From NCBI GenBank assembly GCA_963801605.1, contig CAWDFP010000007.1:288001-352000 (forward strand): 64,000 nucleotides of DNA, read 5' to 3'. The notes beneath the pieces are model-generated. The model was not told where the DNA came from, did not search any database, and worked only from the letters and a program-made list of their open reading frames with translations. Each line of letters begins with the position of its first letter. Within the stretch, counting starts at the first letter, position 1. The position numbers and the translations under genes were made by a program. This document shows positions 1-64,000 of the stretch, piece by piece. Source of the stretch: an uncultured candidate division Zixibacteria bacterium (GTDB lineage: Bacteria > Zixibacteria > MSB-5A5 > UBA10806).

Positions 1-166
1 GTCTAAGGGGCTAAATTTTCACAATCATCAAAGCTGTCTGTCTTAACAATGAGGAACGAAAAACAATAATGAATATATCATGATTTTATAAACTATCAAG
101 TCTATTAACGGAAATTCGCCAAACCCATTTTCGTCCTCTCCATTAATTTTCAACACAAATCCGCTA

Positions 167-201
167 AACTCGCAACTCGTAACTCGGAACCCGAAACTCC
201 T
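167..201. repeat. Five degenerate tandem heptamers (AACTCGN)
   Basis: aactcgc aactcgt aactcgg aacccga aactcct; the first 14 nt recur at 29422-29435. Confidence 0.7.
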
Positions 202-210
202 AAAGTAGAT

Positions 211-240
211 CAGCCCCCGGTCCTTTTGAACCAGGGGCTG
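211..240 (-). terminator. Hairpin downstream of ECF sigma gene
   Basis: cagcccc/ggggctg stem plus inner ggt/acc, 25 nt past the stop; no clear U-tract. Confidence 0.5.
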
Positions 241-265
241 CTATCGGAGAACTATGCTGTAATAG

Positions 266-842
266 CTAATTCAGATGCGCTAACATCGCCGGATGAACAT
301 CCGTGAGCTTGCGCTTGAGTATCGTGCGTCCCCGCGACAGACGGCTGCGCACCGTGCCCAGCGGGCATCCCAGAGTAACGGAAATATCCTGATACGATAA
401 CCCCCGCAGGTCAGCCATGATAATCATGATTCGATAATCTCCCGGCAGCGAGTTGATCGCCTTCTTGATATTATCGCTGACATAGTTGTCGAGCAGACGG
501 TCATCATCGAAACTGATCAGGTCGGCCTCGGCGCGCCTCCGGCTTGGGACGGTCATGCAGAGTCTCGTTGTTGATCTCCTGCTGCTTGGGCGCCTTTTTA
601 TTTTTATGATAATGATTGATATATGTGTTGGTCATGATCCTCACCAGCCAGGCCAGGCAGTTGGTGCCGCGATGAAACATTTCGAAATTGCTGTACGCTT
701 TCAGATATGTTTCCTGCACCAAATCCTCGGAGAATACGGAATCATGAGTCAGCGCCCTGGCCAATCCATAGAGATATTCTAAATGAATCACCGCGGACTG
801 CTCGAACTCCGTTGATAATCGTTCTTTTGAGAATTTGACCAT
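266..842 (-). CDS. ECF (sigma-70 group 4) sigma factor, SigH/SigR-like; one frameshift at about 510-570
   Basis: Region 2 (EDLVQETYLKAY..F..GTN..AWL.RIMTN.YIN) in ORF 504-842 and region 4 (LSYQDIS..LGCPLGTVRSRLSRGR) in ORF 266-556; removing 1 nt gives 191 aa; AGGAG RBS. Confidence 0.85.
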
Positions 843-1056
843 CTTGTCTGCTCCTGAACCAGTTAACCTAACGTTTATGGTATCCCGTTGTAGTCCTTGT
901 CAGAAAAGTGATCCGCCCGAGGGTTTGCCAGTTCCGCGACCACCTTCTGTGTCGATCCTCGTCGACATTTCCCGCTCAATCTTTGCGGGGCCGCCGCTTC
1001 CGACGGCCCCACCCAAAGTAACTGAGGGGAGAGAAGCAAACTACACCAAGACCAAT

Positions 1057-1073
1057 AACAACTATTGTGCCAA
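1057..1073 (-). promoter_or_regulatory. Possible sigma-54 -24/-12 promoter upstream of ECF gene
   Basis: Minus strand TTGGCACAATAGTTGTT: perfect TGGCAC, but GT instead of GC at -12. Confidence 0.3.
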
Positions 1074-1247
1074 ATAATTTGCGGAACTAACGTATTATAC
1101 AGTAATAGGTTATGAAATGAAACTGAGGATCAAATCTATAAAATAGTGTTATTAATAACAGCAGATTTAAACTGTTACTTTAACACTATATATACAAACA
1201 ACTTATATAAAATTTGTAGTGATGATTAAAATAACACTTGTGGGATT

Positions 1248-3006
1248 TTATAACGCTTTTATCACAACCATAGTTAAATCATCGATTTCAGTCTGGCAAT
1301 TGGAGAATTTTCTGGTGGAATCTATCACATATTTAATAATTTCTTTGGCCGATAAGGCTTTTGATTCCTCTAAAGCCGTTATCAGCCTGTCGACCCCAAA
1401 TTCCTGATCATCGCAATTCTTGCTTTCGGTGACACCATCGGTATAATAAAGTAGAATATCCCCGGCATTTAGATAGATGGGACGTTCCTCATAAGCTGAA
1501 TCGTGGAAAGTCCCCAGGGCCAGGCCGCCCTCTTTGAGATATTCTACCGCCCCATTAGCCCGACGAAGAATCGGCGGGTTATGACCGGCATTGGAAAACG
1601 TCAATACTCGATTCTTGGAATCGAGTACACAATAAATGGCAGTCACATAGTTGTCACGTTCCATCGATTCAAACAGCAGATTGTTGACCTTAAAAAGTAT
1701 CGCCCTGATTGCGAAATTATTCCTGATCTCGGCTTTCAAGCTGGCGCGGAATGATGCCATGATAAGAGAAGCCGGCACTCCCTTGCCGGAGACATCGCCA
1801 ATTGCTACCCCAAGCTGGTTATCTACAATGGGAATAAAATCGTAATAGTCTCCCCCCACTGCCGCCGATGGTATATTAATTCCCGATATATCGAAACCGT
1901 CAATTTGCGGGTCCTGTGATGGAAGAAAGGTCATCTGGATTCGTCTGGCAATGGATAGCTCCAGATCGAGTTTTCTGGCCGCCATTCGCTCGTTGTAAAG
2001 ACGAGCCCGTTCTATCGAAATTGCCGCCAGGCTGGCGAAAGCGTTGAGAAGCTCCAGGTCATGCTGAGAATAAGCGCCGGGCTTATCATGCTCAATATTG
2101 AAAGCTCCGATAACATTTTCCCCTACTTTGAGGGGCACCGCCAATTCGGAGCGCGTTTCTACCCGGCACGCTATATAATCAGGATTTTGGGTAACATCGG
2201 ATACAATTATGGCATTGACCCGTTTGCACCACTCGGCCGGTGATCCCCTGTCCAATTCGCATCGGAAGGCTGTCTCGCATCGCCTCCGGTACTCCCCTGC
2301 TGACAATATCATGAATGACTTTGCCGCTGGGGGAAATCAAATAAATCATGGCGCTGTTGTACGAGACTACCCGTCTAAGATTATCGAGAATCTTTTCAAG
2401 CAGATCATCCAATTCAAGTGTGGCAGATAGAGCGATTCCAACCTCATAAAGAGACCGGGCCTCCCGCGATCCGCGTTTGGCGTCCTCGAGAAACCAGGAA
2501 TTTCGAAGCGCCACCGCTACATGATTGCCGAGCGCGCTTAGAGTTGCGAGCTCCTCCTGCGAAAAGCCTTCGGGCCTCTGGCTGTTTGCCGCCTGAACCA
2601 TCCCGAAAAATTCGCCTTCGGCAAAGAGCGGCACGCTGATGAGATTCTTGGGTTTGTTCCGGTAATACCCGCCCGCTAACTCCTGGAATTGAATATCGCT
2701 TTCGAGATCATTAGCGATCACCGGGCCGCGATTAGCTGAGCGCCAGCCAATAAGCGCGTCGCTGTAAGTATGCGGTTTAATATCATGATGATCGGAACCA
2801 TCGAACAGCGTATACAGCTTCAGCACGTTGTTGCGAAGATCGCTTAAAACCACGCTGGCCATTTCGCATTTGAATAGCGTTGTCAGCGATGACAACACAT
2901 TTTTCAGGGCCGCTTCGAGCTTGAGATCGGAATTGATTTTAAGCAGCGACGATATAAAACCATCGTCATCAATATCCCGGAAAACTTGGTTTTTATTATC
3001 AGACAT
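1248..3006 (-). CDS. GAF-GAF-SpoIIE (RsbU-like PP2C) protein phosphatase; frameshift near 2215
   Basis: VGGDYYD, GDVSGKG, NAGHNPP, YTDGVTE, DDLT motifs; two GAF domains; junction GRVVQTG/NAIIVSDV restored by deleting 1 nt (585 aa). Confidence 0.9.
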
Positions 3007-3089
3007 AAAAGAGTATTCTAATATAGAATTCCTTAAAAAAGGGAAATCACTTATTTGTAAATCGACAACAAGACAGCATCTAATTCCGG

Positions 3090-4497
3090 TTATCTCAGAT
3101 TCATGCTCATCTTGATTTTATCTTCCCAGTTATTATCTTTGATCTCGTCCCTCTTAGAGGAGTGTACAAGAGTATAGTCTTCGGCATTTTCAAAATCAAC
3201 AAAGACAAAATATACGCCGCCCTCTATGCCCGTGTACCACCATCTCTCCCATGACCGAGCCTCGATGGTCTGCGGAAAACGTTCGATTTCATTGGGTTCG
3301 CCATAAATTATATAAACCCGCCCACGATCAGTTTTCCAACCGGCGTGACCGCCCTTAAATTTGCCGAAAGCTTCCTTAACATATTTAATACGTCTGTAAT
3401 GCTCTATTTCGTAGGCGTTTTGAGGCGATGACGGATTGGAATTTCGCCTTGCCCAGAAATCTTTCTGAAAGGCCGCTTTGCCGGTTAAATTTAGGGAGTC
3501 GTAAAGCTTAAGTTCATCGGGGGTGGCAATATACGCAATTTCATCTTTGAAATTCTTGGCGTCCTCCTCGGAGGTTATATTGTTTGCCTCGGGAAATTCG
3601 CGTAAAATGCTCTGCATCATCGTTCTTCGGGCCACTTCGCGGGATTCGACTATCGAAAACTGCTTGGATGCAGAAACTGTATCGGGGCCGTCATCAAGCG
3701 TCATGATTAAATTATACTCGCCCGCCTTGAGTGTATCTATGGGAAAACCAACAACAATCACTGCCGATTCACCCGGCTTTACATACGTTATGGACGGATG
3801 AGTTTGAATCGGCTGCCCTCCCAGCGTTAATACCTTGAGCGTAACATGAAACATTGTATCGGCGTCAGCGCTCGTATCCAGTCCGTAACCTTCAGCGTAA
3901 ACACTGGCTATTTTTGCAGCCTGTAGATATTGGCCCGATGGATTTGGCATTACTAACAATCCGTTTTTTACGAACCTGCCGCCTGCAGAATCGGCTTTTA
4001 TCTGGTATGCCAGCTCAATCGATGATAGAGCCGGCTTGGTGCCCTTAAACGCCGGTACGTCCATGATAAACGAGGCAAACCCATCCTTATCGCCGTTTGT
4101 AACAGACAAATCGACCTGATAATGTCCGGCCGGAATCGGATTTCCATACATGTCGGAAATGAGGTAATTGGCTATCATCTAACAAGGAGAGTTTGTCTAT
4201 GCGGTTAGCGGCTTTCCACGACAGGGAATCTATAATCGTACCTTTGGTATTTTTAAGATCCAGCTTGAAATTAATCATGGCCTCGTAGCCGTTTTCCAGC
4301 GGCTCGTATTTTAGCTGATTGCGCCGCAGGTTGTAATGAATCTCGACATAGGAATTGACGGTATCGCCCGGAATTCTGAACACCGCATAGTCAGCGTCAA
4401 ATTGCAGCCCTCTGGATTCTTTACTCTCGGCCCTTGATTGCCCGAGCCAAAGAAACGCCAGAACCGCAATACCAAACAAAGTGATAGCTTTTTTCAT
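3090..4497 (-). CDS. Secreted GWxTD domain protein; frameshift near 4170
   Basis: Signal peptide MKKAITLFGIAVLAFLWLG; GWKTDRGRVYIIYGEP motif; junction gat gat agc [c] aat tac (468 aa joined). Confidence 0.85.
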
Positions 4498-4499
4498 AG

Positions 4500-5807
4500 T
4501 TACCTTAGCTTCCTTAAGTCTCCGTCATATGGATAAATAAGTTCGTAGTCGCCATAACCGTTAAAATCAACAAATCGGAAGGTGCGTTTCAAGCCATAGT
4601 AGTACCAAATTTGATAAGCTTTGGCATCGATATCGAAGGGGTGTCGCTCAATCTCGTCTGGCGGTCCGTATGTTACATAAACCATTCCCATATCGGTTTT
4701 CCAACCGCCGCGCCCGAAATTGCCGAAATTAAGATCGGCGTATCTGATTCGCTTATAATACTCGTCCTTAATTTCATTTTCCGGCGAACTTGGAGTTAAA
4801 TCTTTCGATTTCCAATAGTCATTCCAGGCCTTGATATGTTCAGCCGTCGGAGTAGCGTTGAGTTTTTTCATTTCATCGGGAGTAGCGATATATCGTAGCT
4901 GTTCGACCGCAGTTTTGAAGTCGTTCTTTACAAGCGCCATTACGGACCATCCGATTAGAAACTCGGTCTGGATTTTAGCCTTTAGCTTGGTGCCCGGCGA
5001 ACTCAATTGCAGCGTAAATCTATAATCGCCCGGCAGCAATCCATCGACTTTGAACTTGTCAAGCCGGGGAGTTTTGGCCCCGTTCGAGGGAAACAGCGAT
5101 GTGTCGGCAGTATAAATACGATCACCGCTGCTGACGGTATAAATTGTTAGATATTCCCCGTTGAATTTGGAATTCTCGTTATAAATTTCATAATAAAAAA
5201 TAAGATCCGGCTGCTCGTCGCCATAGGTCCTGGAAACCGATGGTATCATCCTCATGCCATCTTTCACAAACTCGGTGTCTCCCTCCGCCGGAGTAGCATC
5301 GCGCAAAAATTCGATAGTGGAAAGATTAGTCTTATTCTTATAAAAGTCTTTTTGTTTGATATTCAACTCTCTGGGCCTGACAAGCTGCTCCGCGACATTG
5401 GGGTCTTTTAGAGTAGCTAACAAACGATAATCGTCCGGAGCGACATGAAAGGTAACCATATTGATTATAAAATCATCTTTTGAAATCGAACTCTTATAGT
5501 TGTCGGCTACCAGCGATCCATCATTTGATGTGCCCGTAACCTGTTTTCCCTTACGATTAAGCGTGATATCGACCGAATAATCGGCTTTGAATTTATCGCC
5601 GAATTTCTGGAAGGAAAGGCCCGATGAAAATATCTTATAATAGACTTCAAGTATCATGCTATTGGGTGCAGTATCCGCAAAAGCAGCATAATCAATGTAA
5701 AATGACTGCGGAGCCAACTCATCGACAATGCCCGGATTATCCTCGGCCAAGGCCATAGTTGTAAACGGGAGCGTCAAACAAATCATTATCGACAGAAGTC
5801 TTAGCAT
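4500..5807 (-). CDS. Secreted GWxTD domain protein
   Basis: Signal peptide; YWKSKD.TP...NE...EYYKRI.YA...GWKTDMGMVYVTYGPPD. Confidence 0.9.
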   Translation of the reverse strand: MLRLLSIMICLTLPFTTMALAEDNPGIVDELAPQSFYIDYAAFADTAPNSMILEVYYKIFSSGLSFQKFGDKFKADYSVDITLNRKGKQVTGTSNDGSLVADNYKSSISKDDFIINMVTFHVAPDDYRLLATLKDPNVAEQLVRPRELNIKQKDFYKNKTNLSTIEFLRDATPAEGDTEFVKDGMRMIPSVSRTYGDEQPDLIFYYEIYNENSKFNGEYLTIYTVSSGDRIYTADTSLFPSNGAKTPRLDKFKVDGLLPGDYRFTLQLSSPGTKLKAKIQTEFLIGWSVMALVKNDFKTAVEQLRYIATPDEMKKLNATPTAEHIKAWNDYWKSKDLTPSSPENEIKDEYYKRIRYADLNFGNFGRGGWKTDMGMVYVTYGPPDEIERHPFDIDAKAYQIWYYYGLKRTFRFVDFNGYGDYELIYPYDGDLRKLR

Positions 5808-5909
5808 ATCCGGCCTTTCATAAATTTATTATCCAGAAGCAACATAAAGCAAGCTAATTTAACTGCCTTCAAAGGGTTAAACTGTTCGCCGCTGACGAAT
5901 GTTTCAGCT

Positions 5910-7151
5910 TTACTCATAACGCAGGCATTCGATCGGATCCAGCTTTGACGCTCTGGCAGCCGGATAAATGCCGAATACCAAAGCTACCGCCACCGAAAAT
6001 GCAAACCCGATAATTACCCAGGGAATCGAGACTTCTGCCGGAAGAGGAGTCGTGGCTCCGATTATCTTTCCGCCCGCAATTCCAAGTATAATCCCCAGGA
6101 TTCCTCCCAGACCGGATAGCGCCATGGCCTCTATTAAAAATTGCCAGAGAATATTCTTTCGCCTCGCCCCTACCGCCATCCTTATGCCGATCTCCTTGGT
6201 GCGTTCGGTAACCGAGACCAGCATGATATTCATCACACCTACGCCGCCAACCAACAAACCTATCGATGAAATTATAATCATCACCAGCCAGATAGCCTGG
6301 GTAACGGTATTCCAGATTTCCATCAGGCTTTCCTGGGTAAATACCGCGAAATCATCCGGATCGTTATATTTTAAGCCGTGCCGACGGCGCATCAGTTCGG
6401 TTACCTCATCGATTGCCGTGGGCATGGCCTCCGGCGAGAAAGCCTTGACGGCGAGCCAGAGCGCTTTTTCCTCAGGATGAATTTTTCTAAAGGTGCCATA
6501 GGGAATGGTTATAAAGTTATTCTGATTTTCATCGCCGAAAGTTTCTCTCTTGCTCATCACTCCGATAACCGTAAATTTATCATCATTTACCAATATCTGT
6601 TTATCCAGAGGATCCTCATACGGAAAGAGCTTTTCGGCAACTCCGCTGCCGAGCACGGCTACCATATTATGATTTTTCTCGTCACCATCATCGAAGAAGC
6701 GGCCGTTATCAACATAATGATTATTTACGATTTCATAATCGGGTAATGTCCCAAACAATGAGGGATTGCGAATTTCATTATCTTTATATTTGGCGGTATT
6801 GCCGCCAGGTTTACGATAATAATTCTGCGGCGCAATCGCCGTGATAGCCGGGCAGCCGCTCATGATGGCTTTAGCATCCTCGAAAGTTATATCTTTTCGG
6901 TTACGTTCGGATGGAGGCCGATTTCCAAAAGTTATCCCCGGTTTGTATTTCGATACATAAACAACATTTGATCCCATCGACTCGATCTGGCGCGATATCG
7001 AATTATTGAGGCCGGTAATAACGGAAACCACAGTAATAATAGTAAATACTCCAATAAGAACCCCAAGAACAGTCAGAAACGAACGCATCTTATGCGCCTT
7101 GAATGTCCCCAGCGCCATGATCAGGCTTTCTTTAAATTCGTTGGCTCTCAT
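5910..7151 (-). CDS. MacB/FtsX-family ABC transporter permease
   Basis: RSFLTVLGVLIGV; GGVGVMNIMLVSVTERTKEIGIRMAVGA; LDPIECLRYE. Start placed at ATG 7151 (GGAGG RBS). Confidence 0.92.
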   Translation of the reverse strand: MRANEFKESLIMALGTFKAHKMRSFLTVLGVLIGVFTIITVVSVITGLNNSISRQIESMGSNVVYVSKYKPGITFGNRPPSERNRKDITFEDAKAIMSGCPAITAIAPQNYYRKPGGNTAKYKDNEIRNPSLFGTLPDYEIVNNHYVDNGRFFDDGDEKNHNMVAVLGSGVAEKLFPYEDPLDKQILVNDDKFTVIGVMSKRETFGDENQNNFITIPYGTFRKIHPEEKALWLAVKAFSPEAMPTAIDEVTELMRRRHGLKYNDPDDFAVFTQESLMEIWNTVTQAIWLVMIIISSIGLLVGGVGVMNIMLVSVTERTKEIGIRMAVGARRKNILWQFLIEAMALSGLGGILGIILGIAGGKIIGATTPLPAEVSIPWVIIGFAFSVAVALVFGIYPAARASKLDPIECLRYE

Positions 7152-7324
7152 GGCCTTTCCCTCCGAATAAAAAGCACTAATGCCCAAACTAAGGCGACGG
7201 CGCTTCCCAATAGTAAACCCTCGGGCATTCCTTTATTGTCCGAAAGCCACGATAAAATCGCGGAAAGCGTTAAGATTGATGCCATTCCATAAATGGGAAT
7301 GAATATTTGGCGGGCCGCGTTCAT
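7148..7324 (-). CDS. Small 58-aa two-TM membrane protein (not in ORF track)
   Basis: Hand translation MNAARQIFIPIYGMASILTLSAILSWLSDNKGMPEGLLLGSAVALVWALVLFIRRERP*; ATGA overlaps with both neighbouring permease genes; GAGG upstream. Confidence 0.75.
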   Translation of the reverse strand: MNAARQIFIPIYGMASILTLSAILSWLSDNKGMPEGLLLGSAVALVWALVLFIRRERP

Positions 7325-8538
7325 TCGTACCTCAAGGCCTCGATCGGATCGAGCCTGGCGGCTTTAAGCGCCGGGAATAACCCAAAAACAATTCCAACGC
7401 TTGAGGCTACTCCCAATCCGCTTAAAACTGCCCAGGTTTGGATTGAGGCTGGTAATGGAGAAAATTGATGCACCAACAGCGCCAGTCCTACTCCCAGCAA
7501 AACTCCAACGGCGCCTCCCACAATCGAAAGGGTGACCGCCTCAATTAAAAATTGCCAGAGAATATCGCGCCGCCTGGCCCCGATAGCCTTCCTGACTCCA
7601 ATTTCGCGAGTTCGCTCTGTAACCGAAACCAGCATGATATTCATAATGACGATACCGCCGACTAACAGCGAGACCGATGATAATATGATGAGAACCATCC
7701 AGGCGGCTCCTGTAAAATTATTATATAATTGCATCAGTGAGCCGGCTGTCATTATGCCGAAATCATCTTTTTGGTTGTAGGTTGTTTTATGACGGCTGCG
7801 CAATATCATGCGGGCCTGGTCCTGAGCCTCTTCGAGATATTTAACATCGGTCGCCTTGGCGTAGACGGCTATGCTCATTCTGCGTCCAAAATATTTTTCG
7901 AAAGTGGAAAGCGGAATACAAACCCAGCTATCCTGATTTTGCCCCAGGAAAGAGCCGCGCTTTTTTCCCACTCCCACCACTCGAAAATAGTAATTCCCGA
8001 CTTTTATATCACGCCCCAGAGGTGAGCCAACCTTCATGAGATTATCGACAATATCCGGCCCCACCAGGCAAACCGCCGTGCGGCGCTCATCGTCATTTTG
8101 GTTCAAATTGCGTCCGTAATCGATATCGACATCGGAAATGTCGGTAAAATTATAAGTTACGCCGGACAGATACACGTCCTCGAGATAATTGGAACCGTAC
8201 TTGACTCGTTTCATCGTCTCGACTGCTCCGCCGACGTCCTCGCAGAGAGTGCAGCCGCGCTTGATAGCCTCCATGTCATCCATCGTGATATCTTTATGCT
8301 TGCGGGCGTTGAGCCAATCTTCCTCGGAGGTTATGATGCCTTCTTTATCGATTATAAATGTATTGGAACCAAGGGTATTTATTTTGACCGTAACATAATT
8401 ATTCATGCCGTTGATTATAGAAACGACGGCAATGACGGTTGTAACCCCGATAATAATTCCGATAAGTGTCAAAATCGACCGCAGCTTGTTGGCCGCGATC
8501 GATTGGAAAGCCATGACAACACCCTCGATAAACCACAT
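7321..8538 (-). CDS. MacB/FtsX-family ABC transporter permease
   Basis: RSILTLIGIIIGV; GGIVIMNIMLVSVTERTREIGVRKAIGA; LDPIEALRYE. Confidence 0.92.
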   Translation of the reverse strand: MWFIEGVVMAFQSIAANKLRSILTLIGIIIGVTTVIAVVSIINGMNNYVTVKINTLGSNTFIIDKEGIITSEEDWLNARKHKDITMDDMEAIKRGCTLCEDVGGAVETMKRVKYGSNYLEDVYLSGVTYNFTDISDVDIDYGRNLNQNDDERRTAVCLVGPDIVDNLMKVGSPLGRDIKVGNYYFRVVGVGKKRGSFLGQNQDSWVCIPLSTFEKYFGRRMSIAVYAKATDVKYLEEAQDQARMILRSRHKTTYNQKDDFGIMTAGSLMQLYNNFTGAAWMVLIILSSVSLLVGGIVIMNIMLVSVTERTREIGVRKAIGARRRDILWQFLIEAVTLSIVGGAVGVLLGVGLALLVHQFSPLPASIQTWAVLSGLGVASSVGIVFGLFPALKAARLDPIEALRYE

Positions 8539-8541
8539 ATT

Positions 8542-9231
8542 TTATACGCTCTCGGGTTTTCTTTCTTCTTTTTCAATCGTGCCGTCGCGGATATAAATAA
8601 TGCGGTCGGCATAGAGAGCGATATCGCGCTCGTGAGTTACGATGATAATGGTATTACCTTCGTGATGCAGCCTGGAAAGCAGCGCCATTATTTCGATGCC
8701 GGTGTTGGTATCGAGATTTCCGGTTGGCTCATCGGCTAAAATTAGCGACGGTTTATTGACGAGCGCCCTGGCAATCGCCACTCGCTGCCTTTGCCCGCCC
8801 GATAGCTCGTTAGGCCTGTGCAGCATGCGATCACCCAGATCCACCATTACCAGCGATTCTTTGGCCTTCTCGCGCCTGTCCTCTGCGCGGGTACCGTTAT
8901 AGATCAGCGGAAGTTCGACATTATGCAGAGCGGTAGCTCGCGGCAAAAGATTGAATGTCTGAAATACAAAGCCTATCTCTTTGTTTCGAATATGCGCCAG
9001 CTCATCATCGCCCATGCCTGAAACCAGACGGCCATTGAGTTCATAAACGCCTTTGCTGGGAGTATCCAGGCAGCCAATCAGGTTCATCAGGGTCGATTTG
9101 CCCGAACCTGACGGTCCCATGATAGCCACATATTCGCCTTTTTCGATATTCAGAGTTACACCCCGCAAGGCGTGAACTTCCTCTGTACCGACCTGGTAAA
9201 CCTTCCAGAGATCTTTGGTGCTGATTAACAA
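8542..9231 (-). CDS. ABC transporter ATP-binding protein (MacB/LolD type)
   Basis: [34 protein letters not shown]. Confidence 0.95.
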
Positions 9232-9252
9232 ACCGACACACTCCGATTTAAT

Positions 9253-10512
9253 TTAATCTATCCGCACTGAGGCGCTATCGCCGCCGGTGCTGAATTTAGG
9301 TTTTTGCGGATCGATTACTTCGCTTTGCTTAATAGTTCGCAGTGTTTTATACGGCCCGGTGATAATGCTGTCGCCTTCGGCTATTCCGCTAATAATCTCG
9401 ACATATTGCTGATCCCTGATACCCGTTTTTACCGGTACAAATTTGGCTTTGCCGCCTTTCACCGTGAAGACGCCATCGATATCCTTTTTCTTTTTAAGGC
9501 TGGCATCAGCTTTTACTTCATCTGCCTTGGCGCCGTCTTTGGATGTATCCTTATTGAGCTCTTCCTTGTCGGTTCCTTCGGGACGCATTACGACCGCTCT
9601 TGATGGTATCTTGATGACATCGGGACGCTGGGCGGTAGTAATATCTATCGACGCTGTCATGCCGGGTTTGATATTGGCGACAGTATCTTCAATCAGCACT
9701 TTCACGAGGAAATTTGTTACCTGATCGGTCGTTGTAGTATAGCTGTTTGAGGTTTGCGCGGAATTGCCAACCTCGATGACTCGTCCGTGATAGGTTGTAT
9801 CGGGAAAAGCGTCCAGCGAAATTTTTACATCCTGATCGACGGCAACGGAAGCAATATCGGTCTCGTCGACCTCGGCCTCGATCTCGATTGCCGAAAGATC
9901 GGAGATGACCATAATAACGGTGCCGGCAGAATTCATGGTGCCGATAACGACATTCTCACCCAATTCGGAATTGAGCTTGGTGATGACTCCGCTCATCGGC
10001 GCCCTGATAGTGCATTTATCGAGTTGATCCTGCGCCCGGTCCAAATTGGCCTGATTGATCTGCACTTGCGCCACTGCCTGATCGTAATTGCTCTGCGCGA
10101 TATCGAGTTGTGACTGGGGAGTAAGATTTTTGGCAAAGAGCGCTTTTTCGCGATCCAAAGTAATTTTGCATGTTTCGAGGTTTGATTGTGCGGAAAGAAG
10201 TGAACCCCTGGCCTGCGCAACATCCATTTCGCGCGATTTGGAATCTATCCCCACCAATAGCTGGCTGGCTTTAACGATGTCGCCTTCTTTGACAGGCAAG
10301 CGCTCGATACGGCCCATTACATCCGCCGAGATTTGTACATCGGCCTGAGCCTTGACCTTGCCGGTAGCGGTGACAATCGAGGTCAGCTCTCCCCTGCTGG
10401 CTTTCTCGACTGTGACAGGTGTTTTCTTGACGCCGGCAGATTTAAGCGCCAGGATAACAAACACCGCCAGAATGATGACGCCGCCGATGATAAAATACCA
10501 CTTCTTTTTCAT
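9253..10512 (-). CDS. Periplasmic adaptor (MacA/HlyD-family membrane fusion protein)
   Basis: N-terminal TM, VKEGD.VK, coiled coil, IRAPMSG, VDETDI, KPGMTA; ATG 10512 with GGAGG RBS. Confidence 0.92.
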   Translation of the reverse strand: MKKKWYFIIGGVIILAVFVILALKSAGVKKTPVTVEKASRGELTSIVTATGKVKAQADVQISADVMGRIERLPVKEGDIVKASQLLVGIDSKSREMDVAQARGSLLSAQSNLETCKITLDREKALFAKNLTPQSQLDIAQSNYDQAVAQVQINQANLDRAQDQLDKCTIRAPMSGVITKLNSELGENVVIGTMNSAGTVIMVISDLSAIEIEAEVDETDIASVAVDQDVKISLDAFPDTTYHGRVIEVGNSAQTSNSYTTTTDQVTNFLVKVLIEDTVANIKPGMTASIDITTAQRPDVIKIPSRAVVMRPEGTDKEELNKDTSKDGAKADEVKADASLKKKKDIDGVFTVKGGKAKFVPVKTGIRDQQYVEIISGIAEGDSIITGPYKTLRTIKQSEVIDPQKPKFSTGGDSASVRID

Positions 10513-10529
10513 TATCGCTCCTCCAAACA

Positions 10530-11849
10530 CTACCTGCCCAGGGCTCTTTCCACCTGGGATACCGCGATATTATATTGATAGCTGGCCTGCACCTGATTTT
10601 GCTGAGCCTGAGTCAGCGAGGCTTCCGCTGTTAGAAGATCCAGAATGGTCGCAGCGCCCAGCCCATATTTTTCTTTTACTAGATTGAGGTCTTCCTGGGC
10701 CGATGCCACTGATTCATCTGAAAGCTGCTTGGTTCCCTCGGCCTGAGCTAAAGACAGATACGCTTGTTTAACCGCCAGAGCTACATTGTTTTTGGTCGTA
10801 TAAAGGTTTTCGCTTGATGTTAGTGCGTCGTTTTTGGCCTTCTTGATTGCGGCGTAATCACCGAAGCCGTTGAAAATATTGAAGCCTAAACTGGCGAACA
10901 TTGTATAGGCGGCATCAGGTTCTTTGAAATCAAAAAGGCTTGAAAATTTATCCACGCTGGTGCGATGAGTAAGCCCAAGCGAAATACTGGGAAGGAGATT
11001 GCTGCATGCCATCATTTTATTATCCTTGGCAATGGCGTAATCGGATTGAGCCCGGCGCAAATCCGGATTATTTTTCAATGCCTCGTCGAGCGCCGCATCA
11101 TAGCTCATATTAAATTGAGATGTCGGCAGGTTCTCGTCAATTTCGATCCCCCGGTTGACATCGATTCCTATATCGAATGCCAGAGTAACCAGCGCTAATT
11201 GATAATTATTCGTCTGTGTCACTGAATCGAGCTGGTCGTTGCCAAGCTGTACTCTTGCCTTAAGTACGTCAGACATCGACGCCGCGCCCAACTCATACCT
11301 GCTTTGAGCGACACGCAGCCCTTCCTGGTCTCTTTTAACGGCATCATTGGCAACGCCTACCAGGCTCTTAGCTCTGATGATTCCGAAATAGTCGGCTTTT
11401 ATTTGCTGAACGATTGTGCTTTGGGTAGATGTCAGGTTGTAATACGACGAATTTCTGGAATGATATGTCCTTTTAAAATTGGCGTAAGTGCCGATTCCCA
11501 GGCCGGTGTAAGTCACGCTAAAGCTCAAGGCACCACCGTAACTTGTGGTGCCCTTGGCCAGCGAGAGAACCGTTGTATCACCGGTAACAGGATTAACCAA
11601 AATGGAACTGCGGCTCACTCCGGACCAGTTGCGATTGGCGCTGGTCGAAATCGAAATCGATGGCAGAATCGAACCCCAGGCGGTGTAGGTTTGCGCTCGC
11701 GATGTAGAGTAAGCGTTTCTTGCCGATTGGATGCTGAAATTGTTCTTCAGCGCCATATCGATACATTGATTAAGATTCATGGTTTCGGCAGCAGCGACCT
11801 GAAAAGAAACAAGTGTCGCCATGATAGCTATCAGGATTTTAATTTTCAT
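10530..11849 (-). CDS. TolC-family outer membrane efflux protein
   Basis: Signal peptide; two OEP repeats (RYELGAAS..DVL.A; KYGLGAATILDLLTA). Confidence 0.9.
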   Translation of the reverse strand: MKIKILIAIMATLVSFQVAAAETMNLNQCIDMALKNNFSIQSARNAYSTSRAQTYTAWGSILPSISISTSANRNWSGVSRSSILVNPVTGDTTVLSLAKGTTSYGGALSFSVTYTGLGIGTYANFKRTYHSRNSSYYNLTSTQSTIVQQIKADYFGIIRAKSLVGVANDAVKRDQEGLRVAQSRYELGAASMSDVLKARVQLGNDQLDSVTQTNNYQLALVTLAFDIGIDVNRGIEIDENLPTSQFNMSYDAALDEALKNNPDLRRAQSDYAIAKDNKMMACSNLLPSISLGLTHRTSVDKFSSLFDFKEPDAAYTMFASLGFNIFNGFGDYAAIKKAKNDALTSSENLYTTKNNVALAVKQAYLSLAQAEGTKQLSDESVASAQEDLNLVKEKYGLGAATILDLLTAEASLTQAQQNQVQASYQYNIAVSQVERALGR

Positions 11850-11866
11850 GATCTCCCCTTATGATT

Positions 11867-12649
11867 TTATGTCAAACCGGATAATGCCATTTGGAAATTA
11901 AAATATGGAATGAAACTGTTGATGACAATCCATACGGCCCACAGAATCAACATCGCGACAATGCCCTTGGTACGGCTGATTCCATATATCACCGAAAACC
12001 CAATCCCGATCACGATTACCGCCCAGATGTTAAAAAAGCTCAGATTCCTCAAGAAATAAAAAACCGAGCTGAATGGGTCGGGAGTAACCAGCGCCGCAGG
12101 CGAAAGCGAAATATTATGCGATCCCTTTATAATCATCAGCGGCGTTGTTACTATAATGCCAATAATCCAGATAGGGAAAACCCAGGAGTACATCGACATT
12201 ACCTTGGGATATTTTGCGACTCCTCCGAAGAAAATGGAACCAACCAGGAAAATGGCGGTCACCACTATAAAAAATGCTATGCCTCTCATAATGAAAGCGC
12301 TAATTATCGTAATAATTACGTTCTTAGGTCCCAATTTAGCCGATTCGTCAAACTGCTCGTTAGCTTTTTGAATGGCTTCCTCCGGCATATTCGGAATTTT
12401 GCTGAGATAAGCCATGGTATCCTGGCGGACGGTTGGCATTATATACGGCTGCGCGATCAACCCCGCCACTATTGAGACCAAAATTATCGCAATAAGTGGC
12501 GTCCACCATGACGTTTTTCTTTGAAGACTTTCAAACAATTTTGTTGGATTGGTAAAAAGCAGGGTCAGCTTCTCTACAATACCCGGCTCCACAAGCGGAG
12601 TAGTAATTGCTTGCGATTCAGTCGGGGTCGTTGCATTTGCATCATCCAT
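11867..12649 (-). CDS. Yip1-family membrane protein (YknW-like)
   Basis: F.NPTKLFESL..K.SWW.P; about five TM segments; leads the exporter operon as yknW does in B. subtilis yknWXYZ. Confidence 0.75.
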   Translation of the reverse strand: MDDANATTPTESQAITTPLVEPGIVEKLTLLFTNPTKLFESLQRKTSWWTPLIAIILVSIVAGLIAQPYIMPTVRQDTMAYLSKIPNMPEEAIQKANEQFDESAKLGPKNVIITIISAFIMRGIAFFIVVTAIFLVGSIFFGGVAKYPKVMSMYSWVFPIWIIGIIVTTPLMIIKGSHNISLSPAALVTPDPFSSVFYFLRNLSFFNIWAVIVIGIGFSVIYGISRTKGIVAMLILWAVWIVINSFIPYFNFQMALSGLT

Positions 12650-12758
12650 TTTAATTTCCTTTCACCAGGATACAACCGGTTTTATTAACGTAAAACAGGG
12701 ACAATTGTTTCAAATCACCACCACGTTTATATACCGATGGCTGACTGTTTTATTCAAA

Positions 12759-13397
12759 TCAAAGCTGGGGAATTCCGATATGATGATATACGGTTAGCCC
12801 CCAGTTGATCGAATCGCCGCCCGGCATCCTGCCAATATAATTTGCCTTATAACCGAATATCTCGTATCGGCTATAATTTACGAAGTTGGCGCCGAGATAG
12901 AGCGAAATCGCCAGCCCATCGCTTACATTATATCTAAAATCTAAATTGCCTGTAAAACCCAAACCGGAGAAATCATCATCGACCTCGTTCTCCCCTGCGA
13001 GACGCTTCCCCGAAATATCAAAAAAACCGGCTCCCGCAGCAATGACAGTTTCCAATTTCTTATACCTGAACGGGATTCCTCTGGCTTTTAAGAAAAAAGC
13101 GGTCTTCCCGGCGTTTTCCTCTATTATAGCCCCGCCGGCCCGAGTACCAAGATCGAAATCGTGGTTCGTATGCATCGCTCCTAATTCCAAACCGCCCCAA
13201 TTCCATATATCATAGCCAAGATTAACTGTATAACCTATTCCGCCCTTCATATTTGTATAGGGACGGTTATGGGTGCCGCTGGCCGGACGGTCATATATTA
13301 ATCCGCCCTCGATAGAAAATCCGGGCCGGGCTAATGCGCCGGAACAAATAATCGATAGCCCTACTAATGTTAGAGTCAGAAAATATAATATTCGCAT
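12759..13397 (-). CDS. Outer membrane beta-barrel protein
   Basis: Signal peptide; alternating amphipathic Gly/aromatic strands; ends WGLTVYHHI. Confidence 0.6.
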   Translation of the reverse strand: MRILYFLTLTLVGLSIICSGALARPGFSIEGGLIYDRPASGTHNRPYTNMKGGIGYTVNLGYDIWNWGGLELGAMHTNHDFDLGTRAGGAIIEENAGKTAFFLKARGIPFRYKKLETVIAAGAGFFDISGKRLAGENEVDDDFSGLGFTGNLDFRYNVSDGLAISLYLGANFVNYSRYEIFGYKANYIGRMPGGDSINWGLTVYHHIGIPQL

Positions 13398-13607
13398 AGG
13401 TAGATTTTAGCAGTCTTAGGCTTCCAAAGCAAGCGAAAAAAGGTAGAAAAAGCTTAAAATTATCTCTAAGCTTGTCATTCTCGTTTATTAAATTATCGAC
13501 GATATAGCCTAAGTTATCTTTTTGCTTGACAACTCCCTGCTTAATATCATTTATGTCTCATTGAGGGGCTAAAAACGCAAACTATTTATAACTTGAAAGG
13601 AGATAAA

Positions 13608-14279
13608 ATGAAAAAACTGGGAATTTTCTTTATCGTCGCAGTGCTTATTTTCGGCTTAATCGGTTGTGCTTCAATGAAGCGTAGAGATAAAGGTGCCATT
13701 ATCGGAGCGGCCTCCGGTGGTGTAATTGGCGGTATTATCGGCAAACAGGCCGGAAATACGGCTGTTGGCGCAATTTTGGGCGCAGCGGTTGGCGGAGCGG
13801 CTGGCGCTTATATCGGCAACTATATGGATAAGCAAGCTGCCGATCTGCAAGCCGATCTCGAAGGCGCCAAGATTGAGCGCGTTGGCGAGGGCATTAAAAT
13901 CACCTTTAGCTCCGGCATCCTATTTAATGTCAATAAATCGGATCTGCAACCCACCGCCCAGGATAATCTTCAAAAGCTGGCGACTATCCTTAATAAATAC
14001 CCGGACACCCAGGTCCTTATCGAGGGCCATACCGACAGCGACGGCAAAGAAGATTACAACATGGATCTTTCGATGAGAAGAGCCAACTCGGTGGCTACTT
14101 ATCTATCCGGCCTTCAGGTTGACCCCACCCGGTTCCATACCATGGGCTATGGCGAAACCCAGCCTGTCGCCTCCAATGATACCGTTGAGGGCAAGGCTCA
14201 GAATCGTCGCGTCGAGATCGCTATCTTTGCCAACGATAAGCTCAAACATGCAGCTGAGGAAAAAGAATCTAAAGGTTAA
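13608..14279 (+). CDS. OmpA-family lipoprotein with glycine zipper (YiaD-like)
   Basis: Lipobox LIGC; Gly zipper; IEGHTDS, NMDLS.RRA, GYGE.QP, AQNRRVEI; AAAGGAG RBS before ATG 13608. Confidence 0.93.
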   Translation: MKKLGIFFIVAVLIFGLIGCASMKRRDKGAIIGAASGGVIGGIIGKQAGNTAVGAILGAAVGGAAGAYIGNYMDKQAADLQADLEGAKIERVGEGIKITFSSGILFNVNKSDLQPTAQDNLQKLATILNKYPDTQVLIEGHTDSDGKEDYNMDLSMRRANSVATYLSGLQVDPTRFHTMGYGETQPVASNDTVEGKAQNRRVEIAIFANDKLKHAAEEKESKG

Positions 14280-14302
14280 TTGAAACAGCTTAACCAATCT
14301 TG

Positions 14303-14336
14303 AAACCGTCGGGAGCAAAATCCGGCGGTTTTTTTT
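14303..14336 (+). terminator. Rho-independent terminator
   Basis: aaaccgtcgg/ccggcggttt stem followed by T-run. Confidence 0.8.
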
Positions 14337-14415
14337 ATTTGTTAATTTGCCGCTTGAATACGTCGCTTAAATATCCTATGATTTATTTTTCGAATAACAA
14401 AACCGGAGATTTCGG

Positions 14416-15252
14416 ATGATAATACCCGGCCTGCTCATAATCAGCCTGCTAATTTCTACACAAGATTCGACAACAGTCTGTACATATTCGTGGCTTAGTG
14501 GAAATCCCAAAAATGAAAATATTGCCGGCCGTTTTGCGGTTCCGGACGGGTTTGTGCGCCAATCAGAGATCGCAGGAAGCTTTGAAGATTGGCTAAGGCA
14601 CCTCCCTTTGAAAGATGGGAATCCGCCGGTTCATCTTTTCGATGGTAATCTGAGTCTCAATCAAAACGCTCATATTGCCGTAATTGATATCGATACGGGC
14701 CGGGAAAATCTTCAACAGTGCGCCGATGCCGTAATCAGATTAAGGGCTGAATATCTTTATTCTATCGGAAAGAATAACGATATCTGCTTTAATTTCACCA
14801 GCGGCGATAAAGCTCTATTCAGGAAATGGATCGATGGATACCGCCCCATCGTTTTGGGAAATAAAGTATCCTGGCGGCATTCGGCTAAAACCGATTCATC
14901 ATATATTGTTTTTCGAAATTATCTCGATACTGTATTTCGATATGCCGGCACCTTTTCCTTAAAAAAGGAATTAGTCAAGGTTGATGATCCAACTCGAATG
15001 AAAATCGGTGATGTTTTTATTCAAGGCGGTTTTCCCGGACACGCCGTTATCATTGTAGATATCGCTTATGATAAAAGTAAAAACGAGAAACTATTCATGT
15101 TGGCTCAAAGCTTCATGCCGGCACAAGAGATTCATATTTTGCGCAATCCCATCGATAGCAACATCAGCCCCTGGTATCGAATCGAGGCGGATAAGGCGCT
15201 AATCACGCCTCAATGGACTTTTGAATTTAGCGATTTAATGCGATTCAAATAA
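14416..15252 (+). CDS. DUF4846-family secreted protein
   Basis: LQQCADAVIRLRAEY, GGFPGHAVIIVD, LAQSFMPAQ motifs (conserved Cys/His). Confidence 0.8.
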   Translation: MIIPGLLIISLLISTQDSTTVCTYSWLSGNPKNENIAGRFAVPDGFVRQSEIAGSFEDWLRHLPLKDGNPPVHLFDGNLSLNQNAHIAVIDIDTGRENLQQCADAVIRLRAEYLYSIGKNNDICFNFTSGDKALFRKWIDGYRPIVLGNKVSWRHSAKTDSSYIVFRNYLDTVFRYAGTFSLKKELVKVDDPTRMKIGDVFIQGGFPGHAVIIVDIAYDKSKNEKLFMLAQSFMPAQEIHILRNPIDSNISPWYRIEADKALITPQWTFEFSDLMRFK

Positions 15253-15286
15253 AAACGGGATGCTCTAAGAACTATTTTTAGCCGCT

Positions 15287-15637
15287 CTACTCTGTCAAAG
15301 TCACGATATAAATATATCGTAAGGGTCCCGAGCCGATATTTAGCACATTATGTTCGGTATTGGGAGGATTATAGGCAATAAGACCGTTGGCAATCTCTAA
15401 ATCGGGGTGACCCTTTGCGGATAGTCTCCCCTTCCCCTCCAGGACGATAAGCAGTTCCTCATACTTTTTGGTACTATGCCAACCCACATCCTTGCCGGGC
15501 GCCAGGGTTACCATTCCCGAACGGATACAAAGGCTTTCCTCTTTACCCAATATTTCGAAATAATCCTGGCTGTCGGTTGGTAATACTTTTATAAATGGCT
15601 TTTTGGTAGTCTGCTCAGGATTTGATGACATACTCAC
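15287..15637 (-). CDS. Cupin domain protein
   Basis: L.PG...GWHST...EELL.VLEGKG; PPNTEHNV.N. Confidence 0.85.
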   Translation of the reverse strand: MSMSSNPEQTTKKPFIKVLPTDSQDYFEILGKEESLCIRSGMVTLAPGKDVGWHSTKKYEELLIVLEGKGRLSAKGHPDLEIANGLIAYNPPNTEHNVLNIGSGPLRYIYIVTLTE

Positions 15638-15681
15638 TTTTACTTCATCCTTTCAAACATTAATCTCACGATAGCTATCGC

Positions 15682-16311
15682 CTACTGCAAGCCGGGGAAT
15701 AGCTCCAGAAGTCCGCTCGAGATAAACTCCACGGCAATCGCCGAAAGGAGCAAACCCATAATTCGAGTAATATTGTTAAGCCCGGTTCGTCCCAGCTTTT
15801 TACTGAGAGGAATAGAAAGCCGAAGCGAAATCCAGATTAGCGCGCAAACCAGGAGAATACTAAAGACTAAATAGAGCTTTGACTTTGGCTCGGTGTATCT
15901 ATGCGTGAATATTATTACTGTGCTTATGGCCGCCGGACCTGCCAACAGCGGTACCGCTAACGGCACCACAGCCACGTTCTCTTTCCCCTCGGCTTCCTTC
16001 GATTCCTCCGGCGTTTGCTTGACCGGGCTGATTCTGGCATTCATCATCGAGATAGCGGTCAGAAGTACTAATATCCCTCCGCCCACCTTGAATGATGCTA
16101 TGCTGATCCCGAATAAGCGCAGGAATATCTCACCCACAAGTGTTGATATTATCAGGAGTATCGCCGCGGCGATTGCTGCCGTGCGGGCAATCCTCGTGCG
16201 CTCCTGAACTGAATCACCTGCCGTCAGACCCAAAAATATCGGGATTGCTCCCAGGGGATCGACAATCACGATGATTGCAGTCAGCATTTCCAGATAATCG
16301 TGCCAGTGCAT
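15682..16311 (-). CDS. MarC-family membrane protein
   Basis: VDPLGAIP.F; VVPLAVPLLAGP; TRIMGLLLSAIAVE. Confidence 0.92.
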   Translation of the reverse strand: MHWHDYLEMLTAIIVIVDPLGAIPIFLGLTAGDSVQERTRIARTAAIAAAILLIISTLVGEIFLRLFGISIASFKVGGGILVLLTAISMMNARISPVKQTPEESKEAEGKENVAVVPLAVPLLAGPAAISTVIIFTHRYTEPKSKLYLVFSILLVCALIWISLRLSIPLSKKLGRTGLNNITRIMGLLLSAIAVEFISSGLLELFPGLQ

Positions 16312-16407
16312 AATAGACTCCGAAATGATTTTAACTGTTTTATATGAAATTGTAAATATTATTTATTGCCCGATTGGAATTGGGCTGCATTTATTACTGC
16401 AACTCAA

Positions 16408-18568
16408 TCACTTAATCAAAAGCATTTTACTGGATGATGTTTTCTCGCCCGCTTTAAGCCTGTAGAAATAAATACCCGATGGAGCATTTTCAGCGTCCCA
16501 TTTTATCTGATGAAATCCGGCTTCCTGATATTCGTTTACAAGCTCCCTTACCTTTCTGCCCGAAATATCGAATATATCAAGCTTTACTTCCGAAGCGAAA
16601 GGCAGGTTGTATTTAATAGTTGTGGCCGCATTGAACGGATTGGGATAGTTTTGCATTAAAGCAAAATCCGATGGTAATAAATCTCCCGTTTCATTGATAT
16701 CATCGGGCCGTGTAAATTTTAGAATCATAAGTGAACTCATATCGGCCACCAGAACGTTACCGCCCGCAAGCGAAACATCGTATGCAATTGACGGCGTGTT
16801 ATATCTTCCGAGTTGAACTGGATAAGTTGGATTTGAAATATCATAAACGAGCAGCCCAGCTTGCATATCAGCCACGTAAATAAGGCCGTTTTCTACCGTA
16901 ATTCCATAGCCTTCGTCGGGCAATTCATATAGGGTTGCCAGCGTGGGTGCCGATGGATCGGAGATATCGATAATTTCGATATCGCCGTGCCTTTCAAAAT
17001 CGTATGTGGCAGCATACACGAAATTGCCTTCAACATCGATATCGCCAGGCGCGTAACGAAAATGCCAGTAATCGCCTCGAAATTGGGGTTCGGCCGGATT
17101 TGAAATATCGTATATTCTCATCCCGATCGCCGGATACGGGATACAAAAAATAACAGGAAAAAAGATAATTACCCGATGTATATAATTGGGTCGCTTCAAA
17201 TTCTGAATCGATTGTAATGCCCAGCACAGGGGATTCGGGATTCGATACATCGACCGCAGTGATACCCATATGACCCAGGTAAACATAATTGCCTGATTTT
17301 GCGATACTCTGAACCGTGCCCAAAGAGCATGACAGAGAAACCGCATTCATATTTCCGGGGTTGCTGATATCCACTATGAGAAGCCCCTGATTTGACTCCG
17401 TTATATACGCATAATCATCGGATATTAGATAATCGGTAGTAAAAGACATTGAATCAGTATAAATCTGAACCGGAACAGGGCGGGATGGCTCGCTAATATC
17501 TACTGAGATCAGATTGTAGTTCCAGGGGCTGTCGCTAATTCCCAATATATAAGCATAGTCCCCTTTAGTAACGACCTTTCGAATCGATCCGCCCGTAAAA
17601 TATCTACCCTCGATATAAGGGGCGCCCGGATCGGTAATTCCCATAATCATGATTGATGAATAGTCGGCCAGGAATGCCAGGTTGTCGCCTATTTCCATCG
17701 AGTATGCAAATCCGGGTGTATCGCATGATCCCACAATCGTTGGTTGGGTGGGATTTGCAATATTTATAATCTGCAACCCTGATCGAGAATCGCCGATAAA
17801 AGCGTAATTATCGCGCAAAGTTACTGTCAGGGCATCGCCGGGCGTTTCGCAATTTCCGACTATCACCGGAGCGGCAGGATCGGTAATATCCATTATTATT
17901 AACCCATCGCGCGAATCAGAGATATAAAGGAAATTATCTCTAACGGTGGCCCCACGCATATAACCGCGGTTGAAGAATGTATAAATCGATTCGGGCATGA
18001 CTCGATTTGAAATATCTAATACCAGCAGACCGCTCCCCTCGCTTACGACATAAGCGTAATCGCCGGAAACAGCAAAGGACCGCGGATAGCCCCCGAATCT
18101 GGTTTGAGATATGTGAGTAATATTTAATGGCGATGATATATCAAAAATATGAAAATCGAAAGTCATCGAGGTATCGTTAGATTGCAGATATGCATAATTA
18201 CCATCTATTTTAACGCATGTTGTCATTCCTGAGAGCGCAAAATGACCAACTATCGCCGGATTTACAGGATTTGAAATATCAACGACATAAAACCCCGAAT
18301 CATAATTTGCCAGGTAGGCATAATTGCCAAGCAGGGCTATGTCGGATGATCCCTCTATGGGGAGTTGAGTGACAAACGCCGGATATGTGGCATCGGATTT
18401 ATCCAAAACCAACAAGCCGTTATAATAAGCGCAATAGGCAAAATCACCATTAATGCCAAGGTTTTCAACTTCATTCCACAAACCCGATCCAACATAATCG
18501 ACATTTTGCGCCTGGACGTTATAAAGAGCAAAGAGCAGCATGATCGATATGAATATTATCCGCTTCAC
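16408..18568 (-). CDS. Secreted LVIVD-repeat protein with YPNPFN-type C-terminal sorting domain; frameshift near 17120-17165
   Basis: Many YAY.A....GL.I.DIS.P..P repeats; QNYPNPFN...SGIYFYRL...KMLLIK; 719 aa after removing 1 nt. Confidence 0.85.
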
Positions 18569-18766
18569 TTGATCCTCCCCTTATCCTCAGGCCCCACAAC
18601 CAAATTCCTGCATATCCAAACCGTGCCCCCACAATTCGCCAGCCGATATATTAATACTGATTGTCAATTATAATCTGAATTAGCGGATATGAAAAGCTTT
18701 TTTCTAAAAAATATAATCGAATGTATAGCATTACATATTCGTCAAATCAAGGGATTAGACCAAATC

Positions 18767-18796
18767 AAAACGGCCAGGTCGCGAAACCCGGCCGTT
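18767..18796 (-). terminator. Terminator hairpin after S8 peptidase
   Basis: aacggcc/ggccgtt stem with short U-tract on minus strand. Confidence 0.6.
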
Positions 18797-18819
18797 CATA
18801 AAAAAACAAATCTATGTAA

Positions 18820-21405
18820 TTATCTCAACAACGTCATACGATGAGCGTCCGTTGCCCCGGAGGCGTCAAGCTTATAGAGATAAACTCCGCTGGCAACATC
18901 ATGTCCGGCCTCATCTCTGCCATCCCAAACGATGCTATGCTGACCGGCGGGCAGATCGTTTGATATCAATGTCCTCACCCGTCTGCCAAGCAAATCATAT
19001 ACGCTCAAATCAACCTGCCCCTTGGCGGGCAGCGAAAACGAAATCATCGTCGTAGGATTAAACGGATTAGGATAATTCTGATTAAGGCTGAAAGCCGTTG
19101 GCGTAACGGTACCATTATCGGCAACGCCTGTTGGAGTCCAGGTGATCGTGGCATCATCTATATAGACACCTTCGCGCTGGCCGGTAGCGTCGGTAACGAA
19201 ATGGAATCTGAGCCTGACATCGTTATGCCCAACGAACGGAGTTAAATTGCCCGTAGATTGAGTAAAGCTAAAAATTGAACCGGTTATCGATGGTCCAATG
19301 CGAGTCCAGGTATTTCCGCCGTCGCTTGAGGCCTCAACATGAAGGGAGTCATGACCGCTTTGCATTACCCCGCGCCAGTAGAACGAAAAGCTGGCGGCCG
19401 ATACCCTCGAAAGATCGAGCACGAATTTCGATTGCAGCCAGCTATCGACACCATTCTTATAGTTGCCTGTGGGAGAATCGGTCATGCTTAAAAAATTGCT
19501 GCGCGCATATTTAACATTCAAACCCCAGGAATCTTTCGTTCCGCCCGATTCCCAGTACATCAGGCCGTTGTCGAAATTGTCGGTAAACTGTGTGGCGTCC
19601 AGATCAAAGGCTAAGGGATGATTCAGGCCGCCGATCGGGTAGTAAGCATAATTGCTGTCAGAATCGAATGCCTTAAAATAATACTGAATTGTAGTTCCCG
19701 TTTGCCCCGGAATTTGACCCAGGAAACCGGTGCTGTCGATACTATTTAATTGCAGCTCGGCAAAATCGCCCGACGTGCCGTTTCTCCAGTACAGTAACAC
19801 GCCTACAATCCCTTCACCGCCGTTAGCATCGATACCGAAACTGATCGGTTGACCTGCCGCGGCGCTCAAGAGCGGATGGAAATCAAAAACAATATCGCCT
19901 TGCGGATGATAATACAGCGCCCGTCCTACATCCATGATGCCCCAACCGTAGGCATTGCCTACCGAATCGGTTTTGCTGGCAGTCATCATTAAAGCTTCGC
20001 GTACCATCAAATTGGTCCAGTTGGGATGAGCCGAGAGAAGTACCCCGCTTGCCCCGCCAACCAGCGGCGTCGAAAGAGAGGTACCATCGGATGTGGTAAA
20101 GCCCGACATATCGTTAGGATCGGCACATGCTGTCGACATCCCCTGAGCGCAAACCTCCGGCTTGATACGGCCATCAAAGGTAGGTCCCCAGGAGGAAAAA
20201 CCTGCCAAAAATCCGCTGTTATCAACAGCGCCGCATGAAAGAATTGAATCTGCGTCCGCCGGAGCTACCAGCGAACCGTCGCTGTTGCCCTCGTTACCCA
20301 TCGCGTTGCAGACCGTAATGCCATTATAAGCCGCTAAGGCCGCCGCAATCGTGACTACTGCCGTATGTCCATTCAGATCGCTATATGAATAATCTCCCTG
20401 GCCGTAATCAAACACCCTGTATCCCAATGATGATGAAATTACCGATGCCCCGATTGAATCCGCCCATTGCGCACCCGCAGCCCAGTTATCTTCTTCAATG
20501 TGACGTTCCGATGATATATCCTCGGTTTTGGCCAAAATAAAATTCGCCAGATATGACGGCCCATACAGGTGCCCCGATGATTCGCCGCCAAGAGTTGACC
20601 AGGTTGCCGTGCCATGATCGGCCTGGCCGGGCGTGTCCTGAGATAGATCTAAATCAGTGTTAAAATCATGATTAATAAAATCATATTGCGCTAACAACCG
20701 CCCGCCGGAAATAATATTCTGAAATGCGGTATGTTCCTGCTTATATCCGACATCCATCATGCAAACGATAACGCCCTGGCCTTTAAATCCAAGCTCATGA
20801 GCGGTTACGACATTAATCTGATTTAACTGACCTGCCGAGGAGCCATAATTGAGGGTAGTCAAAATTACATCCGCCGGCGCTGAGGGAGCTGACGGTAGCT
20901 CAATCTCACAAGGCGATCCCGCTACGATTTTCATGAGACGTGCGAATGACAGGTTAGCGATTGCCTGGGTTTGCTCTTTGGTAGCATTAACCGATATGGC
21001 GTTGAACCATTTAAGCGTCTGCCGAAGCTTCGCTCCGGTTGCCAGCACTTGATTAACGTAAGGGCTATAAACCGGCAGATCGCGAAAATCTACTATTTCA
21101 TCACGACCGCGGGATTTCAGACGCCGTTCCCGAGCAGTCGGAGTTAATGATGCTTCGGCGCTTTCAAGCGCGCTGGAATATGCGCCTTGAGTTGAAATAC
21201 CTTTATCGGTGAAAAAGACCATCACCGGAATAGTCTTTCCTTCGTTTAATGTTGTCATTTTGGTGATCAGATTATTATCCATCACCTGTGAAGCGCGTTC
21301 CATCCTGAGGGTATGAGGCCCGTTCCAGGCAGTCGAATTTTCCATCGCTTGAGTCGAAATTGTAAATGCAAAGAACAAAATTAAAACGCAAATATAGGCA
21401 CGCAT
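18820..21405 (-). CDS. Secreted S8 (subtilisin-like) serine peptidase with C-terminal YPNPFN/FlgD-Ig domain
   Basis: Triad motifs MDVG, DHGT, GTSLSTP; oxyanion AMGNEG; QNYPNPFNP...ASGVYLYKL; ATG 21405 with GGAGG. Confidence 0.92.
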   Translation of the reverse strand: MRAYICVLILFFAFTISTQAMENSTAWNGPHTLRMERASQVMDNNLITKMTTLNEGKTIPVMVFFTDKGISTQGAYSSALESAEASLTPTARERRLKSRGRDEIVDFRDLPVYSPYVNQVLATGAKLRQTLKWFNAISVNATKEQTQAIANLSFARLMKIVAGSPCEIELPSAPSAPADVILTTLNYGSSAGQLNQINVVTAHELGFKGQGVIVCMMDVGYKQEHTAFQNIISGGRLLAQYDFINHDFNTDLDLSQDTPGQADHGTATWSTLGGESSGHLYGPSYLANFILAKTEDISSERHIEEDNWAAGAQWADSIGASVISSSLGYRVFDYGQGDYSYSDLNGHTAVVTIAAALAAYNGITVCNAMGNEGNSDGSLVAPADADSILSCGAVDNSGFLAGFSSWGPTFDGRIKPEVCAQGMSTACADPNDMSGFTTSDGTSLSTPLVGGASGVLLSAHPNWTNLMVREALMMTASKTDSVGNAYGWGIMDVGRALYYHPQGDIVFDFHPLLSAAAGQPISFGIDANGGEGIVGVLLYWRNGTSGDFAELQLNSIDSTGFLGQIPGQTGTTIQYYFKAFDSDSNYAYYPIGGLNHPLAFDLDATQFTDNFDNGLMYWESGGTKDSWGLNVKYARSNFLSMTDSPTGNYKNGVDSWLQSKFVLDLSRVSAASFSFYWRGVMQSGHDSLHVEASSDGGNTWTRIGPSITGSIFSFTQSTGNLTPFVGHNDVRLRFHFVTDATGQREGVYIDDATITWTPTGVADNGTVTPTAFSLNQNYPNPFNPTTMISFSLPAKGQVDLSVYDLLGRRVRTLISNDLPAGQHSIVWDGRDEAGHDVASGVYLYKLDASGATDAHRMTLLR

Positions 21406-21569
21406 TATTCCTCCAGGAGGTTTTGTATAGTTATGCACATCTTGAAATAACAGCGCAGAGTGAGTTCTGTCAAGGAGTTTTGCTTCTTATCCCCGGTTAC
21501 AATTCATCCAAAATAAGTGTAATTCGAGGAAAACTTGCCGCTAAATTCTTAAATGCAATCCACGTTTGA

Positions 21570-22034
21570 TTATTTTATTTGAATCTGGTTGTCCTTAGGG
21601 GAGTCTATTTCCAATTCGAGGCCCATATTGGCTTGAAACGGAGGAATCTCGTCCAAACCCGCAATCGCGATATTTTCCTGTCGAGGTACCCAGCTTACCC
21701 GATAATTAACCTTACTCTTATAATTGATTGCGGTATTATAATATGGAGCCAGTTCTTTAGTTATAAGCTTACAATGGGATATCTGATAAACAACCAGAGC
21801 GCTGTCCGATAATATTTCGAATTCAAATCCATCAAGCTGCTTGCGGTTACTTTCTATAAACTTGAGAAGCGCCAATAGTCCCTGATATTGGCATTCATAA
21901 ATGGACCCGTTATGGCGGCTTTTAGATACTATCCCCAGATCGGGAATGGCAAAACCGCAAAGACCAACAAGCTTACCGCCAACCTGCTCACCAAATGATG
22001 TGCCGAAGAAAAATGCTTGTATCGTTTCCGCCAT
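21570..22034 (-). CDS. RNase HI-fold protein with degenerate active site
   Basis: SDSALVVYQ and WVPRQEN match RNase HI; FFFG, ECQY and NIAIAGL replace the YxDG, EAEY and NxxAD carboxylates. Confidence 0.7.
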   Translation of the reverse strand: MAETIQAFFFGTSFGEQVGGKLVGLCGFAIPDLGIVSKSRHNGSIYECQYQGLLALLKFIESNRKQLDGFEFEILSDSALVVYQISHCKLITKELAPYYNTAINYKSKVNYRVSWVPRQENIAIAGLDEIPPFQANMGLELEIDSPKDNQIQIK

Positions 22035-22066
22035 GATATCCCTCCCTTTATGTTTGCCCCCATAAA

Positions 22067-22082
22067 AGCAAAGTATATGCCC
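22067..22082 (-). promoter_or_regulatory. Sigma-54-like promoter
   Basis: GGGCATATACTTTGCT: GG-N10-GC, 32 nt upstream of ATG 22034. Confidence 0.5.
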
Positions 22083-22280
22083 TCCATCTGCTCAGAGTTT
22101 GATATAGCTAAGATGCTAATATATATAGAGATAAGTCACGTTAATTGATGTAGATACTTTAGCATAATACTGGTTTTCCCTACTTTGTGCATTGTAATGC
22201 CTAAAAAGCCTGATTTGAAAACAACTGGAAATAAATAAGGGGGATATTGTTATTTATACGGGTAGATAAATGGGGAAAAT

Positions 22281-22312
22281 AAAAAAAGCGGCCGGAGTTG
22301 CCTCTGGCCGCC
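22281..22312 (-). terminator. Rho-independent terminator
   Basis: Minus strand ggcggccagag-gcaa-ctccggccgc-ttttttt. Confidence 0.85.
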
Positions 22313-22335
22313 TTATTCACATTTATATTATTGTG

Positions 22336-25247
22336 CTATTTCAACAGGAGCATCTTTTTGCTGGCGACGAAATCCGATGCCTGCAATCTATATAGATACA
22401 CGCCGCTGGCAAGCTCTATGCCAGCTTGACGGGAATCCCAAACAAGCGAATGCACCCCCGCATTCTGATTGGGCATCATGGTTTGATACACCAGCCGTCC
22501 GGCAATATCATATATGGAAAGGGTGACATCCGATTGCCCTGGGAAGCTGCATATGATATCTCGGTTCTTCCATTGAAGGGATTGGGATAGTTCGCGTTCA
22601 AGGCAAAACTCGTTGGCAGTCCGCTGTTCTGCCTATCGTCTACGGAAACATTATTGAAAGAATAAATTGTCAGATCGTCAACGCCGCCTTCGACTATGCT
22701 TCCAGCGCCCCTATCGGCCGCTGAGAACCGAAGCATTACCCTGGATCTCTGCGGAATTACCTGATCCACCAAAAATCTTGCCCTGGTCCAGCTGTTTGCC
22801 ATGGCAGTAACGATCTCGATTGGTACCCAGGTCTGGCCGCTGTCGCCCGAAATTTGCACTTCGAAAGTGTCATCGACGTTTCTGTTGGTGGCAAACCAGC
22901 GGAAATATTCTATCACGGGATTATCGTAGGAGGAAAGATCGTAATACGGAGTAGTTAGGCTTGTCTTGCCGCCGTCAACATCATTGGAGCCATTATTCGG
23001 ATCACCGATATCCTGTTGGCCGGTGATATAGCAGGAAGTCCCCGGCGCTGGCGTATGATCGTCCTCCGGTTGAAATGGCACATTAGGAAAGCTGTCTGCG
23101 AAAGTACCAACTGGATCGACTCGCACCCAAATGCCCGTAGTGGCATCGTCATCCGGTGTACCAACCACCCACCCGGATGATTGCTCCAGGCTATCGGCAA
23201 ATTGAGTGGTCAGCTGTCCCACAAAGAAAAAGTACGTAGGATTCGGCGCGGTTACCGGCGCGGATACAATACTACCCAACCGGTTCACGGCAGTTAAATA
23301 GTATTCCACCAGCGTTCCCAATGGTTGTGCCGGAATCGATCCGGCATATTCACCGGGATTGCCGGTTCGGATCATGTGAATACTCTGGAACGACCCGCTG
23401 TTTCCCGGCCTGTAATGGACAAACACTGAATCATCGTTTACAGGCGTGAATGTCGTACTCACTGTGGCATTTAAATTATATGGATGAGTTGTGTCAACGG
23501 TATCCCCCAGAGGATTATGACTAATGGACATTTGATCTGCGATGCTGATACCGTGAATATTGAAAGAGGTAGATATCTCGCTCCAGTGCGGAGTTCCGTT
23601 GAAAAGCGTATCGTCGTTGTCGTCGTATTCAAGTACGTCAATCAAATAATCGTCAAAATTGGATGATAACCCGTAACGGGCGTAATGGAACAGGGAATCG
23701 CAGTACCCGGTGCGAGGCGATAGCGCTTCCCTCAGATCCCAGAGCGCTCCCGAAATAATCAAACCATCGTTATGCGATTCGCCAGTCCAATCCTCAGGAT
23801 AACGATTGGTGTTGTCGACTGTCCTTAGATATTGATCAGGATTGCCAGAATAAAATCCTCGTCCGATAAGCGGTTGATTGGTAATTGTTGCGGCGGTGTA
23901 ATCCGACCAGCCCTCGTGTTCGGCTCCTGACGGTGCGCTTGGCCGATATTGATAATCAGTGATTCCATGCCCGTACTCATGATAGATCACATCGGCAATC
24001 TCTCCGGTATTGGAACAGCCGCCCCCCGCCATGAAAAAGTTTACCGAGGTGCCATCCCAGTACGCGTTACAGGTTTGATTTAGATTTACATTCGCACTAA
24101 GCGCAAAATCGAGATCGGTAAAATAGGGATCGATCGCTTTAATAAAATCATGTACCACATTCACCTGATAATACGCATTACGCTCATCGTTGCGCGATCT
24201 CGTAGAATCCCAGTTGACATACAGTGTCTCGCCGGGCGTGATTGTATCCGTAATCGCGGCCTGGGCGCCCTGGGCATTACGAACCGTAACGTAGCGGCCA
24301 ACCATTGTGATATTAATCCGGCGCGATGTTGAATCCGGTACATTAGCGCTGAAATATCCGCTGGAATTTGTATGCTGGGTTGTCAGACCGGAAATGCTTA
24401 CATTTTCAAATTCAAATGGACGGGTAACCAGAGTATCGAATGGCGTGGTAGGAAAAATCCGCCCGCTGATAAAACCGTCTACTGTATAATAATCTATAAG
24501 ATTCTTTCGATAAAGTATTTCGCCGGTCGTGGCATCGACGATAGTCATCCATCGGGCCGGCTGCTCGGTAACAACCTCGCCCAGATACCCCAGCCGATAG
24601 GAAAAACCGGTCTCAGTTGGAACCGGCAAAACTAACAACGATGGTTCGCTTGTTTCCTGAACGGAACTTACCAGTCCCATCGACATGGCATTTCTGGCGG
24701 CACCGGCTGAAATGCCCGGAGCCGGTGAAATCTCGATTCCCGGAAAATAGTCGCCTTGAAATAGAACGACATTACCCTGATCCGAAATTCTTACCGATAT
24801 CAGGTTTCCGAAAACGTCCACACCTTGATATTGCTGTTTGAAATCGACAAACCAGTGGTGACCACGGTGACGTGAATTAATATTAACCAGATCAGAAACG
24901 GGTATCTTCAACAAATCGGCGTTGGATTGAATAAATGAGAGAGCCAGCTCACGCGCCGATTCCTCGCTCTTGGGATCTCCCACATAAATTGCGCTGCCAT
25001 AAGCTCGATGAATCAACCCGGTCATGGTATTGAGCTGGCCGGCCCATTGACCGTGCCCCTTGACGAATGCGGACCATGACTGATCATTAATTGTCATCGG
25101 CCTGAGATTTGCCAGATAGATCGGGTCCTGATCGTAATAGGCGATTGTAACCGCCTGATCCGACGATCCCTCGAACGGCGTAAACGCGGCCGCGCTTGCA
25201 GCCATGCCAAGAATCGCCAGAAATATAAGAGCCCTTAGCTTCAGCAT
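22336..25247 (-). CDS. Secreted thermolysin-clan (M4/M36-like) metallopeptidase with propeptide and YPNPFN sorting domain; shifts near 22540
   Basis: NAYWDG, HEYGH, EGWSD, HNDG; removing 2 nt restores ...SDVTLSIYDIAGRLV...ASGVYLYRLQ...KKMLLLK* (stop 22336). Confidence 0.88.
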
Positions 25248-25387
25248 CTTTTCCTCCATTGCGGAATTGTCATATCTAAAACGCCTAACAAAAATCGAGG
25301 GTAAAAAATTCCATTATGTTTATAATACAATATTCGCAGTCAAATAAATACTTGATTTTTACTCCGTTCCCGATAATATTGTCCGCC

Positions 25388-26359
25388 ATGAAGATAAAAG
25401 CATCTATGCATTCAAGTTTCCCCCGGATCGGAGAGCATCCGGACGAACAAAAGCTTCGCCGCGCAATAGCCGGACTCGAAGAAGGCAAAATCAGCGCTGA
25501 GGAGTTGGCCAAAGTCGAGGATCAAGTCGTTGATGATGTTATCGCTATTCAGAAACAGGCAGGCCTGGATTTAATCAGCGACGGCCTGATACGCTGGTAC
25601 GATCCCGCCTCACACCTGGCAAAAAACCTCAAAGGATTCGAAATCAATGGTCTTTTAAGATTCTTTGACACCAATACCTACTACCGTCAGCCGGTAATTG
25701 CCGGTGATTTTTCTTTAGGAAACGTCAATTTACCAAACGAAATCACCTATGCGGCTAAGCAAACCGGTAATCCGGTTAAAGGAGTCATCCTGGGTCCACT
25801 CAGTATGGCGGCCATGTCGCTCAATAAATCATCCATGAAACTATCTGATTTAAGCCTTCAGCTGGGAGATATTATTGGAAAAGTAGCCTCGATGATGACA
25901 TCTAACGGCGCTGAGTATGTACAGATCGAGGAACCCTCTTTGGTGCGGAATCCGGAGTATTTCGATCTCTTTCGTGACTCCTTCGCCCCCCTCATAAACG
26001 CCCGGGGAAAATCTAAAATAATTCTGGCTTTTTACTTTGGCGATGTCGGCAAAATCTACAACCGTTTAGGCGAGCTTGCTGCTGATATGATCGGAATCGA
26101 TTTCACCTACTCCCCCGGTCTTCTGAAAAGGATTGCTTCCGAGGGATCGTCTAAACCGATATCCTTTGGAATTCTCGATGGCCGCAATACCAGGCTGGAA
26201 TCGGCCTCGCAGATGGCTCGTTCGCTGGAAGATGCCATTGGGAAAATTTCCGGCGAGTGTCATATTACGACATCCTGCGGATTGGAATATCTTCCCCGCG
26301 TCTATGCCGTAAAGAAACTTGAGTTGACAGCCGAAACCGTTAAACTCTTAAACGGATAA
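25388..26359 (+). CDS. Cobalamin-independent methionine synthase, N-terminal-half subunit (split MetE)
   Basis: FPRIG, QKQAGLD.ISDG..RW, RFFDTNTYYRQP, QIEEP, DGRN, SCGL; lacks the HxC Zn motif; start moved to ATG 25388. Confidence 0.8.
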   Translation: MKIKASMHSSFPRIGEHPDEQKLRRAIAGLEEGKISAEELAKVEDQVVDDVIAIQKQAGLDLISDGLIRWYDPASHLAKNLKGFEINGLLRFFDTNTYYRQPVIAGDFSLGNVNLPNEITYAAKQTGNPVKGVILGPLSMAAMSLNKSSMKLSDLSLQLGDIIGKVASMMTSNGAEYVQIEEPSLVRNPEYFDLFRDSFAPLINARGKSKIILAFYFGDVGKIYNRLGELAADMIGIDFTYSPGLLKRIASEGSSKPISFGILDGRNTRLESASQMARSLEDAIGKISGECHITTSCGLEYLPRVYAVKKLELTAETVKLLNG

Positions 26360-26366
26360 GTTAATT

Positions 26367-27365
26367 ATGAGTCGTAAGTTATTAAAAGAGCTTCGTATAA
26401 ACCTCCCGAATCTACCTACAACCTCGGTCGGCAGTTTCCCTAAACCGGGCTATCTCACTAAGGGACGGACCGATTTTAAACGTGGCCGAATTGGCCAAAC
26501 TGATCTCGCCTCTTTGGAGAATCGCGCCACCAGGGAGTGGATCGATTTCCAGGAGGAAATCGGAATCGATATCCTCGTTGACGGCGAAATGTATCGCGGC
26601 GACATGGTCGCTTATTTTGCCGAACATATTCCCGGCTTCGATCCGGGCGGTTTGGTCAGATCCTACGGTAACCGTTTTTATTACAAACCGATTATTAAAG
26701 GCAAGCTATCCTACCCCGGTCCCATAACTGTCGAATGGTGGAAACGCGCCCAATCGTTAACAAAGAAACCGGTTAAAGGCATGCTCACCGGACCATATAC
26801 TATCATGGATTGGTCCTTTAACGAATTCTACGAGGATCGCGCTGCTGCTACCTTAGCCTTAGCCGAGCTTATTCGCGATGAAGTCCGTGAGCTTATCGCC
26901 GCCGGATGTAAGATCATTCAGATTGACGAACCTGCCATCAGTGTCAGGCCGGAGGAGCTTGAGATTGCCCGGCAAGGATTGGAAAAAGCTACCGACGGTC
27001 AAAAGGCGTATTTTATCACTCATATCTGTTATGGAGCTTTTGAAAAGATTTATCCTGCCATGCTGGATTTGCCGGTTCAAAATTTCGATTTGGAAATGTC
27101 CAACTCGGATCTCGATATGCTCGAGGCCTTCAAGCGTCATCCTTTTACCAAAGATATTACTTTCGGCGTTGTTGATGTTCATACTCATTTGATCGAGGAC
27201 GTCGACACCATCAAATCCCGAATTGAAAAAGCGCTGGAATATCTTCCTAAGGATGCTGTTTGGATCGATCCCGATTGCGGCCTCAAGACCCGCTCAGTCG
27301 AGGAAGCCAAAGCCAAGCTTAGCAATATCCAAACTGCGGTGAATGCTGTCAGAGCAAAGATCTAG
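26367..27365 (+). CDS. metE: Cobalamin-independent methionine synthase, catalytic C-terminal-half subunit
   Basis: TTSVGSFP, DGEMYR.DMV.YF, VRSYG, KGMLTGP.T, QIDEP, THICY, LE, PDCGLKTR (Zn ligands H, C, E, C). Confidence 0.88.
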   Translation: MSRKLLKELRINLPNLPTTSVGSFPKPGYLTKGRTDFKRGRIGQTDLASLENRATREWIDFQEEIGIDILVDGEMYRGDMVAYFAEHIPGFDPGGLVRSYGNRFYYKPIIKGKLSYPGPITVEWWKRAQSLTKKPVKGMLTGPYTIMDWSFNEFYEDRAAATLALAELIRDEVRELIAAGCKIIQIDEPAISVRPEELEIARQGLEKATDGQKAYFITHICYGAFEKIYPAMLDLPVQNFDLEMSNSDLDMLEAFKRHPFTKDITFGVVDVHTHLIEDVDTIKSRIEKALEYLPKDAVWIDPDCGLKTRSVEEAKAKLSNIQTAVNAVRAKI

Positions 27366-27373
27366 AGTAGGCT

Positions 27374-27436
27374 AAATCTCTTCGGAGATTTCACAACAGC
27401 CTGTAGCCGGGGACCCTGTGGCCCCCGTTTTATTTG
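27374..27436 (+). terminator. UUCG hairpin plus terminator after metE
   Basis: aaatctc-ttcg-gagattt, then cgggg/ccccg stem and ttttattt. Confidence 0.6.
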
Positions 27437-27661
27437 TGCATGGTTAAATCAACATATTCGCCCTTATGTTATTTCTGGGTGGCATAATTTTCGATTCCAT
27501 GAAGGACGAGGAAAGCAGGTATTTATTTATTAGTGTGTCGAGGTTTTATCCACCGCAATGGGCTTGCCATGACCTGATTCAATTTATTGCCTTGCCAAAT
27601 CCACCCTCGCCCCTTAGTTTCAAGCTCGATAGTACGCGTTTTGACACCTGTGGAGGCTGTG

Positions 27662-29236
27662 ATGAAAAATAGACAAATTCTATCTTGCGTTATATTTTCA
27701 CTTTTGATTTCCTTTAACATTGCCTGGGCCGCGGATGAACTACTGTTTCCATCCAATGTTTCTCAGGCCCTCGAAAAAGCCGATTATAACCGTCCCGAAC
27801 TTGAAAAAGTTCTGAGCCATTATAAATCCCCGGCCGATTCGCTAAAACTGCGAGCTGCCTATTACCTCATTGGCAATATGGATGGCCACAGTTATATGCT
27901 GTTCGGTTTATATGACAGTACTAAAACCGAGGTGGCTTTCAACGTGCTCGATTATCCCAATTATGATTCCCTGCTTGCAGCCTGGCCTAAAATCGAGGCG
28001 GCTCATCCGGGGCTCGATTTCGATAAAAAAGAAAACACCGAGGATCTCAAAGCTATCAAATCTGATTTTCTAATAAAACAAATCGATCTGGCCTTCCAGG
28101 CCTGGCAGGAAAAGCCCTGGGCAAGCACCCTGACATTCGATCAGTTCTGCGAATATGTCCTCCCTTACCGCGGCAGTAACGAACCGCTCGAGGATTGGCG
28201 CACAACGTTCTATGATAAATATAAAGGCCTTGAAAGTAAGATGGCCAATCCCGTCGATCCTGTCGAGGCCGCCAGGCTGATTAACAACGATGTTAAAACT
28301 TATTTTACTTTCGATCCAAGGTTTTACTATCACCCAACGGATGAAGGATTAACGGAGATGCTTTTCCTTCATCTCGGCCGCTGCGAAGATATGACCAATA
28401 TCGCAATCTTCGCAATGCGCGCTAACGCCCTGGCCGTTACCAGCGACTATACTCCTTTCTGGGCCAACTCCGGCAACAATCACGCCTGGAACGCCATATT
28501 GACTCCGTCCGGCAAGGTAGTGCCTTTCATGGGAGCCGAGGCCAACCCCGGCGAATACAAACTCTGGAATAAGCTCGCGAAAGTTTATCGCAAAACTTTT
28601 TCGCAGCAAAAAGACAATCTCATATTCCAGGACCGTAAGCAAAAAAAGGTGCCCGGCTGGCTGGCCGGTAAGAGCTATATCGATGTCACCTCCGATTATG
28701 TCACTACCTGCGATGTTTCCGTAAAACTCGATGAGCAAACTCCTGATTCAGTCGATATCGCTTATATCTGCGTTTTCAACGACGGTGAATGGCAGGCTAT
28801 CCAATGGGGACGGATACAAAATGGCGCTGCCACTTTTGCCGGCATGGGAACCGATATCGCTTACCTTCCGGCTTTTTACATGAATGACAAAATCGTTCCC
28901 GCGGGCACGCCGTTTATTTTGTCGAATGATTGTAGCGTTAGAAAACTCAGTTCGGACGCGGCGAACACAAAATCCGTCCAGCTTTATTCAACTACCAACA
29001 AGGTATTGGCCGTTTCAACGGATGGTGTCACTCAGACTGCCTTTACATCCGGTAAGGAATATGAGTTGTTCTTCTGGAAAAACGGTTGGCAATCATTGGG
29101 AAAAACGACGGCGGCCGATAAGCCTCTGGCATTTGAATCTGTGCCTGATGGTTCTCTTTATTGGCTGGTGGAAACTGATTCCAACAAGGAAGAGCGCATT
29201 TTCACTATCGATGATGGTAAACAGGTGTGGTGGTAA
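27662..29236 (+). CDS. Secreted transglutaminase-like (Cys-His) domain protein
   Basis: Signal peptide from ATG 27662 (GGAGG RBS); FCEYVLPYR...EPL..WR, GRCEDM, NHAWN. Confidence 0.8.
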   Translation: MKNRQILSCVIFSLLISFNIAWAADELLFPSNVSQALEKADYNRPELEKVLSHYKSPADSLKLRAAYYLIGNMDGHSYMLFGLYDSTKTEVAFNVLDYPNYDSLLAAWPKIEAAHPGLDFDKKENTEDLKAIKSDFLIKQIDLAFQAWQEKPWASTLTFDQFCEYVLPYRGSNEPLEDWRTTFYDKYKGLESKMANPVDPVEAARLINNDVKTYFTFDPRFYYHPTDEGLTEMLFLHLGRCEDMTNIAIFAMRANALAVTSDYTPFWANSGNNHAWNAILTPSGKVVPFMGAEANPGEYKLWNKLAKVYRKTFSQQKDNLIFQDRKQKKVPGWLAGKSYIDVTSDYVTTCDVSVKLDEQTPDSVDIAYICVFNDGEWQAIQWGRIQNGAATFAGMGTDIAYLPAFYMNDKIVPAGTPFILSNDCSVRKLSSDAANTKSVQLYSTTNKVLAVSTDGVTQTAFTSGKEYELFFWKNGWQSLGKTTAADKPLAFESVPDGSLYWLVETDSNKEERIFTIDDGKQVWW

Positions 29237-29266
29237 GGATTTTATTCCCAACAATTAAAAACATAC

Positions 29267-29302
29267 GCCGAGGTTTCCTCTGAAACCTCGGTTTTTTATT
29301 TT
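29267..29302 (+). terminator. Rho-independent terminator
   Basis: gccgaggtttc/gaaacctcggt plus T-run. Confidence 0.85.
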
Positions 29303-29421
29303 ATATTAAATCATTTATGAAAATAATGATTTAGGTAAACTGTGTTTATTAAGGCCGATTGTGTAGCGGCCCGGCTTCACGCGCCATATCCTTGGCGTTT
29401 TACCGTGTCGAACTTCCCCAT

Positions 29422-29442
29422 AACTCGCAACTCGTGACTCTC
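29422..29442. repeat. Heptamer repeats like those at 167-201
   Basis: aactcgc aactcgt gactctc. Confidence 0.55.
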
Positions 29443-29443
29443 C

Positions 29444-32400
29444 TCATTCTTTCTTTTTCATCGCCAGAGGTCGAGCCGCGTCGGTTGCGGCGCCGATTTT
29501 TATTGCATAGCTTGTTTTGCGTTCGATATCGTAATCAGTGACAAAATAAACATCTAACAGCCCCCCTCGACGGTAACCGGTTTGAAGGAAATTCATTTGA
29601 TCCAAACACAGGCTCCAGCCTTCAAACCAAATCTTAAGCGCTTCGAATTGTGCATCACTTCCCTGAAAATGAACTAATAAATCAATATCACTCGATGGCA
29701 CTGCGGTGCCGGTCTTGGTGCTTCCGAACAGATACAGCCCCCTGACACCAAATCTTTCTGGCTCAAGTTGCGATGCCACATATTCGGCCATGTGTTGCCG
29801 CCAGCGCCAGTATACCTCGGATGTTGATTCTGAATATTTCCTCTTGGGCTCCGCTTTATCCTGACAGTTACGCGGCTGAGCAATCATTGCCATCGCTTCG
29901 CCAATGTCGGCGTTCATTAAAACCTGCAATACTCGCCCGCCGGTAGTAGCGGGCACATCGATCAGATGAATAATATCCATCAGATATGCAAATTCCGGAA
30001 TCATCTCCGGAAGTAAGTTGGGGGACGAAAGCAGGAATTCCTCATTGAATACACTTCCGGCGTCATCGGGATAAAGCGGCAAATATCGGATATTAGCCTC
30101 AACCAAATCCTGGAAAAAATGAGTCCCAAACGATAGATCGGGCACATAATGGCCGCTTTTCCTGGCCACCTCGATTAATACCGCGGTGTTGTTGATATCG
30201 GAATAGGTAACGCTCACTCCCAGCTTGATATCTCCCCTGCTCCCCCATCGGCCCGGTCCCATCAGAATAAATTGCCTTTTGGGAAGAAGCTTATTCAATT
30301 TGCTGACTGCTCGCCCCACGGCAATCAAAGTGGCATGATCGATTACCTCGTTGTATTTCTGTGGATCTACATAGACGATATGGGTAATATCGGGAACACG
30401 CCCATTAGAGACAAAACGGTTGGATGTGAATATTATCCTTTCCGGTGGAATATCGCGGGGAATCGGTAACGCCAGATTTTCGCCTGAGCTGCTCTGAGGA
30501 CGGCATTGCAGCAGATAGAAATCGGTCCCGTCGAATGCATATTCGATATCAACCGGCGTTTCCATCTTGTCTTCAAGCGTCTTGAGGATATTTTGCATGC
30601 GGGCCAAAAATTGCGTCCGCGAGAAAAGACCATCAAACGTGACCACCAAATCTTCAGGATTAAAATCGAGGTTAATTCCGGTGATGGACTGTAGATGATT
30701 ATCCTTTATCATCGAGAAAACCTGATTGAAGGCCGGATATTCGATTCCGCATTCCTCGATCAGTTTTGAAATTTCGAGAGTCTCGAATGAATTGGTCTCC
30801 AGATTTATAACGTCGATCTTTTTGGGAGAATAGCGGCTGATCTCTTCCGGAGTGATATTGACTCTCAGGCCCGGCTGACCTGGTGAAACTAAAATCGGAT
30901 AATCATCGCCCAGCCTGTCGACCGCGCGCGTGCCCAATCCCGGTACCAAACGCACCAGGCCGTCCTCGCGCTTGATACGCGGCGACCAGCGAAATTCGTT
31001 TTTGCTGAATGCCACCCCGGCATAGGCGGGCAGGAAATATTTCCCGACATACCGCCCCACCACTTCCTGAATCATGATTCCCATCTCTTCATGAAAATCA
31101 AGCAGGCCGCGCTCGGCGCGATACTCGATCGGATCGGGACCGAACACCGAGGCGTAAACCTCGGCGATGGCATCGAGAAGCGCGCCCAGACGCTCTTCCT
31201 TGAATCCCTGGTTGGCTAAGAATAAGCTCTTATATTTACCCGAGAAAGCCGCGCCGCTTCTATCTTCAAGAAGGCTCGAGCTCCTTACGATCAATGGCCT
31301 GTCTCCGAAATCATCGAGCGCCATCGAAAGCCCCTGAACCATTTCGACCGGAAACGTTGCATTCTTGAAAGTTTGCACGATATTGGGATATTCAACCCTG
31401 ACCTGAGAAATTTCCTTGTACTTTTGTTCGACAACTTCCTCGAAATTATTGACATTAACAAATGTCAATATCGCATCCGATGTGATATACCAGGTTTTGG
31501 GGACTTTGAAATCACCGATTAAAGCCTGGTCTTTGACAGTTTTCCTCAAAATCTGAGTCGCCAAAAATAATCCGGCGCTTTTCCCTCCAAGTTTGCCATA
31601 GCTGTCGGGAGTGAATACCACCTTCTGAACCAGATCGAAAAAGTCGCCCACGTCGATATATCTTTTGGCGATATTGATATATTCAAGCTGCTCCGAAAAG
31701 AATCGTCGAATCAGGGTGCCCAATACGCCGTCCTTAGTGGGTGACGGAATTTCGGCGCCGTCCGGCGAAATGCTGTGATAGCGGTTTATGGCCTCGACCA
31801 GATCGGCGATTGGCTTGTTAAGATCCACTACCGCCTTTAGCAGGAAACTGAGTTTATCCTGCTGAATCCATCTCTGGATAAAATTAAGAATTTCATCGGG
31901 AGTCAGATGATCGGCTGCAATCTTGAAAGTTTCATCGCTCAAAAATTCATTGGGTACAAGCGGCGCCCGCTTTCTATACGGTACGTTTCTATCGAGCAGG
32001 ATATCGCTGTCTGGTTCATTCTCCCCCGGCGTGTAATACTGCACCAGCTTTTGCGCATCCTCAACGCCTGTCCAGCAGAGATGATTCAGCATTTTATGAG
32101 AGATTCCCAAAAATAGAATCCTATCGGTTTTCCGCAGCAACTCCAATAGGATTTTCCATTCGGCCCTGTCATTGTCCAAAAGGACCTTTGTCGTTCCCTT
32201 GTGCTCCTTGAAAAGCTGTCGGATACGCTGGTAACCGATAAAGCTTCCCAGACGTTCGGCGATTGTTTCGAGCAGCTTGCTCTCCCCGCCAAGGAACGGC
32301 CCGTCCTCTTTGAATGGTACCTCCTGGGAATAATAGACATTGATACTGCCAACTTGTTTTTCGGATACCATGATGGCCGCGCTGTGCCCCCAGGCCGATT

Positions 32401-32632
32401 CGGCAAAACCCGGCGACGTGTATACCGCTTTATCTATAATTATCTGTACCTGGCATAATTCCGAAAATTGCCAGGCGGGAGGAATCGCCGATATTATTCC
32501 CCGACATACTACTGATAGATCGATATCGGGTTCGATCAGAAGCTCCTCTATCTTATAAAGGCACTCCAATTCTCTGGCTCTTTCCCGCAGAAACCAAAAC
32601 GAACTATCGAGCGGCTTTTTCGCGTCATCCAT
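29444..32632 (-). CDS. PEP-synthase/PPDK N-terminal (ATP-grasp) domain protein with N-terminal GAF-like and C-terminal nucleotidyltransferase domains
   Basis: LGGKSAGL, IVRSSSLLED, FSGKYKS, DIEYA, LLQCRP, SFGTHFF; C-terminal LFGSTKTGTAVPSSDIDLLV; ATG 32632 overlaps the upstream stop. Confidence 0.85.
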   Translation of the reverse strand: MDDAKKPLDSSFWFLRERARELECLYKIEELLIEPDIDLSVVCRGIISAIPPAWQFSELCQVQIIIDKAVYTSPGFAESAWGHSAAIMVSEKQVGSINVYYSQEVPFKEDGPFLGGESKLLETIAERLGSFIGYQRIRQLFKEHKGTTKVLLDNDRAEWKILLELLRKTDRILFLGISHKMLNHLCWTGVEDAQKLVQYYTPGENEPDSDILLDRNVPYRKRAPLVPNEFLSDETFKIAADHLTPDEILNFIQRWIQQDKLSFLLKAVVDLNKPIADLVEAINRYHSISPDGAEIPSPTKDGVLGTLIRRFFSEQLEYINIAKRYIDVGDFFDLVQKVVFTPDSYGKLGGKSAGLFLATQILRKTVKDQALIGDFKVPKTWYITSDAILTFVNVNNFEEVVEQKYKEISQVRVEYPNIVQTFKNATFPVEMVQGLSMALDDFGDRPLIVRSSSLLEDRSGAAFSGKYKSLFLANQGFKEERLGALLDAIAEVYASVFGPDPIEYRAERGLLDFHEEMGIMIQEVVGRYVGKYFLPAYAGVAFSKNEFRWSPRIKREDGLVRLVPGLGTRAVDRLGDDYPILVSPGQPGLRVNITPEEISRYSPKKIDVINLETNSFETLEISKLIEECGIEYPAFNQVFSMIKDNHLQSITGINLDFNPEDLVVTFDGLFSRTQFLARMQNILKTLEDKMETPVDIEYAFDGTDFYLLQCRPQSSSGENLALPIPRDIPPERIIFTSNRFVSNGRVPDITHIVYVDPQKYNEVIDHATLIAVGRAVSKLNKLLPKRQFILMGPGRWGSRGDIKLGVSVTYSDINNTAVLIEVARKSGHYVPDLSFGTHFFQDLVEANIRYLPLYPDDAGSVFNEEFLLSSPNLLPEMIPEFAYLMDIIHLIDVPATTGGRVLQVLMNADIGEAMAMIAQPRNCQDKAEPKRKYSESTSEVYWRWRQHMAEYVASQLEPERFGVRGLYLFGSTKTGTAVPSSDIDLLVHFQGSDAQFEALKIWFEGWSLCLDQMNFLQTGYRRGGLLDVYFVTDYDIERKTSYAIKIGAATDAARPLAMKKKE

Positions 32633-34361
32633 GATAAATAACTCCGCGTCCATGTGTGCCATCGATCTTCACCTGCAAAGGCGCTGTCAGCTTGATGTGG
32701 CGCACGTATGACGTTTCTTCTTTTGTCGGTTGTTTGCTCAACCAGTCCCAATCTATTTTATGCCCGGAATAATGCGGCAGCGAAAAATATCCTACTTGAG
32801 AACTTATGACGTTATGGAAAAAATGCGAGCCTTGCGACAGCTCTATATTCATATCGGGAAGCGACGCCTCCACGATAACCTTGGCGCCCGAAATTTGCCA
32901 CCAGTTTACCGGGATGCCAAACGGCGGATCAGTCGTCCCCAGCCGCCCGAACACAATCAGCAGATATTGCGACCCTCCGGCGATTAGCTGATGATTTATC
33001 GCCTCAAATTCTGACGCTATAATATGGCTTTCATTTTCGTTGAAACCGGCCTTCTTAAGATAAACCACGTCGGTGATATTATTCATGGCGCCGTTGCCAA
33101 GAGCATCCTCCGAGGCCAATAGAACATTCGGTTTTTCCAAATCCTCCATTTCAACCGTGACAACCGCACGCGAGACAAACATCGGACGAACTTGCAGCAG
33201 GCCGAAACGGCCGCCTCCTTCACCGTCGCTATTAAGTGTTACCGCAAACTCCATCTCGACCTGATGCCCCATTACATCTTCACACAACTTGAGAAGATTT
33301 TTTATGAGTTCGTTTAACGGTATTTCATCTAAATCGAGAATAGGAGCGAATGTCAATATTCGTGGCCCTCGGCCAGTCATACCGATAATCAGCCGGTCGT
33401 TTTGAAGATCGTAAGTCGAAACGAGATTATCCAGCACCCCATCTTTTTCTGCTTCAGACAGTTTGACATTGATAAGGTATTCTGTTTCTTTCATGGGATT
33501 ATATTCCGGCGGCTTTCCCATATTGACCGCCCAGAAATCGGTCTGGGTTGCTTTCATCATATCGCCCAGATTCTTATAAGGAGGAATGGCATTGGGATAC
33601 GCCGGCGAATAATTCCAGGTCTTGCCGCCATCGACCACCGTCTTGCCCAATCCCAACGCTAAATTAACGATACCATCCTCTGCTTTGGCATTCCCGGTAT
33701 GATAATAATTGTAGGATCGCGCTACGCCTGATATATGCGGATAAAAACGATCCCCTATTCGATTCCCCACAATCTCCTGTATTATCACCGCCATTCGTTC
33801 ATTTTCGACAGTTTGACCGGTGGTTTTTATATACTCTTTGGCCGCTTTGAAAAAAGTGGCGGCATAAACGAATTTTATCGCCTCTACGAGCGACCGGAAA
33901 CGAGCCTCGGGATCGTGCTGGTTGTTGGGGATCATCTTGGTTTCGTAGACACCGGCAAACGGCTCATGCATGGCGTCCTCAAAAAGGCTTGAGGAGCGAA
34001 TCGCCAGCGGATGATGAATCCTCTGGCTCAGAGCCCAGAGATCGCCCACGATATCGGCCGGTAGATCGGCTTTCAAAAACGGCAAAGAAATCTCTTCATC
34101 AGAGACATCGCTTAACGCCATATCATAAAGATTATTCTGCCGCATGAACTGTTCGAATACATCTGTGGCAATTACGGTCAGGGTGGGGATGCCCAGCGTC
34201 AGGCCGTGCAGCCCTTTGGGATCGATCTGGCTTACCAGAGCGTCTTTAATAAATGCCAGCCCCTGTGCTTTTCCGCCGATTGAACCGGAACCGATATATG
34301 AGAAAATGCCGCTTGAATCAACAAGCCGGCGATCGAATGGAGTGAGATTATTTATTGACAA
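32625..34361 (-). CDS. PEP-synthase/PPDK N-terminal (ATP-grasp) domain protein
   Basis: IGGKAQGL, AIRSSSLFED, FAGVYET, EMEFA, LLQVRP, SQGSHFF; no PEP-binding TIM barrel; GGAGG before TTG. Confidence 0.85.
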   Translation of the reverse strand: MSINNLTPFDRRLVDSSGIFSYIGSGSIGGKAQGLAFIKDALVSQIDPKGLHGLTLGIPTLTVIATDVFEQFMRQNNLYDMALSDVSDEEISLPFLKADLPADIVGDLWALSQRIHHPLAIRSSSLFEDAMHEPFAGVYETKMIPNNQHDPEARFRSLVEAIKFVYAATFFKAAKEYIKTTGQTVENERMAVIIQEIVGNRIGDRFYPHISGVARSYNYYHTGNAKAEDGIVNLALGLGKTVVDGGKTWNYSPAYPNAIPPYKNLGDMMKATQTDFWAVNMGKPPEYNPMKETEYLINVKLSEAEKDGVLDNLVSTYDLQNDRLIIGMTGRGPRILTFAPILDLDEIPLNELIKNLLKLCEDVMGHQVEMEFAVTLNSDGEGGGRFGLLQVRPMFVSRAVVTVEMEDLEKPNVLLASEDALGNGAMNNITDVVYLKKAGFNENESHIIASEFEAINHQLIAGGSQYLLIVFGRLGTTDPPFGIPVNWWQISGAKVIVEASLPDMNIELSQGSHFFHNVISSQVGYFSLPHYSGHKIDWDWLSKQPTKEETSYVRHIKLTAPLQVKIDGTHGRGVIYHG

Positions 34362-34481
34362 AGATCAGCCTCCAGGAAATGGAATTGTACCGCTTTCTTG
34401 CCTTAGCGGCACTGATTTATTTTACCGGAATAATCACTCTTGCCGCTTGATTATCCCGGAGATTCCAGCCTGCCCAAACAA

Positions 34482-34511
34482 TACCGGGGTCCATCCATAG
34501 GACCCCGGTAA
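34482..34511 (-). terminator. 11-bp hairpin between gdhA and the ATP-grasp genes
   Basis: taccggggtcc-atccata-ggaccccggta; only weak U-tract (ttgttt) on minus. Confidence 0.6.
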
Positions 34512-34550
34512 TAAATCAATAGAATTTCAAAAAAACAAACTGTTGAATTT

Positions 34551-35838
34551 CTATACCCAACCGCGATCCTTACAGGCTTGCGCAACACGGCTTACGGCAA
34601 CAAGATAGGCCGCATCCCTCATGTAAAGCTTGCGCTTGTCGGCCAGGTCCTTGACCGCATGGAACGCCGATGTCATCTTGACATCGAGCTTGCCCAGAAC
34701 CTCATCCTTTTCCCAGAAGTAGTTCATGTTGCTCTGAACCTGTTCGAAATAACTGCATGTCACGCCGCCGGCGTTTGCCAGGAAATCGGGAATGACGAAA
34801 ATGTTGCGTTCCTGAATTATCTTGTCTGCTTCAGGAGTGGTCGGACCATTAGCGCCCTCGGCAATGATCTTGACAGTCTTCTTAATCTTGCCGACATTCT
34901 CGCCGGTAATCTGGTTTTCGATTGCCGCCGGAATCAGGATATCAACATCCTGTTCAAGCCAGGCCTCGCCAGGAAGAATCTCGTAACCCATGCTCTTGGC
35001 TTTGTTCTTATCGATACCGCCGAAACGATCGGTAATCGTCAATAAGCGCGTTCGGATCAACGCCATCGTTCTTCTTGAACGAGTAAGATGTTTGATCGTT
35101 TTGATCCCAGCAGGATACGCAAATCACCTTACCGCCAATTTGCTGGTAAAGCCTGATAGCATACTGAGCCACATTGCCAAATCCCTGGACGCTGGCAGTT
35201 GTCTGATCCGGCTTGATACCCATTTCTCTCAGGGCCTCGCGAACGGTGTAGATAACGCCATATCCGGTAGCTTCCGTGCGACCCAGAGAGCCGCCCATGC
35301 CAACCGGCTTACCGGTGATCAGGCCGGGCATCTTCTGACCGTGAATGGCCTCATATTCATCGAGCATCCAGAGCATGTGCTGGGCGTTGGTCATAACGTC
35401 GGGAGCCGGAACGTCCGTATTGGGGCCAACATTTCTGGCCAGTTGACGAACCCAGCCGCGGCAGATTTGTTCTTGTTCCCTGGCGCTGAGATTATGCGGA
35501 TCGCAAATTACTCCGCCTTTGCTGCCGCCCAACGGAATATCGACTACCGAGCATTTCCAGGTCATCCACATGGAAAGCGCTCTGACCGTATCGATTGTCT
35601 CTTGCGGGTGGAAACGAATACCGCCCTTGCCCGGCCCTCTGGCGTCATTGTGCTGTACGCGGAAACCGCGGAAGATTTTGATTTTACCGTCATCCATGTG
35701 CACCGGGATGCTGAATTGATATTCTCTCATCGGATTGCGTAAAAGCTCCCTGGTGCCCTCATCGAGATTGAGAAATTCGGCCGCTTTGTCAAACTGCGTC
35801 TGAGCCATGACAAAGGGGTTAAAAGCCTTACTGCTCAT
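34551..35838 (-). CDS. gdhA: Glutamate dehydrogenase (Glu/Leu/Phe/Val family); frameshift near 35044
   Basis: [45 protein letters not shown]; 428 aa after deleting 1 nt. Confidence 0.9.
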
Positions 35839-36243
35839 CTATTTTCTCCCTTCAAAGACGTTAATATTGCTGATATTTTGAAGCTGTCATGCTGTGTCAT
35901 CGTTAACAGCAGACAATAGTAGTTAATTTCATATTGATGAATACATTCACCGATCAACTATCGTCAAGCTAAAAAGCTGCACAGCATCAAAATAAAATCA
36001 CCTTCACTTGTGAAAAAAATAACTTATTCGTCATTTTTTGTCAAGTAGATTACTAATATTATTCGGCTTTTTTCGCAATATCAAAATGGCTCCAAATACG
36101 TCTGGAACTTTAACGGATAGAATCTATAGTCTTATTCCTTTTAATGGGTTACAGCCAATAGCCAAAATTAGATTTTCGTCATATTTGGCCTCTATTTAAT
36201 TGCATTTCGATATTATTATCGAAACGCCCCATAATTTTTCCCT

Positions 36244-36291
36244 AAAAAAAGTGTCGGGTTTCTATCGCTTATCAGCTACTCGAAACCCGAC
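36244..36291 (-). terminator. Rho-independent terminator
   Basis: gtcgggtttc/gaaacccgac stem, U7 tract on minus strand. Confidence 0.7.
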
Positions 36292-36324
36292 CCATTTCCA
36301 ATATTGTGGACTACGCTTATTACA

Positions 36325-38723
36325 TCAGCGCAGGCAATGCCCGTCGATTAGTTGCGGCCCACCCTTAAAATAACTCACCATATAGGTAACATCAAGCCCG
36401 TTGACCGTACATGATCCGTTGGCATCGGCCTCCGGGTAAAAGCCGTTGACATTAAGCGGCGGCGGCGGCCCACCCTTAAGATAACTTACAAAATATACCA
36501 CATCCAAACCATTGGCCGCGCCGGAATGATTTACATCACCCACTATATAAACTAAATGACCCTCTACGTTGATATCGAATTCAAATACCGTCGAATACGA
36601 TGACCACCCGGATGCGTTGCCAGCCTTGACTCTCCAATAATAGTGATCATTCCCGAGCGAATCAATATTTACGTATTGCGAAATCGCCAACGCAGTATCG
36701 GAAAGTAGCGGAGCCGAAAATACCTGGTCGCTGTCAATCTGAATAGCATAACGAAGCGCCATCGCGGGATCGTTCCAGTCGAAATTGATAAAGGCGCTGC
36801 CGGATACGAATCCGTTTACGGGCGTTAAGAGAGTCGGCGCCTCAGGAGGAGGCAACGTGATCTGGATCGCGAAATGCCATACCGTACTTCTTGATGAATA
36901 ACCCGCGGTGTTAAACGCCGTCACTCGCCAGTAGTAAGTGCCCGCAGTAAATGCGCCCATATTACGATAATTGGAGACTGCCAGACTTGAATCAATTTCA
37001 AAGGGACTCGCAAAACTAATGTCATGCGCAATCTCTACAATATAACCCGTTGCATTGGTCGAATTGGACCAATCGAAATTGAGCGCCATTGAATCGTTGA
37101 ATGTTGATGCATTTGTCGGCAGCAGTAGGGTTGGCGTCAAAGGCAGCGGAGGTGGCGTAGCCTGAATTGTAAAATTCCAAACAGCGCTCCTCGATGAGTA
37201 CCCCGAGCTATTATGAGCTGTTACCCGCCAGTAATATGTTCCCAAACCGAAATTAATTTCATTTCTATAGGTGGAAACCGTTATCGTCGAGTCGCAATCG
37301 TAGCATGAGGCGAAAGTTTGGGATGTGGAAATTTCGATCACATAACTCGTCGCCCCGGCAACATCGCCCCAATCAAAATTGAGCGCCAGAGAGTCGTTGA
37401 AGGTTGTAGCGTTTGCAGGATACGATAATACCGGTGTACCCGGAAGCGAGCCCGATGGCCGAAGTCTTACATTTGTAACGGTTGGAGCCGAGTTATTGAC
37501 TACCACTCCGGTAATCGTTTTTGTCACATAACCGGTTTTGGAAACGATCAGCGTGTACGTTCCCGGATCGATCAGACGGTTGTAGCGTCCGCTGTTGATT
37601 CTCGTAAGCCGAGGATTAATATCTGCGCTGGTAGCCTGTTGGACCTCAACCTCAGCTTCTAATGGCGAGCCGGTTAATCGAATCTGTCACCGTGCCTGTC
37701 AAACGGGCGAAGCCTGATCGGCGCAGCAGGTAATACATTCCCGCCCGATTTCGCTGGCAAATTGAATCAACTTGCGATGTATCCTGAATGGTTGTATCGG
37801 AAACCTCGCAAGACAAGGAGGCAGGTCCCGAAATTGCGCGTAGAAATATGTCTTGAAATCGCCTTTGTTGACCAACGCCCGTCTGGCCTCGTAGGTCGAA
37901 TCGCCAGTATCGTTAATAATTGAACCGGCGAAACCGATCGCCAATATGTAGCATGCTGATTGTTCGTCAGGCGCCATGCCGATGCCGCCATCGCTGGGAT
38001 ACCAGTACCAGTTATAATAAATCTTTTCTGATCGGCCATACGTTGGAGAATGATAATCAACCGCCACCAGCGGTTTATATTTCAGGCCGAAATCGCGCAA
38101 CGCGCTGCTTTCAGCTTCGGAGTAAGGAGAACGGCCCTTTATACATCAGGCTTTCCGGAGTGATCCGCCCGGAGCCATTATCGATACTCCAGCCGAAATC
38201 ATAATTGCGGTTATTGTCAACGCCGTCATGGTAATCAAATATGCCGTTATGATTATTATCGGTCTTATTCTTGCGCCAATCGGTATCACCATCTTCGACC
38301 ACAATATGACCCTCGGGATTCATCAAACGGGACTACAGAAAATTTCGTAATTATTCACATATCGAATAACGGCCGTATCTCCGGTATTATATTTGGTCAC
38401 GATATCTTCGCAGAAAGAGATAACTATTTCCGGGCCTAGTATTTCATCGGCATGAACGCCGCCGTAAAGAGAATCGCGGGTTCATCTTCCTCAGCTGAGA
38501 CATTATCGGAGATCTTCAGGCATATAGATAGTAAGGCTGTCGCGGTTGGAATAATCCTATGGAATCAAGCGAGCAGATCGAGGGATTGGCGTCGGCCAGC
38601 GCTTGAAGCTCCGCCATGGTTCCTGCGTAGGTATGATATTTATGGAGGCAGCGCTTGAGCCGAGTTGGCTGCAAAAACAGACAAGAGCGTAGCCAGTGTA
38701 CTGAACTTTAGCAATTTTTTCAT
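36325..38723 (-). pseudogene. Secreted M14 zinc carboxypeptidase + Ig/FN3-like repeats + dockerin-like tail; many frameshifts in 37600-38650 (probably sequencing errors)
   Basis: Signal peptide at 38723; pieces in alternating frames: YHTY, KISDN...EP, GVHADE, NPEG..WRKN, DNNRNY, DYHS; intact 3' part has three YYWRV repeats and two (G/A)DxNxS...NGLDV repeats. Confidence 0.75.
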
Positions 38724-38807
38724 ACGTTTGATTTCGGCAGCATCGAATCGATTTTGAGCCCCGGCCAATGGGGGAAAGCGTGACAAAATTATATCCTTTG
38801 AATTAAG

Positions 38808-38893
38808 TGCCGGAGGTCGGAATCGAACCGACACGGGGTTTAAGCCCCACTGGATTTTGAGTCCAGCGCGTCTGCCAGTTTCACCACTCCGGC
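38808..38893 (-). tRNA. tRNA-Leu(CAA)
   Basis: GCCGGAG/CTCCGGC acceptor stem, ctgga-CTCAAAA-tccag anticodon arm, long variable arm, GGTTCGATTCC; CCA not encoded. Confidence 0.95.
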
Positions 38894-38915
38894 ACAAACA
38901 ACGAAGCGTTACCAT

Positions 38916-38946
38916 ATTATAGTCTAATGTTAGAACGAGATGTCAA
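38916..38946 (-). promoter_or_regulatory. Sigma-70-type promoter for tRNA-Leu
   Basis: TTGACA-N19-TATAAT; both hexamers perfect, spacer long. Confidence 0.5.
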
Positions 38947-39112
38947 GAGTAAGAAAAACCTGAAGTAATTTGTTTTTCGATGCGGCCCCAGCGGAATTAA
39001 CTGCATTTTGGTGTTGATAAATTTATGGCGTCAGGCCCGGTCGTTTTTTTCGACTCCCTGAACCTGACGCCTGTGAAAAGTTATTGCGATAGCGTTGGCC
39101 TGTCTAATCGAA

Positions 39113-39658
39113 TTAATCTTCCTTGCCTCGCCTCTCGCCTTCTCGGTTCTCCTGACCGTAGGTATTCTTATAACCCTGGAATTGCTCCGGAGTCATCTTT
39201 GGCAGCAGGCGTACGAAAGCCGTAACTTGCCAGAGCGTGCTATCAGGAATTGCCACGCCATAGGCCGGCATCCCGGTCATTTTAATACCGTTTTTGGCAA
39301 TCCAGAATATCTCAGCGTCGCTCTGATCTGCTACGCCTTCTTTTAGGTCCGGCGGTTCCGGATTAAAGCCTTTAACCATCCCTCCCGGTTTTTCTCCCGG
39401 TGCCCCATGGCATCCGATACACATCATGCTGTATTGCTTGAATCCGGCTATTACTAATGTCGTATCCGATAAATCGGGAGCTTGAATGGATTTTGAATAG
39501 TGCTCAACAGAATTATCCATTACCGTCGAAAACAACCAGCTCCTTAGCTTTCCTTCGGGTTTCAGCGCCGAAACATCATACATTCCCGAATAGATAAAAG
39601 CCAATCCCGCGGCTGCCACCACCACAATTACCGCAATGACGGTCCAAACAATTTTCAT
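39113..39658 (-). CDS. Membrane-anchored monoheme cytochrome c
   Basis: N-terminal TM; CIGCH; IFWIAKNGIKMTGMPAY. Confidence 0.88.
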   Translation of the reverse strand: MKIVWTVIAVIVVVAAAGLAFIYSGMYDVSALKPEGKLRSWLFSTVMDNSVEHYSKSIQAPDLSDTTLVIAGFKQYSMMCIGCHGAPGEKPGGMVKGFNPEPPDLKEGVADQSDAEIFWIAKNGIKMTGMPAYGVAIPDSTLWQVTAFVRLLPKMTPEQFQGYKNTYGQENREGERRGKED

Positions 39659-39829
39659 CTTTCCTCCGATTATTGAAAATTTATCGAAATCTCATAGTAG
39701 AAATGATCTTTGGTTTTATAATGTTCCAGAAATCTACTCGCAATACAATATAATTTTGTAATCAATAATCAAGGATGTCAAGGATAAACTGATTTTAATA
39801 GAATTATGGGATTATTAATTGTAGCTTTA

Positions 39830-41500
39830 TCACCGTTGATCCGCATCATCCAGAAAGCTCTTAATCTTTTCCGGCTCGAGCGACCCAAACGGAAGCTGGC
39901 AACCATGCTCGGTCAGCTTCTGACGAAAAGCTACTACTAAATCCAACGGCAAATCTATTTCGCGCATATATTTTTGATTGGAGAAAAACTCTACTGCTGA
40001 AACATCGTACGCCATTCGCCCCGATCTTAATCCCACGACCCTATCGGCCAATCGAGAAATGAAATAAAGATCATGCCCGGCAACAAGAACCCCTTTCCCC
40101 TCTTCAGCTAAGTTCGATATTATCGAAATCAACTCTTCCTGAGAATGGGGATCCAAAAATGCCGACGGTTCATCGAGAATGATATATTCGGGATTGGCTG
40201 ATAGAATCGCCGCTATTGAAAGTTTGCGTTTTTCACCGCCCGAAAGGGTATCGACAATCCTATTCTCAAAACCACCCAGACCGACCCGCTTCAAAAACGC
40301 GGTTATATCGACTTTTTCCATTCCGAAATTTCGTAAACCGAAAGTAATATCGTCCCTGACCGTCGGGCCAATCATAGCCAGATCGGGAAGCTGCCAGGTG
40401 ATTCCGATTTTAGAGCGTAGTTCTCTCATACTGTAACTTGCAAGCGGCTTGCCTGCATATTCGATTAGACCCGAATCATATCCAATTAATCCCGAGAGCA
40501 GAAACGCCAATGTAGATTTGCCGGAGCCTGTCGCCCCCAACAACCCAACAACTTCGCCTTTGGAAAGATTTAGCTTTTCAATTTCCAAAGAAAATTCGGA
40601 TTGGGGATATTGAAAATGCAGATTTTCGATTTTAAGCGCGTTTTCGCTTAAATGTTTATGCCTTCTAATCGCCCCGCTTGAATAAGAAGTATTAACGGTT
40701 TTAATCCTCGAACAATAGGTTTTAATTGACGATTCATCATTCCACTCAAAACCAAATGATCTTCTGAATCTTGATTTAACCGATGGTAATACCTTATGTT
40801 CTTTAAACATTTCATAATCATCATTTAATTGACTTGCAGGACAATCCAGCGCCAATTTGCCGTTTTCAAGAATACAAATCCTCTCTGCCCGTTCGGCCTC
40901 ATCGGGATATTGCGTAATATGAAGAATCGTTAATCCTTCCTTATGATTCCTATCGAGATAACCCAAAAGCAGATTCTTAAAATAGCGATCCAGAAAAGTG
41001 GTCGGTTCGTCGAGAAGCAAAATTTCAGGCTCGACTGCCAGGGCGCAAGCTAAATTGACTATCTGCATCTGTCCGCCGGATAAACTTTCCGGCTTTTGAT
41101 TGAGAATGGCGGCCAGGTTAAACTGCTCAATTATCGATTGTAATCGTTTTTGCTGTTCCTGATATGACAACCCCAGGTTTTGCAATACCGATACTATTTC
41201 GGTCTTTACATCTCTCATCAGGAACTGACCTTCCGGCTCCTGGAATACTACCCCTGCTTTACCGAAGAAATCATAACCGAAACTACCCAGCCGGACGGGT
41301 TTGCCTAAAAATATTATCTGTCCGGCGTCCGCTTGTACCATTCCGCAGATAGCCTTAATGAGAGTCGACTTGCCTGATCCGTTTGGGCCCAGAACAGCAA
41401 CATATTCCCCCCGTCTTATTTTTAACGATAAAGACGAAAGGGCTTGAATCGTCTCCGGGCCCGAACCGTAGCTAATATTGATTTTATCTATATCGATCAT
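39830..41500 (-). CDS. Fused double ATPase of ECF-type transporter (EcfA/CbiO-like)
   Basis: Two NBDs: GPNGSGKS/VFQEP/LSGGQ/LDEP and GATGSGKS/WQLP/LSGGE/LDEP. Confidence 0.85.
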   Translation of the reverse strand: MIDIDKINISYGSGPETIQALSSLSLKIRRGEYVAVLGPNGSGKSTLIKAICGMVQADAGQIIFLGKPVRLGSFGYDFFGKAGVVFQEPEGQFLMRDVKTEIVSVLQNLGLSYQEQQKRLQSIIEQFNLAAILNQKPESLSGGQMQIVNLACALAVEPEILLLDEPTTFLDRYFKNLLLGYLDRNHKEGLTILHITQYPDEAERAERICILENGKLALDCPASQLNDDYEMFKEHKVLPSVKSRFRRSFGFEWNDESSIKTYCSRIKTVNTSYSSGAIRRHKHLSENALKIENLHFQYPQSEFSLEIEKLNLSKGEVVGLLGATGSGKSTLAFLLSGLIGYDSGLIEYAGKPLASYSMRELRSKIGITWQLPDLAMIGPTVRDDITFGLRNFGMEKVDITAFLKRVGLGGFENRIVDTLSGGEKRKLSIAAILSANPEYIILDEPSAFLDPHSQEELISIISNLAEEGKGVLVAGHDLYFISRLADRVVGLRSGRMAYDVSAVEFFSNQKYMREIDLPLDLVVAFRQKLTEHGCQLPFGSLEPEKIKSFLDDADQR

Positions 41501-41526
41501 AAAAAAAGCCCCGACTTAGTCGGGGC
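41501..41526 (-). terminator. Rho-independent terminator after gcvPB
   Basis: gccccgac/gtcggggc plus U7 on minus, abutting the next ATG. Confidence 0.8.
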
Positions 41527-41534
41527 ATTTGGTT

Positions 41535-43005
41535 TTAACCTTTATAGGAGATGTCGGGTTCGCGCGCGGCTGCGGCCTCGTCAAGACGAGAAACCGGCGT
41601 GTTATGCGGCGCAGATCGAACTACTTCAGGATCTTTTTCAACTTCGTCCGCGATCTGAAGCATTAACTCGATATAATTATCGAGCGATGCTTTACTTTCG
41701 CTTTCGGTTGGTTCGATCATGATAGCCTCATGTACGATTAGAGGGAAATAAACCGTGGGCGAGTGCACCCCGAAATCCAGAATCCTCTTAGCGATATCGG
41801 CTGTCCTGGCTCCCATCGCTTTTTGTTTGCTTCCGGAAAGCACAAACTCATGCAATGTGCAGCCCGTATATGGCAGTTCATACCTGTGACGAAGCTTCTC
41901 GCGCATATAATTGGCATTGACGATAGCGGCTTCGGAAACTTCGCGCAAACCCGGCCCGCCCATCTGACGAATGTAGCAATAGGCGCGAATCAGGTTGGCT
42001 ATATTGCCGTAGAAGCTATGCACCGGACCGATCGAAAGCGGACGTTTATAATCAAGGAAATATACGGTCTTGCCCTTTTTATCCTCACGTTTGGAAATAA
42101 TCGGCGATGGCAAAAACGGCGCTAAATTGGATTTTACTCCCAGTGCGCCCGCGCCCGGTCCGCCGCCGCCATGCGGTGTGGAAAACGTTTTATGCATGTT
42201 AAAATGCATAATATCAAATCCGCTGTCGCCGGGACGAGTCAGCCCCAGTAAGGCGTTGAGGTTGGCGCCATCCATATATAGAAGCGCCCCGCAGCCATGC
42301 ACTAATTGAGCGATTTCCTTGATATCCGTTTCATACAAACCAAGCGTATTCGGATTGGTAATCATGAAGGCCGCCATATCGTCATTGCAGACTTCGGCCA
42401 ATTTCTGAAGATCAACCTTGCCCTCGGAATTGGATGGTATCTGTATGACTTCATATCCCGCCATTACTACCGATGCCGGATTCGTTCCATGCGCGGAATC
42501 GGGAAGTACCACTTTGGTTGGATTTCGCTTATTGTGCTCATGGTACGCACTTAATCATGAGGAGCGCTGTAAATTCGCCATGTGCACCGGCCACGGGCTG
42601 CATTGTTACGGCATCCATGCCGGAAATCTCCGCCAGCATAATCTGAAGCTCATCCAGCAGCTCCAGGGTGCCCTGCACCAGATGATCCGGGTAATGCGGA
42701 TGAGCCTCCGTGAATCCGGGAAGCCGCGCCAGGTTCTCATTGATTTTGGGATTGTACTTCATGGTACAGGAACCAAGCGGGTACATATGTTTGTCGATAT
42801 GATGGTTTTTGATTGAAAGCGCTATAAAGTGGCGCATAACCTCAGGCTCTGAAACCGATGGCAAATCAGCTGGTACCTTCCTCAGAAAATCCTGCGGAAT
42901 AACATCAGCCGCCGCCACTTCGGGGACATCCAGTTCGGGCAACGAGATGCCCTCGGTGCCGGAGGTGGAAAGATCGAAAATTAATTTATCGTACTCTAAA
43001 CTCAT
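41535..43005 (-). CDS. gcvPB: Glycine dehydrogenase (decarboxylating) subunit 2; frameshift near 42549
   Basis: YPLGSCTMKYNP, QPVAGAHGE, SAHGTNPAS, HFNMHKTFSTPHGGGGPG; junction aag [t] gcg tac. Confidence 0.92.
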
Positions 43006-43858
43006 TGTTTCTCCTCCAAGTCGGCCAAACGTTTCTGAACCCACTGGTTTCGGCCTTCCGGGTATTTTTGCAAATAATCTCTATACAAAACCAACGCGCC
43101 TTTTTCATCACCTGATAAAGCCGTGTAATAACCGAGCATGGCGCTGGCGTCATCGGCCTCCCGTGACGTTGGGTATTTTGTGATAATATCCTGGCAGGTG
43201 GCGATAGCGGTTTTATAATCCTTTGATTCCGCTTGAGCCATCGATATTCCCTTCCAGGATCGTGAGGCGTAACCCCGTCGATTCTCAGGATCAAGCGCGA
43301 TAACTCTGATGGTAAAATTCTATGGCGCTTGCGATATTGTGTTCGTCCCAAATATTTTCCTGCAATAGTTAAAAGATATTCAGGATTATCCGGCTCATCC
43401 TCTAAGCGAGTCAGGTAATCTTCCAAAGTCTCTTTGCCCTGCAGGAAAAGATGTACCTGATTGTAGAATTCCGTGGCATCCATGTATCCTTCGATACGAT
43501 CAATCTCCGCGCCATCCGATTTTGCAATCACAGTGGTGGGATAGCCTGTTATCCCGAACCTTTCCGCCAACGCAGATTCAGTTTCGGCGTCGATTCTTAC
43601 GAAGATAAAATCGTTGGCCATCGAGATGATCAACGAATCCGCGAATGTAAGCGTATCGAAATCCTGGCAGTGTTGACACCAACTGGTATCGGCATAGAAT
43701 TCGATTATAAGCGGTAACTTGGCTTGAGCGGCCTGGCTTCTGGCGGTTTCAAAATCGTGCAGGAATGTAATCTGAGATGGGAGCGGCTTTGATTTTAACT
43801 GACAGCCGGCCGTCATAGCCAAAACCACCAGCATTAAAAATAAAGCTATCCGCTTCAT
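43002..43858 (-). CDS. Thioredoxin-fold + TPR lipoprotein; two shifts near 43310-43330
   Basis: Lipobox TAGC; WCQHC; GYPT; TPR-like C-terminus (KAIEFY.RVIALDP; YLQKYPEG) after removing 2 nt. Confidence 0.75.
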
Positions 43859-44145
43859 ATCAATTCCTCCGGCGGGACTATCGTCTCGACTATCTCTCGC
43901 GCCCTCGCTTCGCTTTCTTTCGAAACGAACAGGTTATAGTCGAAATAGCCTTGATTAAATGGCAGCATTCCACGGCTATGGTATCCGGCAACCGATTTAA
44001 CAAGCGCCGGAATCCCTTCGCTATCGAGCGCCTCAACCACCATTTCCAGATAAATCTGGCTCTTGGTTGTCAGCACTAACGATAAATCGCCATGTTGATC
44101 GCGCGAATTATCCTGCTTCTCGATCATACTGCCGGAAAATCTCAT
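43855..44145 (-). CDS. DUF2007-like small putative signalling protein
   Basis: EMVVEALDSEGIP...LFV......RAREIV pattern; ATGA-coupled on both sides. Confidence 0.65.
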   Translation of the reverse strand: MRFSGSMIEKQDNSRDQHGDLSLVLTTKSQIYLEMVVEALDSEGIPALVKSVAGYHSRGMLPFNQGYFDYNLFVSKESEARAREIVETIVPPEELI

Positions 44146-45476
44146 ACTACAGCCGCAAGCTCCGCAGCCAAATTATCGATTTGTTCTTTGGAACGCTTTT
44201 CCGTAACAGCGACCATCAAGCTTCCCCTCAAACCGAGATTGAACTTACCGAGATCGATTCCCGGCACAATCCCCTTTTTTGAAAGCTTGTTGATAAAATT
44301 AGTCGCCGATGCCGGAGCGTCAATTACGAATTCTTTGAAAAACGGCCCTTTGTATTTCAAAGAAAATCCGGGAATTGCCGTTATCTTACTTGCCGCATAA
44401 TGCGATTTCGAAAGACACAACTTTCCAACTTTCTCAAGGCCGATTTTTCCCAAAAGCGAAAGATAAACGGTCGCGGCCAGAGCGCAAAGCGCCTGGTTGG
44501 TGCAGATATTCGATGTTGCTCTATCGCGCCTGATATGCTGTTCTCTGGTCTGAAGCGTCAATACATATCCGGTGCGTCCATTTTTATCCTTGGTTCGTCC
44601 GGATAGACGGCCCGGAATGCGACGGATATAATCTTTTCGCGCCGAAAGTAATCCCAGGTACGGCCCGCCGAAATTGAGAGGCAGTCCCAGCGCCTGGCCT
44701 TCAGCTACCGCTATATCGACACCCATTTCTCCCGGAGACGCGAGAATCCCGAGAGACAATGGATCATAAACCATTATGAACGCGGCCCCAGCTTCTTTGG
44801 TTGGTTTAATCAATTCGGGAGTTTTCTCGATTATCCCAACGAAATTGGGGCTTTGAACTACTACCGCCGCCGTTTTATTGGTTAATTTGGCCTTTACATC
44901 GCTATGGCTTGTGAAGCCTTCAAAATCCTCTAGTGTACGAATTCTGATTTTCTGACCGGCGATATATGATCTCACGGTTGCGATATAATTGGGATTGACA
45001 AAACGCGAGATAAGCACTTCTCGTCTTCCGGTTTGTGCAACTGCCATCAGAATTGCCTCGGCTAAAGCGGTAGCGCCGTCGTACATCGAGGCATTAGTAA
45101 CTTCCATCGCCGTCAAACGGCTGATGAATGTTTGGAATTCGTAGATTGCCTGCAAAGTCCCCTGAGCGACTTCAGCCTGGTAGGGAGTATAAGCCGTGTA
45201 AAATTCGGAACGCAGAAGAATATGATCGACAGCGGCGGGCGCGAAATGATCGTATGCTCCCCCGCCGGTAAAATTAGCCGGTGCGTTAGTATTCTTAGCC
45301 GCCAGCTCCTTCAACAAAACAGTCAGTTCATGCTCTGAGAGCGCCTTGGGCAGGCTCAGCGGCTTATCGAGCAGAACATCCGGTGAGATACATTTTACCA
45401 AATCCGTAAACTCGGCGGCGCCGATCTCACTGAGCATCTGCCGACGGACTTCCGGTGAATTGGGTATATAACTCAT
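44142..45476 (-). CDS. gcvPA: Glycine dehydrogenase (decarboxylating) subunit 1
   Basis: EFYTAYTPYQAEVAQG, NASMYDGA, LQTREQHIRR..ATSNICTN. Confidence 0.95.
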   Translation of the reverse strand: MSYIPNSPEVRRQMLSEIGAAEFTDLVKCISPDVLLDKPLSLPKALSEHELTVLLKELAAKNTNAPANFTGGGAYDHFAPAAVDHILLRSEFYTAYTPYQAEVAQGTLQAIYEFQTFISRLTAMEVTNASMYDGATALAEAILMAVAQTGRREVLISRFVNPNYIATVRSYIAGQKIRIRTLEDFEGFTSHSDVKAKLTNKTAAVVVQSPNFVGIIEKTPELIKPTKEAGAAFIMVYDPLSLGILASPGEMGVDIAVAEGQALGLPLNFGGPYLGLLSARKDYIRRIPGRLSGRTKDKNGRTGYVLTLQTREQHIRRDRATSNICTNQALCALAATVYLSLLGKIGLEKVGKLCLSKSHYAASKITAIPGFSLKYKGPFFKEFVIDAPASATNFINKLSKKGIVPGIDLGKFNLGLRGSLMVAVTEKRSKEQIDNLAAELAAVV

Positions 45477-45853
45477 AACTTCTTCAGTAAAGCCTCATAA
45501 TCTGCCGCCGACAGAAGCGATTGCAATTCTCCGGCGTTTGAATACTTAATTTTGATGATCCAGCCGTTGCCGTAGGGATCCTTGTTAATGACTGCCGCCT
45601 CATTGGCAACCTCACCATTAACAGCAACCACTTCGCCCGAGATCGGGCTGAAAAGATCGGAGATTGCCTTAACGGCTTCGATAGTCCCAAAGGCTTTCAT
45701 CTGCTGGACTTTGGTACCGATCTTTGGCATTTCCACGAATACGATATCGCCGAGTTCCCCGGCGGCGTAATCTGTAATGCCGATAATTGCTACGTTATTC
45801 TCAACTTTGACCCATTCATGCTCTTTGGTATATTTCAAATCGCTGGGTATCAC
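45473..45853 (-). CDS. gcvH: Glycine cleavage system H protein
   Basis: YTKEHEW, GITDYA..LGDIVFVE, lipoyl-Lys IEAVKA, DPYGNGW. Confidence 0.95.
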   Translation of the reverse strand: MIPSDLKYTKEHEWVKVENNVAIIGITDYAAGELGDIVFVEMPKIGTKVQQMKAFGTIEAVKAISDLFSPISGEVVAVNGEVANEAAVINKDPYGNGWIIKIKYSNAGELQSLLSAADYEALLKKL

Positions 45854-47245
45854 ATTTCCTCCTTGGCCAATTGGCCTTCCTTAGACTCAGATTCATTTGC
45901 CCCGGTTGCCATAAACTTCTCAACAAAGGTATTATCATAAAGACCTAAAACAAAATCGCTATCCTTAAATACTCGCTTGTAGAAATCCCTCGTAGTGGGG
46001 ATTCCCTCGATTACAAGCTCATCCAAACACCGCAATACTTTGCTAATAGCCTCCTGACGGTTCCTGCCTGAAACAATAAGTTTGGCCAAAAGCGAATCAT
46101 AATTCGGCGGCACGTCGTACCCGCAATAAATATGAGTATCGACTCGCACGTTATGCCCGCCGGGAGCGATAAAGTTTGTTATCCTGCCGGGAGCTGGAGC
46201 GAAATTGCGCTCGGGATCTTCGGCATTGATTCGGCATTCGAAGGTATGCCCGGAAAAAGTAATTTCCTGTTGACTGAATGGTAACTTTTCTCCGGCCGCG
46301 ACCCTGATCTGCTCTTGCACCAGATCAATTCCGGTAACTTCCTCTGTAACCGGATGCTCCACCTGGATTCTGGTATTGGCCTCCATAAAGTAGTAGTTGC
46401 CGGACGGAATCAACTAAAAACTCGAAAGTTCCGGCGTTGGTATATCCCGCCGCCTTAGCCCCCGCAATAGCGGCCTGGCCCATCTTTTCGCGAAGGGGCA
46501 CAGTCATTACCGGCGACGGTGATTCCTCGATAAGCTTTTGATGACGGCGTTGAACTGTACAATCGCGTTCGCCCAAATGGACCACATTGCCATGCAGGTC
46601 AGCCAATATTTGTATCTCTATATGTCTCGGCTGAGCGATGTATCTTTCGAAGTAAACATCTGGATTTGCGAATGCTACGCTGGCCTCACCGCGTGCCCCG
46701 TCATAGTGTTTCTTTAGATCGGATGCTGCTGTCACCAAGCGCATGCCTCGCCCGCCGCCTCCAGCTACCGCTTTGATCATGATCGGGTAGCCTATTTGCT
46801 CGGCAATTGCCTCGGCGTTTTTATAATCGTCAACCACCCCGTCGGAGCCGGGAATTACACTTACTCCGGCGTTTTTCATCGTCTTTTTGGCCAGCGCCTT
46901 GTCTCCCAACGAACGGATGACATCATGTTTGGGGCCGATAAAGGTCATGTTGCACGATTGGCAGATTTCGGCAAAATCCGGATTTTCCGCTAAAAAGCCG
47001 TAACCCGGATGAATCGCATCGGCGCCCGTAATTTCCGCGGCCGAAATAATCCGACGCGGATCAAGATAGCTTTCCCCCGGCTGCGGAGGCCCGATACAAA
47101 TCTTTTCATCGGCATACCGCACGTGAAGGGAATTGAGATCAGCCTCGGAATAAACGGCGACTGTCTTGATACCGAGCTCTTTGCAGGCTCTGATTATCCG
47201 AAGAGCTATCTCTCCCCTGTTGGCAATTAAAATTTTTTCAAACAA
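45850..47245 (-). CDS. accC: Biotin carboxylase; frameshift near 46405
   Basis: [56 protein letters not shown]. Confidence 0.92.
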
Positions 47246-47419
47246 AGCTTATCCCCTCTGTTTTATCAAAAACCAAGCCATTAATATACCATAATTCAAG
47301 CATCAATCAAAGAGTTTTTGGATGATAACTTAAGTTTATGTATGACTTCAAATTATTTTAATAGGAATCGTTTCGAATAAATTGATGAAATTAAGTTGGC
47401 AGTCGATTCTAAGTAATCT

Positions 47420-47450
47420 AAAGGGCCGCCCATTTCTGAACGGCCCCTTT
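47420..47450 (-). terminator. Hairpin after large secreted protein gene
   Basis: aaagggccg/cggccccttt. Confidence 0.5.
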
Positions 47451-47520
47451 CACCATTGGTGGTTCTATTTAGCCTGCAAGCTACCTAATGCTTTTGGCCA
47501 TTGTGCTATGACGTCACTTT

Positions 47521-50500
47521 CTATCTTGCCGGAGGGCAATCCGCGCAAGGATGAACCGCTGGTCCTCCCTTAAAATAACTTACCATAAAGGTCACATCGA
47601 GCCCGTTGAAAGAACATGACGCGTTGACGTCACCGGCTACATACCAGGTATGGCCCGGCGTACACTCACAACTGTATGGCGGAGGAGCGCCGCCTTTGAA
47701 GTAACCAACTGAATAGGTAACGTCGAGACCGTTGAATGAACCGGAATTGTTGGCATCGCCCACAATATACGTGCAGCCCTGCGGAGCGGTCTCAAGGCAA
47801 GGATTTTCTAAAGTGCGGGCTAAACCGGCGCGGGAAATAATATTGGCCGCGCTCGAACCGCCGATCTGAGCAAAAACCACAGTTACTGAATCGCCGGGAG
47901 CTATGGTGTACGGACCGGTGCTGATCATCGATCCCATATCGGTGTAGTAGTAAGGCATACCATCGACATCTGCCGATAATCGCGCCCACATCGAATCAGG
48001 CAGCCATCCGCTGTTGGGATAACTATATATCTCCTGACTGATAGATGTCAAATTCCTGAGCGGGGAATCGCTGACAAGCGCCCATCCATCATAAAAACTG
48101 GTCCCTATGCCCTGCTGAATGACTACCCCGTTAGCCCTGTCGAGAAACACGGTATCTGCCGTATCTACATCCCAATCCATATAAATACCGGCGAACAGAT
48201 TTGTAACCGCCGAGGATCCCGTATTAACCAGTCGATAGGTATGCAGGAATAGATCCACCGCCTCTGGTGGAGTGGTGTATCCCGCTCCGCAATAGCGGAC
48301 ATCAATGCCTAAAACATCGCCGTCGTCAAAACCGGCATTCGGATGGAACGGATCAGTCAAATCGAGATCGACATTACCTCTGGGTGGGGTCATCTCCGGA
48401 TTGTCTCCGTATTTCCACCAGAGATGGCTGGCGGAATTGCCGAAGACAAATGTTCCGGCGTAATCCTTGGCTCCCATGTTACGCCAGTTGAATGTATTCC
48501 CCTGAAGGGCATTTTCACCGAGAGCCGCAAAATTACTGACACCGACGTTGGGCACATTGCCGGTTCGAGCCAAACCAACCTGCGGAAAATCCGGGTTAGC
48601 CTCCCACGAGCAGCTTATCCAGTAGGTACTGCCGCATGGAATCTGGGTATAGCCTTGCTGGACCGACGCAAATAGCCAGTAGGTGCCATTTAATAATGCT
48701 GTCTGAATAACGGCAGTATCGCACGGTCCGGCGGACGCGGAGAATGAAATTCGCAAACTGTCGCATTCATAGCCGGCAGGACCGGGCTTAATAATAAAGA
48801 TATCCAGCGGAAATTCACCTGAGCCTGTATAGGTGAACGTGCCCCGCGTTGGCAGGTTAAGTAGATACCAATCGGTATCTCTCATTGTTGTGTCGTTTCG
48901 CACATACCATCCGGTTGTGCCGCAAATTGTCTGGCCGGGCGTAATTGGTGAGAAATTCACCGGCGTTTCATTGCAGCCGGCATTGAAGTTGTCGTAATAG
49001 CCGGGAGCGCAATCAGGCTCTCCTTCCGGAATAGCGAGCGGCGGGCATTCAACCATGCATGGGGTTACGGCAGTGATAGTTAAGTTATAATCCTGGCAGT
49101 TCTCGATTGGTTCATAAGTATCAACCAGGATATAGTACGTTCCGGCCGCCAAAGTGAGATTGGTAATTTTGGATGCCCCATACTCGGGCGTTGTACACCC
49201 GTCATCGTCTTCCGCGATAAAAGTGGTGCCACCGCAATCGTTCTCGCCCCAAACACCCAACCAGGTGTCGTACGTATTAGGAACGGTATTGCACAGCGAT
49301 ATATCCATGGTTGTTTCTTCACTCAAAACCATTTGATATACCACATCAGGACCTGTAAGATTGGAGGATGGCTGATAATCATCAGTCATATCGCAATTGG
49401 AACGAGTGTCAGTAAAGGGAATGCTGGGAATGCTTATCGGTACCGTACAGTTATCGCCGATTGTCGGAGTTGTAATCGTAAAGTTATAATTCGCGAATCC
49501 TGGAGGACGCGGCAAACCGCCATATTGGGCGGGAAGGATCTGTACGTAATATGTTCCGGCTGTCAGCGTTGCTGTAAACGATAGGTCTTCGCATGGTGGA
49601 ACGATATAGCCCGTAATAAAAGTGCCCGGACAAGGCGACCTGAATATGTACACGAGAAGTAGAAAATCGGCCTTGCCCTGGACAAGAATATCATCATCCG
49701 TGGCCAGAGTAAACTCATACCAATCAATATCTCTGTTAGCATAAGGGTACTTGACCCAGGTGGCGGTAGTCCCGCACATCGTTTGACCTATAGTATAGGG
49801 CGTAAATGGCCCGCCCGGCGATGTGCATCCCAGATTGTAGGTGTCGACATAGTCCGAATCAGCTATAACCTCGCCTTCCGGTATTCCTCCGGGTGGGCAA
49901 GTGGCCGTGCACGGCTGTTCGGTGCAGCTCAAGATCGCATGATAATATCCCGGTGTGCCGGCGCCTAATGTCCTAACTCTGAAATAATAGGTTCCGGGAG
50001 GTACAAATTGCGCATACATATCCGCAAAGCCGCTGCTGGGAGAATCATAACCAATGAGGGCTGAAAATAGTGAGGTTGTCGTATCGTACAGCTGCACTCT
50101 GGCTCCTGCAATTGCGGGTTCGCATTCCGCGCGATCCGGAGCATAAGTATAAACCTCAACTTGCCACAGCGGATAGGTGTTGTCCAGCGTGAATACAAAA
50201 TAATCGCTTGGATCAGTGCTGTTGTCCAGATAACCGCAAAAAACGGTATCTCCATTACTAATCGGGTTTGCCTCTTCTCTCAAGTTATTTGGTTCGGTAT
50301 CTTCAACCTGAACCAAAGTTGTCGGTGAATTAATGCGAATTGGCAAACCGTAATCCAGCGACATATCTGCGGCGTCGTATTCAATTTTGTTTTCCGGTAA
50401 TTGCCCGTTGGCAAGATGAATTGCTCTTGAGGACGATTGTACGGTTGAGGCAGGCGCTCCTTGAAGAGCCATTTGTGATGTACTCAGATTTTGATGCCCC

Positions 50501-50580
50501 TCGCGAATCGCCGTTGATGCCGCATTTCCAAGAGCGTATACCGCAAATAGTGCCAATACTAACAACAATAACTTCTTCAT
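47521..50580 (-). CDS. Large secreted Cys-rich repeat protein with PPC-like modules and dockerin-like C-terminus
   Basis: Signal peptide; EDTEPNN; two CPP..IPEGE...GC...CGTT...RD.DWY modules; L.AGTYY; GDANNSGSFNGLDV and GDVNASCSFNGLDV. Confidence 0.8.
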   Translation of the reverse strand: MKKLLLLVLALFAVYALGNAASTAIREGHQNLSTSQMALQGAPASTVQSSSRAIHLANGQLPENKIEYDAADMSLDYGLPIRINSPTTLVQVEDTEPNNLREEANPISNGDTVFCGYLDNSTDPSDYFVFTLDNTYPLWQVEVYTYAPDRAECEPAIAGARVQLYDTTTSLFSALIGYDSPSSGFADMYAQFVPPGTYYFRVRTLGAGTPGYYHAILSCTEQPCTATCPPGGIPEGEVIADSDYVDTYNLGCTSPGGPFTPYTIGQTMCGTTATWVKYPYANRDIDWYEFTLATDDDILVQGKADFLLLVYIFRSPCPGTFITGYIVPPCEDLSFTATLTAGTYYVQILPAQYGGLPRPPGFANYNFTITTPTIGDNCTVPISIPSIPFTDTRSNCDMTDDYQPSSNLTGPDVVYQMVLSEETTMDISLCNTVPNTYDTWLGVWGENDCGGTTFIAEDDDGCTTPEYGASKITNLTLAAGTYYILVDTYEPIENCQDYNLTITAVTPCMVECPPLAIPEGEPDCAPGYYDNFNAGCNETPVNFSPITPGQTICGTTGWYVRNDTTMRDTDWYLLNLPTRGTFTYTGSGEFPLDIFIIKPGPAGYECDSLRISFSASAGPCDTAVIQTALLNGTYWLFASVQQGYTQIPCGSTYWISCSWEANPDFPQVGLARTGNVPNVGVSNFAALGENALQGNTFNWRNMGAKDYAGTFVFGNSASHLWWKYGDNPEMTPPRGNVDLDLTDPFHPNAGFDDGDVLGIDVRYCGAGYTTPPEAVDLFLHTYRLVNTGSSAVTNLFAGIYMDWDVDTADTVFLDRANGVVIQQGIGTSFYDGWALVSDSPLRNLTSISQEIYSYPNSGWLPDSMWARLSADVDGMPYYYTDMGSMISTGPYTIAPGDSVTVVFAQIGGSSAANIISRAGLARTLENPCLETAPQGCTYIVGDANNSGSFNGLDVTYSVGYFKGGAPPPYSCECTPGHTWYVAGDVNASCSFNGLDVTFMVSYFKGGPAVHPCADCPPAR

Positions 50581-50879
50581 ATCTTTCTCCCTTAACTTAG
50601 ATGGGATTATTATTCTAAGTAACCAAACGCGATTAGCCTGATCTCCTTTTTGGTCAATTGGTTAAAAGAATGAAGGCGTCAATACTAATAGTTAAAGTTT
50701 CTATCTCCTCGCTGACCTCCTTTCGAGAAAACACTTAAAACGACGGTTGATTGATAAAGCTTTATAAGTATATAATAGATCGCTTCTAGCCCATTCTAAA
50801 TAAATGGGCTTTTTGGTATTTTGTCAATATTTTTTTTGGGGGAAAGCCGATTATTAATGCCAGGAGGCAGTTTATACTT

Positions 50880-50966
50880 CGGAGAGGCAGGGATTCGAAC
50901 CCTGGGAGCCCTCACAGGCTCAACGGTTTTCGAGACCGCCCCTTTCGACCGCTCAGGCACCTCTCC
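50880..50966 (-). tRNA. tRNA-Ser(CGA)
   Basis: GGAGAGG/CCTCTCC stem, gcggt-CTCGAAA-accgt, long variable arm, GGTTCGAATCC, G discriminator; CCA not encoded. Confidence 0.95.
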
Positions 50967-50981
50967 GAGGTTGAATATAGA

Positions 50982-51262
50982 GAAAGCCGTCATTTCCGGC
51001 AAGAGCATTGTGACTGACCTTCAAGACGGGGTTCCGCTCGTCCCGATTAAAAATCGGGACGCGGAAATCCGATTCGCGCTGGCTTTCAGGCAATCATTGG
51101 AGTGGTATGCTTAGTTTGGTCCAGAGGAACTCAGATAGCATGACTACCGCGCAATCGCATTTCCGTCTTTCGGTCCCCTGTACCGAAAGGCGGAAGCCCG
51201 GCCACGCCTCTTCCCTCATCTTAACGATAGCCATAGGTCAGACGCCCTGGTGTCCAACTTTC
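50982..51262 (-). ncRNA. Candidate ~280-nt structured RNA of unassigned family
   Basis: Nested long-range helices and internal hairpins found by hand; most imperfect pairs read as G-U on the minus strand. Confidence 0.55.
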
Positions 51263-51342
51263 CGTATACTGATAATCCCTTAGAAACTCCTTGACAGATT
51301 ATCTCTATCGGGCTATTTAGGATTAAAATTACTGGAGGTGAT

Positions 51343-51684
51343 ATGAAAAAATTAATCGCGATAACCATTTTAGCACTTGCCATGTTTGCGATCAGTTGCG
51401 ACCGTCAAAAGGCGCTCGATAGGGTCATGGCCGATCCTCAAATGAAAAATTATCTTATGGGTGAAATGCTGAAAAATGAAACCACCAAAGCCCAATTGAC
51501 AGATTCGATATTCGCCGACACCATGATTACCAGTCGATATCTCGACAAGCTTATTTCGGACGAAAATGCGCGCACCGATCTTTTTAACAGAATGCTTCGT
51601 GTCGACCCCACGGGTGATTGGCTTATAAGGAAATTATCGGAAAATCCGGATATTAAAACTAAAATGCGCCAGTTGCCCAAATAA
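51343..51684 (+). CDS. Small helical lipoprotein, unknown function
   Basis: MKKLIAITILALAMFAISC lipobox; GGAGGTG RBS; TTGACA-N17-TATTTA upstream. Confidence 0.8.
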   Translation: MKKLIAITILALAMFAISCDRQKALDRVMADPQMKNYLMGEMLKNETTKAQLTDSIFADTMITSRYLDKLISDENARTDLFNRMLRVDPTGDWLIRKLSENPDIKTKMRQLPK

Positions 51685-51703
51685 TTTCGCAAAATTATAT
51701 TTT

Positions 51704-51743
51704 AAAAGCCGCTCGGATTTATTGAAGAGCGGCTTTTATTTTT
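51704..51743. terminator. Bidirectional terminator
   Basis: aaaagccgctc/gagcggctttt between convergent genes. Confidence 0.8.
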
Positions 51744-51790
51744 AGCTAGATTATTTTTGAATAGTGCTAAACAAATATAAACGTTGATTA

Positions 51791-53020
51791 TTATCGATTA
51801 GAATTCTTTTCTATTTTTTCCATCAAACGCCTCTGACGCTTTTTTAATCCTATCAACGTATTTTGAAACGATGATTCCGAAACATATTCGCGATCAAATT
51901 CGATTATTCGGAGAGCTAAATTGGTATAATCAAGCGCCTTTTGATGATCCTTGAGCCGATGTTCATGATACTTGGCCAGCTCGATATGGGGATAACATCC
52001 AAAACGTCCCGAGCGAAGCATCTTATTCCAGATTTTTAGAGCTTCACCCCAATCTTTCATTTTACTGGCGGCCCGGGAATGCAGCCGCAGACTTTCGTCG
52101 GCAATATCGCGCGATGAAAATTGCGGTTTGATACATGAAAAAAGCTCCCTGGAACGCTGCCACTGGCCGGTTTTAAATAGTATCCGTCCCAATGAGAGAA
52201 ATAAAAGATCATCTTCGTAGGAATGCTCTAACGCCAACTCCACTCGTCGTAACGTTTCCTGCGCCAGCATATAAAGACTGACTATATCGTTGCGGTTATG
52301 ATTTAGAATCGGAAGCAGTATTGTTTCATCGCGATTTTGCAGATAATCAAAATAGATTCGCGGGATCAAATGCCCCGGCACATCATCTTCCCTTTCGAAC
52401 CCCACGATCTTTGCCTCGAGATTCGTAAGATTCAAAGAATCAAAATGCCGCTTGTATAATCGACGGCAGGGATGGATGAAATCCAAATGATGATGATCGC
52501 CGAATGGTATCTCCATACGATTGATACGAAATCTGGTGCGTAGCAGCGGCATATCGAAAGTTTTGCCGTTATATGTAAGAATCGATGTAGTCCCTGCCAG
52601 GTCCGATGCAAAAGCGCTGAGTTGTGCCGGTTCCTCGGAAAAATCACGAAGAATATATTGCCTGACTACAAATTGTTTATCCGCCCAGAAACCGATCCCG
52701 ATGATGAATGGATATGTACCGGTGCCGCCTGCCAGGCCGGTTGTTTCGGTATCGATTACAGCTGCCTTATCGAATCCAAAACCGCCCCGGTAGCAGAAAG
52801 GATCGAGGATTTCGAGAGACGAACTTGGCACCTGCGAACGAAGTTCCACCTGGCCATGCAAATACCCCTCATCGAATAATGTCTCGATCATCCAGATCGG
52901 GCCATAATCCGTTTGACGAACAGACCCTTCCGGCGGAATCTTAAAAAGATCGGGCTTCTGAGCCTTGGGATTCGCTTTTGCCTGTCTTAGCGCCTCATAT
53001 AGTCGTTTTTCAAGATCCAT
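51791..53020 (-). CDS. YprB/MrfB-like DEDD exonuclease (RNase_H_2) with TPR tail
   Basis: IDTETTGL.GG.GT.PF, TYNGKTFD.P, HNRNDI, IELAKYHEH. Confidence 0.85.
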   Translation of the reverse strand: MDLEKRLYEALRQAKANPKAQKPDLFKIPPEGSVRQTDYGPIWMIETLFDEGYLHGQVELRSQVPSSSLEILDPFCYRGGFGFDKAAVIDTETTGLAGGTGTYPFIIGIGFWADKQFVVRQYILRDFSEEPAQLSAFASDLAGTTSILTYNGKTFDMPLLRTRFRINRMEIPFGDHHHLDFIHPCRRLYKRHFDSLNLTNLEAKIVGFEREDDVPGHLIPRIYFDYLQNRDETILLPILNHNRNDIVSLYMLAQETLRRVELALEHSYEDDLLFLSLGRILFKTGQWQRSRELFSCIKPQFSSRDIADESLRLHSRAASKMKDWGEALKIWNKMLRSGRFGCYPHIELAKYHEHRLKDHQKALDYTNLALRIIEFDREYVSESSFQNTLIGLKKRQRRLMEKIEKNSNR

Positions 53021-53022
53021 CG

Positions 53023-53934
53023 TCAATGCAGCACGATTGATTCGATTTTAGAGATCACCAGAGGATGGTTTTCGACTTCGTAGCGTTTTCGTAAAATCTT
53101 CATGCTATCACCGCCTCCGATCTTCCCCAATGCCTCGGCGGCAAACGCCCTGGCATAAGGATCGTCGGAATTTAAAATCTTAGAGAGAACATCCACAAAC
53201 TTCTCATCTGCTAAATTTCCGGCAACCTCGATCAAAAGATAGAATGCCAGTGTATCCGATGGCTCCGATAAATGAAATAGCACCGACTGAGACGCCGCCT
53301 TGCCAATATTTGCCAGCGACGCGGCGGCCGAGTAACGCACACCATAATATGGATCGGAAAGCGCCTCGATCAATGACAGAGTTGTAGACGAGTCTTTCAT
53401 ATTTCCAAGGGCGATTGCCGCCGATGTACGCACCAGATAATCCTGATCGCCAAGAGCGGCTCTGGTCCAGGGCACGGCGGCCTTATCTCCTATTTTGCCG
53501 AGAGCGGAAATAACCCCGGATCTCATCCTGAAATCGCCGTCGTTAACATATCGCAACAAACCATCGACCGCGCTGCTATCTCCCATCTCCCCCAATATTC
53601 TGGCGGAAAGGCGTCTTCGATATTTATTGTCCGAATTCAAGGCGGTTACCAGATTTTGAACCGCTGGATGCCCTATCAGCTTGAATACGTCCTCTAACGT
53701 TTGCATTTCGCGGGCGTCTTCGGTCTTCATCTTTTCGACCAGCCTTGGTACGGCCAGAGCACCCATCTCAGCTAACGCTTTTTTGGCGGGCTGAACCAGA
53801 TCGATATACATTACATCGCCGTTGGAGGCTCTGACGAAAAGCGAATCAACCGCCCGATTTACCGAATCGGCCGGAGCTTGTTGCCCAACCGCAGTCGATA
53901 CCAAAATAAAAAATATCGATATTACGAATTTCAT
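53023..53934 (-). CDS. Secreted HEAT-repeat protein
   Basis: Signal peptide from ATG 53934 (ATGA overlap); repeated D....VR..AA.ALG. Confidence 0.85.
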   Translation of the reverse strand: MKFVISIFFILVSTAVGQQAPADSVNRAVDSLFVRASNGDVMYIDLVQPAKKALAEMGALAVPRLVEKMKTEDAREMQTLEDVFKLIGHPAVQNLVTALNSDNKYRRRLSARILGEMGDSSAVDGLLRYVNDGDFRMRSGVISALGKIGDKAAVPWTRAALGDQDYLVRTSAAIALGNMKDSSTTLSLIEALSDPYYGVRYSAAASLANIGKAASQSVLFHLSEPSDTLAFYLLIEVAGNLADEKFVDVLSKILNSDDPYARAFAAEALGKIGGGDSMKILRKRYEVENHPLVISKIESIVLH

Positions 53935-55775
53935 TGGTCTATTCCTATCCCCCATTTCGAGTCGCTCCACCAGGTGGAATCGCGTCCTATTCCGCCGGCA
54001 TAACCGTCTTTACCGCCCAAATCGATGAAAATACCGATCGAACCGTAATCCCGTCTGGGCTGCCCGAATCCTTGAGTATTCTGATCTGAATGCACCACGT
54101 AGGCATCTAGGCCTCTTATGTCTGCCAGTAGCCCCAGCCCGTTGGCAGAGCCTGCTCCCTGCGATAAATCGTAAGCCACATAATTATCATTTCCGCCAAG
54201 ATCAATTAGGAACCCCGACGCCCTGTCATGGCCGCATCCCTGCGAAACTCCTTTTGATGCGTAATTGTCGTCGCCTGAAACATCGTACAAGATACCCAGT
54301 GTCATGTGTGTTCCGGCGCCCTGCGCGTATTGGAATGAAATATATTGATCGTTGCCGCCGCCTTCGGCTAATACTCCCAATCCATACCAGTACGACGATC
54401 CTTGACCGAAAATATCGGATATATAAATATCATTTCCGGATTCATCGATTAACAGACCGATTCCCCCTGACATTTTGGGCCGGATTCCGTATGCGAATCC
54501 TTGCGAAAGAGATAGATAATGGTCTTTGTACCGAAGAATATCCTTGTATTTGCCGCCTGCAAAATAACTATCGTTACCGCTGGAATCGGTCAATATGCCG
54601 ATCCCGTCAACAAACCCGAATCCCTGAGCATACAGAGCGGCCTGATATGAATCGTTACCGCTGTCATCGCGAAGAATCCCCACGCCGAAAGCGCCGGCGC
54701 CCTGGGTAAAAGTATCTCCGAAATATCTATCGTTGCCGCTCTTGTCCCAGAGAACCCCCACTCCGAACAAACCTGCCCCCAAAGTCCAGGAGCCGGCGTT
54801 ATAGGTATCATCCCCCTGAAAATCGACTATCATATTGCCGCCGAAAATATAAGGACTGATTCGGTTGTTGGGCATATTGTAAATGTCATTACCTTTAAGA
54901 TCGATGATAAACGTTTGATGACCGGTGCCGGTGAATCTTAAATTGTAGGTATCATCTCCGCCAGGATCGATCACCGCGAAAAGATCCCCTTCGTATTTAT
55001 TGTTAGTTGTATCTCCGATTATTATTTCGCCATAAGGAGTGTTAATAGTTAAATGATGGGCTGATGCCGGGATAGTTGGCTTTTTTTCAAGGTATGAATT
55101 TAATACCTCAACATAAGCATCTAAGATTTGCCCTCTTCCCTGACAACCATTAGCCAGACGAACGAGTTGCTGCGCCCAACCGTCTTCATATTGAGCGATA
55201 CTATCCAACTCATCCACCGAGCGCAATTCATCCTCAACTTTCTCTTCTAACAGCAGCGTGAAACCTTCAGCTAAAGAATCCTGCTGCGCCTTTGAGTATT
55301 TGGTAAATTGAGACCAATGCTGCGGATCGGTTACTTCAGCCAGACCATAAAGCTGTTGAACTAAAGCTGTGAGATCAGGCCCGAGCGCGGTTTTGGTCTT
55401 GCGATTGAGGAGCGAATCAACCCTTAGTTTCATTTCCGATGTTAGAAGAGATAAATTGCCGCTTGCGGTTTTGTGAAGCAGGCTTTCATATTTCATATCC
55501 GTGAAAGCATGAAGCCCCGTTACCGATCCTGCATATCCGATCATTCGTAAGGGTTCTTTCATGTAATCTTCAATTAGCGGCAAACGATAAGGATCCTCTT
55601 CAAGATAGTCGCCGCGAAAAGTCAGATCACCTCGATACATCTTCATGGCCCGCAAACTCATATCTATGGCATGTTGAAGCGAATCTATTGGATTGAAAAT
55701 TGCCGTATCGGGCATCGGCGCCTGCGCCCAGGTTACGGAAAATAGCGCCAGTGTTGTTAAGATTATTTTTTTCAT
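53931..55775 (-). CDS. Secreted protein with twelve (D/E)xxGxDxY repeats
   Basis: Signal peptide; repeats from DPGGDDTY to DLGGKDGY, most followed by (S/A)QG.G...G.G.L. Confidence 0.75.
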   Translation of the reverse strand: MKKIILTTLALFSVTWAQAPMPDTAIFNPIDSLQHAIDMSLRAMKMYRGDLTFRGDYLEEDPYRLPLIEDYMKEPLRMIGYAGSVTGLHAFTDMKYESLLHKTASGNLSLLTSEMKLRVDSLLNRKTKTALGPDLTALVQQLYGLAEVTDPQHWSQFTKYSKAQQDSLAEGFTLLLEEKVEDELRSVDELDSIAQYEDGWAQQLVRLANGCQGRGQILDAYVEVLNSYLEKKPTIPASAHHLTINTPYGEIIIGDTTNNKYEGDLFAVIDPGGDDTYNLRFTGTGHQTFIIDLKGNDIYNMPNNRISPYIFGGNMIVDFQGDDTYNAGSWTLGAGLFGVGVLWDKSGNDRYFGDTFTQGAGAFGVGILRDDSGNDSYQAALYAQGFGFVDGIGILTDSSGNDSYFAGGKYKDILRYKDHYLSLSQGFAYGIRPKMSGGIGLLIDESGNDIYISDIFGQGSSYWYGLGVLAEGGGNDQYISFQYAQGAGTHMTLGILYDVSGDDNYASKGVSQGCGHDRASGFLIDLGGNDNYVAYDLSQGAGSANGLGLLADIRGLDAYVVHSDQNTQGFGQPRRDYGSIGIFIDLGGKDGYAGGIGRDSTWWSDSKWGIGIDQ

Positions 55776-55931
55776 GCGTTTATTATAAGTGTCTATATTA
55801 CCTGAGTCAACGGCTAATCGATTATAACAATCGCCGGTCGCAAGCTCTCTGGAACCATATTAAAAGGGACAAATGTAAATTCATTTAATATTCGATATTG
55901 ATCATTTATATTTAGAAGATTATTTACGCCC

Positions 55932-55964
55932 AAAATAAAAGCCCCGATCCGCAGACCGGGGCTT
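55932..55964 (-). terminator. Terminator after pilQ
   Basis: aagccccg/cggggctt with U-rich tail on minus. Confidence 0.75.
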
Positions 55965-55988
55965 AAAAATATTATTTATTCGATTAGT

Positions 55989-57392
55989 TTACTTATCGTT
56001 GAAAGCCTGAACCGGCTTTTCGACGATTGTCGGAGTAACAAAGATTACCAAATCGCGAGTCGTAACCTGTCTCTTGTTATATCCGAACAGGAATCCCAGA
56101 ACCGGGATATCCTTTAACAGAGGTAAACCAACCTTCAAGGTTATAATTTCCTGGTTGGTCAAGCCGCCGATAACGGCAGTCTCGCCATTTTCTACAACCA
56201 CGTTGGTCTCGGCATTCTGAGTATTGATAATAACGCCGTTAGGATCGAACTGGTAAGAACTGCGTTCCGGCACCAGATGCAGAAGTATCCTATTCTCCGA
56301 CGTGACATGCGGCGTTACGCGCAGCTTGGTGCCCACATCGTAGAATGTGATAATGGTATTGCCGGACGGATCAAATTGCTTGATTGGTATCTTCTGACCC
56401 ATCTGTATGTAAGCCTCGACATTATCGAGCGTGGTAACTTCGGGATGTGCAATTATCTTTCCCTTGTTAGTCGACTCTACAGTCGCTAATACGGCGCCAA
56501 CGTCGAATCTTTGATTTCCAATTTTTACCAGCTTGGAAATCGAGAACTGGCCGATCTTCGGACCGGTAACCTGGCTGGTACCGCCTATTCTGCCTTCATC
56601 GGCTGAATGAACTTGCCTATCCGGGTTATCAGTGAATAGCGGAGGTATAGCGGGTTCAGTGCCCTCCACACCATTGACCATCTTATTGGGAGATTCCGCG
56701 TTGAAGGCTTGATTGACCAAACGCCAATCCACTCCAATTTCACGCAAAAATCCGCTTTCGACTTCAAGAAGCTGAGCCGAAATCTTTACCTGCTGAGTCT
56801 CTTTATCGAGAGTTCCGATTAAATCATTCACCTTATCCAGATTATCGGCCAGATCGCGGATTATCAGTGAATTCGTCCTGGCATCAACATCCACTGTGCC
56901 CCTGGGCGAAAGCAGACCCTTGACTGCGCTTTTAATCTCGGCGGCAACATTATACTTGACCGAAATTATCCGGGTTTGAAGAGGCCTCATGGTCTCCCTA
57001 TCCGAGACGCTCTTCTCCTCAGCGGCCTTTTCAGAATAGTAGTCTGCCGCCTTTACGACTCTTATATAATTATCCGCATCGATGCCTACCAAATTGTAGG
57101 TTTGCAGGATAATATCGAGCGCGTCGCGCCATGACACGTTGGAAAGGTGCACTGTAATGTTGCCTTCCACTGACGGTGAGGCCACAATATTGACCCCGCC
57201 ATACGATGAAAGGTACATCAGCACCGACCTGATATCGGCCTGGTTTAGATTCAAGGTTTTAATCATCTGCGGCGAGCCCGTTGGGCCCGGAACTACATCA
57301 ATGCCTTCCTGGCTGCGCAATGCCCCGAAATTCATGACCACTATACAGGCCATAGCCAGAACGGCAGCAATTAAGATTGAGAACCTGCGCAT
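55989..57392 (-). CDS. pilQ: Type IV pilus secretin
   Basis: W.DALD.IL; VDARTNSLIIRD; QVKISAQ; L.VTPHV; P.LKDIPVLG.LF; IFVTP. Confidence 0.9.
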   Translation of the reverse strand: MRRFSILIAAVLAMACIVVMNFGALRSQEGIDVVPGPTGSPQMIKTLNLNQADIRSVLMYLSSYGGVNIVASPSVEGNITVHLSNVSWRDALDIILQTYNLVGIDADNYIRVVKAADYYSEKAAEEKSVSDRETMRPLQTRIISVKYNVAAEIKSAVKGLLSPRGTVDVDARTNSLIIRDLADNLDKVNDLIGTLDKETQQVKISAQLLEVESGFLREIGVDWRLVNQAFNAESPNKMVNGVEGTEPAIPPLFTDNPDRQVHSADEGRIGGTSQVTGPKIGQFSISKLVKIGNQRFDVGAVLATVESTNKGKIIAHPEVTTLDNVEAYIQMGQKIPIKQFDPSGNTIITFYDVGTKLRVTPHVTSENRILLHLVPERSSYQFDPNGVIINTQNAETNVVVENGETAVIGGLTNQEIITLKVGLPLLKDIPVLGFLFGYNKRQVTTRDLVIFVTPTIVEKPVQAFNDK

Positions 57393-57406
57393 ATCCTTCC
57401 TCTCCT

Positions 57407-58510
57407 TTACTTAATTTCCGGGATCTGCAGCTCCAGAGCCACGGTCCTGGTCCAGCCGTATTCAGCTATCTGAAATACAGCCTTGTTATCAGTGACCGAG
57501 ACCAAAAATCCGCTCTGGACCCTGTCGTTCGGCTTCAAAATATAGCCATTACCATCGCTATCTTCGAGCAAGGCGCTGCTTATCTGATTATTTTCCAAAA
57601 TTCCTACAAGCTTCAGGTTCTCAAGCGACGGCAATCCTAATTTGGGCCCGACATTGGCAATACCCTTGCCAACCAGAGGCTCAAATGGATCTTTCTCGTC
57701 GTTGCCGACATATTCGACCGCTTTTCGCTTGGGGGTTGTGTCCACCGCTATACCCTGCGGTATCGATGCTGGAGCATTTACCGCCATCTGCACTGAGGCA
57801 GCTTCCTCTTCTGGAATAGCCTCATCAGATGATTCCTGGGCTGGTGCGCTTTCGACTGGTTTTGGAGCAACTGCAATCTGCTTCTCAACCGGCTTCTCAG
57901 CGGGCGGCGGTGCTACGGCCACTTCGACAGGCTTTTCGATGGCCGGTTTCTCAACCGGTAAACCCAGCGACTTTGCTTCCGGCGTTTCGACTTTTTCTAT
58001 TGCTGGAGGCTTCACTACTGCCGGTTCTGGCTTGGCTTCAGCAACAACTGATGCTGTTTGACCCGCGGAACCGGACGATCTCCAGTTTACCGAGGCATAT
58101 TCATCGGGTAACGCCGCAAATGTAATTGTAATGCTGTTCCCCGCATGGTAACTCTGAAATTCGACCGGCCGGTTTATATCGAGTACCACCCGCGCCTGTA
58201 AATCAGGCTCCGATTTGAACTGGCTGGTACGGATCGATCTAATCGACTTAACTGGCAGATTTCCAAACTGCTTTTTAGACAGTTCGTTTAGCACGCCGTT
58301 CATGTCGACTACGATTCTTTCCGGCTTGGAATCGGTCAGGAATGCGTTGTAATCGCACTCAACGCTTGTCCTTATTGTCACCGCGATCGAATCTCCCTGA
58401 CGCGCCACAGCGACGTCTTCGAGATTGTTAGCGGCGGCTGACCGCAGGCCAGCCCCAAAGAGGGCCAGAAGCGCGGCCAATACCGTAATCTTTATTTTTG
58501 ACCTTCTCAT
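57407..58510 (-). CDS. AMIN domain + Pro/Glu/Lys linker + PilP-like domain
   Basis: PERIVVD...IRTSQF....ARVVLD; KDPFEPL..LKLVGIL..ALLEDSDGNGY; lies between pilO and pilQ. Confidence 0.7.
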   Translation of the reverse strand: MRRSKIKITVLAALLALFGAGLRSAAANNLEDVAVARQGDSIAVTIRTSVECDYNAFLTDSKPERIVVDMNGVLNELSKKQFGNLPVKSIRSIRTSQFKSEPDLQARVVLDINRPVEFQSYHAGNSITITFAALPDEYASVNWRSSGSAGQTASVVAEAKPEPAVVKPPAIEKVETPEAKSLGLPVEKPAIEKPVEVAVAPPPAEKPVEKQIAVAPKPVESAPAQESSDEAIPEEEAASVQMAVNAPASIPQGIAVDTTPKRKAVEYVGNDEKDPFEPLVGKGIANVGPKLGLPSLENLKLVGILENNQISSALLEDSDGNGYILKPNDRVQSGFLVSVTDNKAVFQIAEYGWTRTVALELQIPEIK

Positions 58511-59088
58511 CCGGCTGCATCCTGCTTAACGTTATAGGTTGATACTTTAAAAGTCGCTACCACGTTTTTGTTCGAGTCCTTTTCCTCGGCCATTGAGGTA
58601 TTTCCCATCAATGATTTCATCTCGAGATCCGAGACGTTCACTATGAATGGGAAATTAGCAACCTTGGCAAAGAACCTGCCCAGCCCATGATATGACGCTT
58701 CCACCTGAAATGAGTAAGTGTTGGCGACATAAAAATCGCTGGGCTGCGCTCCCATGGGCGTCAGATCCGTTACGGTCGACCCTGTGACCTGCGCCGCGGC
58801 GTGGATCTGACTTAAGAAGGATTCATCCTCTTTGATTTCCGGAAGCAGCAGTTCGACTTTCTTGTACTTCATGGTAAGATCATCGAATTCCTTCTGTAAA
58901 TCATCGAGGGTGGCAGCCTTCTGTTTGACGCTGTGCAGATCCGAAAGCTCTTTTTCGTACTGAACTTTCTTGGCGGCTATCTTACTGGCATAATCGGTGT
59001 ATATCTTGGAATACCAGAGATAGGATACCGCCAGGAAAATTATCACTACAAAAGAGATGATTTGAATCTTGGGGTCCTTGTAATTCAT
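58507..59088 (-). CDS. pilO: Type IV pilus assembly protein PilO
   Basis: TM, coiled coil, LLP...E, YH.LGRFF..VA....IVNV; synteny. Confidence 0.85.
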   Translation of the reverse strand: MNYKDPKIQIISFVVIIFLAVSYLWYSKIYTDYASKIAAKKVQYEKELSDLHSVKQKAATLDDLQKEFDDLTMKYKKVELLLPEIKEDESFLSQIHAAAQVTGSTVTDLTPMGAQPSDFYVANTYSFQVEASYHGLGRFFAKVANFPFIVNVSDLEMKSLMGNTSMAEEKDSNKNVVATFKVSTYNVKQDAAG

Positions 59089-59147
59089 TTATCCCCTCCC
59101 GCTGTAACTTAAAATCCCGGCTTTGGGCCGAGCTGCCTTATCTTTCA

Positions 59148-59822
59148 TTAGAACTGATTCTGTATTGCGCTTGACGCCTGGGCGGTCTGGACATCGATAT
59201 TACTGACCGTCGGCGTTACTAGATCACAGCTTAACTTGAAATTATATGCTTCTGTCTTTTCGAGGTCTTGCAGCTTGATCGAGGCGATCTCGATATTTGC
59301 AAAATACTCCGATTTCTTAAGCCTGACCAAAAACGTGGCCAGTGCATTCAATGAGAAAGAATACCCCTCAAGCGTCGATTTGGATATCGCCGGAGCAGTA
59401 GTTACTGGTTGCCCTGAGACATTTGTCGTTGAAACCGGAGCGGTTTCCGGGGCCTGCCTGATTCCGGTCAGCCAGACATACTCTGGAACTCGACCGGCCA
59501 GATCTCCCATCAACGACACCCAATACTCGCGGTTCTTATCGAGCATTTGGATCGTAGTCATCCGGGCCAGAATCTGTTCTTTCTTTTTGCTGATCTCGTC
59601 GATCTTTACTATCTCGGAGGTATACTTGGCCGTTTCCGCTTTGGATATTGCCAACTGCTTTTCCAGGGTCGAAAGCGAGTGTACCTGGAAAATGTAGCTG
59701 TATATGGCCATCACGCCGATCAGGGCGAAACAACCGCTAAGAACCAATACAAGATTCTTATCGAGCTTGAAGCTGAATCGGCCTCTCTTTAGGTCTTTTG
59801 GAAGTAAATTAATCTCTATCAT
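59148..59822 (-). CDS. pilN: Type IV pilus assembly protein PilN
   Basis: MIEINLLP motif, TM, VPEYVWL. Confidence 0.88.
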   Translation of the reverse strand: MIEINLLPKDLKRGRFSFKLDKNLVLVLSGCFALIGVMAIYSYIFQVHSLSTLEKQLAISKAETAKYTSEIVKIDEISKKKEQILARMTTIQMLDKNREYWVSLMGDLAGRVPEYVWLTGIRQAPETAPVSTTNVSGQPVTTAPAISKSTLEGYSFSLNALATFLVRLKKSEYFANIEIASIKLQDLEKTEAYNFKLSCDLVTPTVSNIDVQTAQASSAIQNQF

Positions 59823-60871
59823 TATAGCCTCCGGGCGGCCAGACCGATGGGCACCGCCAACAGCGGGGCTACCTTCTCGGGCTGAAATTCACTGAACATA
59901 TCCGGGTCATACTCTATATTTCTCAAGGGATTGAAGATCTCAACCGGAATACCTAACTTGTTCTGTAATAGCTCCGGGAAGTACGGTACTAACGCTCCGC
60001 CTCCGGAAAGAACGATCCAGTCAAGATTATGCACGCCGGAAGAACTCTTAAAATATGAGATAGCTACTTCCAGCCCGGCAATCAACTCTTCCGATGACGT
60101 GAAGACCGTGGCTTTGAACATATCCTGGTCAATCGAATTGTCCATCTCGCCTTTGAGCGTTTTGGCGGCTAATTCCTGATTCAACCTGAATTCCTTGCCA
60201 ATGGCGTCGAAAATCAGCCTGATGCCGTTCGATACGTCCCTGGTTGAATGATACAGGCCGTCTTTCAGGAAGGTGATATTGGTGACATCAAAACCAACAT
60301 CGATCAGCGCCGTCACGCGATTTGGATCGATCTCATAATTGAGTTCGTAGGCGTTCAGGATTGCAAATGCGTCGGTATCGACTATCACCGGACGTAAACC
60401 TGCATCCAGAATAAGGTCGAGATAGTTCTTGAGAAACTCATTTCGGGCTGCCACCAGCAAGACTTCCATCTTGTTGGTCTCGTTATCGACCTTAATGACG
60501 TGGTAATCGAGCGATACATCTTCCACGTCGAACGGGCTTCGCTGCTCGGCCTCGAACAGGATCGCCTGCTCAGCCTCGCTGCCCGTTTTTTTGTCCATCA
60601 CGATTTTATCCGTGATAACGCCATGCCCCGCTATCGAGATGACGACATCCTTAATCTTGGGATCTGTTTGATCCACCAGATTCTGGATATCAAAAATAAC
60701 CGCATCGCGATCCTTGATCTCCTCGGAGGCGATGGCGTCAAAAGGAAGCTCCTTCAATGCCAGCGACTTTAAACAATAGCCGCCGGGCTTTTTCTGAAGC
60801 CGCACAAGCTTAATAGTGCTGGCGCCGATGTCCAGCCCTACTCCTAATTTTGTTTTTCTTCCGAAGCCCAT
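59822..60871 (-). CDS. pilM: Type IV pilus assembly protein PilM
   Basis: GLDIGASTIK, LLVAA, IDVG, LSGGGA (actin-like fold). Confidence 0.92.
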   Translation of the reverse strand: MGFGRKTKLGVGLDIGASTIKLVRLQKKPGGYCLKSLALKELPFDAIASEEIKDRDAVIFDIQNLVDQTDPKIKDVVISIAGHGVITDKIVMDKKTGSEAEQAILFEAEQRSPFDVEDVSLDYHVIKVDNETNKMEVLLVAARNEFLKNYLDLILDAGLRPVIVDTDAFAILNAYELNYEIDPNRVTALIDVGFDVTNITFLKDGLYHSTRDVSNGIRLIFDAIGKEFRLNQELAAKTLKGEMDNSIDQDMFKATVFTSSEELIAGLEVAISYFKSSSGVHNLDWIVLSGGGALVPYFPELLQNKLGIPVEIFNPLRNIEYDPDMFSEFQPEKVAPLLAVPIGLAARRL

Positions 60872-60972
60872 AGTTTTTCCTTGTCAAAGACTCAAGGTCT
60901 CTTAAACGAAGTCGGTTGTTATTCTATCCTCTTCAAATATCGTATCATGGTATCTCTACTCATACATGCTTA

Positions 60973-60999
60973 TTATCGACCCCTTACTTAAAAAGTTAA
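60973..60999 (-). promoter_or_regulatory. Possible sigma-28-type promoter for pilM
   Basis: TTAACTTT-N11-GTCGATAA versus consensus TAAAGTTT-N11-GCCGATAA. Confidence 0.35.
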
Positions 61000-61045
61000 C
61001 CCCCGCCAAAAATTTAGTCGCTGTCGCGATTTGGAAATAAATTAA

Positions 61046-61540
61046 CTATTGTAATTTGGTTTTTCCCGTAGCAGCCAAAACCGATATGGTAAACGGCGAA
61101 TCCCCGCTGGTGCTGTTTATGCCCAGGTTACCGCTTTGCGAAGCCGCTCCGGTGGGCAGCATAACTATAACATTACCGGTAAAATTTACGCCGCTATAAA
61201 CCACGTCCTGATCTACGTCGTTTTCCCTACCAATAATCGAATCGCCCACATCGAATGTCATTGCGGCAGGATTAACTATATCTTTAAAAAGAGTATAGCT
61301 CCTGGCGGTGGTATTAAAGTATACCCCGTATTGCGTATTTTCAGCGATCGCTCGGCTGCGGGCAGTCCTGATAGTATTAAGTATATTTCTGGCCTCGGCT
61401 TTGGTTCTTATCCGCGGAATTGTCCTCGTAAACATTGGAACCGCCAACGCCGCTAATATGCCGATTAAAACGCAAACTATTGCCATTTCAATCAGCGTAA
61501 AGCCGCGCCTGCCTGACGACCTTATATTTAGAGACTTCAT
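61046..61540 (-). CDS. FimT/GspH-like minor pilin
   Basis: RRG|FTLIE prepilin cleavage/N-methylation motif; ARSRAI; F..TGA. Confidence 0.85.
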   Translation of the reverse strand: MKSLNIRSSGRRGFTLIEMAIVCVLIGILAALAVPMFTRTIPRIRTKAEARNILNTIRTARSRAIAENTQYGVYFNTTARSYTLFKDIVNPAAMTFDVGDSIIGRENDVDQDVVYSGVNFTGNVIVMLPTGAASQSGNLGINSTSGDSPFTISVLAATGKTKLQ

Positions 61541-61649
61541 TTTATGAAATCCTCCTGATTAACTTTTCGCATTAAATCTTTATCCTCTTTCCTTATCGGC
61601 AGTGGATACCCCCGGCATTAACGGCCATAAATTTTGATTACCGCCGCTC

Positions 61650-62150
61650 CTATTGAAGAGGGAAATTGACAGTCACAACCCTTGAATAGCTCCGAACCTC
61701 CCTCTCTTCCCCGTTTTTATAATGCGGCTTGACACTTAGCGTCAGGACTATAGTCTGCTTACCCAATTCCTGAACTTTAAGCGATGCGATATCGCCAATC
61801 AATCTTTGAAGATTATCGCCGGTTTGTTTAATCAGATTGCTATTTTCATCGATCAGATATTGACTCCAACGCCCGCCGTATTTTATCCGGATTTTATCGG
61901 TGCTTCCGAGGTGCTCGATTGCCAGCGGGATTGCATTTTCGGGAGGTTTTCTACGAGCTAAATATAGATCATCGCTAATCACGTCAAGCGCCTCATATAG
62001 AGCGCTATCCTGGGATGATAGTCCCCCGTCTTTTGCGGGATATATAACGAATTCATCGCGGAAATTTAAAAACGCCGCAGCCAATCCTGAAATTAAAATT
62101 ATCACGATTAAAAGCTCGATTAACGCTATGCCAGTTATGTTGGATCGCAC
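61650..62150 (-). CDS. Prepilin-like (minor pilin) protein
   Basis: G|IALIELLIVIILI class III signal; GTG 62150 with GAGG RBS preferred over TTG 62198. Confidence 0.65.
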   Translation of the reverse strand: MRSNITGIALIELLIVIILISGLAAAFLNFRDEFVIYPAKDGGLSSQDSALYEALDVISDDLYLARRKPPENAIPLAIEHLGSTDKIRIKYGGRWSQYLIDENSNLIKQTGDNLQRLIGDIASLKVQELGKQTIVLTLSVKPHYKNGEEREVRSYSRVVTVNFPLQ

Positions 62151-62193
62151 AATGCCTCGGGATAAAGCTGTTTCATTTCTAAACAGTCTTAAC

Positions 62194-62209
62194 TGCAAGG
62201 CTTGTGCCT
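62194..62209 (-). promoter_or_regulatory. Sigma-54 promoter upstream of prepilin-like gene
   Basis: AGGCACAAGCCTTGCA: GG-N10-GC, one mismatch to TGGCAC-N5-TTGCA. Confidence 0.6.
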
Positions 62210-62403
62210 GAAATTGACTACCGGAACTACTTCACCGTCTGTCAATAAGTTATAAAGATTAAATCAAGTAATATATCAACTAAATAAGGGGCGCCGATCG
62301 CCATATACTATGGGAATTGGGCAAAAACTATGGGAAAATGACAATAATTTTTGCCCTCTAAAAAGAATACGGTAAAGCCCCGGAATCCGATATTGCCCCA
62401 TTG

Positions 62404-62440
62404 AAAACAAGCCGGGTGTCATCATTATAATGACCCCGGC
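62404..62440 (-). terminator. Hairpin after ferritin-like gene
   Basis: gccggg-t-gtcat/atgac-cccggc. Confidence 0.55.
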
Positions 62441-62489
62441 CTGATTATCTAATGAGATTGAAATAATAATCTGCTCTCGCTTAACTCCG

Positions 62490-62972
62490 CTAAAATTTCT
62501 TCAACCAACCCGTAAGAACGTTTACATGCCCTTGTTCAAATTTAGCCAGGTAAGAGTAAAAATCCGACGCTGCCTTATCGTCTGTTTTATCTATTTGCGA
62601 TTTATAAAAATCGCGGGCTTCTTCCTCCAACTCGATAGCGATCCCCAGAATCTTCCTGGTATCATCGGTTTTGCTCAGAAGATTGAGCCTTTTACGATGA
62701 CTTTCAGCCATCTCCTCCGGTATTTCCGGCAGGCCGTCTTTTCTCATAATGTCGTTGTATGTCACCCATTTTTCGGATCGTACCAGGCTGTCGTATTCGG
62801 CCTCCAGGGTCCAGTAGTGGTCCTTTTCTTCGCCCGCTAACTTATCCATGAGAGCGGATAATTCGGCATTTTTAACCCGTTCACCGGCCCGTTTGTAGAA
62901 AACATAAGCCGCTAATTCGGCGTTTATTCCTTTGGAAATAGTATCCATCGCTTTTTGGGTTGCCTCTTTCAT
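62490..62972 (-). CDS. Rubrerythrin/ferritin-like di-iron protein
   Basis: E.....FY...EEKDH and E.....FY...EQGH. Confidence 0.85.
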   Translation of the reverse strand: MKEATQKAMDTISKGINAELAAYVFYKRAGERVKNAELSALMDKLAGEEKDHYWTLEAEYDSLVRSEKWVTYNDIMRKDGLPEIPEEMAESHRKRLNLLSKTDDTRKILGIAIELEEEARDFYKSQIDKTDDKAASDFYSYLAKFEQGHVNVLTGWLKKF

Positions 62973-63254
62973 CCTATGCTCCTTTTAACGATTTATCTGC
63001 AAACCTCACAAATATTATCAACCTTAATTGCAGCATCAAGATAAAACGATAGCTTTAGTTTGTCAACCAAAGCTGTAAATACCGGCATTGAAAAACTGCT
63101 CCGCTAAATATCCTAAAAATTGCAGCAGTATTCGCTTTATTAATATATTCTATCGATAAAAAGACTTGCCAGATTCTTCAAACTTTATTACCTACAGGCT
63201 AACCGTTTATGCCACTTTTCGGCATTGCTGTAATAATTAAAAGGAGTCATTAAG

Positions 63255-64000
63255 ATGAGATTGCCTCGACTGGCATACAATATGATTAGCGCCGCTGGAG
63301 CTGTTATCGCCTCCGTCACAGCTATCCTGATCCTTTTTATGCTCGGAGTCACCATTTTTGCCCACGTGACCAACCCCTATCTTGGCGTTTTCATCTATAT
63401 GATAATGCCACCCTTCCTGATATTGGGCCTGGTTCTGATTCCCCTGGGTATGTGGCGCGAGTGGCGCAAGGTGCGTCGCGGCGAACAGGCCGGCGAGCTT
63501 AAGTGGCCTTATATCGATCTCAATAAAAGAAGCCATCGAAATGCCTTCTTTATTTTTATTTCCGGAACATTCGTATTTATGATCGGCGGAGCCGTGGTTA
63601 GCTATCAGGCCTTTCATTTTACCGAATCGGTGACATTCTGCGGTACCACCTGCCATAGCGTCATGCAGCCCGAATATACCGCTTATCAGAATTCGCCGCA
63701 TGCCAGAGTGGCTTGTACGGAATGCCATGTGGGCTCGGGCGCTGGATGGTACACCAAGTCTAAGCTTTCCGGTCTTTATCAGGTTTATGCCGTTTTAACT
63801 AAAGTCTATCCGAAACCGATTCCCACTCCAGTCCGGAATTTGCGCCCAGCGCAGGAGACTTGTGAACAGTGTCACTGGCCCCGGCAATTTTATGGCGCTC
63901 AACAGCGGCAGTTCAATCATTATAAATATGATTCCACAAGCACTTACTGGCCGATCAACATGCTGATCAAAACCGGCGGCGGCGACCCCAAAACCGGGCA
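63255..64000 (+). CDS. NapC/NirT-family membrane multiheme cytochrome c (3' partial; not in ORF track)
   Basis: AAGGAG RBS; MRLPRLAYN..., NPYLG, three TM segments, FCGTTCH.VM, SPH..V.CTECH, LRPAQETCEQCHWP. Confidence 0.9.
   Translation, partial: MRLPRLAYNMISAAGAVIASVTAILILFMLGVTIFAHVTNPYLGVFIYMIMPPFLILGLVLIPLGMWREWRKVRRGEQAGELKWPYIDLNKRSHRNAFFIFISGTFVFMIGGAVVSYQAFHFTESVTFCGTTCHSVMQPEYTAYQNSPHARVACTECHVGSGAGWYTKSKLSGLYQVYAVLTKVYPKPIPTPVRNLRPAQETCEQCHWPRQFYGAQQRQFNHYKYDSTSTYWPINMLIKTGGGDPKTG

Follow-up and report, generated by a model that had tools for sequence, protein, structure and literature searches.

The analysed window, a 64,000-nt stretch of Zixibacteria DNA, carries on its minus strand gdhA followed by two overlapping genes for dikinase-like paralogues, one short (S-type) and one long (L-type). 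The order and strand given in the initial annotation are borne out (gdhA 35838–34551, short gene 34361–32625, long gene ending at 29444, all minus). The features of the locus are listed below.

36016..36044, minus strand: best sigma70-like promoter match, upstream of gdhA (TTGACA-17-TATTTT); a consensus match only
34551..35838, minus strand: gdhA, Glu/Leu/Phe/Val dehydrogenase of a 428-aa clade, nearest NCBIfam GdhA_Arch; frameshifted
34482..34510, minus strand: G+C-rich hairpin of 11 pairs, followed by a weak T tail, in the interval that separates gdhA from the short gene
32625..34361, minus strand: short paralogue, 578 aa, TTG start; PPDK_N ATP-grasp at residues 27–400 and HFF domain at residues 401–578
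32823..32825, minus strand: His513 of the short protein (SQGSHFF), candidate phospho-carrier; His in 27/28 aligned S-type rows
29444..32632, minus strand: long paralogue, 1062 aa; likely start Met11 at 32632, open frame from 32662
32228..32605, minus strand: GAF sensor domain of the long protein, residues ∼20–145 (model and structure search)
31628..32185, minus strand: all-helical domain of the long protein, residues ∼160–345 (structure model)
30476..31594, minus strand: PPDK_N ATP-grasp of the long protein, residues 357–729; catalytic-type K361, R460, E707, Q719 and R721 present
29873..30457, minus strand: HFF domain of the long protein, residues ∼736–930; predicted swivelling beta/beta/alpha fold with GPGRWGS and SFGTHFFQDL (pLDDT 94.5)
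30119..30121, minus strand: His848 of the long protein, at a helix start in the model; candidate phospho-carrier
29447..29815, minus strand: minimal Pol-beta-type nucleotidyltransferase of the long protein (G980 S981, D992, D994, D1037)
29267..29292, no strand assigned: hairpin separating the long gene from a convergent transglutaminase-like gene; terminator-like score on each strand

Two gene models needed adjustment. gdhA lies where it was initially placed, but it consists here of two parts separated by one frameshift near 35041–35045. Aligned with an intact relative of 428 aa, the parts show 87% identity, the frames of relatives are intact at this length, and the frameshift is likely an assembly error. 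The hairpin 3' of gdhA may reduce read-through. The long gene is present as described, but its start moves to Met11 (32632), giving a protein of 1062 rather than 1072 aa. This start is the most likely one because GGAG lies upstream and the alignments of many closest relatives begin only at about residue 9–11; it overlaps the stop of the short gene by 8 nt.

Both paralogues match Pfam PPDK_N (E-values 1e–58 and 9e–37) and contain the ATP-grasp motifs ascribed to them: GGKS359, RSSS460, ED466, DIEYA705 and LQCRP718 in the long protein; GGKA29, RSSS122, EMEFA369 and LQVRP389 in the short one. They are 27% identical over 563 columns, and the short chain stops right after the HFF domain. Among solved structures, RPH is nearest to the ATP-grasp domain. 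Neither paralogue has a Pfam match to the PEP barrel or PEP-utilizer family (E < 0.1), and the NCBIfam score is 55 bits versus cut-offs of 598–740, in agreement with the initial view that these are not PEP synthases.

The long protein carries additional domains. Its GAF-like N-terminal segment does have a GAF fold (best Z 13.3, rmsd 2.0, 123 aligned, 3cit; Foldseek probability 1.0, E about 0.01), and histidine kinases of its own genome and of related loci carry this type of GAF too. The helical domain (residues 160–345), which no match of the structure search covers, is a candidate docking or dimer domain. The C-terminal GS-x10-DxD motif reads GSTKTGTAVPSSDID980 and falls in a Pfam NTP_transf_2/Polbeta match (PF01909, 34 bits versus a cut-off of 21) with all three aspartates present. 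Residues G980, S981, D992, D994 and D1037 are conserved in 34–35 of 36–37 aligned rows. The motif is intact in 124/137 nucleotidyltransferase domains of relatives and missing from 13/137, and many family members have no nucleotidyltransferase. With 1,018 clusters (50% identity, E < 1e–30), the family is a large one. Its N-terminal sensors are swapped across subfamilies, comprising GAF, receiver and KaiC-like domains; such swapping is typical of signalling enzymes. Receiver domains are frequent on S-type proteins, and S–L fusions occur in four distinct 50%-identity clusters. As a side observation, KaiC-like family members sit among nitrogen-assimilation genes, including NrpR and amidotransferases.

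The late S.G(S/T)HFF motif is found in both chains as annotated (SFGTHFF844 with His848 in the long protein, SQGSHFF509 with His513 in the short one) and the His motif is present in 283/290 family cores. The initial suggestion that this His is a divergent phospho-carrier receives mixed support. The modelled HFF fold best matches phospho-His swivel domains, which make up five of the top eight matches (rmsd 3.3–3.8, 107–122 aligned), with PPDK carrier at Z 5.8, pyruvate-kinase swivel at 5.6, RPH at 5.4, and PPDK and Enzyme I at 5.1, and the His starts a helix in the model. However, these Z-scores are modest, all being < 8, a range that according to the tool may reflect a common arrangement, and non-phospho swivel proteins reach similar values (DRTGG 5.6, cyclases 5.0–5.2). 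Profile–profile comparison with 23 canonical swivel domains (hhalign) was negative (E 0.24), as were the reversed and N-terminal controls. Foldseek returned nothing for the domain at E < 0.001, matches of an HFF-centred profile to solved structures were confined to the ATP-grasp part, and only unnamed or mis-named clusters were found in the ESM Atlas. There is no PF00391 match, and the canonical T/SxxGGxxxH swivel motif (PMC12167813) is absent, the motif here being S[FQ]G[TS]HFF. Outside the His helix, N790, G804, R805, G807 and E831 are invariant. On the modelled fold, HFF is a candidate new C-terminal domain family with a near-invariant His that may act as a phospho-carrier.

We then looked for association of the family with gdh, screening all loci for gdh, the glutamate-synthase-like gene, the phosphoesterase and family domains. 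Conserved gdh linkage, as anticipated in the initial annotation, was found: gdh lies within 5.5 kb in 59/63 GTDB loci that have 4.5 kb or more of upstream sequence (70/80 when all GTDB loci are counted) and in 30/37 metagenome loci selected in the same way. The chance expectation for gdh adjacency in this genome is about 1.2%. Linkage extends to both deep branches of the family, to 18/22 regions of a Bacteroidota-type sample and to 10/15 genes of a Spirochaetota sample. Members with no gdh nearby comprise 6/37 metagenome loci, 5/15 Spirochaetota genes and 4/22 Bacteroidota-type regions, along with Prevotella F0039 and one further genome (G039).

The association is also seen at the level of genomes. 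Cassette transfer and shared descent inflate both the following co-occurrence counts and the congruence of trees: L-type protein and this GDH clade are distributed as 38/0/1/31 (both, L-type only, GDH clade only, neither) in 70 genomes of the phylum Zixibacteria, as 24/0/0/25 with one genome per genus and as 16/0/1/13 inside one family, while two GDH isoenzyme clades each have their own dikinase clade, clade b with support of 100 in both trees. Co-occurrence still holds although 10/30 gdh loci have no dikinase-family gene within 1.5 kb, and one genome (G016) keeps both genes 258 kb apart. Four genomes (G303, G299, G239 and G287) retain both GDH–dikinase pairs, and in 4/5 genomes lacking this GDH clade a receiver-type S protein lies near the other GDH clade. 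The GDH clades paired with the family are only about 37% identical to each other. No Ser, Thr, Tyr or His that could serve as acceptor is both specific to and common to the paired GDH clades; H115, H154, Y252, T269, Y285 and Y411 are specific to this clade only.

A calcineurin-like metallophosphoesterase is a further companion. It occurs in 25/38 genomes with an L-type protein versus 0/32 others, and adjoins 61/109 loci bearing the nucleotidyltransferase versus 0/31 lacking it. No homologue was found in the genome studied here, which is 87% complete.

Several known systems invite comparison. In the GlnE and GlnD nucleotidylation cascades, a Pol-beta GS..DxD..D domain is tied to a nitrogen enzyme and the targets are GS or PII. 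The present family likewise links such a domain to a nitrogen enzyme and has a candidate co-inherited eraser, but here a minimal version of the domain forms one protein with a dikinase, the eraser would be a calcineurin-like phosphoesterase and the proposed target is GDH. HD/removase or ACT domains and a GlnD/GlnE family score gave no Pfam or NCBIfam match. EI-Ntr (PtsP) combines GAF and a phospho-His swivel domain in nitrogen signalling. Structural matches suggest a similar pairing of GAF sensor and predicted swivel domain here, but the donor would be ATP via ATP-grasp rather than PEP, and the paralogues have no Pfam match to the PEP-binding barrel or HPr-binding domain of EI-Ntr. With PEP synthase and PPDK they share the PPDK_N ATP-grasp (GGK, RSS, E and QxR motifs) and, if the model is right, a swivel fold, but not the PEP/pyruvate barrel or the GGxTSH motif. 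RPH and the split dikinases HpeHI, CreHI and PpsAB (PMC12167813) resemble the paralogues in the ATP-grasp domain, nearest to RPH, and perhaps in the predicted C-terminal swivel (Z 5.4). In contrast, no substrate-binding domain is recognisable here (none in the short protein), the RPH model scores 40 bits versus 999, and ATP-grasp and His domains share one chain, whereas the His domain of HpeHI goes with the substrate domain. According to PMC13400623, VadK (Rv1127c) is a PPDK-derived regulatory histidine (di)kinase proposed to tune methylcitrate synthase by direct interaction. Compared by that description, VadK is likewise a truncated PPDK relative with ATP-binding and His domains but no barrel, and direct tuning of a metabolic enzyme is proposed for it too; the HFF His domain is, however, probably unrelated in sequence, and the present system has two paralogues, sensors, a nucleotidyltransferase, a phosphoesterase and GDH as the proposed partner.

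Because the family is retained or lost together with particular GDH clades, we suggest, with a probability of roughly 55%, that the L and S proteins form a sensor-gated histidine dikinase/nucleotidyltransferase switch controlling the cognate GDH. By the dikinase chemistry of PPDK, RPH and VadK (ATP to AMP), the ATP-grasp domain would phosphorylate His848 and His513. The swivel domain might then dock on GDH and either transfer phosphate or change activity by binding, comparable to what is proposed for VadK on methylcitrate synthase. GAF would sense a nitrogen or carbon metabolite, a role that receiver or KaiC-like domains may play elsewhere. In an optional second layer, the nucleotidyltransferase may add, and the co-inherited metallophosphoesterase remove, a nucleotidyl group on GDH or the dikinases. 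The L and S paralogues presumably act as a pair.

GDH could instead provide the substrate-binding subunit that a multi-component dikinase would otherwise lack, with the phospho-His activating a GDH-bound intermediate (2-oxoglutarate or its carbinolamine). Such an ATP-coupling device would drive reductive amination at low ammonia or yield a new phosphorylated metabolite. A partner subunit would account equally well for cognate pairing and co-occurrence, the distant GDH clades would need no surface site in common, and some family members adjoin a glutamate-synthase-like flavoprotein, which would have the imine intermediate in common with GDH. Yet swapped sensors, nucleotidyltransferase and phosphoesterase go unexplained, the hairpin after gdhA suggests unequal expression, and the glutamate-synthase-like gene has no genome-level link (odds ratio 1.04), the L copies beside it mostly lacking the His. 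Split dikinases with separate ATP-grasp and substrate-binding parts do exist (HpeHI, CreHI, PpsAB), but according to PMC12167813 they keep the His domain with the substrate-binding part. Overall we regard this coupling as rather unlikely. A nitrogen-status relay with another target is also unlikely: here, in the manner of EI-Ntr, the autophosphorylated proteins would signal to one another, to receiver domains, or to a partner that acts in transcription or is PTS-like, and GDH may be the sensing partner. The combination of GAF and putative His-swivel resembles that of EI-Ntr (Z 11.4 for the GAF of PtsP, 4.5 for the EI-Ntr N-domain), and the GAF type shared with histidine kinases, the receiver domains of S-type proteins, the KaiC-like members among nitrogen-assimilation genes and the orphan members all fit; however, none of the loci read showed a regulator gene that accompanies the cassette, and one dikinase clade per GDH isoenzyme clade points to GDH itself.

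That same duplication with each GDH isoenzyme would be unexpected for an enzyme acting on a metabolite, and we consider improbable an RPH- or PigC-like enzyme that works on its own as a small-molecule kinase or ligase in a side pathway of glutamate, with extra loops of HFF or the helical domain binding a substrate supplied through gdh. Weak NCBIfam matches to RPH, PigC and RedH, the helical domain of the long protein with no fold match, and a pocket that N790, G804, R805, G807 and E831 could line are in its favour, but the short protein is too small to accommodate a substrate domain and no other recurring pathway enzyme was seen. Source databases label relatives 'pyruvate, water dikinase' or 'PEP/pyruvate-binding domain protein'. 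An ordinary PEP synthase/PPDK is nevertheless hardly credible given the missing barrel and scores far below cut-offs, and neither is a passenger that rides in a mobile nitrogen cassette and is functionally independent of GDH, since co-retention outlasts separation of the genes.

The switch controlling GDH can be drawn more specifically, and more tentatively, as a 'protein, water dikinase' cascade. Here L and S would phosphorylate bacterial GDH via beta-phosphate/phospho-His, a second, reversible modification would be handled by the nucleotidyltransferase and phosphoesterase, and the trans-acting gene reported from Bacteroides in 1996 would correspond to the receiver-type member; we see this full version as possible but doubtful. 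Baggio and Morrison (1996; PMID 8955404), going by the title, reportedly described unidentified trans-acting gene(s) downstream of Bacteroides gdhA, for which the receiver-type member would be a named candidate amenable to deletion. Our literature search, which covered mainly openly available main texts, found no paper on this dikinase family and no dedicated covalent switch for bacterial GDH, and term searches of the P. gingivalis gdhA preprint and the Bfu paper gave zero matches. Bacterial GDH stands at the junction of carbon and nitrogen metabolism, and family members extend to gut Bacteroidales. If correct, the switch would take dikinase chemistry in enzyme control beyond VadK and add a new phospho-His domain family, and the cascade would join GlnE and GlnD as a third system of covalent nitrogen control, ranging from anaerobes of sediments to Bacteroidales of the gut. 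The analysis also argues that metabolic models of these organisms should be cleared of false PEP synthase steps.

The glutamate-synthase-like neighbour could be viewed as a second target. However, this candidate was dropped, its genome-level co-occurrence with L-type proteins being at chance (11/27/9/23, odds ratio 1.04). The protein (527 aa, PF01645) is encoded in a NuoE/NuoF-GltD/NuoG-like operon and has no relative among solved structures. A full L gene adjoins 6 of 20 systematically picked copies in the phylum (5 previously identified, 1/15 new) and 0/9 in another phylum, and the copy in the genome studied here stands alone. L-gene fragments lie beside 2 further of the 15 newly sampled copies, and His is mostly lost in the L copies next to this gene (6/12, one clade).

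The cassette occupies the minus strand of the window:

35838-34551, minus strand, gdhA
34361-32625, minus strand, short paralogue (578 aa)
32662-29444, minus strand, long paralogue (frame of 1072 codons)

The probable start of the long gene is at 32632, coupled to the stop of the short gene. In the window's assembly gdhA is broken by a single frameshift near 35041-35045. Frames are intact in relatives (428 aa in most), and because breaks of this kind also affect other genes of the assembly (NuoF-like genes on contig C6), the frameshift is likely an assembly error. Further genes in 41535-43044 and 22476-25259 look split or shortened by frameshifts, which fits an indel-rich assembly; one is presumably glycine-cleavage P-like, and a second looks like a secreted peptidase. 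The cassette and a convergent transglutaminase-like gene (PF01841, 27587-29236) share a hairpin that is terminator-like in both directions.

Every motif that the initial annotation had listed was found in the two paralogues. Pfam assigns PPDK_N and no barrel to both products, and Pol-beta nucleotidyltransferase families also match the long one. The earlier statement that these are not PEP synthases holds: the barrel is absent and PEP synthase models score below one tenth of their cut-offs. The GAF-like segment was likewise borne out, as the predicted structure of residues 15-352 of the long protein (pLDDT 84) adopts a GAF fold over the first 140 residues (best Z 13.3); the helices that follow are of unassigned fold. 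This GAF subtype (ERxKELxCLY...WQYP...GPFLxEE), which lacks a Pfam model, also occurs in histidine kinases (C7:75273 and C11:183976 in the window's genome; loci L050, L071 and L080). In the nucleotidyltransferase of the long protein G980, S981, D992, D994 and D1037 are all kept, and the motif is complete in 124 of 137 loci.

The proposal that the HFF domain is a divergent phospho-His swivel stood in part. In a wide structure search with the HFF model (pLDDT 94.5), the PPDK phosphoryl-carrier ranks first (Z 5.8) and the top eight include the pyruvate-kinase swivel, RPH, maize PPDK and Enzyme I; Z-scores are modest, and non-phospho swivel-fold proteins score equally. Profile-profile alignment with canonical swivel domains was negative, and Foldseek returned no match at E<0.001. 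The His lies at the start of a helix in the model, and the subsequent helix-then-strand pattern resembles canonical domains. It is invariant in 74/74 (sequences selected partly by presence of the His motif), 58/58 and 11/11 aligned rows and in 27/28 S-type (short-paralogue) rows; the HFF motif is present in 283 of 290 cores across all loci. The His is a probable candidate phospho-carrier.

The pair had been proposed as a covalent-modification regulator of GDH, and linkage to gdh is indeed conserved. Among the best 80 of 383 confirmed GTDB relatives (by record titles Zixiibacteriota, Ignavibacteria, Aminicenantes, KSB1, Calditrichia, Spirochaetaceae, Fibrobacteraceae, Planctomycetota and others), gdh lies within 5.5 kb in 70 loci; counting only the 63 with sufficient DNA upstream, the figure is 59. 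The chance expectation is ∼1.2%. Among 80 of 593 metagenome matches, gdh is near 30 of the 37 loci with enough upstream DNA. Distant members were sampled from two further phyla (22 regions after setting aside four loci of the window type; 16 regions after setting aside the L014 locus, two of the 16 being halves of one gene); gdh was found in 18/22 regions of the first and near 10/15 genes of the second. In Parabacteroides distasonis a receiver-type gene and gdhA are transcribed divergently, and the former also lies 3.5 kb downstream of a second gdh; Phocaeicola massiliensis is arranged similarly. No gdh was found within 5 kb of the family gene in Prevotella F0039. That a family member is one of the trans-acting genes downstream of Bacteroides gdhA named in the title of Baggio and Morrison (1996) is a lead. 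Between the P. distasonis dikinase and the second gdh (L201:6749-9960) are genes annotated as EEP phosphatase, nucleotidyltransferase family protein and RapZ.

FastTree analysis of 112 representative cores gave two deep branches, L (S[FY]GTHFFQDL) and S (SQG[ST]HFF), both linked to gdh. N-termini across the family are GAF, receiver or KaiC-like (the last labelled from sequence, with no Pfam match). Four clusters contain natural S-L fusions; the three looked up are single-member, and the fusions may be read-through artefacts.

We compared L-type (long-paralogue) proteins (E<=1e-200) with the GDH clade of the window's gdhA (E<=1e-170; both cut-offs our own) in 70 best-quality genomes sampled from the phylum, the window's genome left out. 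Both were present in 38, the dikinase alone in 0, GDH alone in 1 and neither in 31, counts that include non-independent kin; the corresponding figures are 24/0/0/25 with one genome per genus and 16/0/1/13 within the largest family. Co-occurrence persists where the genes are no longer neighbours: of 30 gdh loci, 10 lack a family gene within 1.5 kb, the two genes are 258 kb apart in genome G016, and they are on different contigs in G010, G057 and G060. Weaker family matches occur in 7 of the 31 'neither' genomes; the five inspected all have a receiver-type S protein, with another GDH clade nearby in four. Across 19 gdh/receiver-type pairs, two dikinase clades correspond to two GDH clades (the dikinase tree being a quick version), a match that co-duplication explains. 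Four genomes retain both pairs, which suggests that dikinase and GDH are cognate partners.

The simplest account of the cassette, to which we give a probability of roughly 0.55, is a switch controlling GDH, all of whose chemical steps we infer. ATP would drive phosphorylation of the His, the swivel domain would dock onto the cognate GDH, the sensor domain would gate the switch, and a nucleotidylation cycle would be optional. There are two main rivals. The partnership might instead make GDH a substrate-binding subunit and the dikinase its ATP-coupling partner, which we consider rather unlikely. A relay aimed at something other than GDH is about equally unlikely. A search for an acceptor residue common to the dikinase-linked GDH clades gave none. 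The GDH of locus L003 carries at residues 240-255 a clade-specific WDQxDQxSY segment with a conserved Tyr252 and no counterpart in other aligned GDHs.

The proposed GDH switch has a possible model in VadK, described (PMC13400623) as a PPDK truncation with ATP-binding and His domains, autophosphorylated at His422 and proposed to regulate methylcitrate synthase through binding. The L and S dikinases probably act like this type of regulatory dikinase. The class of two-component dikinases, like the canonical swivel motif, is defined by HpeHI (PMC12167813). GlnD, GlnE and EI-Ntr serve as further points of comparison. Judged by the features compared, the L and S proteins fit no defined family. Their family is real and widespread, and apparently undescribed; literature searches (titles and abstract openings) found no paper on it.

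A calcineurin-like phosphoesterase (PF00149) adjoins 61 of 109 nucleotidyltransferase-bearing loci and 0 of 31 without the domain. It is present in 25/38 L-type genomes versus 0/32 others, often distant from the cassette, and is a candidate eraser; it was not found in the window's genome (87% complete). Its metallophosphoesterase subfamily (example at L007:2443-3303) was found solely where a genome has the long protein, and has no NCBIfam family.

At some loci the upstream gdh is replaced by a glutamate-synthase-like flavoprotein operon, ∼80% identical across 86 of 201 genomes of the phylum and often with a gdh gene near. We found no genome-level association between operon and dikinase (odds ratio 1.04), and we read their proximity as relocation inside nitrogen gene clusters. 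Six L copies beside the operon (L107-L112) form one fast-evolving clade, possibly pseudo-dikinases or sensor-nucleotidyltransferases. Since this clade lost the His motif and mostly kept the GAF and nucleotidyltransferase motif, the nucleotidyltransferase can persist without the His. The operon (L104:29-6353; C6:19331-24755 in the window's genome) encodes a NuoE-like protein, a NuoF-GltD fusion, a NuoG-like protein and a 527-aa stand-alone glutamate-synthase-like FMN/Fe-S protein, for which no solved relative was found. At L193:1984-9362 and L191:612-5861, a member with a KaiC/RecA-like N-terminus lies directly upstream of a related glutamate-synthase-like gene, and amidotransferases or NrpR come next.
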